A stretch of DNA of 64,000 bases from Candidatus Marinacidobacterales bacterium. Lineage in GTDB: Bacteria > Acidobacteriota > Vicinamibacteria > Marinacidobacterales > DATDRI01. The notes under the pieces are model-generated. The model was not told the origin of the DNA. It worked only from the letters and a program-made list of their open reading frames with translations, and did no database searches. The stretch's first letter is position 1, and each line of letters starts with the position of its first letter. The stretch is taken from NCBI GenBank assembly GCA_965226495.1, contig OZ245365.1:2080001-2144000 (forward strand), given 5' to 3'. This document shows positions 1 to 64,000 of this stretch, piece after piece. The translations under genes were made by a program, and so were the position numbers.

Positions 1-950
1 GCTCCCGCGTAGAAAATGAACATCAGAAGCAGATAGAACTTAGCCTTACTGTTCGCTCCGGCGAACTCCTTCCACACGAAGATTCCCCAGACGGCGGCAA
101 CCATGGGCGCACTCTGGCCGATGGCGTAGGAGATTGCGAAGCCAGCGGTACGACCAGCGATCAAATTGAAGGCGGTGCCGATGCACCAGATGAAGCCGCC
201 GACGAGGCCCAGAACGTGCCAGCTCGGCGCGCCCTGCACGTAGCCCGACAAAGAGACCGGCTCTCCCACCAGTGGTTTCTCCATGAAGTAGATGTTGAAG
301 ATGAAGGTCGAGACTAGGGCGGCCAACGTGAAGAAGACCACGCTCGTGTAGGGGGTCAACTGACCGGCGCCGGACGCCATGGAGGCCGCGGTGAAGGGCG
401 ACCAGCCTCCCATGAGGAGACCGCTCACGATGCAGATCCAGATTCCCTTCTTCGTGACCTTGAGCTTTCCACCTCCCAGCTCTTTGTAGGCGAGCGCATC
501 GGCGATGATGGCAACGAGCGCGAGTACAACACCGACGGCGAGCAACCGGACATCGCCCTTCGGCTCCACCAAGTAGGTCACGATGGTTCCCACGACCAGC
601 GCCGTGCCAATAGCCACCGGAAAGGCGACGGCCAGGCCGGCGATGGCAATGGCGGCGACCAGCAAGATGTTCGCGAGATTGAATACCGTCCCCCCGATCA
701 TCGCGAGGCCTAGTCGCGAGCCGGTGGCTTGCATCAGGTTCGGCATGAAGGCTTCCTCACCGCCGCCCCAGCTGCCGAGCGTGAAGGCGAGAAGTAACGC
801 CATCACGAAGATGCCGATGGCGTAGTCCCAGTAGAAGAGCTCGAAGCGGACGTCTTTGGTGAGTTTATAAGTGTTGGCCCAGGAGCCCCAGCAGATCATG
901 CAGATGATCATTAAAAGGAGGGCGAGCCCGTAAGATTCGGGTATGAACAT
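1..950 (-). CDS. GRP/ureide-permease-like DMT-superfamily transporter, 3' end runs off the window
   Basis: Not in the ORF track. Hand translation from ATG at 950 gives MFIPESYGLALLLMIICMICWGSWANT...RFELFYWDY...ISYAIGQSAPMVAAVWGIFVWKEF, a hydrophobic multi-TM protein with motifs typical of this family. Confidence 0.8.
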   Translation of the reverse strand, partial: MFIPESYGLALLLMIICMICWGSWANTYKLTKDVRFELFYWDYAIGIFVMALLLAFTLGSWGGGEEAFMPNLMQATGSRLGLAMIGGTVFNLANILLVAAIAIAGLAVAFPVAIGTALVVGTIVTYLVEPKGDVRLLAVGVVLALVAIIADALAYKELGGGKLKVTKKGIWICIVSGLLMGGWSPFTAASMASGAGQLTPYTSVVFFTLAALVSTFIFNIYFMEKPLVGEPVSLSGYVQGAPSWHVLGLVGGFIWCIGTAFNLIAGRTAGFAISYAIGQSAPMVAAVWGIFVWKEFAGANSKAKFYLLLMFIFYAG

Positions 951-1026
951 TCTTCATTCCCCTTTCTCGCGATTGCGAGACCAGACGAAGATTCGAGCAC
1001 TCTAGCATAAAGTACCTGAAAAAGGA

Positions 1027-2103
1027 CTAGTGCATCGAGGCCGACGACGCGACCGGACGCTTCATCAGCTGGAGGAACGCCTCGATGAAACGGGGATAGT
1101 CCAGATCGAGCTGCACCGTTGCGTTGCGCACACCTTCCGGTGGTTTGCGGCCATTGCCCCAATAGAGCATCGCCCCGTACTCGGCGTCGTGGTCGATCTC
1201 GATGTCGACCGGCATCTCCTCGGAACGCGCAATGATCCCCGGCTCGATCAACGCCAGCACCGCGATCTGGTCGTACATCAGCGGCGAGGCGGCGTGCTCG
1301 GACCGTGAGAGGAACGTGTCGGCGAAGTAACGGGAGATAGGAGAGTTTCCCTCCGCGGCGGCAGTTGCGACGTCCTTGGTAAACGGAGCCTGCTCGCAGA
1401 TGTTCAGGGGGGCAATCGCGACTCGCCGCCAAGGAGCTCGGAGAACCATCCGCGCCGCCTCCGGATCCATCCAAAAGTTGAACTCGGGAAGCGTTCCGAT
1501 ACCTCCCCCCATAATAATGATCTCCTTTGCTAGGGTAGCGATGGCGGGATCCTTTGCTAGGGCGAGTGCGACGTTAGTCAGAGGCCCGATCGCGGCGAGC
1601 ACCACTTCTCCCGGATGCCGGTGGATCGTGTCGATGATGAAGTTGACCGCGTGGGAAGATTCCGCTTTCTTTTCGGCGAACTCGCCATCCGGAGGGCTGA
1701 CGTCCCGGGGGCCTGGCCCATCTTCTCGCCAGGCGCCCTTGTAACCGCCATCACTGGTTTCGCCGAAGAGGATCTCTCGTCGCTTGGTTTCCTCCTGGGT
1801 ATTTAGGAGGGGTCTCTCTGCGCCGGCGAAGACGGGGACATCCGGACGAGCAGCAATCTCCAGAATCCTCAAAGCGTTCGCTACCTCTTGTTCCAGCCAA
1901 TCGTTGCCGGTGACGACCGTGACGCCGAGCACGTCGACCTCCTCTGACTGTAGGAGAATGAGCAAGGCCATGGCGTCGTCGCTTGCGAAGCCGAGGTCGG
2001 TGTCCACGATGACCTTGAGCCGCCCGGACGATTCCTGGGCGGCGCCATTTGTCACAAAGAATACAGTATGCAAGCTAAATAAAAGTGCTGCCGATCTGAT
2101 CAT
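1027..2103 (-). CDS. Nucleoside hydrolase (IUNH family) with probable signal peptide
   Basis: DTDLGFASDD (DxDxxxDD), IGPLTNVA, IMGG and EFNFWMDPEAA motifs; hydrophobic N-terminus ending GAAQ. Confidence 0.9.
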   Translation of the reverse strand: MIRSAALLFSLHTVFFVTNGAAQESSGRLKVIVDTDLGFASDDAMALLILLQSEEVDVLGVTVVTGNDWLEQEVANALRILEIAARPDVPVFAGAERPLLNTQEETKRREILFGETSDGGYKGAWREDGPGPRDVSPPDGEFAEKKAESSHAVNFIIDTIHRHPGEVVLAAIGPLTNVALALAKDPAIATLAKEIIIMGGGIGTLPEFNFWMDPEAARMVLRAPWRRVAIAPLNICEQAPFTKDVATAAAEGNSPISRYFADTFLSRSEHAASPLMYDQIAVLALIEPGIIARSEEMPVDIEIDHDAEYGAMLYWGNGRKPPEGVRNATVQLDLDYPRFIEAFLQLMKRPVASSASMH

Positions 2104-2175
2104 GCGCCCGAGTCTATGAGACGACCTGCCTTCATATCAAGACTTCTAATAATGGCTTATGGTGGCAGTTTGGAA

Positions 2176-2205
2176 TTGACAGGCGGGACGCGCACTCGCT
2201 ACAAT
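2176..2205 (+). promoter_or_regulatory. Sigma70-type promoter for the TonB receptor
   Basis: TTGACA-18 nt-TACAAT about 95 nt upstream of ATG 2300; GGAGG RBS precedes the start. Confidence 0.6.
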
Positions 2206-2299
2206 CCTCACGCGTCAGCGAAAAGGGGAGGGGAGTCTGCGCCGGCCCGCGCAACGGTTCCCAAACGGCCGACATGCTCTGGGCAGAAACGGAGGCCAT

Positions 2300-5254
2300 A
2301 TGACCGAAAACAGAAATTGCTTCAAGGTTTTCATGACCGTTCTCATTTTCGTCTTTGGAACGACGGCTGGCTTCGCGCAGACCCTCGACCGAGGTGAGCT
2401 GAGTGGGACGGTCATGGACGAGACGGGCGCCGCCCTTCCAGGCGCGACGGTCACTGTGACCCACTTGGGAAGCGGATTGACCCGCGTTGTTGTCAGCGAT
2501 AGTTCGGGTCGCTATCGAGCTCCGTTGCTGCCCGTGGGACCTTACCGGATCCAAGCCGAGCTTGCCGGCTTCGCCACACTGACCCGAGAAGGTGTCGTTG
2601 TGACGGTGGGATCGGCGCCGATCATCGACCTGACATTGCCTCTGGCAAGCGTGACGGAAGCGATCACTGTGACCGCCGACACTCCGGTCGTGCAAACGTC
2701 GCGAGCGGTCACCAGCACGACCCTCAACCAGGAGGCCATTTCCACGCTGCCTATCAACGGCCGGGACTTCCGTAACTTCGCTCTGCTCTCGCCGAGCGTG
2801 CAACAAAACGAAGCCCTCCGTGCCACGCTTCGCTTCGGCGGGCAGTCGGGCGACTATTCGCTGGTTGCGGTCGACGGTGCCGACCAAACCAATGCCTTCT
2901 TCGCGGAGTACACCGGCTCCCTGGAGACTAAGAACTTCGCCATCTCGCAAGAGGCCATCCAGGAGTTCCAGGTCCTGACCAACGGGTTCAACGCCGAGTT
3001 CGGCCGGTCCACCGGAGGGGTGATGAATGTGGTCACCAAGTCGGGGACAAATCAGACGCGCGCTTCGGCCTTTGCCTTCTTTCGAGACGGCGGCCTCAAG
3101 GCCGACGACCCGTTCGGGAATCCGGCTGGCGAGTTTAGCCAGAAACAGTTTGGGGGGAGCATCGGCGGTCCCATTGCCAAGGACAAGGCCTTCTTTTTCC
3201 TCGCGGCCGATCTGCAAAGACAAGATCAGACGAGCTTTACTCAATTCCGGCGGAACGTGGACGGAATCGCCGTTCCCGAATACGGGATCGCCAACCTGGC
3301 GGATCTGGAAGGGCCTTTCGTCGGAAGTCAGGATCTATCCACGGTCTTTGGAAAAGTCGATTTCGACGTCGCCGCCAACCATCGCCTCACGGTGCGTATG
3401 AATTACAGCAAGAACGAGACCACCAACTTCACGGCGCGGGGGACAGGAGTCGTAGCGGCCTCGGAGAGCAACTTCGAAGATTTCAGCAATACGGCCCTTT
3501 CGTTCGTGACCAGCTTGACCAGCGTCATCGGGACGAACGCGTTCAACGAGTTCAAGTTCCAGTACGTATTCGAGGATCGGCCACGCGAAGCGAAATCCGA
3601 CCTTCCGCAGGTTTCAATATTCGACACTTGCTCCGGGGGTTGCTTCGGACGCGAGTTCTTCCTCCCCATCAAGGGCGACAACGTCAAGATCCAATTCCAG
3701 GATAGTTTCAGCTATCTCTTCGGAAGCCACGACGTGAAGTTCGGCGTCGACTGGAACTCGAACCAGATCACCAACAACTCCTTCATCGGCTGGTCGCGGG
3801 GCCAATGGGACTTCTTCAGTTTGGAGGATTTTCAACGCCGGGCGCCGGGTGGATTCATTCAGCGGCAGTTCTTCGCCCCCTTCGATGAAGAGACAACCGA
3901 GACGAATAACTATTGGACTCACGAGCTTGGCCTTTTCATTCAGGACAAGTGGCAGCCGAAATCGAACCTGACGGTCAACTACGGTCTCCGCTACGAGGCT
4001 CAGTACAATGGTGATCCCAAGTTCCCTATTTCCGGACCAGACGGTACGATGGGCATGGTTCGGCAGGCACCGGGTACGGACCTGATTCCGGTTCCTCAGA
4101 CGATTGCCAACGACACCAACAATTTTGCTCCCCGGCTAGGTGTCTCGTGGGATCCCACGAACGATGGCCGCACCGTGGTGCGTGCTGCCTGGGGACTCTA
4201 CTTCGGCCGGACGGCGAGCATCTTCATGCCGACCGGAGGCGCCGGGTTCCGTGACACGACTTCCTTTCTTTTTCCGCCACCGGCAGGTTTGACCTTCCCC
4301 GACACTCTTCCGAGTCAGATACCGCCGGCCGCCGGCGTTCCTTCTATCAACTTTGTTGCCAACAACTTCAACAACCCACGCACCATGAACCTCAACGTCG
4401 GTATCGAGCGGGAGGTTGCTGACAGCATGTCGATCGGGTTTGACTACATCTTCTCCGACACCAAGAGCTCTCGCATCGGCGGGTTCAATAGTCAGTTCGA
4501 TCAAAACACTTTCGCCCCAACCGGGACGGACGAGTTCGGTCGCAACGTGGGGATCGGTGTCTTCACCCGAGGACGGCCCGATCCGAACTTCTTCCAGGCC
4601 GATATGCTGTCCAGCCTCGGACGCGGCCGCTACAACGCCGTCACCGTGACCTTCAAGAAGGGCTTCACCGAGCGCGGCCAGTTCTTTGCGCACTACACCT
4701 GGTCGAAGGATCAGTCGAATGCCGATGCAGAGCGGGATATCGGGATCAACATGGGGGTCGATAACCCGTTCGACGTGGAGTCGGCGTTCGGTCTCGATGA
4801 GCGGGACATGCCACATCGCTTCGTATTTCAGGGAACGGTGGATGTCGGGGCGGGCTTTTTGGTGAGCGGACTCGGCACTTTCCGCAGCGGTCGTGCCCTC
4901 GCCGCCTTCAACGACGTGGACGTCAACGGAGACGGCATCGGCAATCCTCCGTTCGACCGTCCGGTCGATGGCGGGGGCATCGTGGCGCGCTTTCCGGAGA
5001 GTCAGCCTAATTTCTATAACGTCGACATGCGCGTACAGTGGAGCGCCAACCTGGGTGGAGGAGGCGAGCTGGATCTCATCTTCGAGGTCTTCAACTTGTT
5101 CAACTTCAGCAACTACATCGCCACTCTCAATCATTTCACGGCACCGGCCTATGGTGCATGCAGCGCCGATCCGAACAGGGCTCTTTGCGACGCTTTTCTT
5201 GGCACGCCGAGAGAAGCTCAAATCGGCTTGAGGTGGAGATTCGGCGGAAATTAA
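2300..5254 (+). CDS. TonB-dependent receptor, Oar-like, with N-terminal carboxypeptidase-regulatory-like domain
   Basis: 984 aa; signal peptide; GTVMDETGAALPGATV, LPINGRDF, AEFGRSTGGVMNVVTKSGTN, NNFAPRLG; C-terminal REAQIGLRWRF. Confidence 0.92.
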   Translation: MTENRNCFKVFMTVLIFVFGTTAGFAQTLDRGELSGTVMDETGAALPGATVTVTHLGSGLTRVVVSDSSGRYRAPLLPVGPYRIQAELAGFATLTREGVVVTVGSAPIIDLTLPLASVTEAITVTADTPVVQTSRAVTSTTLNQEAISTLPINGRDFRNFALLSPSVQQNEALRATLRFGGQSGDYSLVAVDGADQTNAFFAEYTGSLETKNFAISQEAIQEFQVLTNGFNAEFGRSTGGVMNVVTKSGTNQTRASAFAFFRDGGLKADDPFGNPAGEFSQKQFGGSIGGPIAKDKAFFFLAADLQRQDQTSFTQFRRNVDGIAVPEYGIANLADLEGPFVGSQDLSTVFGKVDFDVAANHRLTVRMNYSKNETTNFTARGTGVVAASESNFEDFSNTALSFVTSLTSVIGTNAFNEFKFQYVFEDRPREAKSDLPQVSIFDTCSGGCFGREFFLPIKGDNVKIQFQDSFSYLFGSHDVKFGVDWNSNQITNNSFIGWSRGQWDFFSLEDFQRRAPGGFIQRQFFAPFDEETTETNNYWTHELGLFIQDKWQPKSNLTVNYGLRYEAQYNGDPKFPISGPDGTMGMVRQAPGTDLIPVPQTIANDTNNFAPRLGVSWDPTNDGRTVVRAAWGLYFGRTASIFMPTGGAGFRDTTSFLFPPPAGLTFPDTLPSQIPPAAGVPSINFVANNFNNPRTMNLNVGIEREVADSMSIGFDYIFSDTKSSRIGGFNSQFDQNTFAPTGTDEFGRNVGIGVFTRGRPDPNFFQADMLSSLGRGRYNAVTVTFKKGFTERGQFFAHYTWSKDQSNADAERDIGINMGVDNPFDVESAFGLDERDMPHRFVFQGTVDVGAGFLVSGLGTFRSGRALAAFNDVDVNGDGIGNPPFDRPVDGGGIVARFPESQPNFYNVDMRVQWSANLGGGGELDLIFEVFNLFNFSNYIATLNHFTAPAYGACSADPNRALCDAFLGTPREAQIGLRWRFGGN

Positions 5255-5278
5255 TCCTCCGTAAGAACTGCTAGAATG

Positions 5279-5311
5279 ATGCCGGGGCCCGTTGGGACCC
5301 CGGCATTTTTT
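5279..5311 (+). terminator. Rho-independent terminator after the TonB receptor
   Basis: ATGCCGGGG...CCCCGGCAT stem followed by a T-run; implies the next gene starts at ATG 5312. Confidence 0.75.
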
Positions 5312-6742
5312 ATGACTCCGGCGCTGGTTGTTCTTGCATGGCTGGTTGCCCCACCCACGATCGTCCAGGAGGAGACGTTCGAAGAGGTGATTACGCGCGC
5401 GGTTGTATCGGAGCGTGAGGGCCGGCTTGAAGATGCCACTGTCGCGTTCCAAGAAGCAGCACGACTTCGGCGCGACCATCCCCGCGTTTACTACAGCCTC
5501 GCATGGACCCTGTTCCAAAGGGGCTTGCTCAACGAGGCCCTCGAAGCCGTGGACTCTGCCCTGCGGCTCGACTCCGACGAAGCACTTTTTCACCTTTTCC
5601 AGGGTAAGGTTTTCCACGAGCTTGGAAACCTGCGAGAAGCCGAGAGAGCTTACCTAGAAACCATTCGCTTGGATCCCGAATCGAGCGATGCGTACCTGGC
5701 GCTCGCCGATGTCTATGCGACCACCGAGCAGTTCGAGAAATCGGTCGACGCGCTCCGCGCCTATCTGAGGATTCATCCGCAGGATACGCGGGCGTTGTAT
5801 TTCTTGGCCGGCGCCTTGAGCGATCAAAAACGCAGGGAAGAGGCGCTCGAGGTTTTCAATCAGGTCATCGAGCGGGAGCCCGATCATTCGCGCGCCTGGT
5901 TCCACAAGGCGCGTCTCGAGGCTCAAGATCCAAAAAATGCGGAGCTGGCGCTCGGTAGTTACGAGAGGTCTCTTCAGTTGGACTCGGCTTACGCGTTTAC
6001 TTACTACGAGTATGGGGCGCTCCTAGGAAAGCTAGGTCGTCTCGAAGAGGGAATAGCGGCCCTCGAGAAAGCGGTCGAGTTGGCACCCGAGTTATCTCAG
6101 GCTACGTACGCGCTCGGGAATCTCCTGAGTCGGGCGGGTCGTACCGACGAGGCCAAAGCCTATCTGGAGCGTTTCAAGTCACAAAGAGATGAGCAAGCCC
6201 GAACCGACGAACGGGCCAGGCGGGCGGTAGCGGCCCTGGGTACGGGACGCCAGCTACTTGAGGGGAATCGTTTGGAGGAGGCGGCAGAGGCCTTTCTCGA
6301 GCTCACCGAACTCGATCCGAAGAGCCATCAAGGCTACTCTTATCTTGCCAAGACCTATCGGTCCTTGGGGCAGGTTGAGGTGGCGATCGCGTACATCCGG
6401 CGCGCCATCGAGCTCGCTCCCGGAGCCTCAGAATATCCGTACCTGCTTTCGCTTTTTCTGAAAGATCGGCGAGATTTCGCAGGCTCGGTGGAAGCGGCGC
6501 GGCGCGCGGTAGCCTTGGGTCCAGGGAACTCAATGCTTCATAACGCCTTGGGGGTTATCTTGAGCGAGGCCGGCGATGCGCGAGGGGCCGTTGCGGCGTT
6601 CGAGGCCGCCGCCGAGCTCGATCCGGAGAACCCAACCTACAGTCTTAACCTCGCCGCTGCCTACGAAAGGATCGGGTCTGTGGAAAAAAGTGCCGTGGCT
6701 ATGGAGCGCTACCGGCAGCAGGTCGCAGCGCCGCCACCGTAG
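5312..6742 (+). CDS. Tetratricopeptide repeat protein, probably exported
   Basis: Many TPR units (A...LG...G...EA...Y..A..L.P). The ORF track starts at 5276, inside the terminator. Confidence 0.85.
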   Translation: MTPALVVLAWLVAPPTIVQEETFEEVITRAVVSEREGRLEDATVAFQEAARLRRDHPRVYYSLAWTLFQRGLLNEALEAVDSALRLDSDEALFHLFQGKVFHELGNLREAERAYLETIRLDPESSDAYLALADVYATTEQFEKSVDALRAYLRIHPQDTRALYFLAGALSDQKRREEALEVFNQVIEREPDHSRAWFHKARLEAQDPKNAELALGSYERSLQLDSAYAFTYYEYGALLGKLGRLEEGIAALEKAVELAPELSQATYALGNLLSRAGRTDEAKAYLERFKSQRDEQARTDERARRAVAALGTGRQLLEGNRLEEAAEAFLELTELDPKSHQGYSYLAKTYRSLGQVEVAIAYIRRAIELAPGASEYPYLLSLFLKDRRDFAGSVEAARRAVALGPGNSMLHNALGVILSEAGDARGAVAAFEAAAELDPENPTYSLNLAAAYERIGSVEKSAVAMERYRQQVAAPPP

Positions 6743-6745
6743 ACC

Positions 6746-7558
6746 ATGACCGATTGGGGAAACGCGCTGGCGCGTTCATATGCGCAAGCCAAACGAGGCG
6801 AAGGCGGGTTCACCTGCGCACAGATCCGCGACCTCACGAAGATCGACTTAGGCGACGAGTTTTCGCTGGTGATTGCGGTAGATTCCGACGGGGGTATCGG
6901 CTCTCGTGCACACGATCTGGTCAAAGTTCGCGAGTACGTCTTGGGACGATTCGCGATGAGAGTTCCTCTCATGGAGGTTCTCTCGTGTGGCGCGCTTCCC
7001 GTCGCCGCCTTCGACATGCTCACCGTGCCAATGGACGAGCTCGGTCGGGAAATTGTTCGCGGGGTGCGTGACGAGCTTGCGGAAGCCGGACTGGGTGCCG
7101 ACTTCCCATTGTCCGGAAGCACCGAAGATAACGTGCCCACCAATGCGACCGGAGTAGCAACGACGGTTCTAGGCGTTGTGCATCAGGACGATTTTCGTCC
7201 CGGAAGCTCTAGAGCCGGGGACAGAGTGCTGTGCGTAGGCCTTCCCAAGTCAGCGCCCGATGATGAGATTACTCTGGAAGACAAAGAGATTGTCCGGCTA
7301 TCGCATATCGCCAAATTATTGCGGATGGACGGTGTTCACGACGTTTTACCTGTGGGTTCGCGGGGAGTTTCGTACGAGGCGCGCGAGCTGGCGAGCTCGG
7401 CGGGCCTCGAGTTGATCGTGACTCGCGACACGAAGTTGGACGTAGACAAATCGGCAGGCCCTTCTACCTGCGTACTCTTATCCGTCTCCGCCGAGGAGAG
7501 CGTATCGGTAGCTCGAGGATTGAGCGTTCCCGTGACGGAGACTGGAACGCTCGCCTAG
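6746..7558 (+). CDS. AIR-synthase-superfamily protein resembling alpha-ribazole kinase CblS
   Basis: QIRDLT, VDSDGGIG...HD, RVPLMEV, GSTEDNVPT, PVGSRGVSYE and KSAGPSTC match my recollection of CblS-type proteins. Confidence 0.65.
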   Translation: MTDWGNALARSYAQAKRGEGGFTCAQIRDLTKIDLGDEFSLVIAVDSDGGIGSRAHDLVKVREYVLGRFAMRVPLMEVLSCGALPVAAFDMLTVPMDELGREIVRGVRDELAEAGLGADFPLSGSTEDNVPTNATGVATTVLGVVHQDDFRPGSSRAGDRVLCVGLPKSAPDDEITLEDKEIVRLSHIAKLLRMDGVHDVLPVGSRGVSYEARELASSAGLELIVTRDTKLDVDKSAGPSTCVLLSVSAEESVSVARGLSVPVTETGTLA

Positions 7559-7579
7559 GACGCTCGTCGGACAGTCGCT

Positions 7580-8017
7580 CTACCGCACCATCAACCACGT
7601 CCCGAAGAGAAGCGACGTCACTCCCAGAGTGCGTGCGATATCGAAGGGACGCACGTTGGTACCGAACAATCCGAAGTGGTCGACGAGCGCTCCCACCGTG
7701 AGCTGTGCGGCAACGAAAAGAGTGATCGTCGTTCCCACACCGAGCCGCGGGATCGCGTAGTTGATCGCGCTCAGTATGCCGACGCCTAGGGTGCCCGCGC
7801 CCAGCGCATACCAGGGTACCGTACGCCACTGAGCGATATTCCCGCCGCCCTGGCCGAGCAGCAGGATAGCGGCGAGGAGCGTCCCGCCGATGTGAATGAT
7901 GAGCACGCTTGCCATCAATCCCACGCGCTGTCCCATGAGACTGGCCAGCGTTGCCTGAAGCGCGGCCGCAACGCCTCCGGAGAACGCGACCAGGAGCTTG
8001 AACGCCATTCCCAACAT
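7580..8017 (-). CDS. DMT family transporter (YdcZ/DUF606-like)
   Basis: GGVAAALQA...PWYALGAGTLGV...PRLGVG...AQL..GALVDHFG. Start chosen from the GGAGG RBS; the ORF-track start (8110) overlaps the divergent gene. Confidence 0.8.
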   Translation of the reverse strand: MLGMAFKLLVAFSGGVAAALQATLASLMGQRVGLMASVLIIHIGGTLLAAILLLGQGGGNIAQWRTVPWYALGAGTLGVGILSAINYAIPRLGVGTTITLFVAAQLTVGALVDHFGLFGTNVRPFDIARTLGVTSLLFGTWLMVR

Positions 8018-8087
8018 CTGCATCACCCTCCACGTGTCATCGGCAGGTCGCGGTCCATACCGGATTGCCGTGGTATCCTCTGGAACC

Positions 8088-9089
8088 ATGGCGAGTATAA
8101 AAGAACGCATCTATGGTTGTCTGGTCGGTGTCGCCGCCGGGGACGCTATGGGGATGCCAACTTCCCTCATGAGTCGGGAGGCTATTAAGGAGACTTTCGG
8201 GGAGTACATCGAGGACTTCCTGCCGGCGCCCAAGGGACACGTCATTCATGATCGCATGGTGGCCGGACAAATCACCGACGATACGCAACACACGCTTCTG
8301 ATTGCCGACTCCATCATTCAAAAGGGACGAGTCGATCCGCACGATATCGCCGCTAGATTGATGAAGTGGGCGGAGGAGATGGGGGCCTTTGAGGGGTTGA
8401 TCGTGGGACCGAGCTCGTTGAGGGCGCTGCACCGACTCCGTCAGGGGGTACCCATCGAAGAGTCCGGCGTCACGGGAGATACCAATGGCGCTTCCATGAG
8501 GGTCTCGACGGTGGGGATCTATGGGGGTGGTGATCTCGGGAAAACGGTAGATGCCGTGGCGGCTGCCTGCATGCCGACCCACAACACGAACATCGCTATC
8601 GCGGGCGCGAGCGCAGTGGCTATGGTCATCGGTTGCGGCATCGCCGGCAGCGGGGACGTTGACGAGTTGATATCGCGAGCGCTCGAAGCGGTGGAGCTCG
8701 GTAGCAGCAAGGGGCGAGCCTGGTACGGGGCGTCGATCGTCAAACGTACCAAGCGGGCGCTCGAAATCGTCGAGGGTTCCACGGATCGCGATACGATCAT
8801 GAACGAGCTTTACGATGTCGTGGGCGCTGGCGTAGCCACGACCGAGACGGTACCGGTCTGCCTTGCCATGCTGAAGCTCGCCCAGGGAGAACCGGTGGAC
8901 GCCATCCGCCTGGCCACCAATTTGGGAGGGGATTGCGATACGACGGCCAGTATCGTGGGCGGCATGTGTGGCGCGATTGCCAGTATAAACGCCTTTCCGG
9001 TAGAGTGGATCGACAAACTGGAAGAGGTAAACGGCCTGCACCTCGAGGACTACGCCGATAAACTGACGCAGGTGGTTTCGAGCACTTAA
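8088..9089 (+). CDS. ADP-ribosylglycohydrolase family protein
   Basis: GVAAGDAMGMP, TDDT, TNGASMR, PTHNT and GGDCDTTASIVG motifs; ATG 8088 (MASIKERIYG) is the plausible start. Confidence 0.9.
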   Translation: MASIKERIYGCLVGVAAGDAMGMPTSLMSREAIKETFGEYIEDFLPAPKGHVIHDRMVAGQITDDTQHTLLIADSIIQKGRVDPHDIAARLMKWAEEMGAFEGLIVGPSSLRALHRLRQGVPIEESGVTGDTNGASMRVSTVGIYGGGDLGKTVDAVAAACMPTHNTNIAIAGASAVAMVIGCGIAGSGDVDELISRALEAVELGSSKGRAWYGASIVKRTKRALEIVEGSTDRDTIMNELYDVVGAGVATTETVPVCLAMLKLAQGEPVDAIRLATNLGGDCDTTASIVGGMCGAIASINAFPVEWIDKLEEVNGLHLEDYADKLTQVVSST

Positions 9090-9112
9090 TCCCCTTATCA
9101 CCCCATATCATT

Positions 9113-10789
9113 TTGACCCACGCGTTCTTCCCCACGTTCCTAGCTGCGCTCATTGCTCTTTTGGGTCCCGTACCTACAGAGGAGCGCTTCGAGCTCGCGT
9201 CGCCCCTCGACTTCACGCATCTCGCTGGAGCACCGGACAAGGACTACATCGTTGAGACGATGGGTTCGGGAGTTGCGCTCTTCGACTACGACGGCGACGC
9301 CGATCTAGACATCTACCTCATCAATGGCTCGACGCTCGACAGGGTGGCGACTGGCGAGCCGGGTGAGGCGAATCGGCTCTTCCGAAACGAGGGGGCCTGG
9401 TCGTTCACCGACGTCACCGAGCAGGCGGGAGTGGGGGATCGTGGATTCGGCCAAGGTGTCGCAGTAGCCGATATCGACAACGACGGAGATTCCGATCTCT
9501 ATCTGACCAACTACGGACCCAACGTTCTCTATAGCAACAACGGGGATGGTACGTTCTCCGCGAGCCCCGCGGGGGTCGAGGAAGAGCGGTGGAGCTCGGG
9601 AGCCGCTTTCGGTGATGTCGATAGCGACGGATTCGTCGATCTTTACGTCAGCAATTACCTCGACTTCGACCGTGAGCTGCTCGATCGCGCCATCCCGCGC
9701 CGGTTCTGTGAATGGAAGGGCCTGAAGGTACAGTGTGGGCCCAAGGGTTTCGGCTTCGTATCGGGAGTGCTCTATCACAACCGGGGCGATGGAACTTTCG
9801 AGGACTGGACGGAGCGATCGGGGGTCATGAACCGCGAGACCTACCAGCTGGGTGCCATCTTCTCCGACCTGGACTTGGATGGGGACCAGGACCTCTACGT
9901 CACGACCGACACCACCCTCAACCTGCTCTTCGAGAATCAAGGTGATGGGCGGTTTCGGGATCTATCGCTTCTGTCGGGAACCGCACTCTCCCAAAACGGC
10001 ATGGAACAAGCGGGGATGGGAATCGATGTCGGTGACGTGAACGCCGACGGCCGACCCGACTTGTTCGTTACGAACTTCTCGGACGATTACAACACCCTCT
10101 ACTTGAACCAAGAGGGCTTGACGTTCGTCGACTCCACGGATCTGGCGGGTCTCGGTTTGGCCAGCCTTCACTATCTCGGGTGGAGCACGAGGCTCGCGGA
10201 TTTGGATGCGGATGGAGACCTGGATATTTTCGTGGTGAATGGACATGTTTATCCGCAAGTAGATGGCTCGGATGTCGACGCAAGCTTCCGTCAACCGATG
10301 CAGGTGTTTCTCAATGACGGGCGCGGCAAGTTCGAAGACGCGACCGCAGGGCTCGGGTCGGTTCTCTCGGAGCCTCGTGCTTCGCGAGGCGCCGGGCTCG
10401 GAGATCTGGATGGAAACCACAGCCAGGACGTCGTGGTGAACGTCATGGATGGGTCTCCGGTATTGATTCGCAATCGAATTCCCGTCGCGGACCGCACTGT
10501 GGTCCTGAAGTTGGTCGGGCAGGAATCCAATCGCGGCGCCGTTGGGGCTCTGGTAATCGCGGAGATCGGGGACCGCACAACGGTCCGGGAGGTGCGTGGA
10601 GACCGTGGCTATCAGTCTCATAGCGATTCACGAATCTACATCGGTCTTGGAAACTCCCGGAGGATCGATGGGCTCACCATACGGTGGCCGAGCGGGAGGC
10701 GTGAGCTCCTAACCGAGCTCTCCCCTGGCTCTTATACCGTGCTAGAGGGCCAGGGCATCGTCTGGAAAAGCAAGAAGAAGAAAAACTAG
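9113..10789 (+). CDS. CRTAC1-family protein (FG-GAP repeats + ASPIC/UnbV domain)
   Basis: Repeated DxDxDGxxD motifs, ETMGSGVALFDYDGD, VNGHVYPQ, C-terminal GYQSHS..IYIGLG..IRWPSG. Confidence 0.9.
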   Translation: MTHAFFPTFLAALIALLGPVPTEERFELASPLDFTHLAGAPDKDYIVETMGSGVALFDYDGDADLDIYLINGSTLDRVATGEPGEANRLFRNEGAWSFTDVTEQAGVGDRGFGQGVAVADIDNDGDSDLYLTNYGPNVLYSNNGDGTFSASPAGVEEERWSSGAAFGDVDSDGFVDLYVSNYLDFDRELLDRAIPRRFCEWKGLKVQCGPKGFGFVSGVLYHNRGDGTFEDWTERSGVMNRETYQLGAIFSDLDLDGDQDLYVTTDTTLNLLFENQGDGRFRDLSLLSGTALSQNGMEQAGMGIDVGDVNADGRPDLFVTNFSDDYNTLYLNQEGLTFVDSTDLAGLGLASLHYLGWSTRLADLDADGDLDIFVVNGHVYPQVDGSDVDASFRQPMQVFLNDGRGKFEDATAGLGSVLSEPRASRGAGLGDLDGNHSQDVVVNVMDGSPVLIRNRIPVADRTVVLKLVGQESNRGAVGALVIAEIGDRTTVREVRGDRGYQSHSDSRIYIGLGNSRRIDGLTIRWPSGRRELLTELSPGSYTVLEGQGIVWKSKKKKN

Positions 10790-10853
10790 ACAGGATAACG
10801 GGATAAGAGACTTCTTGGGTTTTGAATCCTGTTCATCTTGTCAATCCTGTCTA
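10787..10853. repeat. Palindromic (GACAGGAT)n...(ATCCTGTC)n repeat, copy 1
   Basis: Perfect 10-bp inverted ends TAGACAGGAT / ATCCTGTCTA with internal sub-repeats. Confidence 0.75.
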
Positions 10854-10904
10854 AATGTCTTTTGAAGGTGGTAGAATTCCTGCCGGTTGGAAGAAGGGAG
10901 GGGC

Positions 10905-11450
10905 ATGGCGTCGGCGATTGAACACGGGCGGACGGACAACATCAGGCGGGCCATTGTCTTTCTCATCCTGTTCGGTTTCTGGCTGATCTTTTCCGGGCAC
11001 TACGATCGGTTCCATATCAGCCTCGGTGTCATTTGTGCCGGACTCGTCGCGTTCTTCTCTTACGACCTGCTACTTCCCGAGCCGAAGTCGTCCAACACAC
11101 TACTGAAAACGTGGCGGTTTCTTCGCTACATACCCTGGCTGGTCTACCAGGTGCTGCTAGCGAACCTTCATGTCGTATACCTGGTCTTCTATCCCAACAA
11201 GATACGCCCTCAGATTGTCCGCTTCAAGACGACTCTGACGAGTGACCTCGCCAAGGTCAGCCTCGCCAACTCCATCACGCTGACGCCGGGGACGATCACG
11301 ATGGATATCAGCGATGGGGAGTTCACCATTCACGCACTGAGCGACAAAGTGGCGAAGGATTTGCTTACCGGCGAAATGGAGCGGCGCGTCGCACACGTCT
11401 TTCTCGAACCGGCTCCTCCAATAAGCCCCACCAGCGGTCGGGAGAGGTGA
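10905..11450 (+). CDS. mrpE: Na+/H+ antiporter subunit E
   Basis: LANSITLTPGTIT motif; ATG 10905 follows GGAGG; extended -10 TGgTAGAAT at 10869-10877. Confidence 0.88.
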   Translation: MASAIEHGRTDNIRRAIVFLILFGFWLIFSGHYDRFHISLGVICAGLVAFFSYDLLLPEPKSSNTLLKTWRFLRYIPWLVYQVLLANLHVVYLVFYPNKIRPQIVRFKTTLTSDLAKVSLANSITLTPGTITMDISDGEFTIHALSDKVAKDLLTGEMERRVAHVFLEPAPPISPTSGRER

Positions 11451-11734
11451 TGCCGGGTTTCTTCATCGCCGTTTCTTTGATCATCCTGTTTGCGGCCTTA
11501 CTGTCACTCTACCGGGTGGTCATGGGCCCCGTTATCATCGATCGCATCATCGGCGTCAACGTGCTCGGTACCAAGACAGTCGCCATTATTGTACTCACCG
11601 GGTTCATTTTCGATCGAGTCGAGTTCTTCATCGACATCGCTTTTGTCTATGCGCTCATCAATTTCATTGGAGCCTTGGCGTTTTCGAAGTACTTCGAGAG
11701 GAAGGGTGTGGAAGATCGTAGGATGGCGCCATGA
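11447..11734 (+). CDS. mrpF: Na+/H+ antiporter subunit F
   Basis: YRVVMGP..IDRII, DIAFVYALINFIG; three TM segments. Confidence 0.88.
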   Translation: MMPGFFIAVSLIILFAALLSLYRVVMGPVIIDRIIGVNVLGTKTVAIIVLTGFIFDRVEFFIDIAFVYALINFIGALAFSKYFERKGVEDRRMAP

Positions 11735-12033
11735 TTGCGGTTGCGGTGATTCTCGTTTGTGCGGGAGTCTTCTTCTTGCTGATGGGGGCGATGGGGCTGC
11801 TCCGCTTCCCCGATTTCTACACCAGGATGCATGCCGCCGGAAAAAGCGACACTCTGGGCAGTCTACTGGTGCTCACCGGCCTCGCGTTTTACGAAGGAGT
11901 CGACCTCACCGCGGTCAAGATCTTGATAATCGCGCTTTTCATCTTCGTAACCAGTCCCACCGCGACACATGCCATGGCTAGAGCCGCCCTCAAGAACAAG
12001 ATGCCGCTCTGGGAAAAGGGAGGAGAGGGCTAG
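11731..12033 (+). CDS. mrpG: Na+/H+ antiporter subunit G
   Basis: GLLRFPDFYTRMHAAGK.DTLG, SPTATHA. Confidence 0.9.
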   Translation: MIAVAVILVCAGVFFLLMGAMGLLRFPDFYTRMHAAGKSDTLGSLLVLTGLAFYEGVDLTAVKILIIALFIFVTSPTATHAMARAALKNKMPLWEKGGEG

Positions 12034-12278
12034 TGATTTGGCAACTCGATGTCGCCTTGCTGCTGTTCGCAGTGGTGTGTGCGTTTTGGGCACTGATGGT
12101 CAAGGATCTGTTGGCATCGGTCATTTTGCTCGGAGCCTTTAGTTTATTCATGTGCCTGCTGTGGGTCGAGATGGGTGCGGTGGACGTCGCCTTCACAGAG
12201 GCGTCGGTGGGCGCCGGTATTACTACCGTCTTCTTCGTCATCACGGTCTTCAAGACCGAGAGAGTGAGCAAAGATTGA
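12033..12278 (+). CDS. DUF4040 / MbhD-like Mrp subunit
   Basis: AVDVAFTEASVGAGI motif; 81 aa, hydrophobic. Confidence 0.82.
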   Translation: MIWQLDVALLLFAVVCAFWALMVKDLLASVILLGAFSLFMCLLWVEMGAVDVAFTEASVGAGITTVFFVITVFKTERVSKD

Positions 12279-12553
12279 AGTACCTCCACCTGGTTGTAAC
12301 CGGAGTGACCGGGCTGCTTCTGATCTTCGGGTCACTGGGTATGCCTAACACCGGCGATCCGGAGTCGCCGGCTAGCCTGCATGTATCTCCGAGATACATC
12401 GAGGAGGGGTATTCGGAGACCAACACTCCGAATATGGTCACCGCAGTGTTGGCCGATTACCGCAGCTTCGACACGTTCGGGGAGACCGTCGTCATCTTTA
12501 CCGCGGCGTTGGCGGTGATTCTCATCCTGCGGACGCGTCGAGACGAGGACTAA
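12275..12553 (+). CDS. MbhE-like Mrp subunit
   Basis: PNMVTAVLADYRSFDTFGE motif; TTG start overlaps the previous stop (TTGA). Confidence 0.8.
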   Translation: MKYLHLVVTGVTGLLLIFGSLGMPNTGDPESPASLHVSPRYIEEGYSETNTPNMVTAVLADYRSFDTFGETVVIFTAALAVILILRTRRDED

Positions 12554-12555
12554 AC

Positions 12556-12972
12556 GTGATTGCGATACAACAGAGCATCGTCGTGAAGACGGTCTGCCGG
12601 ATTCTCGTGCCTTTCATACAAATGTTCGGTCTCTACGTCATCATGCACGGGCACAGCAGTCCCGGAGGAGGTTTTCAAGGGGGCGTGATCCTGGGATCTA
12701 GCTTCATTTTGCTTTCGCTCGCCTATGGTATCGAGGCGGTGAAACGAAGATTCTCCCTGGCAGCGTTGACCGTACTGACGAGTTTCGGCGTATTTCTCTA
12801 CGCCGCGATCGGTGTCCTTTGCTTGTTCCTTGGGGGGAATTTTCTCGACTACGGGGTCCTTCCCATCGCCGAGCCTCGAGTCATCGGCTCGTTGGGGATC
12901 GAGATCGGCGTGGGAATCACGGTAATGGCGGTGATGGTCTCTATTTTCCACGACCTGATCACGTTCGAGTAG
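12556..12972 (+). CDS. mrpB: Na+/H+ antiporter subunit B
   Basis: HGHSSPGGGFQGG motif. Confidence 0.88.
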   Translation: MIAIQQSIVVKTVCRILVPFIQMFGLYVIMHGHSSPGGGFQGGVILGSSFILLSLAYGIEAVKRRFSLAALTVLTSFGVFLYAAIGVLCLFLGGNFLDYGVLPIAEPRVIGSLGIEIGVGITVMAVMVSIFHDLITFE

Positions 12973-12980
12973 AGGACGGG

Positions 12981-13367
12981 ATGGACTTCGTCATCGGACA
13001 TTTCAATAGCGTCACCTATATCGTCCTGATGATGATCGGCTTCTACGCTATGACCGGAAAAACCAACCTGGTCAAGAAGCTCGTGGGGATGAATATCTTC
13101 CAGTGGTCCATCATCCTTTTCGTCGTTTCGCTCGGCGCGAAGCGCGGTGCGACAATACCTATCGTTGAGGGAGGCCACGGAGAGCATTTGGTTTTGCAGG
13201 CCGCACGGTACGTGAACCCTTTGCCCCACGTTTTGATGCTGACCGCCATCGTCGTGGGAGTCTCCACGACCGGAGTGGCCCTGGCCCTTCTGCTGCGAAT
13301 CTACAAACGCTACGGGACGCTGGAAGAGGATGAGCTGCTCGAGAAAGTAAGGGCCTCGGGCGACTAG
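12981..13367 (+). CDS. mrpC: Na+/H+ antiporter subunit C
   Basis: NLVKKLVG, NPLPHVLMLTAIVVG; ATG 12981 after GAGG. Confidence 0.88.
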   Translation: MDFVIGHFNSVTYIVLMMIGFYAMTGKTNLVKKLVGMNIFQWSIILFVVSLGAKRGATIPIVEGGHGEHLVLQAARYVNPLPHVLMLTAIVVGVSTTGVALALLLRIYKRYGTLEEDELLEKVRASGD

Positions 13368-14875
13368 TGATGAACATCCATCAATCGGCGCTGCCGGTTC
13401 TCATTATCGCGGTCCCACTCATCACCGCCTTCATTCTACCTGTGGTGGCCTTGTGGAAGAGGGGAATGGCATTCCCTCTGGCACTGGCTGCGCTTGCTTT
13501 CTCCTTCGGGGGATCGATCGTGGCGGCCCGAGAGGTGGTGACGCGCGGGCCCCTTCGATATTCCATGGGCGGATGGGCTCCCCCTTGGGGAATCGAGTAT
13601 CACATCGATCACCTCGCGGCGCTCATGTTATTGCTCCTGAGCTTCATCACGTTGCTGGTGGGGATCTATTCGAAGAAGAGCATCTTGAAAGAGCTGCCAG
13701 AAAAAGAGGCTCCTTTTTACGCCGTGTACCTACTCCTGGTCAGCGGTCTGATGGGCATCGTCGCGACCGCCGACATGTTCAACCTGTATGTCTTCCTCGA
13801 AATCACTTCCTTGGCCAGCTACGCCCTCATCTCGCTTGGTGGCGGACGAGCGGTGGTATCGGCCTTCCGGTACGTCATCCTTGGAACTGTGGGGGCGGCC
13901 TTTTATCTGCTATCGGTGAGCTATCTCTACGGCGTCACCGGCACTCTCAACATGGCGGACTTGTCGGGCATTCTTCCCGGTCTCTACCAATCTGATGCGG
14001 TGCTGGTAGGATTCGCCTTCTTCGTGATTGGAATCTCCATCAAGATGGCGCTGTTCCCTATGCACGCGTGGCTCCCGGGGGCGTACTCCGACGCGCCGTC
14101 CGCGGTGAGCGCTCTGATCGCCGCCACCACGACCAAAGTCGCCGCCTACGTGCTGGTTCGCGTGATGTTCTTCGTTTTCGAGCCTCGCTTCGCGATCGAG
14201 TTGATTCCGGTCACAACGCTCTTGAGCTGGATGGGGGCCGTCGCGATGATCCTGGGCTCGGTCATGGCGATCGCTCAGACCGACTTCAAACGGATGCTCG
14301 CCTACTCTTCGGTCGCCCAAATCGGCTACATCGTTTTGGGCATAGGGTTAGCCAATCAAGCTGGGTTGACCGGTGGCCTCTTACACCTCGTCAACCACGC
14401 TTTCATGAAAGGGTGCCTCTTCTTGGTGGCAGGAGCCATCATTTACAGGACGGGCCTACGAAGAATCAGCGACTTTCGAACCCTTTCCGTGAAGATGCCC
14501 TGGACCGCGGCCATCTTCATCATTGCGGCATTCTCGATGATCGGTATTCCTCCGACTTGTGGGTTCTTCAGCAAGCTCTATTTGATCGCCGGTGCCATCG
14601 AGGCGCAGCAGTGGGTCTTCGTGGGTTTCATCCTTTTTAGCAGCGTCTTGGCTCTGGCGTATTTCGGGAACGTAATCCGGTACATGTATTTCCCGTCAGA
14701 GGTTGCGGTGGGGGAGAGTGCGCCAGAAGAGGAACCCACGCGGGATGAGGCTCCTTTGACGATGCTACTCCCAATGATCTGCTTGGCAGTGGGGATCGTG
14801 CTCTTGGGCTTTTTCAATGGTGAGGTGGTCTCCCATTTCCTGGCGCACGCCGTCCCGGAGAGCTTCTCAAGGTGA
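13367..14875 (+). CDS. mrpD: Na+/H+ antiporter subunit D
   Basis: DMFNLYVFLEI, IKMALFP.HAWLP, KRMLAYSS, FFSKLYL; canonical Glu/Lys residues present. Confidence 0.88.
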   Translation: MMNIHQSALPVLIIAVPLITAFILPVVALWKRGMAFPLALAALAFSFGGSIVAAREVVTRGPLRYSMGGWAPPWGIEYHIDHLAALMLLLLSFITLLVGIYSKKSILKELPEKEAPFYAVYLLLVSGLMGIVATADMFNLYVFLEITSLASYALISLGGGRAVVSAFRYVILGTVGAAFYLLSVSYLYGVTGTLNMADLSGILPGLYQSDAVLVGFAFFVIGISIKMALFPMHAWLPGAYSDAPSAVSALIAATTTKVAAYVLVRVMFFVFEPRFAIELIPVTTLLSWMGAVAMILGSVMAIAQTDFKRMLAYSSVAQIGYIVLGIGLANQAGLTGGLLHLVNHAFMKGCLFLVAGAIIYRTGLRRISDFRTLSVKMPWTAAIFIIAAFSMIGIPPTCGFFSKLYLIAGAIEAQQWVFVGFILFSSVLALAYFGNVIRYMYFPSEVAVGESAPEEEPTRDEAPLTMLLPMICLAVGIVLLGFFNGEVVSHFLAHAVPESFSR

Positions 14876-16929
14876 GATCGTTGACGCCGCTTCTGGCCGC
14901 CTGGATTTGCATCTTCTCACCTTTGGCCGGTGTGGCGGTCACCCCGGTGCTTGCTCGGATCCACGACAAGGCTCGGGATTGGGGGGCGGTCCTATTTTCC
15001 TTCGTCGCGGCGGCTGCGGCTCTCTCCCTACTTCCTCAATTGCTTCATCCGGACGCTCTTCCTTTAGAGAGTAGGCTCGGTTGGCTCGATACGCCGATCG
15101 AGATTGGATTCGGCGTCTTGCTCGATCCGTTGAGCATCGTCCTCGCGAACGTGGTCGCCGTCGTGAGCTTCATCATCATGGTGTACTGCCTCGGCTATAT
15201 GAAAGGCGACGCTGCCCGAACCCGGTTCTGGATGTGGATGAACGGATTCATCGGTAGCATGCTGCTGCTGGTTCTATCCAACAATCTCTTGTTTCTTTTC
15301 GTCGGCTGGAAATTGGTCGGAGTCTGTAGTTACGGCCTCATCGGTTACTACTATCAGGACCAACGGCAATACTGGATCGGGGGGCCGACCCCGACCGCCT
15401 TTGTGACGCCGTCCCAGGCAGGTCTCAAGGCACTTGTGGTCACCGGAGCTGGCGACATGCTCATGTTGGGGGGCATCCTCATCATGTATTTCTACTCCGG
15501 GACTTTGAATCTTCTAAAGCTTTACCAAACCTCCTCCACGTGGATCCCCGAGATGGCGGAGACGCCAGGTATGCTCGCGCTTTTGAGCGTTCTCCTTTTG
15601 GCAGGACCGGTCGGCAAATCGGCTCAGTTTCCTTTTCACGAATGGCTTCCGGAAGCCATGGCCGGTCCGGGGCCGGTCTCCGCTCTCATTCACGCCGCCA
15701 CGATGGTCAAGAGCGGCGTCTATCTAGTGGCGCGATTGGTCCCGCTGTTTTACTACGGGTACTGGGTGGCGGGTGTCGAGGAGGCCTCGTGGTTTTTTTA
15801 CCTGACCGCCTGGATCGGAGCCGTCACTGCTTTTCTCGCCGCGACCCAGGGCATGGTGTCTCTGGAGCTCAAAAAGATCCTCGCTTATTCCACGGTCAGC
15901 CAGATCGGCTACATGATGCTCGGGCTCGGTGTGGCCGGGTTGACTCCCACGCTCCTTCTCGATGGCTACACTGCTGGAATTTTTCATCTCGTGAGCCATG
16001 CTTTGTTCAAGGCCTGCCTGTTCCTCGCCGCCGGGACGATCATTCACGCCGTACATTCCATCTACGTCCAGGACATGGGCGCAATGAGAAAGTATCTACC
16101 TATAACTTGGATTTTCACGCTTCTGGCGGCCCTGTCGTTGGTCGGGCTACCACCTTTCCCCGGCTTCTGGAGCAAGGACGCCGTATTACTTGTCGTCCTG
16201 GAGGCCAACCGGCCGTTGTTCGTTCTGGCGCTCATCACCGTGGGAATCACGGCCTTTTATACTGTTCGCTTCCTGGGCCTCGTCTTTTTCGGTCCGGAGA
16301 GCAAGAACCTTCTACACGTCAAGGGGGAGGGCGGACATCTAAACGACGGTGAGACGTCGATGCGAGTTGCCACCGGCGTCCTGGCGCTTCTCATCGTGGT
16401 GGCGGGCCTCGGGGGCCCGTTCGTGGAGAGAGTGCTTCATCATAGCTTCGAGGTCGGCCTCGCCGGAGAGGTCGCGTCAGTCCCGGTGTTAGCTACCGAG
16501 GTTGCAGAAGAATCTTCTTCTCATGGATTGGTTCCGGTTCTCTCTTTGCTTTTCGTAGCTTTAGGTGCGCTGCCGGCCTACTATCTCTACGTCGGGGGCA
16601 AAGCTTCTCCCCGAGCGTTGATGGAAAGTTATTCTCCGCTCCGAGCGGTCTACACTTTTTTCTGGGACCGATGGTTCATCGATGCGTTCTACCAGCGCGT
16701 CTTCGTCGACGGAACCAAGCGGGCCGCATCATTCGTAGCCGACGACATCGAAGCCTCTTGGGACCGCGTCGTGCACCGTAAGCTTCCGTTGTTGTTCACG
16801 CAAAGCGCAGAGCGTCTACTGCGTCGCTTGCGGACGGAAACGGAGGAGTTGGTTTACAACGTCTCCTATGTTCTCGTCCTATTCGTCTTGTTCTTGACCT
16901 TCCTGTTCATCCGAAAGGGTGGAGGTTAG
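14872..16929 (+). CDS. NuoL/MrpA-like proton-translocating membrane subunit
   Basis: GKSAQFPFHEWLPEAMAGP.PVSALIHAATMV, LAYSTVSQIGY, HALFKACLF, GFWSKD, long C-terminal helix. Confidence 0.85.
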   Translation: MRSLTPLLAAWICIFSPLAGVAVTPVLARIHDKARDWGAVLFSFVAAAAALSLLPQLLHPDALPLESRLGWLDTPIEIGFGVLLDPLSIVLANVVAVVSFIIMVYCLGYMKGDAARTRFWMWMNGFIGSMLLLVLSNNLLFLFVGWKLVGVCSYGLIGYYYQDQRQYWIGGPTPTAFVTPSQAGLKALVVTGAGDMLMLGGILIMYFYSGTLNLLKLYQTSSTWIPEMAETPGMLALLSVLLLAGPVGKSAQFPFHEWLPEAMAGPGPVSALIHAATMVKSGVYLVARLVPLFYYGYWVAGVEEASWFFYLTAWIGAVTAFLAATQGMVSLELKKILAYSTVSQIGYMMLGLGVAGLTPTLLLDGYTAGIFHLVSHALFKACLFLAAGTIIHAVHSIYVQDMGAMRKYLPITWIFTLLAALSLVGLPPFPGFWSKDAVLLVVLEANRPLFVLALITVGITAFYTVRFLGLVFFGPESKNLLHVKGEGGHLNDGETSMRVATGVLALLIVVAGLGGPFVERVLHHSFEVGLAGEVASVPVLATEVAEESSSHGLVPVLSLLFVALGALPAYYLYVGGKASPRALMESYSPLRAVYTFFWDRWFIDAFYQRVFVDGTKRAASFVADDIEASWDRVVHRKLPLLFTQSAERLLRRLRTETEELVYNVSYVLVLFVLFLTFLFIRKGGG

Positions 16930-16930
16930 G

Positions 16931-18427
16931 ATGCCCGCGGTTCTCCTACAGATTCTTCTTACTCCTGTTGTCGCGGCGGTAGTGATCTTTGTGGCGAGGA
17001 AAAGAATCGGACGCCTGGCCGGGTGGGCGGCGGCGTTGACCATGCTTTACACGACGTTGCTCGTTTCCATCGCGGGCGTGGAGGTCTATGCAGGACGAGT
17101 AATCTTCGAGGAATACCTGCTCATCGCTCCCGACATCCGTCTGGGACTCTTGGCGGATGGGCTGAGCTTTCCTACGCTGGCGATTGTTGTGCTTCTTTGC
17201 ACGGCGTTGGGGTTCTACTCCATCCGCTACGTCGAGCACAGAGTCGAGCTTCTCTATCACACTGCGAGCGAGAGCGCCCAGATCGGTTACTACGCTCGGT
17301 TTTTTTACCTGTTCCTGTTTTTCCCTGCCGGTTTCATCGGGTCGATCTTGAGCACGAATCTCGTGTCCCTCTACTTCTTCTTGGAAGTCCTGACCATCGC
17401 CCTCTTCTTTCTGATGGCCTACTTCGGGTACTTAGAGCGGGTGCGGGTCGCCTTCATCAGCTTGTCGTGGGGGATCATCGGTGCGTTGTTCTTTCTGGCC
17501 GCATCGGTCGCGGTCTATACCCAGATTGGGAGCTTCGACATCTCGGAGCTTCACCGCATGGCGGGAAACGACCTGGTGAGTTGGACCATCGGTCTGTTCA
17601 TCATCGGATTGCTGATGAAGCTAGCGATCGTACCGTTCCACGTCTGGATGCCTTCGGTACATGCAGAACACCCGACCTGCATTGCCGGCCTACTGGCGGT
17701 ATATGCCAACTTGGGCCTTTACATCCTCATCCGGGTTGGAGTCCTGCCACTGGCAGAGGATTTTCAAAAATTCGGCGCCCCCCTCATGGTGCTCGCCCTC
17801 ATCACCATGGTTTACGGGTCCCTTCTCACATTGGCACAAACGGATATCAAACGCTTGGCGGCGTGCTCGACCATCAGCCAGATCGCCTACTCCGTCCTTG
17901 GCCTCGGCGCGCTGACGACAGTGAGTATCGAGGGCAGCATGTTTTTCTTCCTGAGCCACATTATGGGGAAGACGCTCTTCTTCTCGACCGCGGGGATCGT
18001 CGTATACACCACCGGGATCCGTGACATGCGGGAGATGGGCGGCCTGGCTCGTAAGATGCCGTTGACCGCCATCCTGTGGGTGATGGGCTGCATGATGCTC
18101 TCTGGGTTTCCACCCTTCAGCAGTTTTACCGCGGAATGGATCATGTTCACGGGGATCTTCGAGCGTGGATTGCTCACCGGGCCAACCGGGATCTTCATCG
18201 CGCTAGGCGGCGTCACCGCCATCCTACTAACGGTGGCTTATTCCTTCGGAGCTGCGCGCCGCATTTTCTTCGGTCCTTTGAGTCCCGCGCTCGAGGGCAA
18301 GGATATTTCCGACCCACGGTGGACTATGAGTGTCCCCCTGCTGGTAGTCGCCGCCACTTCCATCGTCCTTGGGATGTACCCGCGCCTCATCATGGACTTG
18401 CTGCATTCTGTGATCGGGGCCTCGTAG
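16931..18427 (+). CDS. NuoM/MrpD-like proton-translocating membrane subunit
   Basis: YFFLE, KLAIVPFHVWMP..HAE, DIKRL.A.S, FTAEW; ATG 16931 after GGAGG. Confidence 0.85.
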   Translation: MPAVLLQILLTPVVAAVVIFVARKRIGRLAGWAAALTMLYTTLLVSIAGVEVYAGRVIFEEYLLIAPDIRLGLLADGLSFPTLAIVVLLCTALGFYSIRYVEHRVELLYHTASESAQIGYYARFFYLFLFFPAGFIGSILSTNLVSLYFFLEVLTIALFFLMAYFGYLERVRVAFISLSWGIIGALFFLAASVAVYTQIGSFDISELHRMAGNDLVSWTIGLFIIGLLMKLAIVPFHVWMPSVHAEHPTCIAGLLAVYANLGLYILIRVGVLPLAEDFQKFGAPLMVLALITMVYGSLLTLAQTDIKRLAACSTISQIAYSVLGLGALTTVSIEGSMFFFLSHIMGKTLFFSTAGIVVYTTGIRDMREMGGLARKMPLTAILWVMGCMMLSGFPPFSSFTAEWIMFTGIFERGLLTGPTGIFIALGGVTAILLTVAYSFGAARRIFFGPLSPALEGKDISDPRWTMSVPLLVVAATSIVLGMYPRLIMDLLHSVIGAS

Positions 18428-18448
18428 ACGGTATCTCGTGCTTTTTTT

Positions 18449-18523
18449 TAGACGGGATTACAGGATTGACAGGATAGAGACACAAGGCGCCTTTGACTTT
18501 TTTATCCTGTCAATCTTGTCCAA
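18449..18523. repeat. Palindromic GACAGGAT repeat, copy 2
   Basis: GATTGACAGGATA / TATCCTGTCAATC 13-bp inverted pair between convergent genes. Confidence 0.75.
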
Positions 18524-18534
18524 TTTCTTTCTTT

Positions 18535-20955
18535 TCAGACGCTGAGATTCAGGAAAGTCTCCGGGTCGAACGAGTCCACTTGGATGACCTCGGCACGAGC
18601 TTCATCCGCGGCGAGAACCTTTTGGCGCTCCTCCTCGTCGATGATGCCCGCTTCGAGCGCGAGATTCAGGAGCTCGTCGCCGGGGGCACGGTCGAGAAGT
18701 CCCGAACGAACAGCATCCCGAATCTTCGTCTCCACCGCCAGTGCGGCGACCGCTTTGTCGAGTGCCGCCTCCATTTTGCCAAGCCCGGGCTCGTCGGGTC
18801 CGGGGATGTAGATGTCCTTGGTGAGATGTAGCCGAGCTTGTCGGTCCTCGAGAAGCCCGCGCGCCACCGCACCGCCCAAGCGATCACTAGGCGGACGCAG
18901 CCGGGCGCCCAGCGGAACGACGAGGAAGTGAAGCAACCACGCTGCCGGGCGGTTGGGAAGGTTGTCCATGATTCCGAGAAGAGCGGATTGAATTTGAAAC
19001 AGAGCGTGCTCGCAGGACCACGAGACGAAAGGGAGATCTCTTTTGAGCTGGCCGTCGTCGAAAAATTGCTTGAGGGAGGCGGAAGCGAGATACATCCAAG
19101 CGAGAGCATCTGCCAGGCGAGCGCTGATTTTCTCCTTGCGTTTGAGACGACCACCCAATGTTGCCATCGCAACGCCAGAGACGATGGCAAAGGCGCTGCT
19201 CATGCGGCTGAGTTGTTGAAAGTAGGTCTTGATCTTGCCCCGTCCCGGCGTGTGGAGTAGCTTACCGCCGGTCAGGCCCAGCAGAAAGGAACGCGTCGAG
19301 TTTTTCAAAGCGAACCCGATGTGCTTGAAGAAGGCGCGGTCGAAACTAGCCAGATCGCCCGCTGCAATAGCTTGCATTTCCTCTCGCACGTACGGATGGC
19401 AACGAATCGCCCCTTGCCCGTATATGATCATGGATCGCGTGAGGATGTTCGCGCCCTCCACCGTGATGGCGATGGGGACGGACTTGAAGATGGGCTCAAG
19501 AGTGTTGCGAGGACCGCGGCTGATTGCAGCGCCGGCTCGGATATCCATGGCATCGTTGACGACCTGCCGCATCGCCTCCGTCGAATAAGCTTTCATGATG
19601 GCCGAGACGACCGATGGTTTTTCCCCGTGATCGATGGCGCCGAGAGTAAGTTTCCGCGCTGCGTTCATGAGATAGGTGAGCCCTCCGATCCGCGCGAGGG
19701 GCTCCTCGATTCCCTCGAAGCGACCAATCGGAGTATCGAACTGCTCCCGCACGGTGGCGTAAGCCCCTACCAGCCGTGTGGACAGCTCTGCGGCTCCTAC
19801 GGAGAGGGAAGGTAGTGAGATGCCCCTTCCCACTGCCAGACTTTCCATGAGCATGCGCCAGCCCTTGCCGGCCATCTCCTTGCCTCCGATGATGAAATCC
19901 AAGGGAACGAAGACGTCGTGACCATAGTTGGGACCGTTTTGGAACGCGACGCCCATGGCATCGTGCCGATCCCCGATTTTGACGCCGGGCAGGTGGGAGG
20001 GGATCAGGGCGGCGGTGATTCCCAAGTCTTCGGATCCTCCGAGAAGGCCGTCAGGGTCTTTGAGCCGGAAAGCCAAGCCTATGACCGTCGAAATCGGTCC
20101 TAGGGTGATATAGCGTTTGCTCCAGTTAAGACGCATTCCCAAGACTTCTTTTCCCTCGAACTGCCCGTGGCAAACGACGCCGATACTCTGGGTGGCGGCG
20201 GCATCGCTGCCGGCTTCCGGGCCGGTCAGCGCGAAGCAGGGGATCTCTTCGCCGTTCGCCAACCGGGGTAGGTAATAGCGCTTCTGATCGTCGGTGCCGT
20301 AGTGGAGAAGGAGCTCGGCCGGTCCGAGAGAATTGGGCACCATCACCGTTACCGCGGCGGCAACACTGCGGCTGGCGACTTTTATGACAACCGCGGAATG
20401 GGCTCGAGCGGAGAAACCGAGGCCGCCGTACTCCTCGGGGATGATCATCCCCAAGAAGCCATGTTTCTTCATGAAGTCCCAAGCCTCGGGGGGGAGTTGG
20501 CGGGCCTGGGTGATCTCCCATTCGTTCAACATCCGACAAAGCTCTTCGACCGGCCCTTGGAGAAACTCCCGCTCCCGCTCAGAGAGACCGGGGATCTCGA
20601 AATCGAGCAGCTTCTTCCAGTCGGGATTGCCGGAGAAGAGGTCGCCGTCCCACCAGACCGTGCCCGCATCGAGGGCTACCCGCTCGGTCTCTCCCATGCG
20701 CGGTAGAGCCGACGCGAAGGCGGGCATCAGCGGGCGGGTCACCAACTGACGGCGTATGGCCGGGATTCCGAATAGGACTGCCAGAACTCCGAAGAGAACC
20801 CCCAGAATCGTCCATGTGGTGGGTGAAATCGAGCCGTGGTACGAGGCGGCGGGTGCCAATGCCAGCCCGCCGAGGACCCACGCCCAATATCCGTGGCCGC
20901 GGTATAACAAAGTGATGGCTAGGACGGCAGCGAGGGCGACGAAGAGCCACGGCAT
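18535..20955 (-). CDS. fadE: Long-form acyl-CoA dehydrogenase
   Basis: N-terminal TM segments, VMVPNSLGPAELL, FALTGPEAGSDA, ITVEGANILTR; 806 aa with C-terminal extension. Confidence 0.92.
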   Translation of the reverse strand: MPWLFVALAAVLAITLLYRGHGYWAWVLGGLALAPAASYHGSISPTTWTILGVLFGVLAVLFGIPAIRRQLVTRPLMPAFASALPRMGETERVALDAGTVWWDGDLFSGNPDWKKLLDFEIPGLSEREREFLQGPVEELCRMLNEWEITQARQLPPEAWDFMKKHGFLGMIIPEEYGGLGFSARAHSAVVIKVASRSVAAAVTVMVPNSLGPAELLLHYGTDDQKRYYLPRLANGEEIPCFALTGPEAGSDAAATQSIGVVCHGQFEGKEVLGMRLNWSKRYITLGPISTVIGLAFRLKDPDGLLGGSEDLGITAALIPSHLPGVKIGDRHDAMGVAFQNGPNYGHDVFVPLDFIIGGKEMAGKGWRMLMESLAVGRGISLPSLSVGAAELSTRLVGAYATVREQFDTPIGRFEGIEEPLARIGGLTYLMNAARKLTLGAIDHGEKPSVVSAIMKAYSTEAMRQVVNDAMDIRAGAAISRGPRNTLEPIFKSVPIAITVEGANILTRSMIIYGQGAIRCHPYVREEMQAIAAGDLASFDRAFFKHIGFALKNSTRSFLLGLTGGKLLHTPGRGKIKTYFQQLSRMSSAFAIVSGVAMATLGGRLKRKEKISARLADALAWMYLASASLKQFFDDGQLKRDLPFVSWSCEHALFQIQSALLGIMDNLPNRPAAWLLHFLVVPLGARLRPPSDRLGGAVARGLLEDRQARLHLTKDIYIPGPDEPGLGKMEAALDKAVAALAVETKIRDAVRSGLLDRAPGDELLNLALEAGIIDEEERQKVLAADEARAEVIQVDSFDPETFLNLSV

Positions 20956-21005
20956 CGAGCTTGCTCAGGAGGAACGAATGGAAACGAGTCTCTCGATTAC
21001 TAAGA

Positions 21006-21071
21006 TACCACGGATAGTAAGGCGTGCCATATGAGTGTTACCACGGATAGTAAGGCGTGCCATATGAGTGT
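21006..21071. repeat. Perfect 33-bp tandem duplication
   Basis: TACCACGGATAGTAAGGCGTGCCATATGAGTGT at 21006-21038 and 21039-21071. Confidence 0.95.
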
Positions 21072-21101
21072 TTATGGGGGTTCAACGGTCGCGGACGGTT
21101 C

Positions 21102-21130
21102 TTGCTTGTCCGGCTCACCGTCATTATAAT
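21102..21130 (+). promoter_or_regulatory. Sigma70-type promoter for murJ
   Basis: TTGCTT-17 nt-TATAAT just upstream of the start. Confidence 0.55.
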
Positions 21131-21138
21131 GACGGAAC

Positions 21139-22875
21139 TTGATGTCCTCTTCTCCAACTGAGAGGCAAATCCACGCGAAATCAAGCCATCATTCTCCTTC
21201 CACGACAGGATCCAACTCCCAGGGTACCGGCGGCGCCGGATCGCGTGACTCCACCGAAAAGCTGACGCGTTCCGCCGGGACGGTCACCATCGGCGTGATG
21301 GGTTCCCGTCTGCTCGGACTCGTCCGCGAAATGGTTCTCGCCTACTTCTTCCGTACCGGTGCCGGCCTAGATGCTTTTTACGCGGCCTTCCGCATCCCGA
21401 ACTTGCTGCGGGATATGTTTGGAGAAGGAGCTCTCAGTAAGGCGTTCGTCTCTACGTTCAGCGAGGTCGGGGAGAAAGAGGGCGAGGAAGCGGGGGTTCG
21501 CCTCGCCAATCTGGTGCTCAACGCGCTGTTAGTCATCGTTGGCATGGCGACATTGCTGGGGATCTATTTCTCCGAAGAGATCGTGAGCGCCATGCTGCCC
21601 GGCAGCGGCTTCAACCTGCCGCTCCCCGCGGATGAAAGTTTTGGTTTCGCCAGTAAGCGTGAGCTGACCGTCTTCCTGACGCAGGTCATGTTTCCCTTCC
21701 TACTCCTGGTCAGCGTGGCGGCGGTGGCAATGGGATTCTTGAACGCCCGTGGGCGGTTCATTGTGCCGGCTATGGCCTCGATGTTCTTCAACCTGGGCGC
21801 GATTGTGGTCGGTGTGGCCGGTTACTTTGTGGCACCGAGTTTTGGGCAGCATCCCACAGTAGGGATGGCGGTGGGAGTGCTCGCGGGTGGCGTGCTGCAG
21901 CTGCTGTGGCAGGTTCCGGCGCTCTGGAGGCAGGGCTATCGCTATCGTGCGGCACTCAACTTTCGCGATCCGGGTTTCCAGAAAGTCCTTCGCTTGTTCG
22001 GCCCCGGGGCGTTGGTCGCTGCGACCGTGCAGGTGAACGTCTTCATCAATTCGGTCTTCGCCTCCTTGGGCTCTGGCTGGTTGTCTTGGATCACTCAGTC
22101 ATTCCGCCTTTTGCATCTACCCATTGGGCTTGTCGGCGTGGCGGTATCGGTTGTGTCTTTGCCTGCTCTCAGCAGAGCGGTGGCGCGGAGCGACCAAACG
22201 GAGTTTCGCGAAACCTTCTCTCATGCCATGCGGCTCGTGTTGCTTTTCATGATTCCGGCGTCGGTTGGGCTGATCGTTCTGTCGGAGCCCATCGTGCGTC
22301 TCATCTACGAACGAGGGCGGTTCGAGGCTAACGATACGCGCCAGGTTGCTGCGACGCTCGTTTTCTACGCCCTCGGGCTGACCAGCTACGCAGCGGTGAA
22401 GATCGTGACCGACGGTTTCTATGCGCTTCAGGATATTCGGGCGCCGTTGGTAGTCAGCATCTTGACGATGATCGCCAACGCTGGGCTGAACTGGTTCTTT
22501 ATCGCCAAATTGGGTATGGATCACCGCGGCTTGGCGCTCTCCACTTCCTGTACGATGACCGTTTCTCTGGCATGGCTGTGGTTCCTACTGCGTCGCCGAA
22601 GTGGATTGGCTGGGCTAGGGGGAGGGGCAACCCTGGCGATGATGGGGAAAATGATCGTCGCGTCGGCGATTATGGGAATGGTGGCCGCCGGCACCAGTGA
22701 GTTCCTCGATTCCCGGCTAGGCCACGAGGCACTGCTGCCCCGGCTGGCACAAGTGGGCGCTTCAATAGGCTTGGCGTTCGTCGTACTTTATGGGGCGTGC
22801 AAAGTTCTGCGCGTCAGTGAAATGGATCAGGCGTTGCGCGCCCTCGCCGGCCGAGGGCGCGAGATGGAGGTGTGA
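21139..22875 (+). CDS. murJ: Lipid II flippase MurJ (MviN)
   Basis: SRLLGLVRE, DAFYAAFRIPNLLR..FGEGAL, GFYALQD...P. Confidence 0.95.
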   Translation: MMSSSPTERQIHAKSSHHSPSTTGSNSQGTGGAGSRDSTEKLTRSAGTVTIGVMGSRLLGLVREMVLAYFFRTGAGLDAFYAAFRIPNLLRDMFGEGALSKAFVSTFSEVGEKEGEEAGVRLANLVLNALLVIVGMATLLGIYFSEEIVSAMLPGSGFNLPLPADESFGFASKRELTVFLTQVMFPFLLLVSVAAVAMGFLNARGRFIVPAMASMFFNLGAIVVGVAGYFVAPSFGQHPTVGMAVGVLAGGVLQLLWQVPALWRQGYRYRAALNFRDPGFQKVLRLFGPGALVAATVQVNVFINSVFASLGSGWLSWITQSFRLLHLPIGLVGVAVSVVSLPALSRAVARSDQTEFRETFSHAMRLVLLFMIPASVGLIVLSEPIVRLIYERGRFEANDTRQVAATLVFYALGLTSYAAVKIVTDGFYALQDIRAPLVVSILTMIANAGLNWFFIAKLGMDHRGLALSTSCTMTVSLAWLWFLLRRRSGLAGLGGGATLAMMGKMIVASAIMGMVAAGTSEFLDSRLGHEALLPRLAQVGASIGLAFVVLYGACKVLRVSEMDQALRALAGRGREMEV

Positions 22876-23672
22876 TGATACTAGGCCGAACCGGAGTTCT
22901 TCTTGTCTTTTTCGTGTTGTCAGTCGGCTATGCGAGCGCCCAGCAGCGGCGTGCCCCCGGCAAGGCAGCTGGGACGGGCTACGGCGAATTCTTCCGAGTC
23001 GAGTTCCAGTATCGTAATTGGAACGCCAAACATACCACCGAGCTCGAGATCGGGCCCGATTCCACGAATATCTCATTGGGTGACGATCTGAACTTGCCGG
23101 ACGAGCGGATCAACGCGTTCATGGGGACGGTGCGCATATTGCGTTTCCTGAAAGCCAGGGGCTCTTACCTGAAACGAGACTACGAGGGGAGCGCAACCAT
23201 TCGCCGCGACCGGACCATCGGGGGCGTGACGTTTCCGGCTCTGACAGATATGGATACCGCGCTCACCATCGAGTACACGACGATTGGAGCGGAAGGAGAT
23301 CTCTACGAGACCCGCGAGTTCATCTTTTCGGTGGTCGGTGACTACACGCGCTTCCGCGCTGACACGGCCATAAGGGGCTCGAACGGCGGGTCTGCGGCTC
23401 TCGGCAGGAGGGAAGTGGCGCTTCTGACTCTCGGTCTCAAGGTTAAACTCTACCTCACGCCGGCTGCGGCTGTCGTTTTGGAGGCCAGCGGTATGAGGAA
23501 GGGGGGGACCGGAGCCCTGACCAACTTAGACGCTACGTTCTTCTACAACTTCAATAAGAGCTTTGCCGTCTCCTTAGGATACGAGAACAGGTACGCGCGT
23601 ATAGACCGGCCCGGGAGGCGGGAGATCTTTCGCCTGGCGGGCGCGTATTTCGTGGTGGCGGCTCGCTTTTGA
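22872..23672 (+). CDS. Hypothetical outer-membrane beta-barrel protein
   Basis: Signal peptide (ASAQ), amphipathic strands, terminal Phe; overlaps murJ and xerD. Confidence 0.6.
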   Translation: MMILGRTGVLLVFFVLSVGYASAQQRRAPGKAAGTGYGEFFRVEFQYRNWNAKHTTELEIGPDSTNISLGDDLNLPDERINAFMGTVRILRFLKARGSYLKRDYEGSATIRRDRTIGGVTFPALTDMDTALTIEYTTIGAEGDLYETREFIFSVVGDYTRFRADTAIRGSNGGSAALGRREVALLTLGLKVKLYLTPAAAVVLEASGMRKGGTGALTNLDATFFYNFNKSFAVSLGYENRYARIDRPGRREIFRLAGAYFVVAARF

Positions 23673-24547
23673 AAAAATCCTTTCTTGAATATCTCGAAGT
23701 GGAGAGGGGTCTTTCCGAGAACACCATCGCTGCCTATCGGCGCGATATGGCAAAGCTCGACGTGTTTGCCCGAGAGGACGGGAAGAAACTCGAGGAGCTA
23801 ACCGCTTCTGATATTCGAAGTTTTCTTCGTCAACTTCACCGCCAGGGTCTTTCTCACCGCTCTATCGCTCGGGCCTTATCGGCCACCAAGGGGCTCTATC
23901 GTTTCGCCGCGGCGGAGCGCATGGTAGCAATGGATCCGACGGAACAAGTCGAATCTCCCAGTGTGCCACGTAGCCTGCCACACTATCTTTCGCTGGAGGA
24001 AGTAGACCAGATCTTGGCTGCCCCGGACACGAAGACCGCGGCCGGTCTTCGTGACCGAACCATGATGGAGACGTTATACGCCACCGGGCTTCGAGTCTCC
24101 GAGTTGGTCTCGCTACGTGTCGACGACCTCTACCTCGACGCCGGATACCTCCGTTGCCGGGGCAAGGGGAGAAAAGAACGAATCGTTCCGCTGGGGCGTT
24201 CCGCGGCAAAGTGGCTCCGGCGTTACCTGAGTCGAGGGCGCCGCGAGCTTTCCGCCAAGGCCGGTCCGTGGGTCTTTCTAAGCCGTTTGGGGACCCGGAT
24301 GACCCGCCAGCGCTTTTGGCAAATCCTCCAAGGCTGCGGAACGAAGTGCGGGATTAACCGGAGGCTCTCCCCCCACGTGGTCCGTCACTCCTTCGCCACG
24401 CATCTTCTGGAGAGGGGCGCCGACTTGCGCTCGCTGCAGCTCATGCTCGGACATTCGGACATCGGGACCACGCAGATCTATACGCACGTCAGCCGCGAAC
24501 GCCTGCGCCGCGTCTACGATCAGTACCATCCCCGCGCCCGCCGGTAG
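23669..24547 (+). CDS. xerD: Tyrosine recombinase XerD
   Basis: YATGLRVSEL, KGRKERIVP, HVVRHSFATHLLERGADLR..Q.MLGH.DI.TTQIY. Confidence 0.93.
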   Translation: MKKSFLEYLEVERGLSENTIAAYRRDMAKLDVFAREDGKKLEELTASDIRSFLRQLHRQGLSHRSIARALSATKGLYRFAAAERMVAMDPTEQVESPSVPRSLPHYLSLEEVDQILAAPDTKTAAGLRDRTMMETLYATGLRVSELVSLRVDDLYLDAGYLRCRGKGRKERIVPLGRSAAKWLRRYLSRGRRELSAKAGPWVFLSRLGTRMTRQRFWQILQGCGTKCGINRRLSPHVVRHSFATHLLERGADLRSLQLMLGHSDIGTTQIYTHVSRERLRRVYDQYHPRARR

Positions 24548-24662
24548 CCGCCTGAATTACAACTCCGGCGTCCTGGCTTCCGGGGGCGACAACCAGATGG
24601 ATGACCTGCAGGCCGAGTTGACGAAAATCTACGACCCGCTCGCCTAGAGCCTCTCCCAAGAG

Positions 24663-26469
24663 TCAAAGCTCTAGCGCTTCCAGCCGCCGTTGTCCCCAGC
24701 GAATGGGGAGCACGACCGCCGCTAGATTGAGAAGTCCCACTGCTACGAGTGCCAGGAGGGCAACGAGCAACGGTAGGTTGAGCGGCTCTCCCCGATACTG
24801 TGCGGACAAGTAGAAATAGACGGGCAGCGCTTCTAAGAACAACACCAGGGCAATGAAGGAAGTCGTCGCGATCATGTAGAGAAGGCCGCCACTGCTCCCG
24901 GCTATTTGAGTGATGTTCTCGAAGCGGAAACGAGGAAACATGGCACCCATCCCCACGCCCAATCCGACGATGCCGAAGCAGACGAAAAGAATGGTCACCG
25001 AGGCGAGGATGGTCATGAATTGCGACGCACCGAGAAAGTGGTTCGATGCCAGCGTCAGGATCTGAGATAGCACGAGGAGGGGAGGTAGTGCGGTCCAGAA
25101 CTTGCTCCACAGAAACCGCCGCAACGATAGGTGGCGATGCCAGCGTCAGGATCTGAGATAGCACGAGGAGGGGAGGTAGTGCGGTCCAGAACTTGCTCCA
25201 CAGAAACCGCCGCAACGATAGGGGCGAGCTACGAATAATCCAGAATGCTTGGCCTTCGATGGAAACCGCGGTGAAGACGAAGCGGACCGCTACCGCCGAG
25301 AGGACAAAGCCGGCTAACCCCAGATTCAAGAACGAGAATAGGTTTTGTAGGAAGAAAGTCGCAAAAGTGAAGTTGGAGGGAAGGACACTGAAGTTGTAAA
25401 GGTAGACGACCACCAAGGCCAAGAGAAGGAAAAGCTGTGACCACTGAGTTGGATCTCGTAAGAAGCTCTTCAGGTCTTTCAGTAGTAGAGAGCGAAATCG
25501 GAGCTCGAGGGGCCGGGTCGCGAGCTCGAGTAAGCGATCGAGCATCGGCGCGGCGGTGAAGCGAGCGGGCTGCGCCTCCTGGGCCCGTGAGTAACCCTGG
25601 CGGTAGAGTGCCCGCGCCTGCCAACATCCCAGGACGATCATCGCCGCCGCCGTGGACCACAGGAGGAACAAGACGAACCACGGAAGCGCGTCTCCCTGCC
25701 GCGCGGTTGCCAAGACCTCGGTTGCCCAGGTGCTGGGCAGGAGCGGAGAGGCCGGGGCGCGGAAAGCGGAAAAAAACTCACTGATGTCGTAGATAGAGCT
25801 GGGGTTCAACAGCCTTTCAGGCTGCTGAGTTCGTATCAAGAACACCAACAGGGCCACGAAAAGAGCTCCGATCATCATGAGCAACTCGCGAACCCGTCGG
25901 GCGGGAAATATGAACATGAGCGCCGAAGTGATCATTGTGCCTAGCGCTGCCGGGATAGCTAGCAAGGGGAGCAAAACCAGCACCACCGCGAGGAGAAACC
26001 AAAGCGGTGTCGGAGAGGTCAAGGCGAAGGCGATGTACATGGGTAAGCTGAAGACGAGCACCATCCAAGAAGACTGGACCAGCGTCAGGACGAGTCGGGA
26101 TGCGTAGAGCGCAGGCAGTGACACCGGGCTGCTAGCTAGTAGTGCCAGGTCCGCGGATACGTATTGGGTGGAGTGTGCGGTCACCACATTGCTGGCGAGG
26201 AGGACGGCGAACAAGAACACCGAGACCGTTGCCAAGACTTGGTGGGTGAGCGGGGCGGTGAACTCGGAGAATCGTCCGATGTACCAGAGCATGCGGTAGA
26301 AACCGGCGAAAATACCTAGGGAGAACAAGACCGTGATCCCGCCAAAGAGTGTAAAACGGAGGAACTCGCCCTTGCCCGCCAGTCGCCGCCGGTTTTGAAA
26401 TGCCAGGACGGAGGGAGTGAGGAGGTGAAGGATTTGGCGCGGAGTGAACTCCGGAGTCGCTAGCGTCAA
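24663..26469 (-). pseudogene. ABC transporter permease split by a 91-bp frameshifting duplication (pseudogene or assembly error)
   Basis: ORFs 26469->24520 and 25124->24663 both contain RRFLWSKFWTALPPLLVLSQILTLAS; removing one copy joins them into a multi-TM permease (KDLKSFLRDPTQWSQL, EGQAFWIIRSSP). Confidence 0.85.
25044..25222. repeat. 88-bp direct repeat, period 91
   Basis: Identical copies at 25044-25131 and 25135-25222 separated by TGG. Confidence 0.95.
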
Positions 26470-27221
26470 CTCCCTGCTCCGCCCCCCTCGCGGAAACCTT
26501 CCCCGCCGGTGAGTTTCAGGAAAATGGGCTCGAGCTCTGGAATCTCACTTTCCGCTTGGCGCTGAAGCGCATCCATGGATCCGAGTGCGATCAGCTTTCC
26601 CTTGAGAATGATGCCGATGCGGTCGCACATCGTCTGCGCGACTTCCAGCGTATGAGTCGACATGAAGATGGTTGCACCATTTTGGCAAAGAGTGCGAAAG
26701 ATGTGCTTGATGAGGCGGTGCCCTCTCGGATCCAGTCCCACCATGGGCTCGTCGACGACCAGAACCTTGGGGTCGTGAATAAAGGAGGAGGCCATCACCA
26801 GTCGCTGTTTCATTCCATGGGAGAAACTCTCGATCAGGTTTGCACGAAACTCGCTCAGCTCGACCAGCTCGAGGAGCTCGTCGATGCGGCGCCCAACATC
26901 ATTCCCGTTGATGCCATAGATGCCAGCGACGAATTGCAGGAATTCGGTGGCGGAGAGTTTCTCGTACAGAAACGGGCGTTCGGGTATGAAACCCAGGGCC
27001 GCCTTCGCCTTTTCAGGTTCGAGATCCAGGTCGTGGCCGGCCAGCACGATGCGACCCGAGGTGGGCCGCAAGAGCCCAGCCATCATCTTGATCGTCGTTG
27101 TCTTACCGGCACCGTTGGGGCCCAGGAAGCCGAAGAGCTCACCCGGTTGGACATCGAGATCGAGTTGATCGACGGCGACGTGTTGACCATATCGCTTGGT
27201 CAGTCCTTGGAGTTTAATCAT
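26466..27221 (-). CDS. ABC transporter ATP-binding protein
   Basis: GPNGAGKTT, FSHGMKQR, VVDEP, STH. Confidence 0.95.
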   Translation of the reverse strand: MIKLQGLTKRYGQHVAVDQLDLDVQPGELFGFLGPNGAGKTTTIKMMAGLLRPTSGRIVLAGHDLDLEPEKAKAALGFIPERPFLYEKLSATEFLQFVAGIYGINGNDVGRRIDELLELVELSEFRANLIESFSHGMKQRLVMASSFIHDPKVLVVDEPMVGLDPRGHRLIKHIFRTLCQNGATIFMSTHTLEVAQTMCDRIGIILKGKLIALGSMDALQRQAESEIPELEPIFLKLTGGEGFREGGGAGS

Positions 27222-28687
27222 TCCGCCTCCAAGATTTCGATCGTGGCCCCACGCCCCAGTAGTTTGAGAACCTCGAACTGTTGTTCGAAGCCGCCGGTGA
27301 GGAGTCGCAAGTGAAGAGGATCAGCCGGGAACTGCCCGAATGTAGGATCGACTGCCAGCCACTTGCCGACCCAGACCTCCGGCCAAGCGTGGTAGTAGAA
27401 CTGTCCCGCGCTGAAGGCGAGGCCGGTGCACATCCTAGTCGGTATCCCGGATGCTCTTGCGAGAGCGGTGAACAGCACGGTGTGCTCGTTACAGTCTCCG
27501 GCCATTTGTTCGAGAACCTCGCGCGCGCTTGGGACTGACAGAGTGGGGGTCTTGCGCACGTTCTCGTAGACCCAGCTCGTGATGACACGAGCCGCTTCGA
27601 CGGGAGAGAGGTTTGTCGTGAGTCGCGCGGCTTGCGCCTTGATGTCGGGATCGTCCGACTGCACGAAACTATCGTTGGCGAGGGCCTGCCGGCGCTCTTC
27701 ACCCGGTAGAGTGGCGGGGCCCGAAAAGGGAAGCTTCTCGACTTCGATGACCACCTCGGTGTCGAAGAGCGTTTGGCGGCCGCCGTCGAGGCCGCTCCAA
27801 GGGAACGGGAACTTCTCCAGTCGAAGCCGTGCAACCTTCAACGAGCCCGGATTTTCCGCAAAACCGATGGCGGGAACAGCGGTGGCAGCCAGCATATCGG
27901 GCGCCGGGCCTTCGTTTTGAGCTTGGAGGCCGCTCCCCGGTGCTTCCTTAATCAACGTCCAACCGAGAGGGGTTTCCTCTTTGAGTATCTCACCGTCGGC
28001 GTTGATCCAGGCGGTCGTACTGAGCCCCGCGAACCGAGAACGAATCCTGAAGGCTTCCTCTTCGCGCCCACCCCAGCGAACGATTTCTCTCTCCAGAACA
28101 GTGATCTCCGCTTCACCTTCGGTCAGGGTCATCGGATCGAGCAAGCGAAGCCGGTACTCCTGACCGGATGCCAATCCCTTGGCGGCTAGAGACCGGTGGA
28201 GGTTGATGGGTAGCACCAGCGGCTCTTCGAGTTGTCGTCGTTCGGTCCGAGAGCTGCTGCCGGACCGGATGTCGAGGACCAGCTCTTGCCCCTCTACTTT
28301 TCCTCTGACCTCAGTCTCGAATGGGGAGCGATCGGAGGCGGTTGTTAGGCGAAAGCTAAACTCGTCGAGCTCGCCGCCGGCCCCAACCGTAGCCGACCCG
28401 GCGATGTCCATTTGCCGTTCCCGGCCCAAGATGTTCAGGGTGAATCGTCCTTCTTGCTCGGCTCGCGCACCCTCTTTCAAAGGGGTGAATCTCTCTCGCA
28501 CGAAACCGATTCGATTCCCCAGATAGAATACTCCTCGCTGTGTGATGCCGGCTTCCCCGGGCGATGCGGCGTCGAGGATGGTCGCCGAGGCTTTCCTAGG
28601 GGCATTCCGTAGGATGTGCATACCGAATGCGACCGCCCAGCAGACCACAATCGCGACGGCAACGGGCCGCCCGGGCTTTATTGTCAT
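27218..28687 (-). CDS. Membrane-anchored transglutaminase-like protein
   Basis: GDCNEH (Cys), YYHAWPEV (His), VDPT (Asp); N-terminal TM after ATG 28687. Confidence 0.85.
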   Translation of the reverse strand: MTIKPGRPVAVAIVVCWAVAFGMHILRNAPRKASATILDAASPGEAGITQRGVFYLGNRIGFVRERFTPLKEGARAEQEGRFTLNILGRERQMDIAGSATVGAGGELDEFSFRLTTASDRSPFETEVRGKVEGQELVLDIRSGSSSRTERRQLEEPLVLPINLHRSLAAKGLASGQEYRLRLLDPMTLTEGEAEITVLEREIVRWGGREEEAFRIRSRFAGLSTTAWINADGEILKEETPLGWTLIKEAPGSGLQAQNEGPAPDMLAATAVPAIGFAENPGSLKVARLRLEKFPFPWSGLDGGRQTLFDTEVVIEVEKLPFSGPATLPGEERRQALANDSFVQSDDPDIKAQAARLTTNLSPVEAARVITSWVYENVRKTPTLSVPSAREVLEQMAGDCNEHTVLFTALARASGIPTRMCTGLAFSAGQFYYHAWPEVWVGKWLAVDPTFGQFPADPLHLRLLTGGFEQQFEVLKLLGRGATIEILEAE

Positions 28688-28792
28688 TTGAGGGATGGAC
28701 TTTCTTCTAGGAGGAACAGCGCTATTATAGCACGGTAAACCCTTGAGTAGGCAGGGCTCGCGCGTCATCACACGGCAGGGGGGAGGCGACAG

Positions 28793-29437
28793 GTGTCGGA
28801 TCGTATCAAAGTAAACCCTGACTCGCCGGAACCAGAGGTCATGAAGCACGCCGCCGAGATCGTGCGACATGGTGGGGTCATCGGCTATCCCACCGAGACC
28901 TCATACGGGCTGGGAGCTGACGCTCTCAACATCGAGGCGCGTGAAAAAATCTTCGTCATGAAGGGTCGACGAAGCGGACGGCAGCTGCCGCTCGTGGTGT
29001 ACAGTCTCGATCAACTCGCAACTCTATGCGATCCCATTCCGGCGTCGGCTCGTCTATTGGCAGAACGCTTCTGGCCTGGCCCTTTGACGGTCGTGGTTCC
29101 ACTACGCGCCCCGCTCCAAGAGGTGCTGGGCGGCGAAACGAGCGTCGCCGTGCGGATTAGTGGACTTGCGGTGGCGCGACAGTTGCCACGTGCCGTCGGA
29201 TGTTCGCTGACCGCCACCAGCGCCAACGAGAGCGGAAAACCTCCCGCGCAAACCGCGGATGAAGTGGCCGAGTTTTTCGGGGTTCGGCTGGACCTCATCC
29301 TGGACGGAGGCAGAACCTCGGGCACTCAACCGTCGACAATCGTCGACCTCCAAGGTGTCGCGCCCTTGCTTCTCCGGGCCGGGCCGGTCGATTTTGATGA
29401 GGTGCAGCACGCACTTAGCGGTGGGTCTATGCCTTGA
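28793..29437 (+). CDS. tsaC: L-threonylcarbamoyladenylate synthase (YrdC/Sua5)
   Basis: YPTETSYGL, KGR, FWPGPLT, ATSANESG, PSTIVD. Confidence 0.92.
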   Translation: MSDRIKVNPDSPEPEVMKHAAEIVRHGGVIGYPTETSYGLGADALNIEAREKIFVMKGRRSGRQLPLVVYSLDQLATLCDPIPASARLLAERFWPGPLTVVVPLRAPLQEVLGGETSVAVRISGLAVARQLPRAVGCSLTATSANESGKPPAQTADEVAEFFGVRLDLILDGGRTSGTQPSTIVDLQGVAPLLLRAGPVDFDEVQHALSGGSMP

Positions 29438-29462
29438 CTTGGCGGCGGCGCGGGCATAGAAT
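29434..29462 (+). promoter_or_regulatory. Sigma70-type promoter for the TPR-SLH/CRP/CsgG genes
   Basis: TTGACT-17 nt-TAGAAT. Confidence 0.65.
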
Positions 29463-29556
29463 AACTTCGTCGTAGGGGTTGGACACCTCCACTGAATCCG
29501 TTAACTGAAAAAAATGGCCTGAGCGGGCCTCCATCACTCTTAGAGAACCCAAAACT

Positions 29557-30906
29557 GTGGGGCGGCGCGGTGCAATTCTATTGAGCTCCGCACTGGCTTT
29601 GTTCCATGCTTATGGGTGTGCCCCGGTTCGCTCGTACACCACGGTACCGGTTCCGGGTTGGAACTACGCCGCGGGACAGTTCCCGAACGCGCCGGCAAGT
29701 CTCTCCTCTGAAGATCGGGCTACGTTCGAGCAAGGCTGGCAGGCGCTCCTTACAGGCGATCTCGAGACATCGGCGCGTTTGCTGGAAGGACTCGGTCGTC
29801 AGCATCGCGATAACCCTTCGCTCGATGCGGCGATCGGTTACCTCGAGCTTCGCATGGGAAATCGCCAAACGGCGGAGAATCGGTTCGTCGTGGCGCTCGA
29901 GAAGGAACCCAAGATGTCTGCTGCGCAAGTGGGATGGTTCCTCACCGCACTCGCCGTGGACCACGAGGAAGCTGCGTTCGAACGGCTGCGTTTGCTGAGC
30001 CGGGATCATCCCGGCAACCCCCTGGTCACCGAATACATGCCGACCCTGCAGCTCAAGCTCGCCGAGACGAAGCTTCAGGAAGCCCGTTCCCTTAGGGACA
30101 AAAAGAACTATCGGGAAGCCGCCGATGTTTATCGCCAGGCCCTCAAGATCGCCCCTGAGGCGAGTGGCCTTGCCGTCGAAGTGGCGAAGGTAGAGCTGGC
30201 GGCCGGCGAACTCCGGCTCGCAGCCGAACATGCGGCCCAAGCTATCGCGTTGGAGCCGAGAAACATCGAAGCCTACCGGTTGAGAGGAGACGCCCTTCGG
30301 GAGATGGGGGATCTGGAGCTTGCCCTAGAGAACTATCGGCAAGCCATGCTTAGAAGCCCGGACGACAAGTCCCTCGCCGCGCTGTATCAGCAAACCAAAC
30401 GCGCTTTCGATCGCGAAAGCTTTCCTTCTCAGTATTTCTCGATCGCCGAATCGCCCAAGCTATCTCGTGAGCAGTTAGCAGCGCTCCTCTTCGTAAAGCT
30501 GCGCCCCGCCTTCGGGAATGCTCCCCGTCGCGTTAGCGTCATCGCGACCGACATCGGTGACAGCTGGGCACGGCAGTTTATCCGTGAGGTCGTGGCGGCC
30601 GGCATCCTGCAGATCTATCCCAACCACACGTTTCAGCCACGAGCGTTGGTTACGCGCGGCGATTTGGCGGCGGCATTGTCGGGCGCGGTGGGTGCCTTGG
30701 CCCCCGGCGCGCTTCCGAAGGAGACCCCACAGGTATCGATTGCGGATGTTGTTCCCAGCAACTTGAACTATGAACCGGTGGCACTGGCCGTCTCCCTGGG
30801 GTTCTTGTCACTGGATTCGTCGGGTCGATTCAATCCACAGCAGTTCGTTGCCGGGGCGGAGGGCCTGGCAGCCGCCGATTCTTTGGCAAGGAGAGCCATT
30901 CCTTGA
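29557..30906 (+). CDS. Probable lipoprotein with TPR repeats and C-terminal SLH-like domains
   Basis: Lipobox-like AYGC; TPRs; TDIGDSWA..I..V..GI..IYPNHTFQP...VTRGD plus a second degenerate SLH-like unit. Confidence 0.72.
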   Translation: MGRRGAILLSSALALFHAYGCAPVRSYTTVPVPGWNYAAGQFPNAPASLSSEDRATFEQGWQALLTGDLETSARLLEGLGRQHRDNPSLDAAIGYLELRMGNRQTAENRFVVALEKEPKMSAAQVGWFLTALAVDHEEAAFERLRLLSRDHPGNPLVTEYMPTLQLKLAETKLQEARSLRDKKNYREAADVYRQALKIAPEASGLAVEVAKVELAAGELRLAAEHAAQAIALEPRNIEAYRLRGDALREMGDLELALENYRQAMLRSPDDKSLAALYQQTKRAFDRESFPSQYFSIAESPKLSREQLAALLFVKLRPAFGNAPRRVSVIATDIGDSWARQFIREVVAAGILQIYPNHTFQPRALVTRGDLAAALSGAVGALAPGALPKETPQVSIADVVPSNLNYEPVALAVSLGFLSLDSSGRFNPQQFVAGAEGLAAADSLARRAIP

Positions 30907-31580
30907 GTCTTAGCGCCGATCTATTTCGGGAAGTCCCGCTCTTCGCAGATTTAGACGAGCCGGACCTCGATAGCCTCCTTGCCGTCGCGACCCGCCGCAA
31001 GTTTCCGAAGGATTCGGTCATCTTCTTCGAGCACGATCCCGGGGACTCCTTGTTCATGATCTTGAGCGGGCGGGTCAAAGTGACGATTCTTTCCGACGAT
31101 GGACGGGAGATCATTCTTTCCGTCTTGGGGGAAAAGGATTTCTTTGGAGAGATGAGCTTGCTCGACAACGAGCCTCGCTCCGCCACCGCCATCGCCATGG
31201 AGGATACCGAGGTGGTTATCCTCCATCAAAGGGAGTTTCTGGCGATCGTGGAGAAACGACCGCGCGTCTTGGTTTTGTTGTTGGCGGTACTGTCTTCTCG
31301 CTTGCGTAAAGCCAATCACCAAATTGGAAGTCTCGCATTGCTCGATGTCTATGGACGGGTGGCCAGCGTACTCCTCGAAATGGCCAAGGAAAGCGGTACG
31401 CGCCTCAAGGACGGTCGCATCTGTTTTCGACGCCCCACCCACCAGGAGATTGCGAACATGATTGGGGCGACCCGAGAGACGGTCTCCCGTATGATTAGCG
31501 ATCTACATCGGCAGGGTTATATAGAGATCTCCGGTAAGAACGTCATCATTCAGGGACAGTTCACGAAAGAGTTCACTTAG
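30903..31580 (+). CDS. CRP/FNR family regulator (cNMP-binding)
   Basis: FFGEMSLLD..PRSATA; HTH THQEIANMIGATRETVSR. Confidence 0.92.
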   Translation: MSLSADLFREVPLFADLDEPDLDSLLAVATRRKFPKDSVIFFEHDPGDSLFMILSGRVKVTILSDDGREIILSVLGEKDFFGEMSLLDNEPRSATAIAMEDTEVVILHQREFLAIVEKRPRVLVLLLAVLSSRLRKANHQIGSLALLDVYGRVASVLLEMAKESGTRLKDGRICFRRPTHQEIANMIGATRETVSRMISDLHRQGYIEISGKNVIIQGQFTKEFT

Positions 31581-31614
31581 ACCGATGTGTTTAAACCGTC
31601 AAGGAGGGAGGACG

Positions 31615-32550
31615 ATGAAACAATTTCTGACACCGGATCGGAACCAGTTTTTCGTGGGGTGGGTGGTGGCTTTCGTGCTGGCGACCCTGTTTTTCCCCGC
31701 GCAGGCGGACGCCCAGGCAAAGATCCGAATCGCCATTTGGGACTTCGAGAACAATGCCGAGCAGCGCTGGTGGTTTTACAACGACCTCGGTCCCGCGGCA
31801 AGAAACTACATCGACACCGCCTTTTTTGAAGACGAGACCTTGTCGGCCCAGTTCAGCGTGATCGAGCGGGAGAAGCTCGACATGGTGCTGAAGGAGCAGG
31901 GTTTGGCCACGACGGGTGCTCTCGATCAGCAGACTGCGGCCAAGGTTGGGAAGGTCCTGGGGATCAAGTACATTCTCACTGGCGCAGTGGACAAGTTCGC
32001 GATCAACACCACCAAGGGAGGATACGGTGGCATCGGCGGCAAGTACACCAAGGCCGAGGCGACCATCAATATGCGCTTCATCGACACCACCACCGCCGAG
32101 CGGCTGGTTGCGGTATCCGCCGACGGTAACGTGAAGAAAGGCGGCGGTGTCTTCAAGGGCGCGAGCCTCAGCCGCGAAGCCGAATGGGGCATCGCCAGCG
32201 AAGCTCTGGAGAAAGCGGCTTTCGCCGTGGTCAAGGAGTTCAACAAGAAGAAATACGCTTCGCGTTTGAGTCCGGGTAGTGGCGCCGCCGGAGGGGGCCA
32301 AGGGGCGGTTATTAAAGTCGAAGGCGACCGTGCGTGGATCAACATGGGCTCGATGTCCGGCTTGAAGGTCGGCGACACCTTCAAAATCATCAGCGTCGGT
32401 GAATCGCTAGTAGATCCAGAGACCGGCCAGGTGTTGGGCGTCGATGAGACCGAGACGGGCCAAGGCGAGGTGGTCGACGTCAAGGAGCGGTTCTCAATCA
32501 TGAGCTTCAGTGGCGCGGCAAAAGCTAAGGACGTCGTTCGCAAACCCTAG
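31615..32550 (+). CDS. CsgG/HfaB family exported protein
   Basis: FSVIEREKLD.VLKEQ, AAKVGKVLGIKYIL.G; strong RBS before ATG 31615. Confidence 0.8.
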   Translation: MKQFLTPDRNQFFVGWVVAFVLATLFFPAQADAQAKIRIAIWDFENNAEQRWWFYNDLGPAARNYIDTAFFEDETLSAQFSVIEREKLDMVLKEQGLATTGALDQQTAAKVGKVLGIKYILTGAVDKFAINTTKGGYGGIGGKYTKAEATINMRFIDTTTAERLVAVSADGNVKKGGGVFKGASLSREAEWGIASEALEKAAFAVVKEFNKKKYASRLSPGSGAAGGGQGAVIKVEGDRAWINMGSMSGLKVGDTFKIISVGESLVDPETGQVLGVDETETGQGEVVDVKERFSIMSFSGAAKAKDVVRKP

Positions 32551-32915
32551 CTGGGTAAAGGCACTGGGCGCGTCTTGTTTCGATGCTCGCTCGGCTCCTT
32601 ACGCAATGCCTCGCCGCTCCTCGCGGCTCGGCCGGCCGCTCGGGGATTGCACCCTTCGCGGCGGCGGAAGGCTCTGCCTCGCTCGCGGCCCTCGCCCTTC
32701 CGTTAGTGGCGTGGGGCCGCACCCCCAAGGCCTCATGCTTCGTCGCTTGACGCGACTACGCATGGGCTCAAGGCTGTGCTCGGGCTTGTGTCCGGCCGAA
32801 TCGTCCGCATTTTGGCTGCTTCGAAGGAATGAGATGTCCCGGTATCACTTCGAAGCTATTCCCTCCCGGGATAATTCACTTGTGCCGTATCTCACTAACC
32901 ATTCCTCCTGGCCGG

Positions 32916-33968
32916 ATGACTGACATTCAATTGCGTTTTCTCGCTGGCAAGCGTCGGGGGGAGACGCTCGGTTACTCGGAGGCGAAGGTGCGAATCGGCC
33001 GCAGCCGTGACAACGAGCTCGTGCTTGCGGAGTCCGAATCACCGACGACCAGCGGGCATCATGCGGAGCTGGTTCGTAGGGACCGGCGCTGGTGGCTCAC
33101 CGACCTCGAGTCGACGAATGGCACCTTCGTCAACAGCGTTCGGTTGGTGCCAGGGAAGCAGGAAAGACTAAGCAACGGCGATCGACTCGGCTTCGGAGGT
33201 GCACCGATCCTATCGGTTGTACTTTCGCAGCGGTCGCTTGCACTACCGCTCGCCGCGCTGGTTGTGGTCGTCATCGCGCTTGGATTCTTCGGTTACCGCG
33301 GGTTGCGGCAGGCGAACGAGGGGTTCCGGCCGACGGTCCCGTCGGTGTCGCGATCGGTTTATCTAATTGCGCTGGAACAAGAAGACGAGCGGAAGGTGGT
33401 GGCCTCCGGCTTCGCCATTGGCTCCAACGGGTTGCTCGCCACGACCGCTCATGTCGTGGAAGAGCTCGAAAAAAAGGGGGCATTCTCGACGGATGGTCAG
33501 GCCCGTGCGATTGCGATTCTGACTGATGCGGCTGCGAAACCGATTCCTATCTTGGAGGCGTACTCCCACCCTGGGTACGAGCCCGGAAACTTCGATAATG
33601 ACGTAGCGCTCCTTCAGGTAGTGCCCGGCCCTCCTTTGATTCCGCTCCCGTTGGCCGAGCAGTCCGATTTGGACAAATTGGGCCGCGGTGTACGCATCGC
33701 GGTGTTTGGTTTTCCGGCCCTCTCAACTGATGCAGCAAGGCCGCGGGCCCGGCTCATGGAGGATGTACTGGGCGACGTGCGGGCCAGCAGATATCTGGAA
33801 ATCGGCCGCGGCATCGCTGCCGGCATGAGCGGCAGTCCCATCTTCACTCAGGATGGCATCGTCATAGGAGTCGTTGTGGGAGGCGACTTCGATGCTCCCG
33901 GCGGAACCGGAAGTGGCAACTGGGGTTTGTCAGTCGCTGCCCTGCGGGAGATGCTCGACAATCGGTGA
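32916..33968 (+). CDS. FHA domain - TM - trypsin-like serine protease
   Basis: FHA: IGR, SGHHA, DLESTNGTFVN; one TM; protease triad TAHV, DVALL, GMSGSP. Confidence 0.85.
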   Translation: MTDIQLRFLAGKRRGETLGYSEAKVRIGRSRDNELVLAESESPTTSGHHAELVRRDRRWWLTDLESTNGTFVNSVRLVPGKQERLSNGDRLGFGGAPILSVVLSQRSLALPLAALVVVVIALGFFGYRGLRQANEGFRPTVPSVSRSVYLIALEQEDERKVVASGFAIGSNGLLATTAHVVEELEKKGAFSTDGQARAIAILTDAAAKPIPILEAYSHPGYEPGNFDNDVALLQVVPGPPLIPLPLAEQSDLDKLGRGVRIAVFGFPALSTDAARPRARLMEDVLGDVRASRYLEIGRGIAAGMSGSPIFTQDGIVIGVVVGGDFDAPGGTGSGNWGLSVAALREMLDNR

Positions 33969-33975
33969 GCGGGTC

Positions 33976-35871
33976 TCAGTTAGCTCGCTTCGACCAGTAA
34001 GAGAGTATCGTTTCGGTGAGGGTGTCACTCACGACTCGGGAGCGTTCATTGAGCCGCTCGCGACCAAAACGGGTATCGAAGCTGAAGACCTCCGGCGGCG
34101 GCATGTTTAGCGGCTCACCGAATCGCGGCGCCTCGGCGGAAGCCTCTATGGAGTAGGTCCGAACCACGAAGGTGGAGCCGAACTGTTGCTCCGTTCTCGA
34201 TTCGATCTCTTCGGTGTATATCAAGAGAACGATCTCCGCTTCGGCGAGAGGAGCAACGGGTAGCCCGGCCCGTTCGAACGACTGCTGAAGCGCGCTCTTG
34301 AGCGAGGAGCACGCGTCGGAGAGACCCTCACAGCGATGGTGGACGGGCGGACTCGATGGAACAGGAGGTGGTGTCGGTTGCACCGGAGCAGGAGAGCCCG
34401 CGGGAGGGGAAGTGGACGGTGCCGGCTCAGCACGGGCCGAGGTGCTGCTCGTAGTCGTCGAAGCCGGTGTGACGAGCGTTTGCAGCGGCGCGTCCGCGGG
34501 GGCGGCGCCTGCATCGATGGTTTCGGCAGGTGAAGCCGGCGGTGCCATCGCCGGGGTGCCTTGAGGTGCTTCCTCTTCTATGTCAGGTAGGGCAGGCGAA
34601 GCGGCGGCTTCTTCGTTCTCGGTCCGGTCTTTGAAGAACGTTCCGATGCCCCAAAGAGCTAGCCCGCCGATTGCGAAGAGCAAAAGGGCCACGAGCCCGA
34701 TGAAGATCGCGAGGCCTTTTCTTGCAGGCTTCGGTGCCCGGGCGACCTCGGCGCTCGCTCGCGGCGCCGCTCGTACTGTCGGCTGGGTCGAGGGATTCGA
34801 GGCCAACCCACTCTCGGTTGTTGTCTTGGCGCCGGTCGCGTCATTCGCAACAGGCGTAGCAGGCGTAGCAGGGGTGGGGGAGGTTTGGACAGTCTGCTCC
34901 GGTGATGGAGGGATCGGTGGGAGGCGGGACTCCACACTAGGATCCCCGGGCGCGGACTCCGCGGCGGCCAGTGCCTGCCCAAGTTCCTCCGCACTCTGAT
35001 AACGTTTGTCCGCCTGCTTTTCCAGGCAGCGAAGAACGATCGCTTCGAGTGCCGCATCGAGGTCCGGCCGGAGCTCCCTAAGAGGTCGCGGTGTTTCGTT
35101 GAGATGCTTCACCAATATCGCCGGGATCGATGTGTCGTTGAATGGAACCTGCCCACCCAACATCTCGTAAAGAATGATTCCCAACGCGTAAAGATCGCTA
35201 CGGCCGTCTACCGCGGTGCCTTGAGCCTGTTCGGGCGACATGTAGTGAGGCGTGCCCAACACAAGTCCGGTCGACGTCAAGGCCGGTCCCTCGCTCTCGA
35301 ACATCTTGGCGATGCCGAAGTCCAAGAGCTTGGGTTGTTCTCGTCCATCACCGTCTTGCCAAACCACGATGTTTTGCGGTTTTAGATCGCGGTGAATGAT
35401 TTGGTTGCGGTGTGCGAGAGACAAAGCGCTATTAATCGCCGTTGCGAGGTGCACGGCTCGGTCCCGTCGAAGCGGTCCTTCTTTCTTGACCAGCTCCTTC
35501 AGACTAATCCCCGGCACGAGCTCCATCGCGATGTACAGCGTGCCGTCCTCGGTTTGTCCGAGGTCGTGGATGGTGACGATGTTGGGGTGGTTCAACTGAC
35601 TGGCGGCTCGAGCCTCTCGAAGGAAACGCGCGACGGTGTCTTGGGCCGTGACCAACTCCGGCTTGATTAGTTTCACCGCGATCGGTTTCTGGAGCATCAT
35701 GTGGGTGGCACGGTAAACGGCTCCCATTCCGCCCGTTTTGAGTAACCCGTCTATGCGGTACTTTCCGGCTAGCACTTCTCCGATCGGGGCATTCGTCAAG
35801 GGCGTGGCGTCCTTGGGGCATACGCTAACGCCGGGATCGAATCGGTCGCCACATTTAGAGCAGATGAGCAT
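33976..35871 (-). CDS. Membrane Ser/Thr protein kinase (Hanks type)
   Basis: N-terminal CSKC..CPKD; GGMGAVY, AVK, HRDLKPQN, DFG, GTPHYMSPEQ; TM; Pro-rich linker; C-terminal domain. Confidence 0.93.
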   Translation of the reverse strand: MLICSKCGDRFDPGVSVCPKDATPLTNAPIGEVLAGKYRIDGLLKTGGMGAVYRATHMMLQKPIAVKLIKPELVTAQDTVARFLREARAASQLNHPNIVTIHDLGQTEDGTLYIAMELVPGISLKELVKKEGPLRRDRAVHLATAINSALSLAHRNQIIHRDLKPQNIVVWQDGDGREQPKLLDFGIAKMFESEGPALTSTGLVLGTPHYMSPEQAQGTAVDGRSDLYALGIILYEMLGGQVPFNDTSIPAILVKHLNETPRPLRELRPDLDAALEAIVLRCLEKQADKRYQSAEELGQALAAAESAPGDPSVESRLPPIPPSPEQTVQTSPTPATPATPVANDATGAKTTTESGLASNPSTQPTVRAAPRASAEVARAPKPARKGLAIFIGLVALLLFAIGGLALWGIGTFFKDRTENEEAAASPALPDIEEEAPQGTPAMAPPASPAETIDAGAAPADAPLQTLVTPASTTTSSTSARAEPAPSTSPPAGSPAPVQPTPPPVPSSPPVHHRCEGLSDACSSLKSALQQSFERAGLPVAPLAEAEIVLLIYTEEIESRTEQQFGSTFVVRTYSIEASAEAPRFGEPLNMPPPEVFSFDTRFGRERLNERSRVVSDTLTETILSYWSKRAN

Positions 35872-35929
35872 GCAGCATGTTAGGACGCAGCCGCCGCGGG
35901 GTCAAGTGAATGAGGGCGTTGGGTGTAAG

Positions 35930-36589
35930 CTAACGAGAAACACGGATTCCGAACTGGATGTAGCTCGAATTAATGCCAGGATTGACCGTCGACAACGAGT
36001 TGTTGGAGAGGTGCTGGACTCGATACTCGAGTGAATAGGCAAGACGGGGTTTGTGGAACCACATGACGCCGAGCCCGAGCTGAGTCGTGAAGTTGAGATG
36101 GCTCGACTCGGCTGGAATTGGATCTACCGAGACCAGGGTGCCCAATGCGAAGGAGAGAAAAGGCTTCACTTTTGATGCGGGGGCCATGTAGTGGCGAAAC
36201 AAAAGCGTGAAGGTAAAGCCGTAGGTGGTTGGGTCTTGAAACATGAGGAACACCGGGTAAATTTCCCCTCCGACCTCCATATGCCCCTTCATGAAACGCG
36301 GCCCGATCGCGTTGGTGAAGATTCGGCCGTGTTGCCCTCCGAGCACGAGAAACTGTCGGTCCGCTACGCCGCCAAAAACCTCGTGAGCGATGCCGACTCC
36401 GGCCACTAACCCCCATTGTCGGTCGCCTTTTCGAAGTTCGCCCAGCCGTCGATCGTCACCTTTCGTATCTACGTTTGCCGATGCGGAGTCGGGCTCGGTC
36501 GTTTCTTGGGCGGTGCGAGCGTCGACCGTCGCTTGCGAAAAGGCAAGCGCGAGAGACAAACTGGCGATGATCGTTCCAACCCGCGACAT
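35930..36589 (-). CDS. PagL-like lipid A deacylase / acyloxyacyl hydrolase beta-barrel
   Basis: Signal peptide; NFT.QLG.G and YRVQHLSN......NPGIN (HxSN) motifs. Confidence 0.75.
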   Translation of the reverse strand: MSRVGTIIASLSLALAFSQATVDARTAQETTEPDSASANVDTKGDDRRLGELRKGDRQWGLVAGVGIAHEVFGGVADRQFLVLGGQHGRIFTNAIGPRFMKGHMEVGGEIYPVFLMFQDPTTYGFTFTLLFRHYMAPASKVKPFLSFALGTLVSVDPIPAESSHLNFTTQLGLGVMWFHKPRLAYSLEYRVQHLSNNSLSTVNPGINSSYIQFGIRVSR

Positions 36590-36696
36590 AAGTCGCCGAG
36601 TTTAGCATGGTCACGGAGACCGGGTTCGCAGGGGAAATAGATTTGGCGGCGGGTGCCTGAGTCTTCTATCATGCCGCTCGGAAGGAGTGAGTCCGT

Positions 36697-37737
36697 TTGA
36701 TACGCGGTTTCTTTCACGCCTGGGAAAGGCGTTTGGCGGAGAAGGACGACCCCGAGCGAAGGGTCCTGCCTTTCGCCTGGGGGACTGAGTTTTTGGGAAA
36801 TGGCAAGATCTCGGGAGCCGAAGCGAGAGACTTTCTTCATCGGCATGTCGAGGAGGCGCTTGTCGAGACCGACGCCTATTTTCCGTCGGTGTCCGTTTCG
36901 GACTTCCGTTTGCAGGACTCCGAGCTCACGTTCTCCAGCCCTGTCGAGACGCGATATCAAAAGAACAACGTGGCACGGGGCACTTTCTTCCCGGCATCGC
37001 ATAAGGGGCCGGCGGTGATCGTGCTTCCTCAGTGGAACGCCAAGGGGGGAGCACAGACTGGATTGTGCCGACTCCTGAACCTTTTCGGGTTGACGGCGCT
37101 TCGGTTGACCCTGCCATACCACGGCGCAAGGATGCCCGACGAGCTCACTCGGGCCGACTACATGTTGAGTCCAAACCTGGGGCGCACACTACAGGCGTGC
37201 CGCCAAGCGGTACTAGAAGCGCGCGCAGCGATCACGTGGCTCGAGGAAAAGGGCTATGGCCCCATCGGCATAATCGGAACCAGCCTGGGTTCTGCGATCG
37301 CGTTCATCACAGTCGCACACGACCAACGGCTTCGAACAGGAGTGATGAACCATGTCTCACCGTATTTTGCCGACGTCGTTTGGCGAGGCATCTCCACGCG
37401 GCATGTGCGACAGGGTTTGGAGAGGGGAATCGATCTCGAGGAGCTTCGGCAACTTTGGCTTCCTATCAGTCCCCGAAGCTACTATCAGCGACTTAATGGG
37501 AGCGGACGGAAGGTGATGCTGGTCTACGCCCGTTACGATCTGTCGTTTCCGCCGGACGAGTCAAGACGACTCGTGTCGGACTTCGAGCGTTTGGGCATCC
37601 GCCACCAGAAGCTCGTCTTGCCTTGCGGTCACTACTCGACCGCGAAGTTCCCGTTCAACGTCGTGGACGGCGTTGCCATGGCTCGGTATTTATCTAGGGC
37701 TCTAGAAGACAAAAACCCAGACAGGATGACAGGATAA
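36697..37737 (+). CDS. Alpha/beta hydrolase
   Basis: GTSLGS nucleophile elbow, YD, C-terminal PCGHYS. Confidence 0.8.
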   Translation: MIRGFFHAWERRLAEKDDPERRVLPFAWGTEFLGNGKISGAEARDFLHRHVEEALVETDAYFPSVSVSDFRLQDSELTFSSPVETRYQKNNVARGTFFPASHKGPAVIVLPQWNAKGGAQTGLCRLLNLFGLTALRLTLPYHGARMPDELTRADYMLSPNLGRTLQACRQAVLEARAAITWLEEKGYGPIGIIGTSLGSAIAFITVAHDQRLRTGVMNHVSPYFADVVWRGISTRHVRQGLERGIDLEELRQLWLPISPRSYYQRLNGSGRKVMLVYARYDLSFPPDESRRLVSDFERLGIRHQKLVLPCGHYSTAKFPFNVVDGVAMARYLSRALEDKNPDRMTG

Positions 37738-37805
37738 CCAGGATAAAGAACAAGACCCAGCCGCTAGTACTTTGTCTTATCCCGTAAATCCTGCTATCCC
37801 GTCTA
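37719..37805. repeat. Palindromic GACAGGAT repeat, copy 3
   Basis: AGACAGGATGACAGGATAACCAGGATA ... TATCCCGTAAATCCTGCTATCCCGTCTA between convergent genes. Confidence 0.7.
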
Positions 37806-37827
37806 ATGTTTTTCTTTTTTGGGGCGG

Positions 37828-38451
37828 TTAGAAGTAATAGCCGAGGCCACCAAAGATCCTGCGGGTACGCCCATGCCACTCACCGCCCGGTACCCACCAG
37901 CGCATATCGGCTCGCACGGACACGTTGTAGAGAAAGTAATAGTCGAAGCCGGCACCGAAACTGAACGTCGGCTCGGTGTCGATCGTCCGTTCGTCCTGCT
38001 CGATGGTGCCCGTTTCGGCGTCGAAATTGGTTCTGACGAGGTCACGTCGCACCATGCCGCCGCCTCCTAAGATATAGGGGTGAAAGGGTTTACGGCGACC
38101 AAAGTGATAGTAGAGCGTTCCGTCCAGATGGTATCGGTTCTGTTCCAGCTGGACCTGAGCCACTACGGCGGGGTTTGTCTCGAAGATGAGCTCGCCACCG
38201 GGGCCGAGGGTGAACGCTCGGGACACGTTCGTGAAGTCGAAGCTGAGTTCCGCGGTCACTTTGTCGTTGAAGCGGACGCCGAAAAACCCTCCCAAGTTCG
38301 TGCCGCGGCCCAGATCAAAGTTGGGATTGAAGAGCGTTGCGAAGCCTCCTCCTCCGCCGACGATGAACCTCTGGCGTTGCTGCGCTGCCGACTCACCAAG
38401 CAAGCCAACGAGCAGTAACGCCGCTACCAGCGGCCAATGAAGTCTTGGCAT
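37828..38451 (-). CDS. Outer-membrane beta-barrel protein
   Basis: Signal peptide after ATG 38451 (AGGAGG RBS); PYILGGGG, FGAGFDY, terminal YYF. Confidence 0.75.
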   Translation of the reverse strand: MPRLHWPLVAALLLVGLLGESAAQQRQRFIVGGGGGFATLFNPNFDLGRGTNLGGFFGVRFNDKVTAELSFDFTNVSRAFTLGPGGELIFETNPAVVAQVQLEQNRYHLDGTLYYHFGRRKPFHPYILGGGGMVRRDLVRTNFDAETGTIEQDERTIDTEPTFSFGAGFDYYFLYNVSVRADMRWWVPGGEWHGRTRRIFGGLGYYF

Positions 38452-38613
38452 CAACACCTCCTTACGGGATTCTAGCAATTCTTTAGGCCAAACGGGGGAT
38501 AGCGTGTCCACTGCGGGTGCCTTTCCTCGAGCGCGTAGTTTGACCAGGTGGGGCCGGCTGGCTAAGATGGGGCGCCTGCGGAACGGAGAAATACCGAAGT
38601 ACGAGGAGTGTGT

Positions 38614-39543
38614 ATGGGGTCCCACTGGATTCTTCTGGCGTTCTTATTCGGAGTCGCCAGCGCGGATCAGACAAAGGAAGATGCGCGCGAGACCGAACGC
38701 CGCATCATCACCTACGTCAAGGAAAACTTGAAGCCGGGCGAGCCTCTGGTCTTGTCCGAACTCTACAACGAAGTCTTCACTTCTCCCGAGGAGCGAGAAG
38801 TTCTGAGCCGACTAAACGGTGTGTTTTTTCGAGTCCCGTTATACGTCATCGAGTATCAAGTCGGCCATGGCGGCCTTCCGACGCTCCAGGATATTTCGGA
38901 CCGGTTCGACTTCTACGGTCCCGAACAGTCCGATGTGGTGTTGTCGGTAATGGAGTCCGATCCACGGGTGCCGAACTTCATACGCCGGGATCCAGAAACC
39001 GGTGAGATCGTCGAAGTGGATATTGACAAGATTAAAGGCGATCCGCGCTTCAACAAGGTTCTGGAGCGAACGCTGTCGTGGGAGGGAAAACTGGCTCCCC
39101 CCGTTTCGGGAGTCAGTTTCTCCGACTTCGGGGGTCGAGAGTTGAGCCTCGCTGCAATGAAGGGCAAGGCGGTTCTACTTTACGTCTGGTTCACCAATTG
39201 CCCACCCTGTGTCCGCATGAGCCCGGAGCTCGTCGGCATCCAGGAGGAGTTCGCGTCACGTGGATTCACCGTCCTAGGCGCTAATGCGGATCGTGTACTC
39301 GGTTTATCCTATGACGATCAGGCCAGGGCGGAGTATCTCGAGAGCCACGGCATCAGTTTCCCGAACTTCCATCTGTCGGAAGAAGGAAGGGCGGCGTTGG
39401 GCAATGTCAACATCTTCCCCACGATGTTTCTCGTGGATCCGGGCGGGACGATCATCAAGTACTACGTGAACTATCAGCCGCGCGATGTGCTGGACAAAGA
39501 CATCAACGCAGTGCTCGTTTCGACGGCGGCCAGCGGCCAATAG
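38614..39543 (+). CDS. Exported TlpA-like thioredoxin-fold protein with extra N-terminal domain
   Basis: KGKAVLLYVWFTNCPPC, FPTMFLVD..G.I; signal peptide. Confidence 0.82.
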   Translation: MGSHWILLAFLFGVASADQTKEDARETERRIITYVKENLKPGEPLVLSELYNEVFTSPEEREVLSRLNGVFFRVPLYVIEYQVGHGGLPTLQDISDRFDFYGPEQSDVVLSVMESDPRVPNFIRRDPETGEIVEVDIDKIKGDPRFNKVLERTLSWEGKLAPPVSGVSFSDFGGRELSLAAMKGKAVLLYVWFTNCPPCVRMSPELVGIQEEFASRGFTVLGANADRVLGLSYDDQARAEYLESHGISFPNFHLSEEGRAALGNVNIFPTMFLVDPGGTIIKYYVNYQPRDVLDKDINAVLVSTAASGQ

Positions 39544-39582
39544 GTGCAAACAGCAGTCAGCGTAAATGGAGGAGGTCGAAAA

Positions 39583-40095
39583 ATGGGAGTAATAAAGGGA
39601 GTTCTCTTTCTTGGTGCCATGAGTGCCCTAATTCTTGCGCCGACCTACGTTCTTGGGCACGGGAACGAGCGAGGGGAGGCGAACGCGAATATCGAGGGTG
39701 GAGTCTTAAAAGTCGAATACGGCCGGCCCATGCTGAAGGGGCGTGACCTGATGTCCCAGATTCAGCCGGGCGCTTACTGGAGAATGGGGGCCGATAAGGC
39801 CACGACCTTCACCACCGAGGTCGACCTGATGATGGGAGGGGACCACAACATTTCCCACGGAGAGTACAAACTGTTCGCCAAGTTCGGAGGTGACAACAAG
39901 TGGTCTCTGGTTCTAGCCGAGGGCTCGGCGAAAGGAAAACCCGAGGGTGTGATCGCAGAGATACCGATGACGGTCATGAAGCTGGATGCTCCCGTCGAGA
40001 TGCTGACCATCAAACTGTCCGCTCAGGACATGCAGGGGAAGATGACCATAGAGTGGGACACCACGCAGATGGTCGCCGATTTCCGCACGTCCTAA
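39583..40095 (+). CDS. DUF2911 family exported protein
   Basis: VEYGRP..KGR, WRMGAD.AT, IEW. Confidence 0.75.
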   Translation: MGVIKGVLFLGAMSALILAPTYVLGHGNERGEANANIEGGVLKVEYGRPMLKGRDLMSQIQPGAYWRMGADKATTFTTEVDLMMGGDHNISHGEYKLFAKFGGDNKWSLVLAEGSAKGKPEGVIAEIPMTVMKLDAPVEMLTIKLSAQDMQGKMTIEWDTTQMVADFRTS

Positions 40096-40113
40096 ACGGG
40101 AATCGACACGGAT

Positions 40114-40989
40114 TTGCCTCGATGCCCGTCTGAGTCTCCTTCAGTCTTTTTCGAGGGCCCGGGTCGCTGCCGCACCCGGGTCCTCTTTCTTTTCTCCGCC
40201 CTTCTTGCTGGGTTTGCGTTCGCCCGCCCGGCGGCGTCACATGACCTTTGGGTGCTGCCGGGGAAGTTTGTCATTGCGCCCGGGGAAAAAATCCGCGTTT
40301 TCATCAACTCCGGCGACGATTTCCCTGCGAGTGATTCGCTACTCGGCCGACATCGCATCGAGAGTCTTCGCCTTCATGCGGCCTCGGGGGAGACTTCACT
40401 TTCCGACTTCGTGGTTTCCGGAGAGTCCCTGACCGCCGAGCTCCTCGGCCCCGAGCCCGGAACGGCGATCCTGGCTCTTGCGACTCGCGCCCGCACGGTC
40501 CGATTGCACGCCGAGGAGTTCAACCAGTACCTCGAGGAGGATGGACTTCCGAGAATACTGGAGCTCCGAAAGAAGTTGGGAGAGATGAACCGACCGGCGG
40601 TAGAGCGCTATACCAAATGGGCCAAAGCGATCCTTCAAGTGGGTGACCGACAAGACCGCACGTGGTCCAAAGCCCTCGGGTTCAAGCTGGAGATCGTTCC
40701 GCAAACGAACCCATCTACCCTGCGGCGAGGGCAGTCCCTAGCGGTTGTGGTGCTTTTCGACGGGCACGCCCTCGCAGGTGTCGAGCTGACAGGCGGCTAC
40801 GCGGGCGTCGCTTCTCGGCGGGTGAAGACGGTGACCGATTCGGATGGCAGGGCGACCCTGGTGATGGAAGAGTCGGGCCGTTGGTATCTCCGCACGATTC
40901 ACATGCTTAGACTTGCTGACAACGGTGACGACCCAGAGGCGATTTGGGAAAGCTTCTGGAGCACTCTCACCTTCGAGGTCTCACCCTGA
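40114..40989 (+). CDS. DUF4198 family exported protein
   Basis: Mature N-terminus HDLWV, ERYTKWAK, LEIVP..NP, WESFWSTLTF. Start uncertain. Confidence 0.78.
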   Translation: MPRCPSESPSVFFEGPGRCRTRVLFLFSALLAGFAFARPAASHDLWVLPGKFVIAPGEKIRVFINSGDDFPASDSLLGRHRIESLRLHAASGETSLSDFVVSGESLTAELLGPEPGTAILALATRARTVRLHAEEFNQYLEEDGLPRILELRKKLGEMNRPAVERYTKWAKAILQVGDRQDRTWSKALGFKLEIVPQTNPSTLRRGQSLAVVVLFDGHALAGVELTGGYAGVASRRVKTVTDSDGRATLVMEESGRWYLRTIHMLRLADNGDDPEAIWESFWSTLTFEVSP

Positions 40990-42044
40990 AACGAATACCC
41001 ATCGTTCTTCTCGGCTTCGGCAAGGTTGGACAGACCTTTGCGTCGCTCCTCGCCGAGCGGAAGGGTTTCAAGGAAGAAGGTGTCCTGCTCGAGTTGGTGG
41101 GGATCTTTGACCGAAGCGGAGGGCTAATGGGCGAGGGATTACCCATTCCGGAAATCGTGGCTGCGAAGCGCGCGGGGGCCAGCGTTTCGGCATTACCCGG
41201 GATTTTTGGGGGACATCGGGAGAGTACCGTCTTGGGCGGGCTGTCCAGTCTCCCCGAGTGGCCCGGAGCCATTCTGGTTGACGCCAGCCCGACCGACCCG
41301 AAGACGGGCGAGCCCGGGCTTTCCGCAGTGCGTCATGCTCTGGAACGTGGGCATTCGGTAGTTCTCGCGAGCAAGGGGCCTCTGGTGCACGCTTTCGGCG
41401 ACTTGGTGGCGCTGGCTCGCCGACAGACGTGTCAGATTGGAATTTCGGCCGCCGTTGGGACGCCACTACCAAGTCTAGAGACGATGCACCTCAGTTTGCG
41501 AGGGGCGGGGCTGCGGGGCTTTCGCGGAATCTTTAACGAAACGTCCAACCGTATTCTCATCAAGATGGAAGCGGGAATGTCGTATGAGGCAGCGGTGGAA
41601 AACGCTCGGAGTGCGGGCATTCTCGAGCCCGATCCGAGCTTGGACCTCGAGGGTTGGGACACCGCTTTCAAAGTGCTCATCCTGGCCCGTTCGTTTTGGG
41701 GCGCGGAGATTCCGCTCGACGCCGTCCGCGTCGAAGGCATCACCGAAGTGACCGCTGAGCAATTATCCCGAATTCAAGAGGCGGGGCGGAAGCTTCGCCT
41801 CATCGGTTCGGCTCGGTCGCGGAATCCGGGCGGCGACGTGGAGATTGGAGTCGCACCCGAGGAGATTGGTCCCGACGATCCGTTCTACCCGCTTGCTGCC
41901 GGTGAAAAAGGAGCCGAATTCGACTCAGACCTCATGGGTCGCTTCGTTATTCGGAGTGGTAAGGGGGGGCCTTTGACCACCGCCGCCGCATTGGTGAAAG
42001 ACATTCTGAATATCGCCCACCATCCAACACCGTTTGCCCTCTAG
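40944..42044 (+). CDS. hom: Homoserine dehydrogenase
   Basis: GFGKVG, ASKGPL, AAVGTPLP, GIFNETSN, EPDPSLDLEGWD. The true start may be near 40986. Confidence 0.8.
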   Translation: MGKLLEHSHLRGLTLKRIPIVLLGFGKVGQTFASLLAERKGFKEEGVLLELVGIFDRSGGLMGEGLPIPEIVAAKRAGASVSALPGIFGGHRESTVLGGLSSLPEWPGAILVDASPTDPKTGEPGLSAVRHALERGHSVVLASKGPLVHAFGDLVALARRQTCQIGISAAVGTPLPSLETMHLSLRGAGLRGFRGIFNETSNRILIKMEAGMSYEAAVENARSAGILEPDPSLDLEGWDTAFKVLILARSFWGAEIPLDAVRVEGITEVTAEQLSRIQEAGRKLRLIGSARSRNPGGDVEIGVAPEEIGPDDPFYPLAAGEKGAEFDSDLMGRFVIRSGKGGPLTTAAALVKDILNIAHHPTPFAL

Positions 42045-42263
42045 TGTCCTGTATCAGTGGAGCGTTGCCTAAAGCTCGAGGCCATTTTGTGGGCTGGCGA
42101 GGCGTGACGACGAAGTCATATCTGGATATTTCTACCGCCTTCCGCAGCGAGTCTGCCGAGCGGAGGGCTAGGCCGAAGGCCGAACTGCAACGAATGCCAC
42201 AACGAAGTCAGCGTGCAAAAGGGGCCGAGATTTAGGTGACGAATTACTGATACAGGGCACTAG
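42041..42263. mobile_element. MITE-like non-autonomous element, 223 bp
   Basis: 18-bp inverted ends CTAGTGTCCTGTATCAGT / ACTGATACAGGGCACTAG (1 mismatch), CTAG at both ends, further internal complementarity. Confidence 0.75.
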
Positions 42264-42266
42264 CTT

Positions 42267-43202
42267 TTAGTCGAACAGCCGGCCTTGGCCGTCCAGGGCA
42301 TCCTGGTCATTCTGCGCGTCTCGTTTCGAGGCGGGGGCAGTCGCTTCGGCGACCTCTTTCAGCACCGGATAAGCGGCGACCAAGGAGGCGGGGGCCCCTA
42401 CCTTGCCCGAAGCGAGCTTGGCCTTGATCTGGAGTGCATTGACCGCAGCCTTGCCTCGGAAGTGGTTGTTGGTGATCACGTAGGTCTCGGCGGATTCTTC
42501 CGCAACCTGGGAGATTTTGTCCATCCAAGGATCTAGCTCGCTTTCGGCGTACAAATAGTCGTAACGTGCGTCTCGCCCCGCGTCTTCTCGAAACCAGTCT
42601 TGGTAGTTTCGGCCGTGCAGGCGGACATACCCAACCGGTCCGGTAGCCTTTTGGGATGGACCGATGGAGCGACCGATGCGTGGCTGATCGATGTTGCAAA
42701 AGCCGATGTGTTTGTCGGTCAGGTACTCATAGAACTCCGGTTGGTCCCAAGATGAGTGGCGCACCTCGGTGACCAACGGATAGTCCGCGAAGCGATCGGT
42801 CAAGTGCTCGAGGTAGTCTCGGGAGTCGGAGTCGTTCTTGAAGGACCAAGGAAACTGCAGCAGCATCGCGCCGAGCTTCCCTGCCTCGACGAGAGGAAGC
42901 AGTCCGTCCTTGACCGCCTTCTCATCCGATGAAGAAGCCGAGCGGTCGTGCGTGAACGCTTTGTAGAGTTTCACTGTGAAACGAAAATGCGGATTCGCTT
43001 CACTCCGCCGGGCCCATGAGCTGGTCATTCCACGATGAGCGGGGCGGTAGAACGTACTGTTGACCTCGATCGTATCGTAGAAGTCGACCAAATAGCTCAG
43101 CGGGTCGAAACGCGGCGCTCGGTGGGCGGGGTATACGATGCCGTTCCAGTCCGCGTAGGACCAACCGGCGACCCCGACGCGAATAGGACGCGGTTGGCTC
43201 AT
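42267..43202 (-). CDS. DUF72 family protein
   Basis: GWSYADW.G..YP, EVNSTFY, QFPWSF, EVRH, YVRLHGRN, NNH. Confidence 0.9.
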   Translation of the reverse strand: MSQPRPIRVGVAGWSYADWNGIVYPAHRAPRFDPLSYLVDFYDTIEVNSTFYRPAHRGMTSSWARRSEANPHFRFTVKLYKAFTHDRSASSSDEKAVKDGLLPLVEAGKLGAMLLQFPWSFKNDSDSRDYLEHLTDRFADYPLVTEVRHSSWDQPEFYEYLTDKHIGFCNIDQPRIGRSIGPSQKATGPVGYVRLHGRNYQDWFREDAGRDARYDYLYAESELDPWMDKISQVAEESAETYVITNNHFRGKAAVNALQIKAKLASGKVGAPASLVAAYPVLKEVAEATAPASKRDAQNDQDALDGQGRLFD

Positions 43203-43238
43203 GAAACGGTGACTCCGACGCAGTTGTGGGTCGAGCGA

Positions 43239-43700
43239 TCAGCTGGCGATGAGCCCCAAAGACTTGAGCCAGAGATCGGCGCGCTCACGCGACCGGCCGC
43301 GATAATAAGCTCGCCATTTTTCTCGAGTCTCACGGTGCCGGACGACAAGATCTTGGAACTGGGAGCCGTCGTGGTCAGACTCGATCACCTTGGCCACTTT
43401 CGCTTTGAGCTCTCCGTCATCGAGCGATTCGACGAAGGCGTCTTGCTCCTTTAGCTCCTCCTCCAACGTGAGCTTGGGAACCGGAAGGTAGCGCTTTTCA
43501 CCATCGGCTTCGATCTGCCAAGCGATTTCCTCGGTCTCGGCGTCGACGTGGTCTTCCAGGAAACTAAACACCTTTCCGGTGTCCCGGTCCAGGTAGTAGC
43601 TGCGGGCCGGCGATTCGTCATCAAAGGCGACCACCAGTCCCTCCAGATCGATGCTAACGGATGCCATTTCCTCCTCTCTTTTCTTGTTTTGGGATTCCAT
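43239..43700 (-). CDS. UPF0158 family protein
   Basis: YYLDRDTG.V, acidic, W..Y...R......WL..LG. Confidence 0.75.
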   Translation of the reverse strand: MESQNKKREEEMASVSIDLEGLVVAFDDESPARSYYLDRDTGKVFSFLEDHVDAETEEIAWQIEADGEKRYLPVPKLTLEEELKEQDAFVESLDDGELKAKVAKVIESDHDGSQFQDLVVRHRETREKWRAYYRGRSRERADLWLKSLGLIAS

Positions 43701-43864
43701 TGGGCGCGGACTACCTCAGCTTATAGGCAGTTCTCTTCAATGATGGAGGTTTGGAGTTCGTCGCGGGGAGACATAACGGAAGTAGTTGCGGTGAGTAAAA
43801 ATATTCTAATCCCCGGCGGGAGGCAAAGCAAATGCGATATCGGAATCGGTCTCGCCGGCCTCGC

Positions 43865-44848
43865 TCAGAAGCGAATCCTGACCTGGTCTCCTTCCTGGAC
43901 GTGAATGGTGTCCACGAAACGAACGTAGCGTGGGCTGGTGCTCATTACGAGCGATTCTGTACGGGCTCCGTCGCCAAAGAATCGTAGTCCCTTCAACAGA
44001 TCTCCCGCCGTGACTCCGGTCGCGGCGAAAATGATGTTCTTGCCGGGGGCAAGATCCTTGGTACGGTACAGGCGGTTCGGATCAGAGATGCCCATTTTTG
44101 CCATCCGGTCTTCGTCGGACGCCTGGAGAACCTTGAGTCGCCCCACGATCTCTCCGTTCAAGCATCGCATGGCGGCGGCGGTCAACACACCTTCCGGAGC
44201 GCCTCCCGCTCCCATCACCGCATGGATTCCGCTTCCGATGACGGCGGCGGTGATCCCGGCGGAAAGGTCGCCGTCGGTAATGAGCTTGATCCGCGCCCCG
44301 GCCTGGCGAATGTCCTGGATCAATTTCTCATGGCGGGGACGATCCAGTACGACAATGACTAGATCTTGGACCTTTCGATTCAGGCGACGCGCGATGGCTT
44401 GCAAGTTGTCAGCGACCGGCGCATCCAGCTCGACCTCGCCCTTGCAGGAAGGTCCAACGACTATCTTGTCCATGTAAATGTCGGGTGCATGGAGCAGTCC
44501 ACCTCGCTCGGAGGCGGCCATCACCGCGATGGCGTTAGCAGTCCCCGTAGCGCACAAATTCGTACCTTCGAGCGGGTCCACCGCGATGTCGATTTCGGGG
44601 GCCCCGGCTGAGCGATCTCCTACCTTTTCGCCGATGTAGAGCATCGGCGCCTTGTCCCGCTCACCTTCGCCAATGACGATGGTGCCGTCCATGGCCACCG
44701 ACTCCATGACCCGCCGCATTTCCTCGACGGCCACATGGTCTGAGCCCTTGCGATCGCCTTGTCCCATCGTACGCGCGGCGGCGATGGCCGCCGCTTCGGT
44801 GACGCGGAGGAACTCGAGGGATAGATCTTTGGCGATATCGGCTCTCAC
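43865..44848 (-). CDS. glpX: Fructose-1,6-bisphosphatase class II
   Basis: [35 protein letters not shown]. Confidence 0.95.
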
Positions 44849-44893
44849 GGACGTCTATTTATCAAGGAATGGCTCGAATCGCAACAGGGGGGA

Positions 44894-45022
44894 CCCTCAC
44901 CCAGGCCCTCTCCCAAAGGGAGAGGGAGGAAGCCAGCATCGATTGCTTCACCCGGCGTCTGACCACGTGTATTGTGGCATGACGTTCAATTGACGCCCGG
45001 AGTCCTCCCAGAGGGAGAGGGG
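44894..45022. repeat. REP-like CCCTCTCCC-N3-GGGAGAGGG hairpin plus a degenerate second copy
   Basis: Perfect 9-bp stem at 44906-44926; a related unit at about 45004-45021. Confidence 0.6.
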
Positions 45023-45044
45023 TTAGAGGACGAAGAGACTAATA

Positions 45045-45887
45045 TTAGCGATGTTTCCAGACCGGCTTTCGCTTCTCGAGAAAAGCCCGAATGCCTTCTT
45101 TGGCGTCCTCGGTGGACATGAGCTGGTTGAGGTAGATCTCTTCGACGTGCTTGAGGGCATCTTCAAAGGGAAGGTTGACGACGTCCGAGACTGCTCTACG
45201 CGTGTAGCGCAAGACAGGAGCGCTGAAGCCCTTCAAGAAGTCGATCCAACGCTGAACCTCCGCATCGAGTTGGTCAGGGGCGACGGACCTACTGATGAGC
45301 CCGACACTCTCCGCCTCACGCGCAGTGAGCACTCTCCCGGTCAAGATGATCTCGAAGGCTTTGTGTAGCCCGATAAGCCGAGAGTAAAGAACGCAGGCCA
45401 CCGAGGGGAAGATTCCGACTTTGATCTCGGGCTGCCCGAGTTTTGCATCGTCGGCGGAGAAGCAGAAGTCGCAGCACGCCGCTAGCTCGCAGCCGCCGCC
45501 TAAGGCCATTCCCTTCACTACCGAAATGCTTACCGCCTCCAGCTCGATAAGACTTCGAAAGATGCGATGGAATGCCTCTAGCATTTGGTACGTTTTTTCC
45601 TCAGTGTGATCGGCAATATCCAGGCCGCCGGAGAACGACTTATCGCTTCCCTCGAAGAGGATGATCTTGGTGTCCTGCATCATGCCCACGGCGTCGATTG
45701 CGTGGCCGATCTCTTCGAGCATGGGGATGTTCATTACGTTGTAGGGGGGGCGGTTCAACGTCACACGAACGACATCGCCCTCTTTTTGTAGCTGGATGAA
45801 CTTGTAGTCTGTGGGGCCTTGGGAACTGGTGGCCGTAGCTTCGAGCCGTTCTTCCATGACAGTTCTCTCCTCAGGCACGAAACCCAA
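45045..45887 (-). CDS. Enoyl-CoA hydratase/isomerase (Dch-like)
   Basis: ALGGGCEL, GQPEIKVG, EGIRAFLEKRKP.W; ATG near 45857 is an alternative start. Confidence 0.85.
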   Translation of the reverse strand: MGFVPEERTVMEERLEATATSSQGPTDYKFIQLQKEGDVVRVTLNRPPYNVMNIPMLEEIGHAIDAVGMMQDTKIILFEGSDKSFSGGLDIADHTEEKTYQMLEAFHRIFRSLIELEAVSISVVKGMALGGGCELAACCDFCFSADDAKLGQPEIKVGIFPSVACVLYSRLIGLHKAFEIILTGRVLTAREAESVGLISRSVAPDQLDAEVQRWIDFLKGFSAPVLRYTRRAVSDVVNLPFEDALKHVEEIYLNQLMSTEDAKEGIRAFLEKRKPVWKHR

Positions 45888-46164
45888 AGGGGTTCACTAA
45901 CGAAGTTCTACGTGCGAAATACTTGTATTTCGTATCCTAGCATAGCGGCTTGTCGGCTTTCAAACTGGCTTGGCCCTGCGGAGAGGCCTGACCCTACCAG
46001 CTCGCGGCGTTTTTTTGGGGTAAGATGGGTGGCGGCTTCGTTTTGACGGGCTATCCGGTTATGGTAGAAAATAGAAGGAGATAGCTCCCCTGCCAGGATG
46101 AAGATGAGAGAGATGCGAAAGACGAGGGAACCTAACACGTCATCCAACCAAAACAGGCCGAAAA

Positions 46165-47337
46165 GTGTCAATCTATCTGGACTATAACGCCACCACCCCG
46201 GTCGCTCCGGAGGTACTCGAGGCGATGCTGCCTTACCTCCGGGAAGAATTCGGCAATCCTTCCAGCATCCACTCCCACGGGCAGAGAGCGAAGGCGGCCC
46301 TATACGATGCCCGCGAACAAGTAGCCAGCCTTATCGGTGCGAGCCCCAATGAGATCTTGTTTACCAGCGGCGGAACAGAAGCCGATAACCTGGCGATCCT
46401 GGGAGTGCTCGACGGGGCGGAGGGAGGACGCAATCACCTGATTACTTCTATGGTAGAGCACCACGCGGTTTTGAACACCATGAAGGCCCTCGCCAAGAAG
46501 GGCGTGCGGGTTACCTTTCTCAAAGTGGATCGCGCCGGGAAAGTCTCGCCTGATGAATTGGACAAGGCTTTGAGTTCGGAGACACTGTTGGTGTCGATTA
46601 TGCACGCGAACAATGAGACCGGCGTCGCGCAACCCATCGCCGAGCTTAGCCGACAGGCTCATGAAGCGGGGGCCTACTTTCACACCGACGCCGTTCAATC
46701 CGTCGGAAAACTCGCAGTCAGCGTCGATGCACTAGGGATCGATCTGCTTTCTCTTTCGGGTCACAAGATATACGGGCCCAAGGGAATTGGAGCTCTGTAC
46801 GTAAGAAGGGGTGTGAAGATCCGCCCGGTGTTCCGTGGCGGTGGGCAAGAGAGGGCGCGCCGTCCCGGGACCGAGAACCTCGCCGGAATAGTCGGTCTCG
46901 GTCGTGCCGCGGAATTGGCGGAAGCCGAGTTGCACGACGGTGCCATTCGACTCGCCGCCCTTAGGGACGAGCTGACGAGGAACGTTCTCGTCCGAATTCC
47001 CGGTACTCGTGTCAATGGCACCAACGGAGAGGGCGTGGAGCGCACGCCCAATACGGTGAACTTCAGTTTCGATGGTGTGGAAGGCGAGATGTTGATCATA
47101 GCCCTGGATCTCAAGGGCTGCTCGGTTTCTACTGGGGCAGCCTGCTCGTCGGGCACCGTGGAGCCTTCCCATGTCTTGATGGCGATGGGGCTCGGGTCGG
47201 AACGGGTGCAGGGCTCGATCCGGGTGAGTCTGGGAAAGTACACAACTACCGAAGAAACCGAACTCTTTGTGGATCTGCTCGAGTCGACGGTAGAATCCGT
47301 TCGCGGTCATGCTCGCAGTGGAGCACTTCGCGCCTAG
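46165..47337 (+). CDS. iscS: Cysteine desulfurase (IscS/NifS group I)
   Basis: YLDYNATTP, FTSGGTE, SGHKIYGPKG, STGAACSSG. Confidence 0.9.
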   Translation: MSIYLDYNATTPVAPEVLEAMLPYLREEFGNPSSIHSHGQRAKAALYDAREQVASLIGASPNEILFTSGGTEADNLAILGVLDGAEGGRNHLITSMVEHHAVLNTMKALAKKGVRVTFLKVDRAGKVSPDELDKALSSETLLVSIMHANNETGVAQPIAELSRQAHEAGAYFHTDAVQSVGKLAVSVDALGIDLLSLSGHKIYGPKGIGALYVRRGVKIRPVFRGGGQERARRPGTENLAGIVGLGRAAELAEAELHDGAIRLAALRDELTRNVLVRIPGTRVNGTNGEGVERTPNTVNFSFDGVEGEMLIIALDLKGCSVSTGAACSSGTVEPSHVLMAMGLGSERVQGSIRVSLGKYTTTEETELFVDLLESTVESVRGHARSGALRA

Positions 47338-47447
47338 TGCACTAACGCGCACGAAACAGTAAAGACCGTTCCAACTCTCAGCTCGTTGGGTGACAGTTTT
47401 CCGTAATTTTACTTAAATCAGAACCGGGAAGCGAGCGGGAGGAACAG

Positions 47448-49019
47448 GTGATGGTCAAGTGTGCTAAGTGTGGCTATGAGGGCGAGGGCGATTCCTGCGC
47501 ACGGTGCGGAGTTATCTTCTCCAGACTCCGACCCGGTACACCTCAAGGGAGTGCGAGGTCGGCCGGCCCACGGAGAACCGCTCACCGTCAACCCAAACCG
47601 CCATCAGCGCCCGCTTTTTCCTTCTTGAATGTGATCGTGCTGGCGAGCGTCCTAGTACTTGTCGGTGCCGCCGCTTGGCATTTCGTCGAACGCGCGTCTC
47701 AGCGGTCGACTGAGCAATCCCCGGTTGCAACGACCCCGAAGTTGGAGGGCGGGTCACTGACGAGCTCCGCCGACGTCCCGATTGGCGGGGAGATAACGGA
47801 ACTGTCGGGTGGGGGCGCGGTGCTTTCCATGCCCGGATTCGCGGGGGGGGAAACAACAGGCGACGAAATCATGATGCCCCCGGCGGGGGCCAAGGTATCA
47901 CTTCCGACTCTGAGTGTGCGAACCGTAACTGCGGCGGACATTCAAAAGGTCATCGACATTGCGGAGCAGCACCCTGGGGACGAGCGGTTTGCCGATTTCG
48001 TTGCCAAGGCTCATCTCTTGCTGGCGCTTCGTTACTTCTCCGAGGGTCGCTATCGAGAGACCCTCGCTTCTGCGTCGGAGGCCGAAGCGTGGGGTGCCGA
48101 GCCGAGAGACGTCGCGAGATTGAGTGCCCGAACGTACCTGGAGCTACAAGACTTGAGTGATGCTCTCAAGTGGGCTCAGGCGGCGCTTGCCTTTGGACCG
48201 GATCCAGATATGTACTCGATCCTGGGGAATGTCTACTACCTGCGTGAAGAGCTGGACAGGGCGATCGAAGCATGGCAGCACTCCCTGGCCCTTCGGAACG
48301 ACCCAACGGTTAGGGCTTCGCTGGAAAAGGCGATCCGAGAGGAGGCAATCGCCGAGAACTTCGACAAGCAGAGATTGTCACACTTCATCGTGAAGTACGA
48401 AGGCGAGACCATGGAAGACACCGGCCGGCTGGTGCTCGGGTCGCTCGAGCGGAGCTACGGATTCCTTAAGTCTCGCCTCGATTTCGAGCCTAAAGAGCCG
48501 GTGGTGGTAATTCTTTATGCCCGACGCGATTATAACGAGCTCGGAGGGCCCAAATGGTCGGCCGGCCTGTTCGATGGAAAGGTGCGCGTGCCAGTCCGGG
48601 GTCTGCAGAACCTGGACCGGCACGTGGAGTCGACGCTGCGACACGAGTTGACGCACGCGTTCTTGTACGCGCAGGCGGGAAAGAACTGTCCCCGGTGGTT
48701 GCAAGAGGGGATGGCCGAGTACTCCGAGGGCACGGATGCCAGCCAATACGGCAAGATGCTAGCCCAAAGGATCGACCAGGATGGCGACTTCGCGTACTGT
48801 TTAGTCGGAGTGAGGTGCGATGTGCGCCTGTACTACCCCGCCGCAACTTCGGTGGTCGACTACATCATCAAAAATCGCGGCATGGGTGGTGTCAAGGACA
48901 TCCTGAGCTTGCTCGGCGAGGGTTATAACATCGATCAGGCCCTCAACGAGGTGGTAGGACGGGACGAGATGGGTCTGATGAAAGAGTGGCAGCATTTCGT
49001 CAAAAGAAGATATTTGTAG
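47448..49019 (+). CDS. Zinc ribbon - TM - TPR - MA-clan metallopeptidase
   Basis: CAKC...CARC; TM; TPR; HELTH and PRWLQEGMAEY. Confidence 0.8.
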   Translation: MMVKCAKCGYEGEGDSCARCGVIFSRLRPGTPQGSARSAGPRRTAHRQPKPPSAPAFSFLNVIVLASVLVLVGAAAWHFVERASQRSTEQSPVATTPKLEGGSLTSSADVPIGGEITELSGGGAVLSMPGFAGGETTGDEIMMPPAGAKVSLPTLSVRTVTAADIQKVIDIAEQHPGDERFADFVAKAHLLLALRYFSEGRYRETLASASEAEAWGAEPRDVARLSARTYLELQDLSDALKWAQAALAFGPDPDMYSILGNVYYLREELDRAIEAWQHSLALRNDPTVRASLEKAIREEAIAENFDKQRLSHFIVKYEGETMEDTGRLVLGSLERSYGFLKSRLDFEPKEPVVVILYARRDYNELGGPKWSAGLFDGKVRVPVRGLQNLDRHVESTLRHELTHAFLYAQAGKNCPRWLQEGMAEYSEGTDASQYGKMLAQRIDQDGDFAYCLVGVRCDVRLYYPAATSVVDYIIKNRGMGGVKDILSLLGEGYNIDQALNEVVGRDEMGLMKEWQHFVKRRYL

Positions 49020-49060
49020 GAGACTGGACAAAAGCCTCGTTTCAGGAAATGATCTAGACC

Positions 49061-49639
49061 ATGATTCGCGTCGTCTGTCCCGGCTGCAAGGCCAAGTACC
49101 GTTTCGACGAAGCTCGCCTGGGAGGTAAGTCCTCGGTGCGGGCCAAATGTCAGAAGTGCGGGGAGCCCATCGAGGTCTCCGCCGAAGCGCCGGTGCCCGA
49201 GGCCTCCGCCGGCGCTGCCCCTGCCCAGCGTGAGCCGACCGCCCGCAAGACCGCTCGGGTTCAGCGGATGCGCTCGGACATCGACGATCGGACGATGAAT
49301 CCGGCGCAGGCGCCGTCGGAATTGCTCGAGCTTCCGTCCGATCACAAGTACTCGCTAGCCGTTCTCCAGGGGAAGGCGAGCGGCGAAATCTTTCCCATCA
49401 ACAAGCCCCGCATGACCATGGGACGAGCCGACTGCGATATCGTGCTGGATGACCCGGAATGCTCGCGCGAGCATGCGGTCGTCGAGGTGTTGGGCTCTCG
49501 CGTTGTTATCCGCGACCTAGGGAGCACTAACGGCACATTCGTTGGCGGTAAGCGCATCGACGAAGACGAGCTCGAAAATCACAGCGAGTTCAGGGTCGGT
49601 GAGCACGTTCTCATGCTGATCATTACGAGTCTGGAGTAA
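49061..49639 (+). CDS. Zinc-ribbon + FHA domain protein
   Basis: CPGC...CQKC; [16 protein letters not shown]. Confidence 0.85.
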
Positions 49640-49653
49640 ATGCCATCGAGACA

Positions 49654-50745
49654 TTGAACGAGTCCCTGACAGGCCTGACGGGGCCTGTCGTTGTTGCCCT
49701 CAGTGGCGGTGTGGACAGCTCGGTGGCGGCACTTCTGCTGAAACGGGCTGGAGCCTCGCCAATAGGTCTCTCGATGCAGCTCTACGATCAGCGGGAAGCC
49801 GTCTCCGGTCGTAGCTGCTGCGCATTGGATGATCTTTATGACGCGAGGCGAGTAGCGTCAATCCTAGGCATCCCGTACTACGTGATGAGAATGGAGAAGG
49901 CATTTGTCGAGCGGGTTATTGATCCCTTCGTCTCGGATTACCTCGCGGGGCGGACTCCCTCACCGTGCGTTCTCTGTAATAGTTACCTGAAGTTTGACGA
50001 GCTCGTTACGCGCGCCCGGCAGCTCGGTGGGGGGCCAGTGGCCACCGGGCACTATGCGCGCCGCGATTTGGACGAAGCGACGGGGCGCCACCGCCTCCTC
50101 AAGGGGGTCGACGGCACCAAGGATCAATCTTATTTTTTGTTCGGGTTGAGCCAGGAACAGTTGGCCAACGCGGTGTTTCCCCTCGGGGAGTTGACCAAGC
50201 CCGCGGTCAGGGCGCTTGCCGCCGAGGCGGGGTTACCGGTTGCTTCCAAAAACGAGAGCATGGACATTTGTTTCGTCCCAGATGGGAACTACCAGGGCTT
50301 CGTGGAGCGTCGAGCCGAGCCGGTGGCAGTGGGGGGGGCCATCGTCGACCAAGCGGGGCAGGAGCTGGGGCGCCACGATGGTGTTCATCGATACACGGTT
50401 GGGCAGCGGCGTGGACTCGGGCTGAGCGCCAGCGAGCCACTCTACGTGATCGACCTGCAGCCTGAAGCGAAGCAGGTGGTTGTCGGGCCGCGCGCCGCTT
50501 TGGACAAAAACCGTCTCGTAGCCGAGCGAGTGAACTGGATGTCACGCGCGGAGCCAACGGGCCGGATTCGTTGTCGAGTGAAGATCCGGTCTCGTCACCA
50601 AGAAGCCCCGGCGTCACTGGAGCCTCGGGAGGATGGCTCGGTTCAAGTCGATTTCGATGCCCCGCAGCGAGCGATTACGTCAGGACAGGCGGCAGTTTTC
50701 TATGAAGACGATGTCGTACTTGGTGGGGGATGGATCGACGCCTGA
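49654..50745 (+). CDS. mnmA: tRNA 2-thiouridylase
   Basis: [45 protein letters not shown]. Confidence 0.96.
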
Positions 50746-50916
50746 CTACCTTCTTCATAGGTAGCACCTCGGTATATTGGCGTCCCGCAGGAGCGGCCAA
50801 TGCGCCTCGCGAGGTTGATAGTAGCAACCACCTGTTTTGGCGCTCATATAGCGATCCGACGAGCGCCTGACTAGCTCCACAGCAGCGACCCCGTGAAGCG
50901 ACGGCCGCAGGTCCTC

Positions 50917-51684
50917 CTACGTCGCCTCCTGTCGTAGTTTTTCCAACGCGATCCGAGCTGCTTTGAGTTCGGCCTTCTTTTTCGTCGAGCCGGACGTCGT
51001 CGCAAGTTTTCGATCTCCCACGAGCAAGTCGACATGGAAGGTCTTGCGGTGCTCGGGTCCTTTCACTTTGATGATCACGTATTGGGCCGGCGGTAGGTTT
51101 TGGGCCTGGAGATGCTCCTGAAGCGTGGTTTTGGGATCCTCGACCGTGACACCTTTACCTTGCACCTCGGTGAAAAGGGGAGCGTAGAGTGGTTCCACGA
51201 ATGCACGTGCCGCGTCGATGCCGGCATCAAGATAAATAGCCGCCACCACCGCCTCCAATGCATTCGCCCGCAACGCTTGCTTTTGCCTCCCTCCCGTTTT
51301 TTCTTCACCCTTGCCGAGCCGGAGGTATTTGGCGAGGTCGAGGTTCAAGGCCAGCTTGGAAAGGGCCACCGCGCTCACCAGATAGGCCTTGATCTTGGAC
51401 TTGTGACCTTCGTCGAGTCCGGGAAAACGATCGTAAATGATGTCGGTGATGAGGAAACCGAGAATGGAGTCTCCCAAGAACTCTAGGGACTCGTTGTCTG
51501 CGGAGCCTTCTCCGGCTTCGTGAGCGAAGGACTTGTGGGTCAATGCTTTTTCCAGCAGAGTTGGATCTTCAAAAGCATGCCCCAACGTTTCTTGGAGCTC
51601 CGCCAGGTCGGAGCTCGAGTTGGAGTTGCTCCAACTCGTCGGCTCTACAGACATTGGCCCTCGATTCGAACGTTGGGCAGGCAT
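50917..51684 (-). CDS. rnc: Ribonuclease III
   Basis: NESLEFLGDS, C-terminal dsRBD (DPKTTLQE, KKKAE..AA). Confidence 0.95.
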   Translation of the reverse strand: MPAQRSNRGPMSVEPTSWSNSNSSSDLAELQETLGHAFEDPTLLEKALTHKSFAHEAGEGSADNESLEFLGDSILGFLITDIIYDRFPGLDEGHKSKIKAYLVSAVALSKLALNLDLAKYLRLGKGEEKTGGRQKQALRANALEAVVAAIYLDAGIDAARAFVEPLYAPLFTEVQGKGVTVEDPKTTLQEHLQAQNLPPAQYVIIKVKGPEHRKTFHVDLLVGDRKLATTSGSTKKKAELKAARIALEKLRQEAT

Positions 51685-51750
51685 CTCGATCCGCGACTCC
51701 GGGCACCAACAATGGGGAAGGTACCGGCAGTCAATGGATGGGCGATCATC

Positions 51751-53793
51751 CTAGGAGACCCGCACCAGCACCATGGTCATGTCGTCATGTTGGTCTTCGC
51801 CTTCTGCGAAGGCGAAGACCTCGTCGATGATCTTTTCCCGGAGCTCCTCGGGGGCTAGGCCGGAGTGGCGCTCTATGATTTCGCGCAGCCGCGACTCGCC
51901 GAACAAGTCGGCTTGAGGATTCATGGCCTCCGAGACACCGTCGGTGAAGAACAAAAAGAGGTCTCCCGAACACAGGGCGACCGATTCTTCGGTAAGAATC
52001 TCCTCGAATCGAGTCCCGCGATCGAGCGCGAGCCCGAGGCCCTCGGGCGCCAAAACGCGAGTCTCGTTCCCGATGAACGTGAGTTGCAATATTGGATTGT
52101 GGCCGGCGCGCGCATAGGTCATCTTCTTTGCATCCATGTCGATGACCGCATAGACCATCGTGATGAAGCTGCGGCTGTCAAGGTTGGCGGCCAATATCTT
52201 GTTGGCTTCCACGAGCAACTTTCGCGGTGAGTCGTAGATCTGGCTCAACGACAGTACCAAACCCTTGAGCTCGGCCATATACAGAGCGGCGGAAGTCCCT
52301 TTGCCCGAGACGTCGGCAATGAGCAGCGCCATCCGGTTCCCATCTAAGGAAATGAAGTCGTAGTAATCACCACCGACCTCGGTGGCGGGGAGACAAAGGG
52401 CGGCGATGGTCAGTCCCGGTATCTTGACCGCGTCCTTGGGTAGCAGACTCATCTGGATTTGGCGCGCGATGCGTAGTTCCTCTTCCATGCGCTCTTTCTC
52501 GGCCGATTGCCTCAGAAGATCCTGAATGCTGGTTGTCATCAGGTTGAAAGATTCCGCCAACTCTCCGAGTTGGTCACGAGAGCGTACCTGAACCTTGTAG
52601 CTGAAATCGCCCTGGCGCGCGTGTTCGGTTCCTTTGCTGAGAGCGTGGATAGAGCCCGTGATCGAACGCGCCAGTAGGAGGCCGACGAATATCGCCAAGA
52701 CTTCGATGGCGAGGAACAAGCCGGCTAGGATCCCCAGCAGTACGAGGATAGCGCGGCCTAGCTCGAGTGCATTGGTCGCTATCACACGATAGATATTCAT
52801 GAGCGAGAACCGAATCAGGATGATTCCCAGCGGCTCGGGGTCGGCTTGTACCGCGTCTTGCGGTGCCCACTGCCGAGCTTCGACCAGGGCGGCCCATCTC
52901 AGAGAGTAGGGCGAGTCGCCGGAGGACGAGGTGAGGACATTCAGGTTGGACCGAGCGGATCCGGTTCCCACTTGGACCCCTCCGTTATCGTCGGTGACGG
53001 CGCTTAGAACCTGTTGAGCTTCGAGGCCGGTTTCTTGTTCGATGTGTCGGAGCGCGGAAGCGAGGGGGATGGTGACCACGACTCGAAAGGCCGCCCCGTC
53101 TTTTGGAGGCTTGGAGAAACCGGCCACGAGGTATTGTTTCTCGACCTGCAATAGCCCCTCGTAACCCTGGCTGGCCCAATCAGGTAAATCTTGGCCCGGA
53201 GGCAGGAGATCGGGCATTTGGTCGATGACGACCCTGCGCTTGGAACCGGGGCCGCCAACATATGCGGCCGACGCGCCGGGGTAATTGGAGCTCAGATTAG
53301 ACAGACACTCCCTGAGGATGCGCTCGATCTCGACTGTGGGAAGCCCACCTTGTTTCGTGTTCAGCAAATCGGCGACCGCGAGGTCGGCGGCTTGAGCGGC
53401 TTCCGCCTCGGTCTTTTGCAGCGAGGCGGTAAGGATGTAGGAGCTGACCTGGCCGAAGACGAGGTAGGCGCTCAGCAGGAAAAAGAAAAGAATGAGCACC
53501 GTGGGGACCATCCCGATGAGCAGATAAGAAATGATGAGCTTCCGACGGATGCGCCACAGAAGCTTGGAGCGAAGAGCCAAGACGCCTCGTACGAGGAATC
53601 CGATGATGAAGATGGCTAGACCCACGTCGACGACGCCATCGATGAAGGGTGGCAAAAGGCCAAGTGGCCTCAGAAGTCGGAGGGCGACCAGCGCTAGGAA
53701 GACCTTGCCCAGCCGGGTGCGAAAGAGGAATCGGAACGGCTGGCGAGACATTAGGGGGCTGGCGGAGCCAGAAGTCAGTTGTTTGGAGGCCAT
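51751..53793 (-). CDS. Membrane HAMP + PP2C/SpoIIE phosphatase
   Basis: TMs, HAMP (DQLGELAESFN), VGGDYYD, ADVSGKG, FTDGVSE, DDMT. Confidence 0.9.
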   Translation of the reverse strand: MASKQLTSGSASPLMSRQPFRFLFRTRLGKVFLALVALRLLRPLGLLPPFIDGVVDVGLAIFIIGFLVRGVLALRSKLLWRIRRKLIISYLLIGMVPTVLILFFFLLSAYLVFGQVSSYILTASLQKTEAEAAQAADLAVADLLNTKQGGLPTVEIERILRECLSNLSSNYPGASAAYVGGPGSKRRVVIDQMPDLLPPGQDLPDWASQGYEGLLQVEKQYLVAGFSKPPKDGAAFRVVVTIPLASALRHIEQETGLEAQQVLSAVTDDNGGVQVGTGSARSNLNVLTSSSGDSPYSLRWAALVEARQWAPQDAVQADPEPLGIILIRFSLMNIYRVIATNALELGRAILVLLGILAGLFLAIEVLAIFVGLLLARSITGSIHALSKGTEHARQGDFSYKVQVRSRDQLGELAESFNLMTTSIQDLLRQSAEKERMEEELRIARQIQMSLLPKDAVKIPGLTIAALCLPATEVGGDYYDFISLDGNRMALLIADVSGKGTSAALYMAELKGLVLSLSQIYDSPRKLLVEANKILAANLDSRSFITMVYAVIDMDAKKMTYARAGHNPILQLTFIGNETRVLAPEGLGLALDRGTRFEEILTEESVALCSGDLFLFFTDGVSEAMNPQADLFGESRLREIIERHSGLAPEELREKIIDEVFAFAEGEDQHDDMTMVLVRVS

Positions 53794-54059
53794 AGATGAA
53801 CTAGGTCGTGCGAGTTAGGGGGTCCCCTCGTCCCGAAATATAGCACAGGGCCCGCTGACTCGGTCGCATGATGGCATCCACCTGGCTTGCGTACCCTCTT
53901 GAATCGAGCCGAAAGCCCGCTGGCTCCGTCGGGCTGAGCAACCCACCGGCTTGCGTGGCCCGAAGCGTTTAGAACCGCCGCTGGCTCACTGGCGTGATCG
54001 CACCCGCCAACTTGACGTTCATGGGCACGCTTGGTTATCCTCGAGCAGAGCATCTTCAT

Positions 54060-54812
54060 ATGAGCCGCTTGTTGATAATCGCCGTTTCGTGCCTTTTTGC
54101 GTTCGTCATCCAAGCGGGCATTTTCTCGGAGCCCTCGACCGCGGCAGGTCAGGAAGGGGAGGAGGCCTCGAGCGCGGAACCCGAGCTCATTCTGGAAGGC
54201 ATCATCGTCGCGTCCGAACCCTCGAATGCCGTGGCCCTGGTTCGTCGTCCGGAGTCGACCTTCGCGCGCGCCGTGAAAGTAGGTGAGAAAGTATACGGCT
54301 TCGAGCTCATCGAGGTTTCCGATGGAGCGGTCCGATTCAAACAAGGGGACGCCGTCATCCGGCTGACGCTCGCCGGACAATGGCAGCGGTCCAATACATC
54401 CGTCATCGTCGATGCGAATCCCGCCGAAGAAATCGAAACGCCCGACGCGCCTGACGCAGGAAGCGGGCAAGCCCCGGAATTATCGGCAGAGATGAAGAGG
54501 CAGCTGCGGCGGTCTCTACTGGAAGAGAGGCTTTCCCGTGAAATACCCGCCATCCTGACCAAGACCGGCCTCACGCCACGGGTCGAGGAAGGTGTGGTCA
54601 CCGGCTTTCGTATCACGCGACTTCCCAAGGGGACCGTCCTGGACGAGGCAGGGATTCGTACCGGCGATGTTCTCTTGAGTATCAACGAGATTTCCCTCAA
54701 TAGTCCTTATGCTCTGATGGAGCTCTACCCTCGTCTCCAGGAGGCAGATGAAATCCGCGTCCTTTTGGAACGTGACGAGGAAATAATGACCCTCATCTAT
54801 AGTTTTGATTGA
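54060..54812 (+). CDS. GspC-like protein with PDZ domain
   Basis: N-terminal anchor, L.LEGII...A.V, GFRITRL...AGIRTGDVLLSIN. Confidence 0.65.
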   Translation: MSRLLIIAVSCLFAFVIQAGIFSEPSTAAGQEGEEASSAEPELILEGIIVASEPSNAVALVRRPESTFARAVKVGEKVYGFELIEVSDGAVRFKQGDAVIRLTLAGQWQRSNTSVIVDANPAEEIETPDAPDAGSGQAPELSAEMKRQLRRSLLEERLSREIPAILTKTGLTPRVEEGVVTGFRITRLPKGTVLDEAGIRTGDVLLSINEISLNSPYALMELYPRLQEADEIRVLLERDEEIMTLIYSFD

Positions 54813-54833
54813 CGAAACCACGGGCATGACTTT

Positions 54834-55997
54834 TCAGGGCGATTCGCCCTGGGGAATCTGCGGGGCGAGCTGTCGAAAAATCGTGGGTGCCAGTGTCGCC
54901 GTCACGGCTGCGAGCAGAATGACGATGGCCCGATCTTGGCCAGTCAGAAGACCGAGCTCCACACCCAAGGTAGCCACGGCAATGATGAGGCTAAGTCGTG
55001 CCGACAGAAGAGTCCCCGCCGCCAGCGCCTCTCGCAAGGAAAAGCCGCGAAACATCAGGAAGAGTGACGGGATCATCTTCACGAGGATGGCTCCGAATAG
55101 CACAGAGAGAGCTTGGAGGAACACTTTTGGATCGAGGAGGATGTCGACTTCGAATCGGATTCCGATGTTGATGAAAAAGATGGGAATTAGGAATCCATAG
55201 GAGAACCCGTTCAGCTGATGCTCCAGTGAGCCACGGTTTCGAAACACCATGGCGAACACGGTGCCGGCCAGGAAGGCACCTAAGATCGGCTCCACATCCA
55301 ACGCCATCGAGAGTCCGACGAAGGCGAGCATGAGAGCCAGACAGGCCCGGATTCCCAGCTCTTCGGGATCGTCTGAGCTGAAGAGTCTTCGGAAACGCTC
55401 CGGATACCACCAGACAGCTAGCCGCAGGCTGCGTAGGACGATCACGATCGCGAGGAAGAGGGCGGGAATCTTGAGCAGGTTCAGGCTGGCGCCGTGCTCA
55501 TGGACTACTGCGAGGAACGCAACGCCCAGCAGCGTCAGAAAATCCGCCAAAATCGCCGCGAGTAGAATCGTTTGGCCGAGCGCGGTCGAGGCGCGGCGCG
55601 TATTCCGAAGGGTGGGGACCACTAGACCAACGGAGGTCGTCGCCAAGACCATGGTCATGAACAACCCATAGCCAAGCCTTTGCGTGACCATATGGGAAAC
55701 GAGCAACGTCAGCGCGAACATGGCTAAGCCCGTCCCGATTTGAGAAATACCTCGCTCGTTCAGCTTGCGGAAGTCGATCTCGAACCCCGCAAGAAACATC
55801 AGCAGGAAGAGTCCTAGCTGGGCGAACAAATCGAGGATCTCCGAGCCCTGGATCAGATCGATGACCGCGGGCCCGGCCACGATCCCGAATAGGATCTCCA
55901 ATACGACCGCGGGAACACGCAAGTGTCCGGCGACTAGCGGCAGGATGAAGACGGCAGCCGCAATTAGGATGAGCGACGTGGCTTGCGCTTGTTCCAT
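54834..55997 (-). CDS. CPA2 family cation:proton antiporter
   Basis: LLMFLAGFE.D, TTSVGLVVP, EPILGAFLAG, IPIFFI..G. Confidence 0.88.
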   Translation of the reverse strand: MEQAQATSLILIAAAVFILPLVAGHLRVPAVVLEILFGIVAGPAVIDLIQGSEILDLFAQLGLFLLMFLAGFEIDFRKLNERGISQIGTGLAMFALTLLVSHMVTQRLGYGLFMTMVLATTSVGLVVPTLRNTRRASTALGQTILLAAILADFLTLLGVAFLAVVHEHGASLNLLKIPALFLAIVIVLRSLRLAVWWYPERFRRLFSSDDPEELGIRACLALMLAFVGLSMALDVEPILGAFLAGTVFAMVFRNRGSLEHQLNGFSYGFLIPIFFINIGIRFEVDILLDPKVFLQALSVLFGAILVKMIPSLFLMFRGFSLREALAAGTLLSARLSLIIAVATLGVELGLLTGQDRAIVILLAAVTATLAPTIFRQLAPQIPQGESP

Positions 55998-56299
55998 TTT
56001 CGGGATCTGACCTCGAGCCTCTAGGATTCTATCGTAGTAGGCGGTCGGCGGGGAGTTGCGCTCCCAAAAAAAGGCGCCGGAGTTGAACCGCGCTTGGAGT
56101 CGGGTTTGAGGAGGGCCAGCCTTATTGGCTCTCACCCCGGACCGTGGTGAATCCCCGGCGCACTTTTAGCATAGGCGTCGGGAAGTTCCCCTCACCTCTG
56201 TTGGGGTTCGCCTACGCGCCTCAACGAGCATCGGAGCGACAAAGCCCGTAAAGCCAGTTTTGCCAACGGTTTTTGTGACGGAATGAAAAGCCTATATCG

Positions 56300-56315
56300 A
56301 GGCACACATCTTGCT
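56300..56315 (+). promoter_or_regulatory. Putative sigma54 (-24/-12) promoter
   Basis: AGGCACACATCTTGCT: GG-N10-GC spacing with GGCAC and TTGC, 56 nt before ATG 56372. Confidence 0.55.
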
Positions 56316-56371
56316 ATCTATAAGCGGAGGCTAGCCACCCACCCCGGCGCGCCTTCGGTGGAAAAAAAGCT

Positions 56372-58339
56372 ATGACTGCGTCCAAATCGGCGGATCCCGC
56401 TACCACTCAGGCTTCCCTGGCAAAGGCCCTGGGGAAGCGCTACGACATCCTAGAGAAGCTAGGTGCCGGCGCGATTGCCGAAGTCTACAAGGCGCACGAC
56501 ACCGCGCTCGACCGCACGGTTGCGGTCAAGGTCTTCACCCTCGAGACTCTAGCCTACCCCGAGAATATGGACAATCTGAAGGAGCGCTTCATTCGGGAGG
56601 CCCAGGTTGCGGCTCAGCTGCATCATCCCAACATCGTTACGACATACGACATCGTTTCCACGGAAGAAGTGAACGTTCTGGTCATGGAGTTCGTGAAGGG
56701 AGTAACGCTCCAGTCGGTTATGGCTTCGAAGAAACTGAGTCTCTCCGAGACGGCGCAGATGCTGACTCAAGTGGCCTCAGCGCTCGACTACGCCCACGGC
56801 CAGAAAGTTGTCCACCGGGACGTGAAACCGGCCAATATCTTGGTTGCCTCCTCCGGGCAGGTAAAGGTGGCGGATTTTGGGATCGCCAAGGCCGAAAACT
56901 CTACCAACCTGACTGCAGACGGAGGTGTGCTGGGAACACCCGACTACATGTCTCCGGAGCAGGCTCAGGGGTGGGAGCTGGACGGCCGATCCGATCTTTT
57001 TTCCCTCGCCTGCATCGTCTACGAGTGTCTGGCCGGTGAGAAGCCGTTCCAGGCTAGCACCTTGACCGCGCTCTTGTTGAAAATCGTTAACGAGCCGCCG
57101 CCTCCAATCGATTTGGAGGCCTGGCGTTTGCCACCGGAGGTTCAGGCTGTCATAGACCGGGCTCTGGATAAAGAACCCAAGAAGCGGTTCTCTACCGGCA
57201 GCGAACTCCTGGACGCTCTCACGTCACTCGTGACGCTCGAAGAACAAAAGGTCGATGGGCTCGAGGAAACCGTAGTAGGCGAGAGGGAGCTCCGTGAGGC
57301 CATGCGAAGTGTCGAGGATTCTGTGGCCGACACTCTGATGAAGGAGGCTCGACGCACGACCAAGATCGAGCCCCATCTGAAAGCGCTCTATAGGGATGAT
57401 CGTAAGCTGCGAGTCGTATCTTCTCCGATGCTGAGTTTCCAGAACGTAGCGCTAACGCCAGAAGAAGCCTTCATCCTTTCTCGCGTCGACGGTACCGTCA
57501 CCCCTGCCGACATCTTCAAGCTGAGCTCGCTGTCCGAGGAAGAGACCGCCCGAAGTCTGCTTGGACTCTTACGCTCCGGCATCGTGGAGCTCGAGAGCGG
57601 CGAGAAGGGTCGCGAGGCCGCCAAGATGGCTCAGCCTGCGCGCTCTCAGACGAAGTCTCTTGGGGCGCCCTCCGTTGATGAGCAACGTCAAGAGATCGAG
57701 CAATTGTTCGACCAATTTCAGCACGACGATGATTGGCGGATTCTCGGCATTACTCCTGGTGACGATTACCAAACGATGAAGCGTGCCTTCCAAAAAAAGA
57801 CGTTTCGCTACCACCCGGACCGCTTCCACCGCATCAAGGATCCGACCCTGCAAAAGAAGATCTCCTTCGTTTTCGCGCGGGTGGGTGAAGCCTTCGCGAA
57901 GCTCTCCAACGTCGTGGAAAAACGACCCCCAAAGACAACCCCCAATCAGAGCACCGCACCGGCCTCGGAAGGTGCGGATACACAACCGCGTGAGGACGCT
58001 GGCAAGCGCGCGCGGCAACTCTTTCAGCTCGCGAAACGAGCGTATGACAAGACGGACTTCTGGGAAACCATTCAGTTCTGTCGGGAGGCTATCGAGCTCG
58101 TCAACGATAACGCCGAGTGTTTTTATCTCTTGGGACGGGCATTGGCCCGCAATCGGAGTTGGCGGAAAGAGGCCGAGGAGAATCTACGGATCGCGAGCAG
58201 TCTCGACCCGACGAACGTCGACTACTTCTTGACGCTCGGGGAGTTCTACCGGCGCGAGGGGCTCGCATCGAGAGCTAAGAAAATGTTCGAACAGGCAAAG
58301 GCCATCAACCCTGACTGCGAAATTCCAGAAGAAGGCTAG
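56372..58339 (+). CDS. Soluble Ser/Thr kinase fused to a J-domain and TPRs
   Basis: HRDVKPAN, DFG, GTPDYMSPEQ; WRILGI......MKRAF......YHPDRF; C-terminal TPRs; no TM. Confidence 0.88.
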   Translation: MTASKSADPATTQASLAKALGKRYDILEKLGAGAIAEVYKAHDTALDRTVAVKVFTLETLAYPENMDNLKERFIREAQVAAQLHHPNIVTTYDIVSTEEVNVLVMEFVKGVTLQSVMASKKLSLSETAQMLTQVASALDYAHGQKVVHRDVKPANILVASSGQVKVADFGIAKAENSTNLTADGGVLGTPDYMSPEQAQGWELDGRSDLFSLACIVYECLAGEKPFQASTLTALLLKIVNEPPPPIDLEAWRLPPEVQAVIDRALDKEPKKRFSTGSELLDALTSLVTLEEQKVDGLEETVVGERELREAMRSVEDSVADTLMKEARRTTKIEPHLKALYRDDRKLRVVSSPMLSFQNVALTPEEAFILSRVDGTVTPADIFKLSSLSEEETARSLLGLLRSGIVELESGEKGREAAKMAQPARSQTKSLGAPSVDEQRQEIEQLFDQFQHDDDWRILGITPGDDYQTMKRAFQKKTFRYHPDRFHRIKDPTLQKKISFVFARVGEAFAKLSNVVEKRPPKTTPNQSTAPASEGADTQPREDAGKRARQLFQLAKRAYDKTDFWETIQFCREAIELVNDNAECFYLLGRALARNRSWRKEAEENLRIASSLDPTNVDYFLTLGEFYRREGLASRAKKMFEQAKAINPDCEIPEEG

Positions 58340-58347
58340 GGCTTTTC

Positions 58348-58905
58348 ATGAAAACAGTACTCAGTCTAATCGGTGAGTTCGGCGCGTTGAACGACGCCAA
58401 GATGCGCACCGGTGGCAGCTTGCCGCCGGAGGACGAAAAACGTTGGGCGGAGCTCCAAGCGTTTTACGAGGTTTTGATGGCTCAGACCGGGCTCGACCTG
58501 GACCGAGAGGCTGCTCCGATTACGGCGGACGACATTCGAGAGCAGCTTGCGGATCGCGAGCGAATCAGGGTGCCGGTCGAGGTGCCGGTCGTTTTCCAAG
58601 AAGGCAAACAGCACCACAGTGGCAAGGTCGTGAATCTGAGCCGGGGCGGCATATTCATCGCGTCGGAGCATCTATCAGAGGTAGGCTCCCACCTCACGGT
58701 CTACATACCCCAGATTGGGAGCACCTCGGAGGAAGTATTGGAGATCGAGAGCGAGGTCATATGGGTGACCAAGCGGGGGGTCCCCGAAATCGAGCTTCCC
58801 CGTGGGATGGGGGTTCAGTTCACCGAATACCCGACCAATGCGCAGGAGAAGCTGGATTCGTTCGTCATCGAGACGATCGCGAGAAAACTATCCAGTCTTT
58901 GGTAG
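58348..58905 (+). CDS. PilZ domain protein
   Basis: RERIR (RxxxR), NLSRGG (D/NxSxxG), GMGVQF. Confidence 0.85.
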   Translation: MKTVLSLIGEFGALNDAKMRTGGSLPPEDEKRWAELQAFYEVLMAQTGLDLDREAAPITADDIREQLADRERIRVPVEVPVVFQEGKQHHSGKVVNLSRGGIFIASEHLSEVGSHLTVYIPQIGSTSEEVLEIESEVIWVTKRGVPEIELPRGMGVQFTEYPTNAQEKLDSFVIETIARKLSSLW

Positions 58906-58920
58906 TCGACTTCGGCGTTC

Positions 58921-59817
58921 TCACGCCTTGCTCTCCGCTTCTTGCACCCACCGCCGATCTAGGTCCCCTTCCTTCCAGAACTCGACAAACCGCCGATAGT
59001 TGATCCGGGCACGGTCGCCGTCACTCAGCTTTTCTCGAATCTGGCCGAGCCTGTAGAAACTCCTAACGTAGAGAATCGGCCAATCGACGTGAAGGGAGAA
59101 GCTCGTGACGATGCCCTCGAACCCGTCCGCTGCCGCCCCGAAGTCCCCAGCCTCGAGGTCGCAGGATGCTCTTGAGTACCAGACCGGCACATGGAGGCTC
59201 TGGCTCGGAATCTCCGTGGTTTGCGTGGGAAGGGCCGCCTCGGCCCGTTGAAAGTCCTCCCTCGCTTCTGAGCGGTGGCCGTCCGTCAAGGCAAGCTCCC
59301 CCTTCAGAAGGTGGAAACGCGCCATTTCCGAGTTGAGTCCGGTGGCGCCCGAGCGGAGTCGAAGTTCCTCCGCTGTCTGCTCAGCGTCGCTCGATTCGCC
59401 CAGCTTCGCTTTGGCCAGTCCCAGATAGAAGAGCGCTTCCTGGTGGGGGAGAGTTGCCTCCGTCATCGCAGCAAGGCGCGCTTGCTCGAGTGCTTCCTTC
59501 GGCCGGCCGGTTTCGAGGAGCACATGCGCGGCGGTCGCCCGTGCCGACGAGCAGAGCGCATCCGAGTCGGGGTAAGCCTGGGCGGCCTGCTCGAGTAGGG
59601 ACAGCGACGCGGCGCCTTCGCCGCGGTAGAGCCGCGTCACGGACTGATTGACCAACCCTAGCCAATTCCAGAAACGCTCGGAGGATTCCGCCATTTTCCC
59701 AGAAGCCACCGCCGCTCCGTGCCAGTCCTCGCTGAGAATCGATTTGACCCATTTCTTGAGGGTGAGCTCGTGGAGGAGAGACGTGAAATCCAGTGAGGAA
59801 GGCTGCTTGCTATCCAT
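58921..59817 (-). CDS. TPR-like helical repeat protein
   Basis: Ala/Leu-rich repeats; YRLGQI.E..GD...A...YRRF...WK.GD. Confidence 0.7.
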   Translation of the reverse strand: MDSKQPSSLDFTSLLHELTLKKWVKSILSEDWHGAAVASGKMAESSERFWNWLGLVNQSVTRLYRGEGAASLSLLEQAAQAYPDSDALCSSARATAAHVLLETGRPKEALEQARLAAMTEATLPHQEALFYLGLAKAKLGESSDAEQTAEELRLRSGATGLNSEMARFHLLKGELALTDGHRSEAREDFQRAEAALPTQTTEIPSQSLHVPVWYSRASCDLEAGDFGAAADGFEGIVTSFSLHVDWPILYVRSFYRLGQIREKLSDGDRARINYRRFVEFWKEGDLDRRWVQEAESKA

Positions 59818-59864
59818 TGGGTAAAGTACCGCGAGACCTCATGCTCTCGGGTCTTGCGAAGCTG

Positions 59865-61569
59865 CTAGTATCCTACCGCTTTGCCGTCCATTCTTGGATC
59901 GGCGGCCCCGAATCTGATGTCGGTCTCGGGATCCACATAGATGCTGTGCGCGTCACCGATGCTCGTTCCTGCTGCGAGTGTATGCCCCTTTGCCCGAAGC
60001 GTTTCCTCCACGTCGCGAACCAAGCCGTGCTCTTCGTATCGAAGCACGTCGGGAAGCCACTGGTGGTGGAAGCGAGGCGAGTCGACCGCCTGCTGCACGT
60101 TCAAACCGTGATCGACGACGTTGATGACGACTTGGAACACGGTATTGATGATCGTGGGGCCGCCCGGGCTTCCCGGTCACCAACAGCACCCTGCCGTCCT
60201 TGAGGACGATCGTCGGGGTCATGGCCGACAGGGGACGCTTTCTTGGGCCAATCGAGTTAGCCTCTCCCTGGATGAGCCCGTATTGGTTCGCTACGCCGGG
60301 CTTCGAAGAGAAATCGTCCATCTCGTTGTTCAAGAGGAAACCCGCGCCGGGAACGGTGATCCCGGAGCCGTATCCGCCATTCAACGTGTACGTATTGGCG
60401 ACCGCATTACCCTCTCGATCGACGACAGAAAAGTGTGTCGTGTCCTCACTTTCGAATGGCAACGGATCGCCCGGGCCCAAATCGTTCGCCAGCGTTGTTC
60501 GGTCTGGATTGATGTCGGCCCGCCGTTTGTGAGCATACTCCTTCGAGATGAGCCCGTGGAAGGGAACGGAAGAGAAATCTGCGTCGCCTAAGTAGTGAGC
60601 CCGATCGGCAAAGGCTCGTTTCATGACTTCTGCTAGTAGATGGACGTATCTCGATGAGTTGCGCCCCAGATAGCTCAGATCCTCGGGCTCCACCATGTTG
60701 AGCATCTCCGAGAGGATGACACCTCCCGAGCTCGGTGGCCCCATCGATACGATGGTATGGCCGCGGTAGTTTGCCACGATCGGCTCGCGCTCCACGGCGC
60801 GATAGTTCTTCATGTCATCTTCGGTAATGAACCCTCCACCGTTCCTCATTTCCTGGGCGACGAGCGCCGCGACCGTCCCCTCGTAGAACCCCGCAGCGCC
60901 GAGCTTCGAGATCAGCCGCAGCGTGGCGCCGAGCTCTTTTTGAACCAGGATCTCGCCTTCCTCGAAGTAGTTTCCGTTCCTGAGGAAAATGCGGCGGCTC
61001 TCCGGAAAGCGAGAGAGAAGCGGCGCCGCCGCCTCGAAGGACTGGGAGAGGGCGTAACTAACCGGGAAGCCCTCTTCGGCGAGACGGATCGCCGGTGCCA
61101 ACACCGTCTGGGGTACGAGGCGGCCGCGCTTTTCGAGTGCCAGCAATAGGCCTGCCACCGTCCCCGGAACACCCGCCGACAAGTGCCCGACCGTACTTAG
61201 CTCAGGAACGATCTCACCGGTCTCGTCGACATACATGTTTCGGTCGGCACGGGCGGGCGCCATTTCGCGATAATCGTATGAGAAGCTCTCTCCGCTCGGG
61301 GCGTCGTGAAATACCAAGAAACCACCGCCGCCTAGGTTTCCCGCCGAGGGATGGGTGACGGCTAGCGCAAACCCGACTGCTACCGCGGCGTCGACGGCGT
61401 TGCCGCCTTTCTTCATGATCTCGATCCCGACCTCGGAGGCGATGGGGCTGGTCGAGACCACCATGCCGTGGGCGCCGCGGACCGGGGCCGGCGACGCCGT
61501 ACGCACGCGTGCGTTGACCGAGACGAGGGAAATCAGGAGTATGATGGCCAGCGATAGAGTTCGTTGCAC
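59865..61569 (-). pseudogene. ggt: Gamma-glutamyltransferase with a +1 frameshift at about 60173 (pseudogene or sequencing error)
   Basis: GGNAVDAA, DYRE.AP, EDTTHFS, LNNEMDDF, RPLSAMTP. Removing one G restores TGSPGGPTII and joins ORF 60140->59865 (RFHHQWLPD, ADPR). Confidence 0.9.
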
Positions 61570-61710
61570 GTTCGTCTCCTTGTCGTCGCTGCTCGTGCCG
61601 TTCCAACGAGGTTGCAACAAGCGGTCGCGCTGGAACGGTACTAGCTTAATCTCGACTTGGTTGCTCTTCAAGCTTGCGGCCTGGGAGCAGACTTGATTGA
61701 ATGTCGGTCC

Positions 61711-62658
61711 ATGTTCGGAGGCGCCCTGATCGAGAAAAGCAAGAATCTGGCCCCCCGCGTAGGTGTGGTGCTCTTCAAGGCAACCCGGAACTTCCATCGC
61801 GACGGTTGCTTCGATCAAGCCGCGTACATCTCTTATTTTGCTCTGCTCTCGTTGTTGCCGCTGACGATTCTTCTCGTAGCGTTCGGAGCCGCGGCCATCG
61901 GCTCGGTGGATGCCGCCGAGAAAGGCGTCGAGGTTCTTCTTAAAGATCTCGTGGTGCTGCTCGGCGAGGACGTGTTTAGTCAAGCGCAGAAAGTCGGTAG
62001 TCAGGCGGCGCGGTTCGGGTGGCCCTTTTTCCTGTTCTCACTGTGGACCGCAAGCAAAGTGTTCTCCAAGGTCGAACAGGCTCTGGACCACGTGTTCCAA
62101 GTAGAAAAACGGAGGTCGTTCCCAGTCCGCAAGATCTTCGCTTTTGGTCTTGTCGCTCTCCTTGCGGTCGTCCTCGTCGCTTCGATTGTCTTCGCGGGAG
62201 CGGTGAGCGCGCTCGATCGGTTCTTGGATTCTACGGACTTGGCTGGCGCCCGCTCCAACCCTCTCTATCTGACCGTAAACAACGCTACCACCCGATATCT
62301 GATTCCGTGGCTGGTAACGGTGTTTACCTTCAGTTTCGTGTACAGGGTGATGCCGGCCACATTAGTGCCGTTGCGGTCTGCTGTCGTTGCCGGGTTAGTG
62401 ACGGGGACGCTGTGGGAAGGGCTGAAAAACGCCTTCACGCTCTACGTGGGACGATTTGCCAACTATGGGATGACTTATGGGACGCTCGAATCGGTGGTCG
62501 TGTTCGCCATCTGGATCAACTTATCGGCGGCGCTACTCCTCTGGGGAGGCGAATTGGCAGCGCTCCTGGCGGGAGCGAGAGGCGGAGAACAAACAAAGGA
62601 AGCTTTAGAGATCACCCCTGACCCGGCTTCTGGCCGCATTGATAGCGGCACGAGCTAG
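61711..62658 (+). CDS. YihY/BrkB family membrane protein
   Basis: AAYISYFALLSLLP, YGTL, LLWGGE. Confidence 0.88.
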   Translation: MFGGALIEKSKNLAPRVGVVLFKATRNFHRDGCFDQAAYISYFALLSLLPLTILLVAFGAAAIGSVDAAEKGVEVLLKDLVVLLGEDVFSQAQKVGSQAARFGWPFFLFSLWTASKVFSKVEQALDHVFQVEKRRSFPVRKIFAFGLVALLAVVLVASIVFAGAVSALDRFLDSTDLAGARSNPLYLTVNNATTRYLIPWLVTVFTFSFVYRVMPATLVPLRSAVVAGLVTGTLWEGLKNAFTLYVGRFANYGMTYGTLESVVVFAIWINLSAALLLWGGELAALLAGARGGEQTKEALEITPDPASGRIDSGTS

Positions 62659-62786
62659 GTTGACGCTCGCCTTTCCCAGCCCGCCTCTGTCCGAAGGTCT
62701 CCAATGGCTTCGGTGGGTCCGCCGAAGCTCTTAGCGAAGGCGGAAGGGAGAGGGAATAACGGCGGGAAGCCATCGTCTCGGGAGGG

Positions 62787-63191
62787 TCACTCCCGGCGAT
62801 CGACTTCGGTGTTGGGACCGTCTTCGATTTCTCTTATCAGAAGAACTACCTCGCCCGGTTTGACGAGGCCGAGGTTCTCCCGGGCCAGCCGCTCCACCAC
62901 AAGCGGGGAGGTCTTCAAGGACCGGACCTCCTCCAAAATCCTTCGGTTTTCGGCGCGTAGCATTGCAATTTCTTGGTCGAGAGACTCGATCTCGTCTCGC
63001 ACCTTGAGAAGCTCCAGTAGTCCACGGTCGCCGAAGAGAGCGTTCAACGCGGAGGCTGCCAAGGTGAGAAATAATGCTAGGCTCAGGGCCTTGCGCTTCA
63101 AGGAAGTTTCGGTCTTAGAGACTTGACGGGATTTCGGCGAGTTTCCGTCGCTAGGGGATCGTGGCTTGGACTGCGACCGCACGGGCGACAT
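62787..63191 (-). CDS. Septum formation initiator (FtsB/DivIC family)
   Basis: TM, FGDRG, coiled coil, ERLARENLGLVKPGE. Confidence 0.85.
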   Translation of the reverse strand: MSPVRSQSKPRSPSDGNSPKSRQVSKTETSLKRKALSLALFLTLAASALNALFGDRGLLELLKVRDEIESLDQEIAMLRAENRRILEEVRSLKTSPLVVERLARENLGLVKPGEVVLLIREIEDGPNTEVDRRE

Positions 63192-63310
63192 AGGACTCTG
63201 GAATTCAGTTAAGGATGTCTATTTTATACCGTATTCGGGCGCGGTGGGACAATCGCTAACCCTTGACAGATTATCAGATTATGTTACGGTCCCCCCCCGG
63301 AGCCAAGCTC

Positions 63311-63628
63311 ATGTCGCAGCACCTGTTAGTTCTTACGACGATTGGAAGTGAGGAGGACGCCGCCCGCTTGGGCCGAAGCCTAGTCGAGAAGCGGCTGGTA
63401 GCGTGCGTGAACGTGATCGGTCCGGCGCGTAGCATCTTCCTGTGGAAGGGAAAGGTTGAGGACGAGTCCGAGCGCCTGCTGCTGATGAAGACGCGCGCCG
63501 ACCGTTACGTCGACCTGGAGACCGCCATTAAGGAACTCCATCCCTACGAGGTACCGGAGGTCATTGCCATCCCCATCGAGCGGGGTTCGCAGGATTACCT
63601 GTCCTGGGTCGATGAGAACGTCGGCTGA
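63311..63628 (+). CDS. cutA: Divalent-cation tolerance protein CutA
   Basis: LVACVN, HPYEVPE, YLSWV. Confidence 0.93.
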   Translation: MSQHLLVLTTIGSEEDAARLGRSLVEKRLVACVNVIGPARSIFLWKGKVEDESERLLLMKTRADRYVDLETAIKELHPYEVPEVIAIPIERGSQDYLSWVDENVG

Positions 63629-63661
63629 CGGGTCTCGGACCTTCGCGTGTCAGGTCGCGGC

Positions 63662-64000
63662 TCAGACTCTTGCTAGCGCCTGATCCAAATCCGCCTGTAA
63701 ATCTTCCACATCCTCGACTCCGACTGAAAGTCGAACCAGCCCGTCGGTGACCCCGAAACGCAGGCGATCTTCGACGGGAATGGACGCGTGGGTCATGGTC
63801 GCAGGATGAGAGATCAAGCTTTCGACGCCGCCCAAGCTCTCGGCCAGAGAAAAGACTCTTGCGCTCTCTAAGACCGTCTGCGCTGCCTTGAGAGAGCCCA
63901 TTTCGAAGGATAGCATCCCGCCGAAACCGGTCATTTGTTTCTTTGCCAGCTCATGGCCGGGATGCTCTGGAAGCCCGGGGTAGTAGAGCTTCTGCACCTT
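63662..64000 (-). CDS. Cystathionine gamma-synthase/lyase family enzyme, C-terminal part only
   Basis: YPGL, GFGGM, LAESLGGVESL..HP..MTH, RLSVGVE. Confidence 0.9.
   Translation of the reverse strand, partial: KVQKLYYPGLPEHPGHELAKKQMTGFGGMLSFEMGSLKAAQTVLESARVFSLAESLGGVESLISHPATMTHASIPVEDRLRFGVTDGLVRLSVGVEDVEDLQADLDQALARV

Follow-up and report, generated by a model that had tools for sequence, protein, structure and literature searches.

Do the eight genes at the start of the window, the 64,000-nucleotide stretch of a Candidatus Marinacidobacterales genome analysed here, form one pathway, and on what compounds would they act? The preliminary description had proposed a candidate system, scavenging unusual ribosides or ADP-ribosyl conjugates from outer-membrane uptake through to phosphorylation. 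Our analysis instead resolves the region into two modules that can occur apart. Gene identities, obtained from ORF calls and from profile searches with Pfam and NCBIfam, were as follows:

3..950, minus strand: permease of the GRP/RhaT-GlcU-type DMT family, putative ribose importer (Pfam Ureide_permease, 84 bits)
1027..2103, minus strand: inosine-uridine-type nucleoside hydrolase with a signal-peptide-like leader, predicted periplasmic or secreted (PF01156, IU_nuc_hydro, 234.9 bits)
2300..5254, plus strand: TonB-dependent outer-membrane receptor, opening the plus-strand operon (CarboxypepD_reg and OMP_b-brl_4)
5276..6742, plus strand: periplasmic TPR protein, receptor partner (TPR families of Pfam)
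6746..7558, plus strand: small PurM-fold kinase, CblS-related, 270 aa (AIRS N-domain, weak, 26 bits)
7580..8110, minus strand: YdcZ-type half-size DMT inner-membrane transporter (PF04657, DMT_YdcZ, 93.5 bits)
8088..9089 (alternative start 7998), plus strand: YegU-like ADP-ribosylglycohydrolase (ARH) with the motif GDAMGMPTS (PF03747, 214 bits)
9113..10789, plus strand: secreted CRTAC1/ASPIC-like FG-GAP beta-propeller protein (six FG-GAP_3 matches and UnbV_ASPIC)

Every gene named in the preliminary description was recovered by these searches with its coordinates, and its view of the locus as one for riboside scavenging is supported: genes for uptake across the outer membrane, for N-glycoside hydrolysis in the periplasm and for import lie together with a riboside-type kinase and an ARH. 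Taken as a whole, its interpretation is partly supported. The permease gene crosses the window edge (the complete gene encodes 325 aa). Upstream, beyond the window, the minus-strand operon adds two more secreted-type nucleoside hydrolases, which makes three IU_nuc_hydro genes at the locus, and a ribokinase (TIGR02152, 337 bits against a cut-off of 299.65). The signal-peptide-like leader of the window's hydrolase was read by eye from its translation. On the plus strand, a promoter-like site at 2176-2205 (11 of 12 positions match) lies before the TonB receptor gene, the TPR stop and the kinase start are 4 nt apart, and the gap from the ARH gene to the CRTAC1-like gene is 23 nt. The DMT_YdcZ gene probably starts at the Met near 8023. 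Six short contigs from two metatranscriptome runs match the TonB receptor gene perfectly, a weak observation.

The first module, conserved at the level of the order, consists of the TonB receptor, the TPR and CRTAC1-like proteins, the secreted nucleoside hydrolases, the GRP-type permease and the ribokinase. The second (DMT_YdcZ, PurM-fold kinase and ARH) is an inserted cassette, with the TPR gene on one side and the CRTAC1 gene on the other. Their independence was seen in related loci. In a genome with no kinase match (L053), ribokinase, hydrolase, permease, hydrolase and then receptor, TPR and CRTAC1 are contiguous and the cassette is absent; as the CRTAC1-like gene there directly follows the TPR gene, it is part of the receptor module and lies outside the cassette. 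The same holds for a second locus (L049), where the receptor and hydrolase module is present and the cassette missing. Conversely, in four other phyla the kinase-ARH pair is found without the first module (32 loci with no IU hydrolases, GRP permease, TPR or CRTAC1). The spread of the two is also unequal: among 31 relatives the kinase occurs in only 4 and the permease in 16, adjoined every time by a nucleoside hydrolase and mostly by a ribokinase.

These distributions count against the idea that all eight genes serve one class of compounds, be they ribosides derived from NAD or cobamides or ADP-ribosyl adducts, although the genes of the locus do keep company elsewhere. Two more Marinacidobacterales genomes (L004 and L040) retain the full layout, a further locus (L005) retains the receptor-to-CRTAC1 part, and adjacent receptor and TPR genes are common to L004, L005, L040, L049 and L053. 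The short TPR-kinase and ARH-CRTAC1 spacings also favour a single system, as do the TonB receptors that adjoin the kinase-ARH pair in other phyla. We nevertheless consider it unlikely, since the two halves also occur apart.

Among Acidobacteriota, the first module corresponds to the ‘rus’ loci with which Bacteroidetes use ribose. As described in the accessible part of Glowacki et al. (bioRxiv 10.1101/574913), these loci encode a TonB-dependent receptor, nucleoside hydrolases, ribokinases and a permease, joined in certain variants by ADP-ribosylglycohydrolases, and scavenge ribose from varied ribosides. The window's locus likewise brings together a ribokinase, a permease, three IU_nuc_hydro genes and a TonB receptor, so the combination, which the preliminary description did not recognise as a known system, already has a published parallel similar in kind. 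There are differences. The receptor, an OMP_b-brl_4 protein, gave no match to SusC/RagA signatures in Pfam or NCBIfam; the next gene downstream is TPR, not SusD, with TPR and CRTAC1-like proteins replacing the latter; and no regulator, RusR-like or other, was observed at the window's locus. In addition, the hydrolases are triplicated, with signal-peptide-like leaders, the phylum is Acidobacteriota, and that part of the preprint does not mention a PurM-fold kinase. In our reading, the receptor with its secreted TPR and CRTAC1-like partners would take up nucleosides or nucleic-acid fragments, a ligand suggested only by gene context, and the three hydrolases would release ribose in the periplasm. 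The permease would then import ribose for conversion by the ribokinase to ribose-5-phosphate. As its score against TIGR00776 (32 bits) was under that model's cut-off, the permease is assigned at family level only, and ribose as its substrate is likewise presumed only from gene context.

What, then, is the cassette? Its core is a kinase-ARH pair that is linked across phyla. In 39 of 43 related loci the two genes share a strand and are separated by no more than about 3.5 kb, and two of the four exceptions stop at a contig edge. Five phyla or more are represented (Acidobacteriota, Calditrichota, Fidelibacterota/Marinimicrobia, Ignavibacteriota and Bacteroidota-labelled MAGs). Among 301 genomes of the window's own phylum, the only other close orthologues of the kinase (61%) and of the ARH (70%) were both in one genome (G131), on one contig with 49 nt between them. 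In the window, the opposite-strand DMT gene stands between kinase and ARH, which are therefore not co-transcribed. A transporter lies beside the pair at every locus, and its type varies: DMT in 7 of 8 Acidobacteriota loci (window counted) and, outside that phylum, either a CNT transporter or an ECF S component (10/44 loci) together with its ATPase and T subunits. At 25 of 44 loci the pair has TonB receptors as neighbours; the best matches of the receptors and binding proteins that accompany it were BtuB and BtuF, both sub-threshold.

E. coli yegTUV, already named in the preliminary description, is the nearest analogue of the cassette. Each combines a kinase with a transporter and a hydrolase of the ARH family, and across its full length (328 residues, E 8e-68) the window's ARH shares 38% identity with YegU. 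Both are also associated with GntR-type regulators, YegW/GgaR in E. coli and a GntR/UTRA protein near the pair in 29 of 44 loci. The available portion of PMC10819704 describes YegW as repressing yegTUV and the biochemical function of yegTUV as unknown. The cassettes differ in that YegV is a PfkB kinase, whereas the window's has a PurM fold, and in that YegT is an NHS-type MFS protein, whereas the pair here is accompanied by DMT, ECF or CNT transporters. In addition, TonB receptors are attached to the kinase-ARH pair, and a Glu of YegU is replaced by Ser or Ala in the kinase-linked ARHs.

The kinase had been called CblS-like. Its AlphaFold model (pLDDT 92.9) has a PurM fold, with Foldseek matches to SelD, PurM, ThiL and HypE (each with probability 1.0), and at 270 aa it has the size and fold of CblS (about 250-270 aa, PurM/AIRS). 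In a protein atlas, where the family comprises 495 clusters, two relatives (P0138 and P0060) adjoin clusters named alpha-ribazole kinase (0.97), the nearest ones that bear a name. The label is therefore checked indirectly, through atlas names for two relatives rather than an experimentally characterised CblS sequence, and searches of the kinase against NCBIfam models gave no match at E ≤ 0.01. In the family tree the ARH-linked kinases, including the window's, split from all Bacillota sequences (support 95/94), and their clade is sister to Bacillota proteins that carry the atlas name alpha-ribazole kinase. One family member (P0254) is fused to a precorrin-2-dehydrogenase-like domain.

Alpha-ribazole salvage by CblT and CblS was reportedly worked out by Gray and Escalante-Semerena in 2010 in Listeria and other Firmicutes. 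This salvage is cited in the accessible portions of PMC6461909 and PMC6167548. Could the window's kinase be a true CblS, passing alpha-ribazole-5′-phosphate to CobS in an organism that, as in Listeria, has no CobT, with the ARH trimming or controlling the pool? CblS is likewise a small AIRS/PurM-type kinase, and in relatives from Calditrichota and Ignavibacteriota the gene immediately upstream of the kinase encodes an ECF S component. A B12-riboswitch operon is present in the window's genome (BtuB-BtuF-BtuD-BtuC-PduO-CobQ-CobS-CobC-CobU), whose single 6.34-Mb contig gave no match to CobT (PF02277); a genome of the same genus (G331) is likewise CobS-positive and CobT-negative. The atlas names and the P0254 fusion also favour such a role, as do the three homologues from Halanaerobiaceae that have no ARH beside them, all in CobS-positive genomes. 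However, the operon is 0.85 Mb from the kinase locus, which has no riboswitch and where the kinase is co-transcribed with a receptor that is not of the BtuB type, and no CblT-type ECF S component adjoins the kinase in the window; a YdcZ DMT is found there instead. CobS-positive genomes without PF02277 are not unusual either (CobS was found in 9 control genomes and CobT in 6).

The wider family also argues against this role. Of 41 other genomes that carry the kinase, just 4 gave a CobS match; as these are MAGs, some of the 37 absences may reflect incompleteness. All 37 have ARH-linked loci, counting one (L036) whose contig ends before a possible ARH. In the 27 loci scanned, no cobalamin riboswitch preceded the kinase-ARH genes, and the sole match among them (L013) fronts a divergent receptor. 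With 37 of 41 genomes lacking a CobS match and 26 of 27 loci lacking a riboswitch, the kinase-ARH pair is not a general B12-synthesis device, and the proposed cobamide link is weak. The window's kinase belongs to a clade that is separate from the Bacillota sequences, paired with ARH, without a B12 riboswitch and mostly in genomes without CobS. A CblS function, which leaves the ARH without a role, is thus rather improbable.

The ARH itself is a full-length family member. It spans positions 1-285 of the 287 in PF03747 (cut-off 26.2 bits), and its relatives in the PDB include MJ1187, DraG and ARH3. Its ITDDTQ and GGDCDTT motifs are intact; TDDT is present in 40 of 40 kinase-linked ARHs and GGD[CA]DT in all 38 that reach that region, the other two being cut by contig ends. 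From the ARH3/DraG literature, we take the TDDT and GGDxDT motifs to be metal ligands. In contrast, the Glu of GDxxGxxxE, presumably equivalent to Glu41 of ARH3, is replaced by Ser in the window; the 40 kinase-linked ARHs have either Ser (37) or Ala (3) there. The aligned residue is Glu in YegU and in five solved relatives, among them MJ1187, the T. thermophilus ARH, DraG and Lmo0067. The E41A mutant of ARH3 is inactive, and its authors considered this Glu less needed for N-glycosides (PMC8319183). The kinase-linked ARHs could therefore be binding proteins or use other chemistry, while the motifs, invariant or nearly so across phyla, argue for a functional metal site. That the ARH is instead an inactive pseudo-enzyme, as the missing Glu could mean, or a DraG/Tri1-like de-ADP-ribosylase of a protein target with a regulatory rather than catabolic link to the kinase, is very doubtful: its best NCBIfam matches are indeed DraG (78 bits) and Tri1 (65 bits), but both are far under cut-off, the metal-site motifs are kept, no ADP-ribosyltransferase is among the conserved neighbours of the pair, and the genes constantly beside it encode transporters, a GntR/UTRA small-molecule regulator and proteins that handle nucleosides.

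Pseudouridine catabolism offers a model for the cassette. PsuT imports the nucleoside, PsuK (YeiC) phosphorylates its 5′-OH and PsuG (YeiN) cleaves the glycosidic bond to give base and ribose-5-phosphate. The same logic, applied to a nucleoside that standard enzymes cannot cleave, would suit the window's pair, although the PfkB kinase and YeiN-type C-glycosidase are of unrelated families. We read the locus as two joined modules in which the cassette is a predicted kinase-then-glycohydrolase salvage route for a riboside resistant to ordinary nucleoside hydrolases, a reading to which we give about an even chance. The YdcZ-type DMT would import a riboside that escapes cleavage by ordinary beta-nucleoside hydrolases, the cytoplasmic PurM-fold kinase would phosphorylate its 5′-OH to give a riboside-5′-phosphate, and the ARH would cleave the glycosidic bond to release the base (or aglycone) and ribose-5-phosphate. 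We observed the gene identities and folds, the cross-phylum linkage of kinase and ARH, the separate occurrence of the two modules and the replacement of the Glu; we infer the two reactions, the sequence in which they would run and what they act on.

Which riboside might this be? To our knowledge, the substrates of the ARH family are limited to alpha-linked ADP-ribose, a specificity that fits neither ordinary beta-nucleosides nor a simple nucleoside monophosphate. The boldest option is an alpha-N-riboside, with alpha-ribazole, other cobamide lower-ligand nucleosides and alpha-anomeric breakdown products of NAD or ADP-ribose as candidates. The kinase would then form an alpha-riboside-5′-phosphate, whose bond is chemically of the same kind as that cleaved by ARHs in alpha-ADP-ribosyl-arginine or alpha-NAD+, and the ARH would release base and ribose-5-phosphate. 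That a Glu-less ARH and a CblS-related kinase together form the first catabolic route for alpha-N-ribosides is a long shot. If true, it would explain why TonB receptors and binding proteins with sub-threshold BtuB and BtuF matches accompany the pair, why some phyla have an ECF S-component gene upstream of the kinase, and why the pair occurs in genomes unable to use alpha-ribazole for B12 synthesis. It would also explain the loss from the ARH of a Glu that is less needed for N-glycosides.

The eight genes named in the preliminary description were all present in the window, as shown by open reading frames and by Pfam and NCBIfam matches, and the host contig, in which the window occupies positions 2,080,001-2,144,000, is a single one of 6.34 Mb. 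The genes are arranged as follows.

3-950, minus strand: DMT permease of the RhaT/GlcU/Ureide-permease type, extending past the window edge
1027-2103, minus strand: IU-type nucleoside hydrolase (235 bits) with the leader MIRSAALLFSLHTVFFVTNGAAQ, signal-peptide-like as judged by eye
2300-5254, plus strand: TonB receptor (CarboxypepD_reg and OMP_b-brl_4)
5276-6742, plus strand: TPR protein (TPR families)
6746-7558, plus strand: 270-aa protein with a weak AIRS match, here called the kinase
7580-8110, minus strand: YdcZ-type DMT transporter (93.5 bits)
8088-9089, plus strand: ADP-ribosylglycohydrolase (ARH; 214 bits), whose longest ORF begins at 7998
9113-10789, plus strand: CRTAC1-like FG-GAP/UnbV_ASPIC protein

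The minus-strand operon extends upstream beyond the window, where the permease is followed by two IU hydrolases, both bearing signal-peptide-like leaders, and by a PfkB kinase that scored as a ribokinase (TIGR02152, 337 bits against a curated cut-off of 299.65). These extra hydrolases and the ribokinase suggest that the left half of the locus serves periplasmic nucleoside hydrolysis, ribose import and ribose phosphorylation by ribokinase. A PhoA-type alkaline phosphatase (L002:1103-2620(+), on the fetched upstream locus) and a fourth IU-type hydrolase (L002:5019-6359(+)), of 446 aa including a long extension at its N-terminus, lie 6-11 kb before the window begins. Between them and the locus stand genes for a sigma/anti-sigma-like pair and for an HNH protein; the phosphatase and this hydrolase may extend the function of the locus in nucleotide scavenging. 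At the other end, a Na+/H+ antiporter operon of the Mnh/Mrp type begins directly 3' of the CRTAC1-like gene (window 10887-11450(+) onward; MnhE, 119 bits). It has the same position in the related loci L004 and L040 and is apparently unrelated to the locus.

These genes had been read as one candidate system for scavenging unusual ribosides or ADP-ribosyl conjugates. The presence of riboside-type scavenging genes bears out part of that reading, but the idea of a single system did not hold, as a relative carries the receptor module by itself (L053, below). We aligned 38 members of the 270-aa family (alignment A1), fetched 43 loci from species-representative genomes and scored all of their ORFs against the window's proteins. 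Across the 43 loci, the full layout (ribokinase-hydrolase-hydrolase-permease-hydrolase / receptor-TPR-kinase / DMT / ARH-CRTAC1) recurred only in L004 and L040, both from Marinacidobacterales, and a third locus, L005, has the layout receptor-TPR-TPR / DMT / kinase-ARH-CRTAC1. The permease occurred in 16 of 31 relatives (a tally including the unpublished genome G307), compared to only 4 of 31 for the kinase. Five permease loci were then fetched from relatives without a match to the kinase. In L053, ribokinase-hydrolase-permease-hydrolase is divergent from receptor-TPR-CRTAC1, contiguous throughout, and L049 is arranged in the same way as far as the fetched stretch reaches; the other three kept just a hydrolase and the permease, with the ribokinase too in two of them. 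Together with the patchy occurrence of the kinase, the L053 and L049 layouts argue that DMT-kinase-ARH is a cassette inserted into an older receptor locus, between its TPR and CRTAC1 genes.

The kinase and the ARH form a pair well beyond this order. Of the 43 loci, 39 have an ARH gene downstream of the kinase and in the same orientation, and the kinase loci as a set span Acidobacteriota, Calditrichota, Fidelibacterota/Marinimicrobia, Ignavibacteriota and Bacteroidota-labelled MAGs. Two of the remaining four stop at a contig edge (L036 and L043), and the other two, from Halanaerobiaceae (L042 and L046), showed no ARH within the fetched DNA. In a sample of 301 genomes from the phylum, three had a kinase match (E<=1e-10): the window's own, G131 (61% identity) and G011 (33%). 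Some ARH paralogue occurred in 35 of the 301, and the sole other close orthologue of the window's ARH (70%) belongs to G131, where it follows the kinase after 49 nt. The window's genome also encodes two more, distant ARH paralogues, at G000:C1:2839587-2840447(-) and 2484100-2484960(-), 29-33% identical to the window's ARH.

A maximum-likelihood tree of 56 kinase-family members, from which the frameshifted L016 and L040 sequences and L032 (near-identical to L031) were omitted, resolved two groups, with a split support of 95/94. One held all 37 ARH-linked rows and the truncated L036; the other, of 18 rows, held 15 Bacillota database sequences and three Halanaerobiaceae loci without ARH. An all-library HMMER search returned 495 clusters (50% identity) for the family at E<=0.001, of which 122 remained at E<=1e-30. 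A search for longer proteins, aimed at kinase-ARH fusions, gave none, to which we attach little weight, and an apparent 601-aa fusion in L016 proved to be a frameshift, with an out-of-frame kinase C-terminus after 'LPVGSR' and the missing part matched in a separate frame. Three MAGs belonging to the same lineage carry frameshifted or split kinase genes (L016:9983-11785, L040:9998-10809 and G301:C23:111289-112088), and at least the first two of these MAGs bear UUID-style isolate names; either misassembly or gene decay may account for the broken genes. Two longer database proteins contain parts of the family: P0254 (475 aa) joins an NAD_binding_7 (precorrin-2 dehydrogenase-like) domain to it, which hints at a tetrapyrrole link in some lineages, and P0286 (488 aa) has the kinase N-domain together with an ABC ATPase, which probably reflects read-through into an ECF ATPase gene.

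In other phyla the pair is set among different genes. We counted neighbours in 44 loci by clusters, Pfam and NCBIfam; since many of the contigs are short, every count is a minimum. The usual order begins with a calcineurin-like phosphoesterase (at least 27 of 44 loci; the one Ignavibacteriales copy scanned, in L041, bears a CBM9 domain) and a GntR/UTRA regulator (at least 29), continues with the kinase and the ARH, and goes on to two TonB receptors (at least 25), whose best matches were BtuB models, far below threshold, and a YncE-like beta-propeller (at least 15). Some loci have an ECF S component before the kinase (at least 10), and some an ECF ATPase (at least 11) and T subunit (at least 9) between kinase and ARH. 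After the beta-propeller come, in this order, a BtuF/IsdE-like binding protein in some loci (at least 5), adenosylhomocysteinase (at least 11), a NupC-type nucleoside transporter (at least 8) and, again in some loci, an adenosine deaminase (at least 3). What recurs throughout is a transporter in the inner membrane, of one type or another, together with the kinase and the ARH; a GntR regulator and TonB-dependent uptake are usually added, among genes that handle nucleosides.

What kind of enzyme is the kinase? Neither Pfam nor NCBIfam supplied a family name, and NCBIfam gave no CblS match. Its AlphaFold model, made with the family alignment, scored highly (pLDDT 92.9, pTM 0.91), and Foldseek matched it to selenophosphate synthetase, PurM, PurL, ThiL and HypE (probability 1.0, TM 0.6-0.68). 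Motifs invariant in the 38-member alignment include AVDSDG, SGSxE.N and KS.GP.TC. The model suggests a minimal two-domain, ATP-utilising enzyme of the PurM superfamily. Source databases name the family 'AIR synthase related', the only name used for the Bacillota relatives, or 'selenophosphate synthetase-related'. In a protein atlas, P0138 (Bacillota) and P0060 (from the ARH-linked clade, 54% identical to the window's kinase) adjoin clusters named 'alpha-ribazole kinase' (0.97, ~220/256 features), names that were assigned automatically. We take this possible kinship as a lead rather than a test.

The ARH shares 38% identity with E. coli YegU over 328 residues (E 8e-68), and its best solved relative is MJ1187. 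Kinase-linked ARHs retain the TDDT motif (40/40) and, in all 38 that reach that part, GGD[CA]DT. The Glu of GDxxGxxxE is replaced in every one, by Ser in 37 of 40 and by Ala in three; YegU, MJ1187, T. thermophilus ARH, DraG and Lmo0067 all have Glu at the aligned position, which presumably corresponds to Glu41 of human ARH3. According to Rack et al. (PMC8319183), ARH3 E41A is catalytically inactive, and a Glu-assisted first attack is argued to be unnecessary for the N-glycoside alpha-NAD+.

We propose, as the best-supported reading, a salvage route that would phosphorylate and then deglycosylate. A riboside would be imported, the kinase would phosphorylate its 5'-OH, and the ARH would split the riboside-5'-phosphate into aglycone and ribose-5-phosphate; we infer both chemical steps. 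CblS is a precedent for phosphorylation of a riboside 5'-OH by this fold, and pseudouridine catabolism follows the same logic of phosphorylation before deglycosylation. The known substrates of the ARH fold are alpha-linked ribose-5-(di)phosphate glycosides. Among small molecules, their closest analogue is an alpha-riboside-5'-phosphate, for example alpha-ribazole phosphate, and the missing Glu would suit an N-glycoside that has a good leaving group. The boldest version of the route, in which the substrate would be an alpha-riboside-5'-phosphate such as alpha-ribazole phosphate, nevertheless strikes us as improbable: alpha-ribosides are rare, and B12 regulation is absent at the pair, as Rfam detected no cobalamin riboswitch before it in the 27 loci scanned. 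The only riboswitch in those loci (L013:7447-7627(-), cobalamin, 79.5 bits) belongs to a Marinimicrobia MAG and precedes a TonB receptor divergent from that MAG's phosphoesterase-GntR-kinase-ARH operon.

For a role of the kinase in B12 assembly we looked at cob gene content. In the window's genome, a cobalamin riboswitch at 1,225,523 (L048, G000:C1:1225523-1236000) is followed by BtuB-BtuF-BtuD-BtuC, a PduO-type adenosyltransferase, CobQ, CobS, CobC, which exceeds the alpha-ribazole phosphatase cut-off, and CobU. CobT (PF02277) had no match anywhere in the 6.34-Mb genome, and a 447-aa ORF after CobU, considered as a hidden CobT, gave only weak TPR-like matches. Having CobS, CobU and CobC with no CobT match resembles the situation in Listeria, and by that likeness the kinase may act as CblS in the window's genus; the genome G331 has the same pattern. 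Elsewhere, CobT was above cut-off in 1 and CobS in 4 of 41 other kinase genomes (L032 and L041, from the same MAGs as L031 and L029, being left out), and the CobS-positive genomes were G331 and three Halanaerobiaceae whose kinase has no ARH neighbour. As these are MAGs, single absences are weak evidence, but 37 of 41 without CobS is not. With no riboswitch before the pair in the 27 scanned loci either, the ARH-linked kinase clade does not have a general function in B12 assembly.

ARH genes beside kinases and nucleoside transporters, as in yegTUV and many ribose-utilisation (rus) loci, are widespread, and to our knowledge have no known substrate. The architecture of the cassette is shared with yegTUV, whereas its kinase and transporter are non-homologous and its ARH is of a distinctive subtype; we regard it as a new version of the yegTUV kind. 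The E. coli operon is itself repressed by the GntR-type YegW and still without a known substrate, according to PMC10819704. The preliminary description had also held the gene combination to be undescribed. Bacteroidetes rus loci (bioRxiv 10.1101/574913) already combine such parts: in ~70 configurations they bring together nucleoside hydrolases, ADP-ribosylglycohydrolases, ribokinases, a permease and a TonB-dependent receptor. By this comparison the whole locus is an acidobacterial analogue of theirs. Our literature searches found no paper describing the kinase-ARH pair. Most of the stretch was present in 18 DNA runs from seven studies, and two metatranscriptome runs yielded short perfect-match contigs, six on the receptor gene and one on the ARH gene, a weak sign of in-situ transcription of both genes that DNA carry-over could also produce. 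Stretches that no contig covers are uninformative in this respect.

These results define a second, phylum-crossing cassette of the yegTUV type, with the kinase replaced by a putative relative of the B12 alpha-ribazole kinase, and show an active-site change throughout the kinase-linked ARHs. A widespread gene pair without an assigned function is now sharply defined, and its substrate can be sought directly and cheaply with two small soluble proteins. Outside the cassette, the locus carries the idea of ribose scavenging through a TonB receptor from Bacteroidetes to Acidobacteriota. Were the substrate an alpha-riboside, the pair would represent the first known degradative fate of cobamide lower-ligand nucleosides and a new type of reaction for the ARH fold, with relevance to how marine and sediment communities cycle B12 and NAD.
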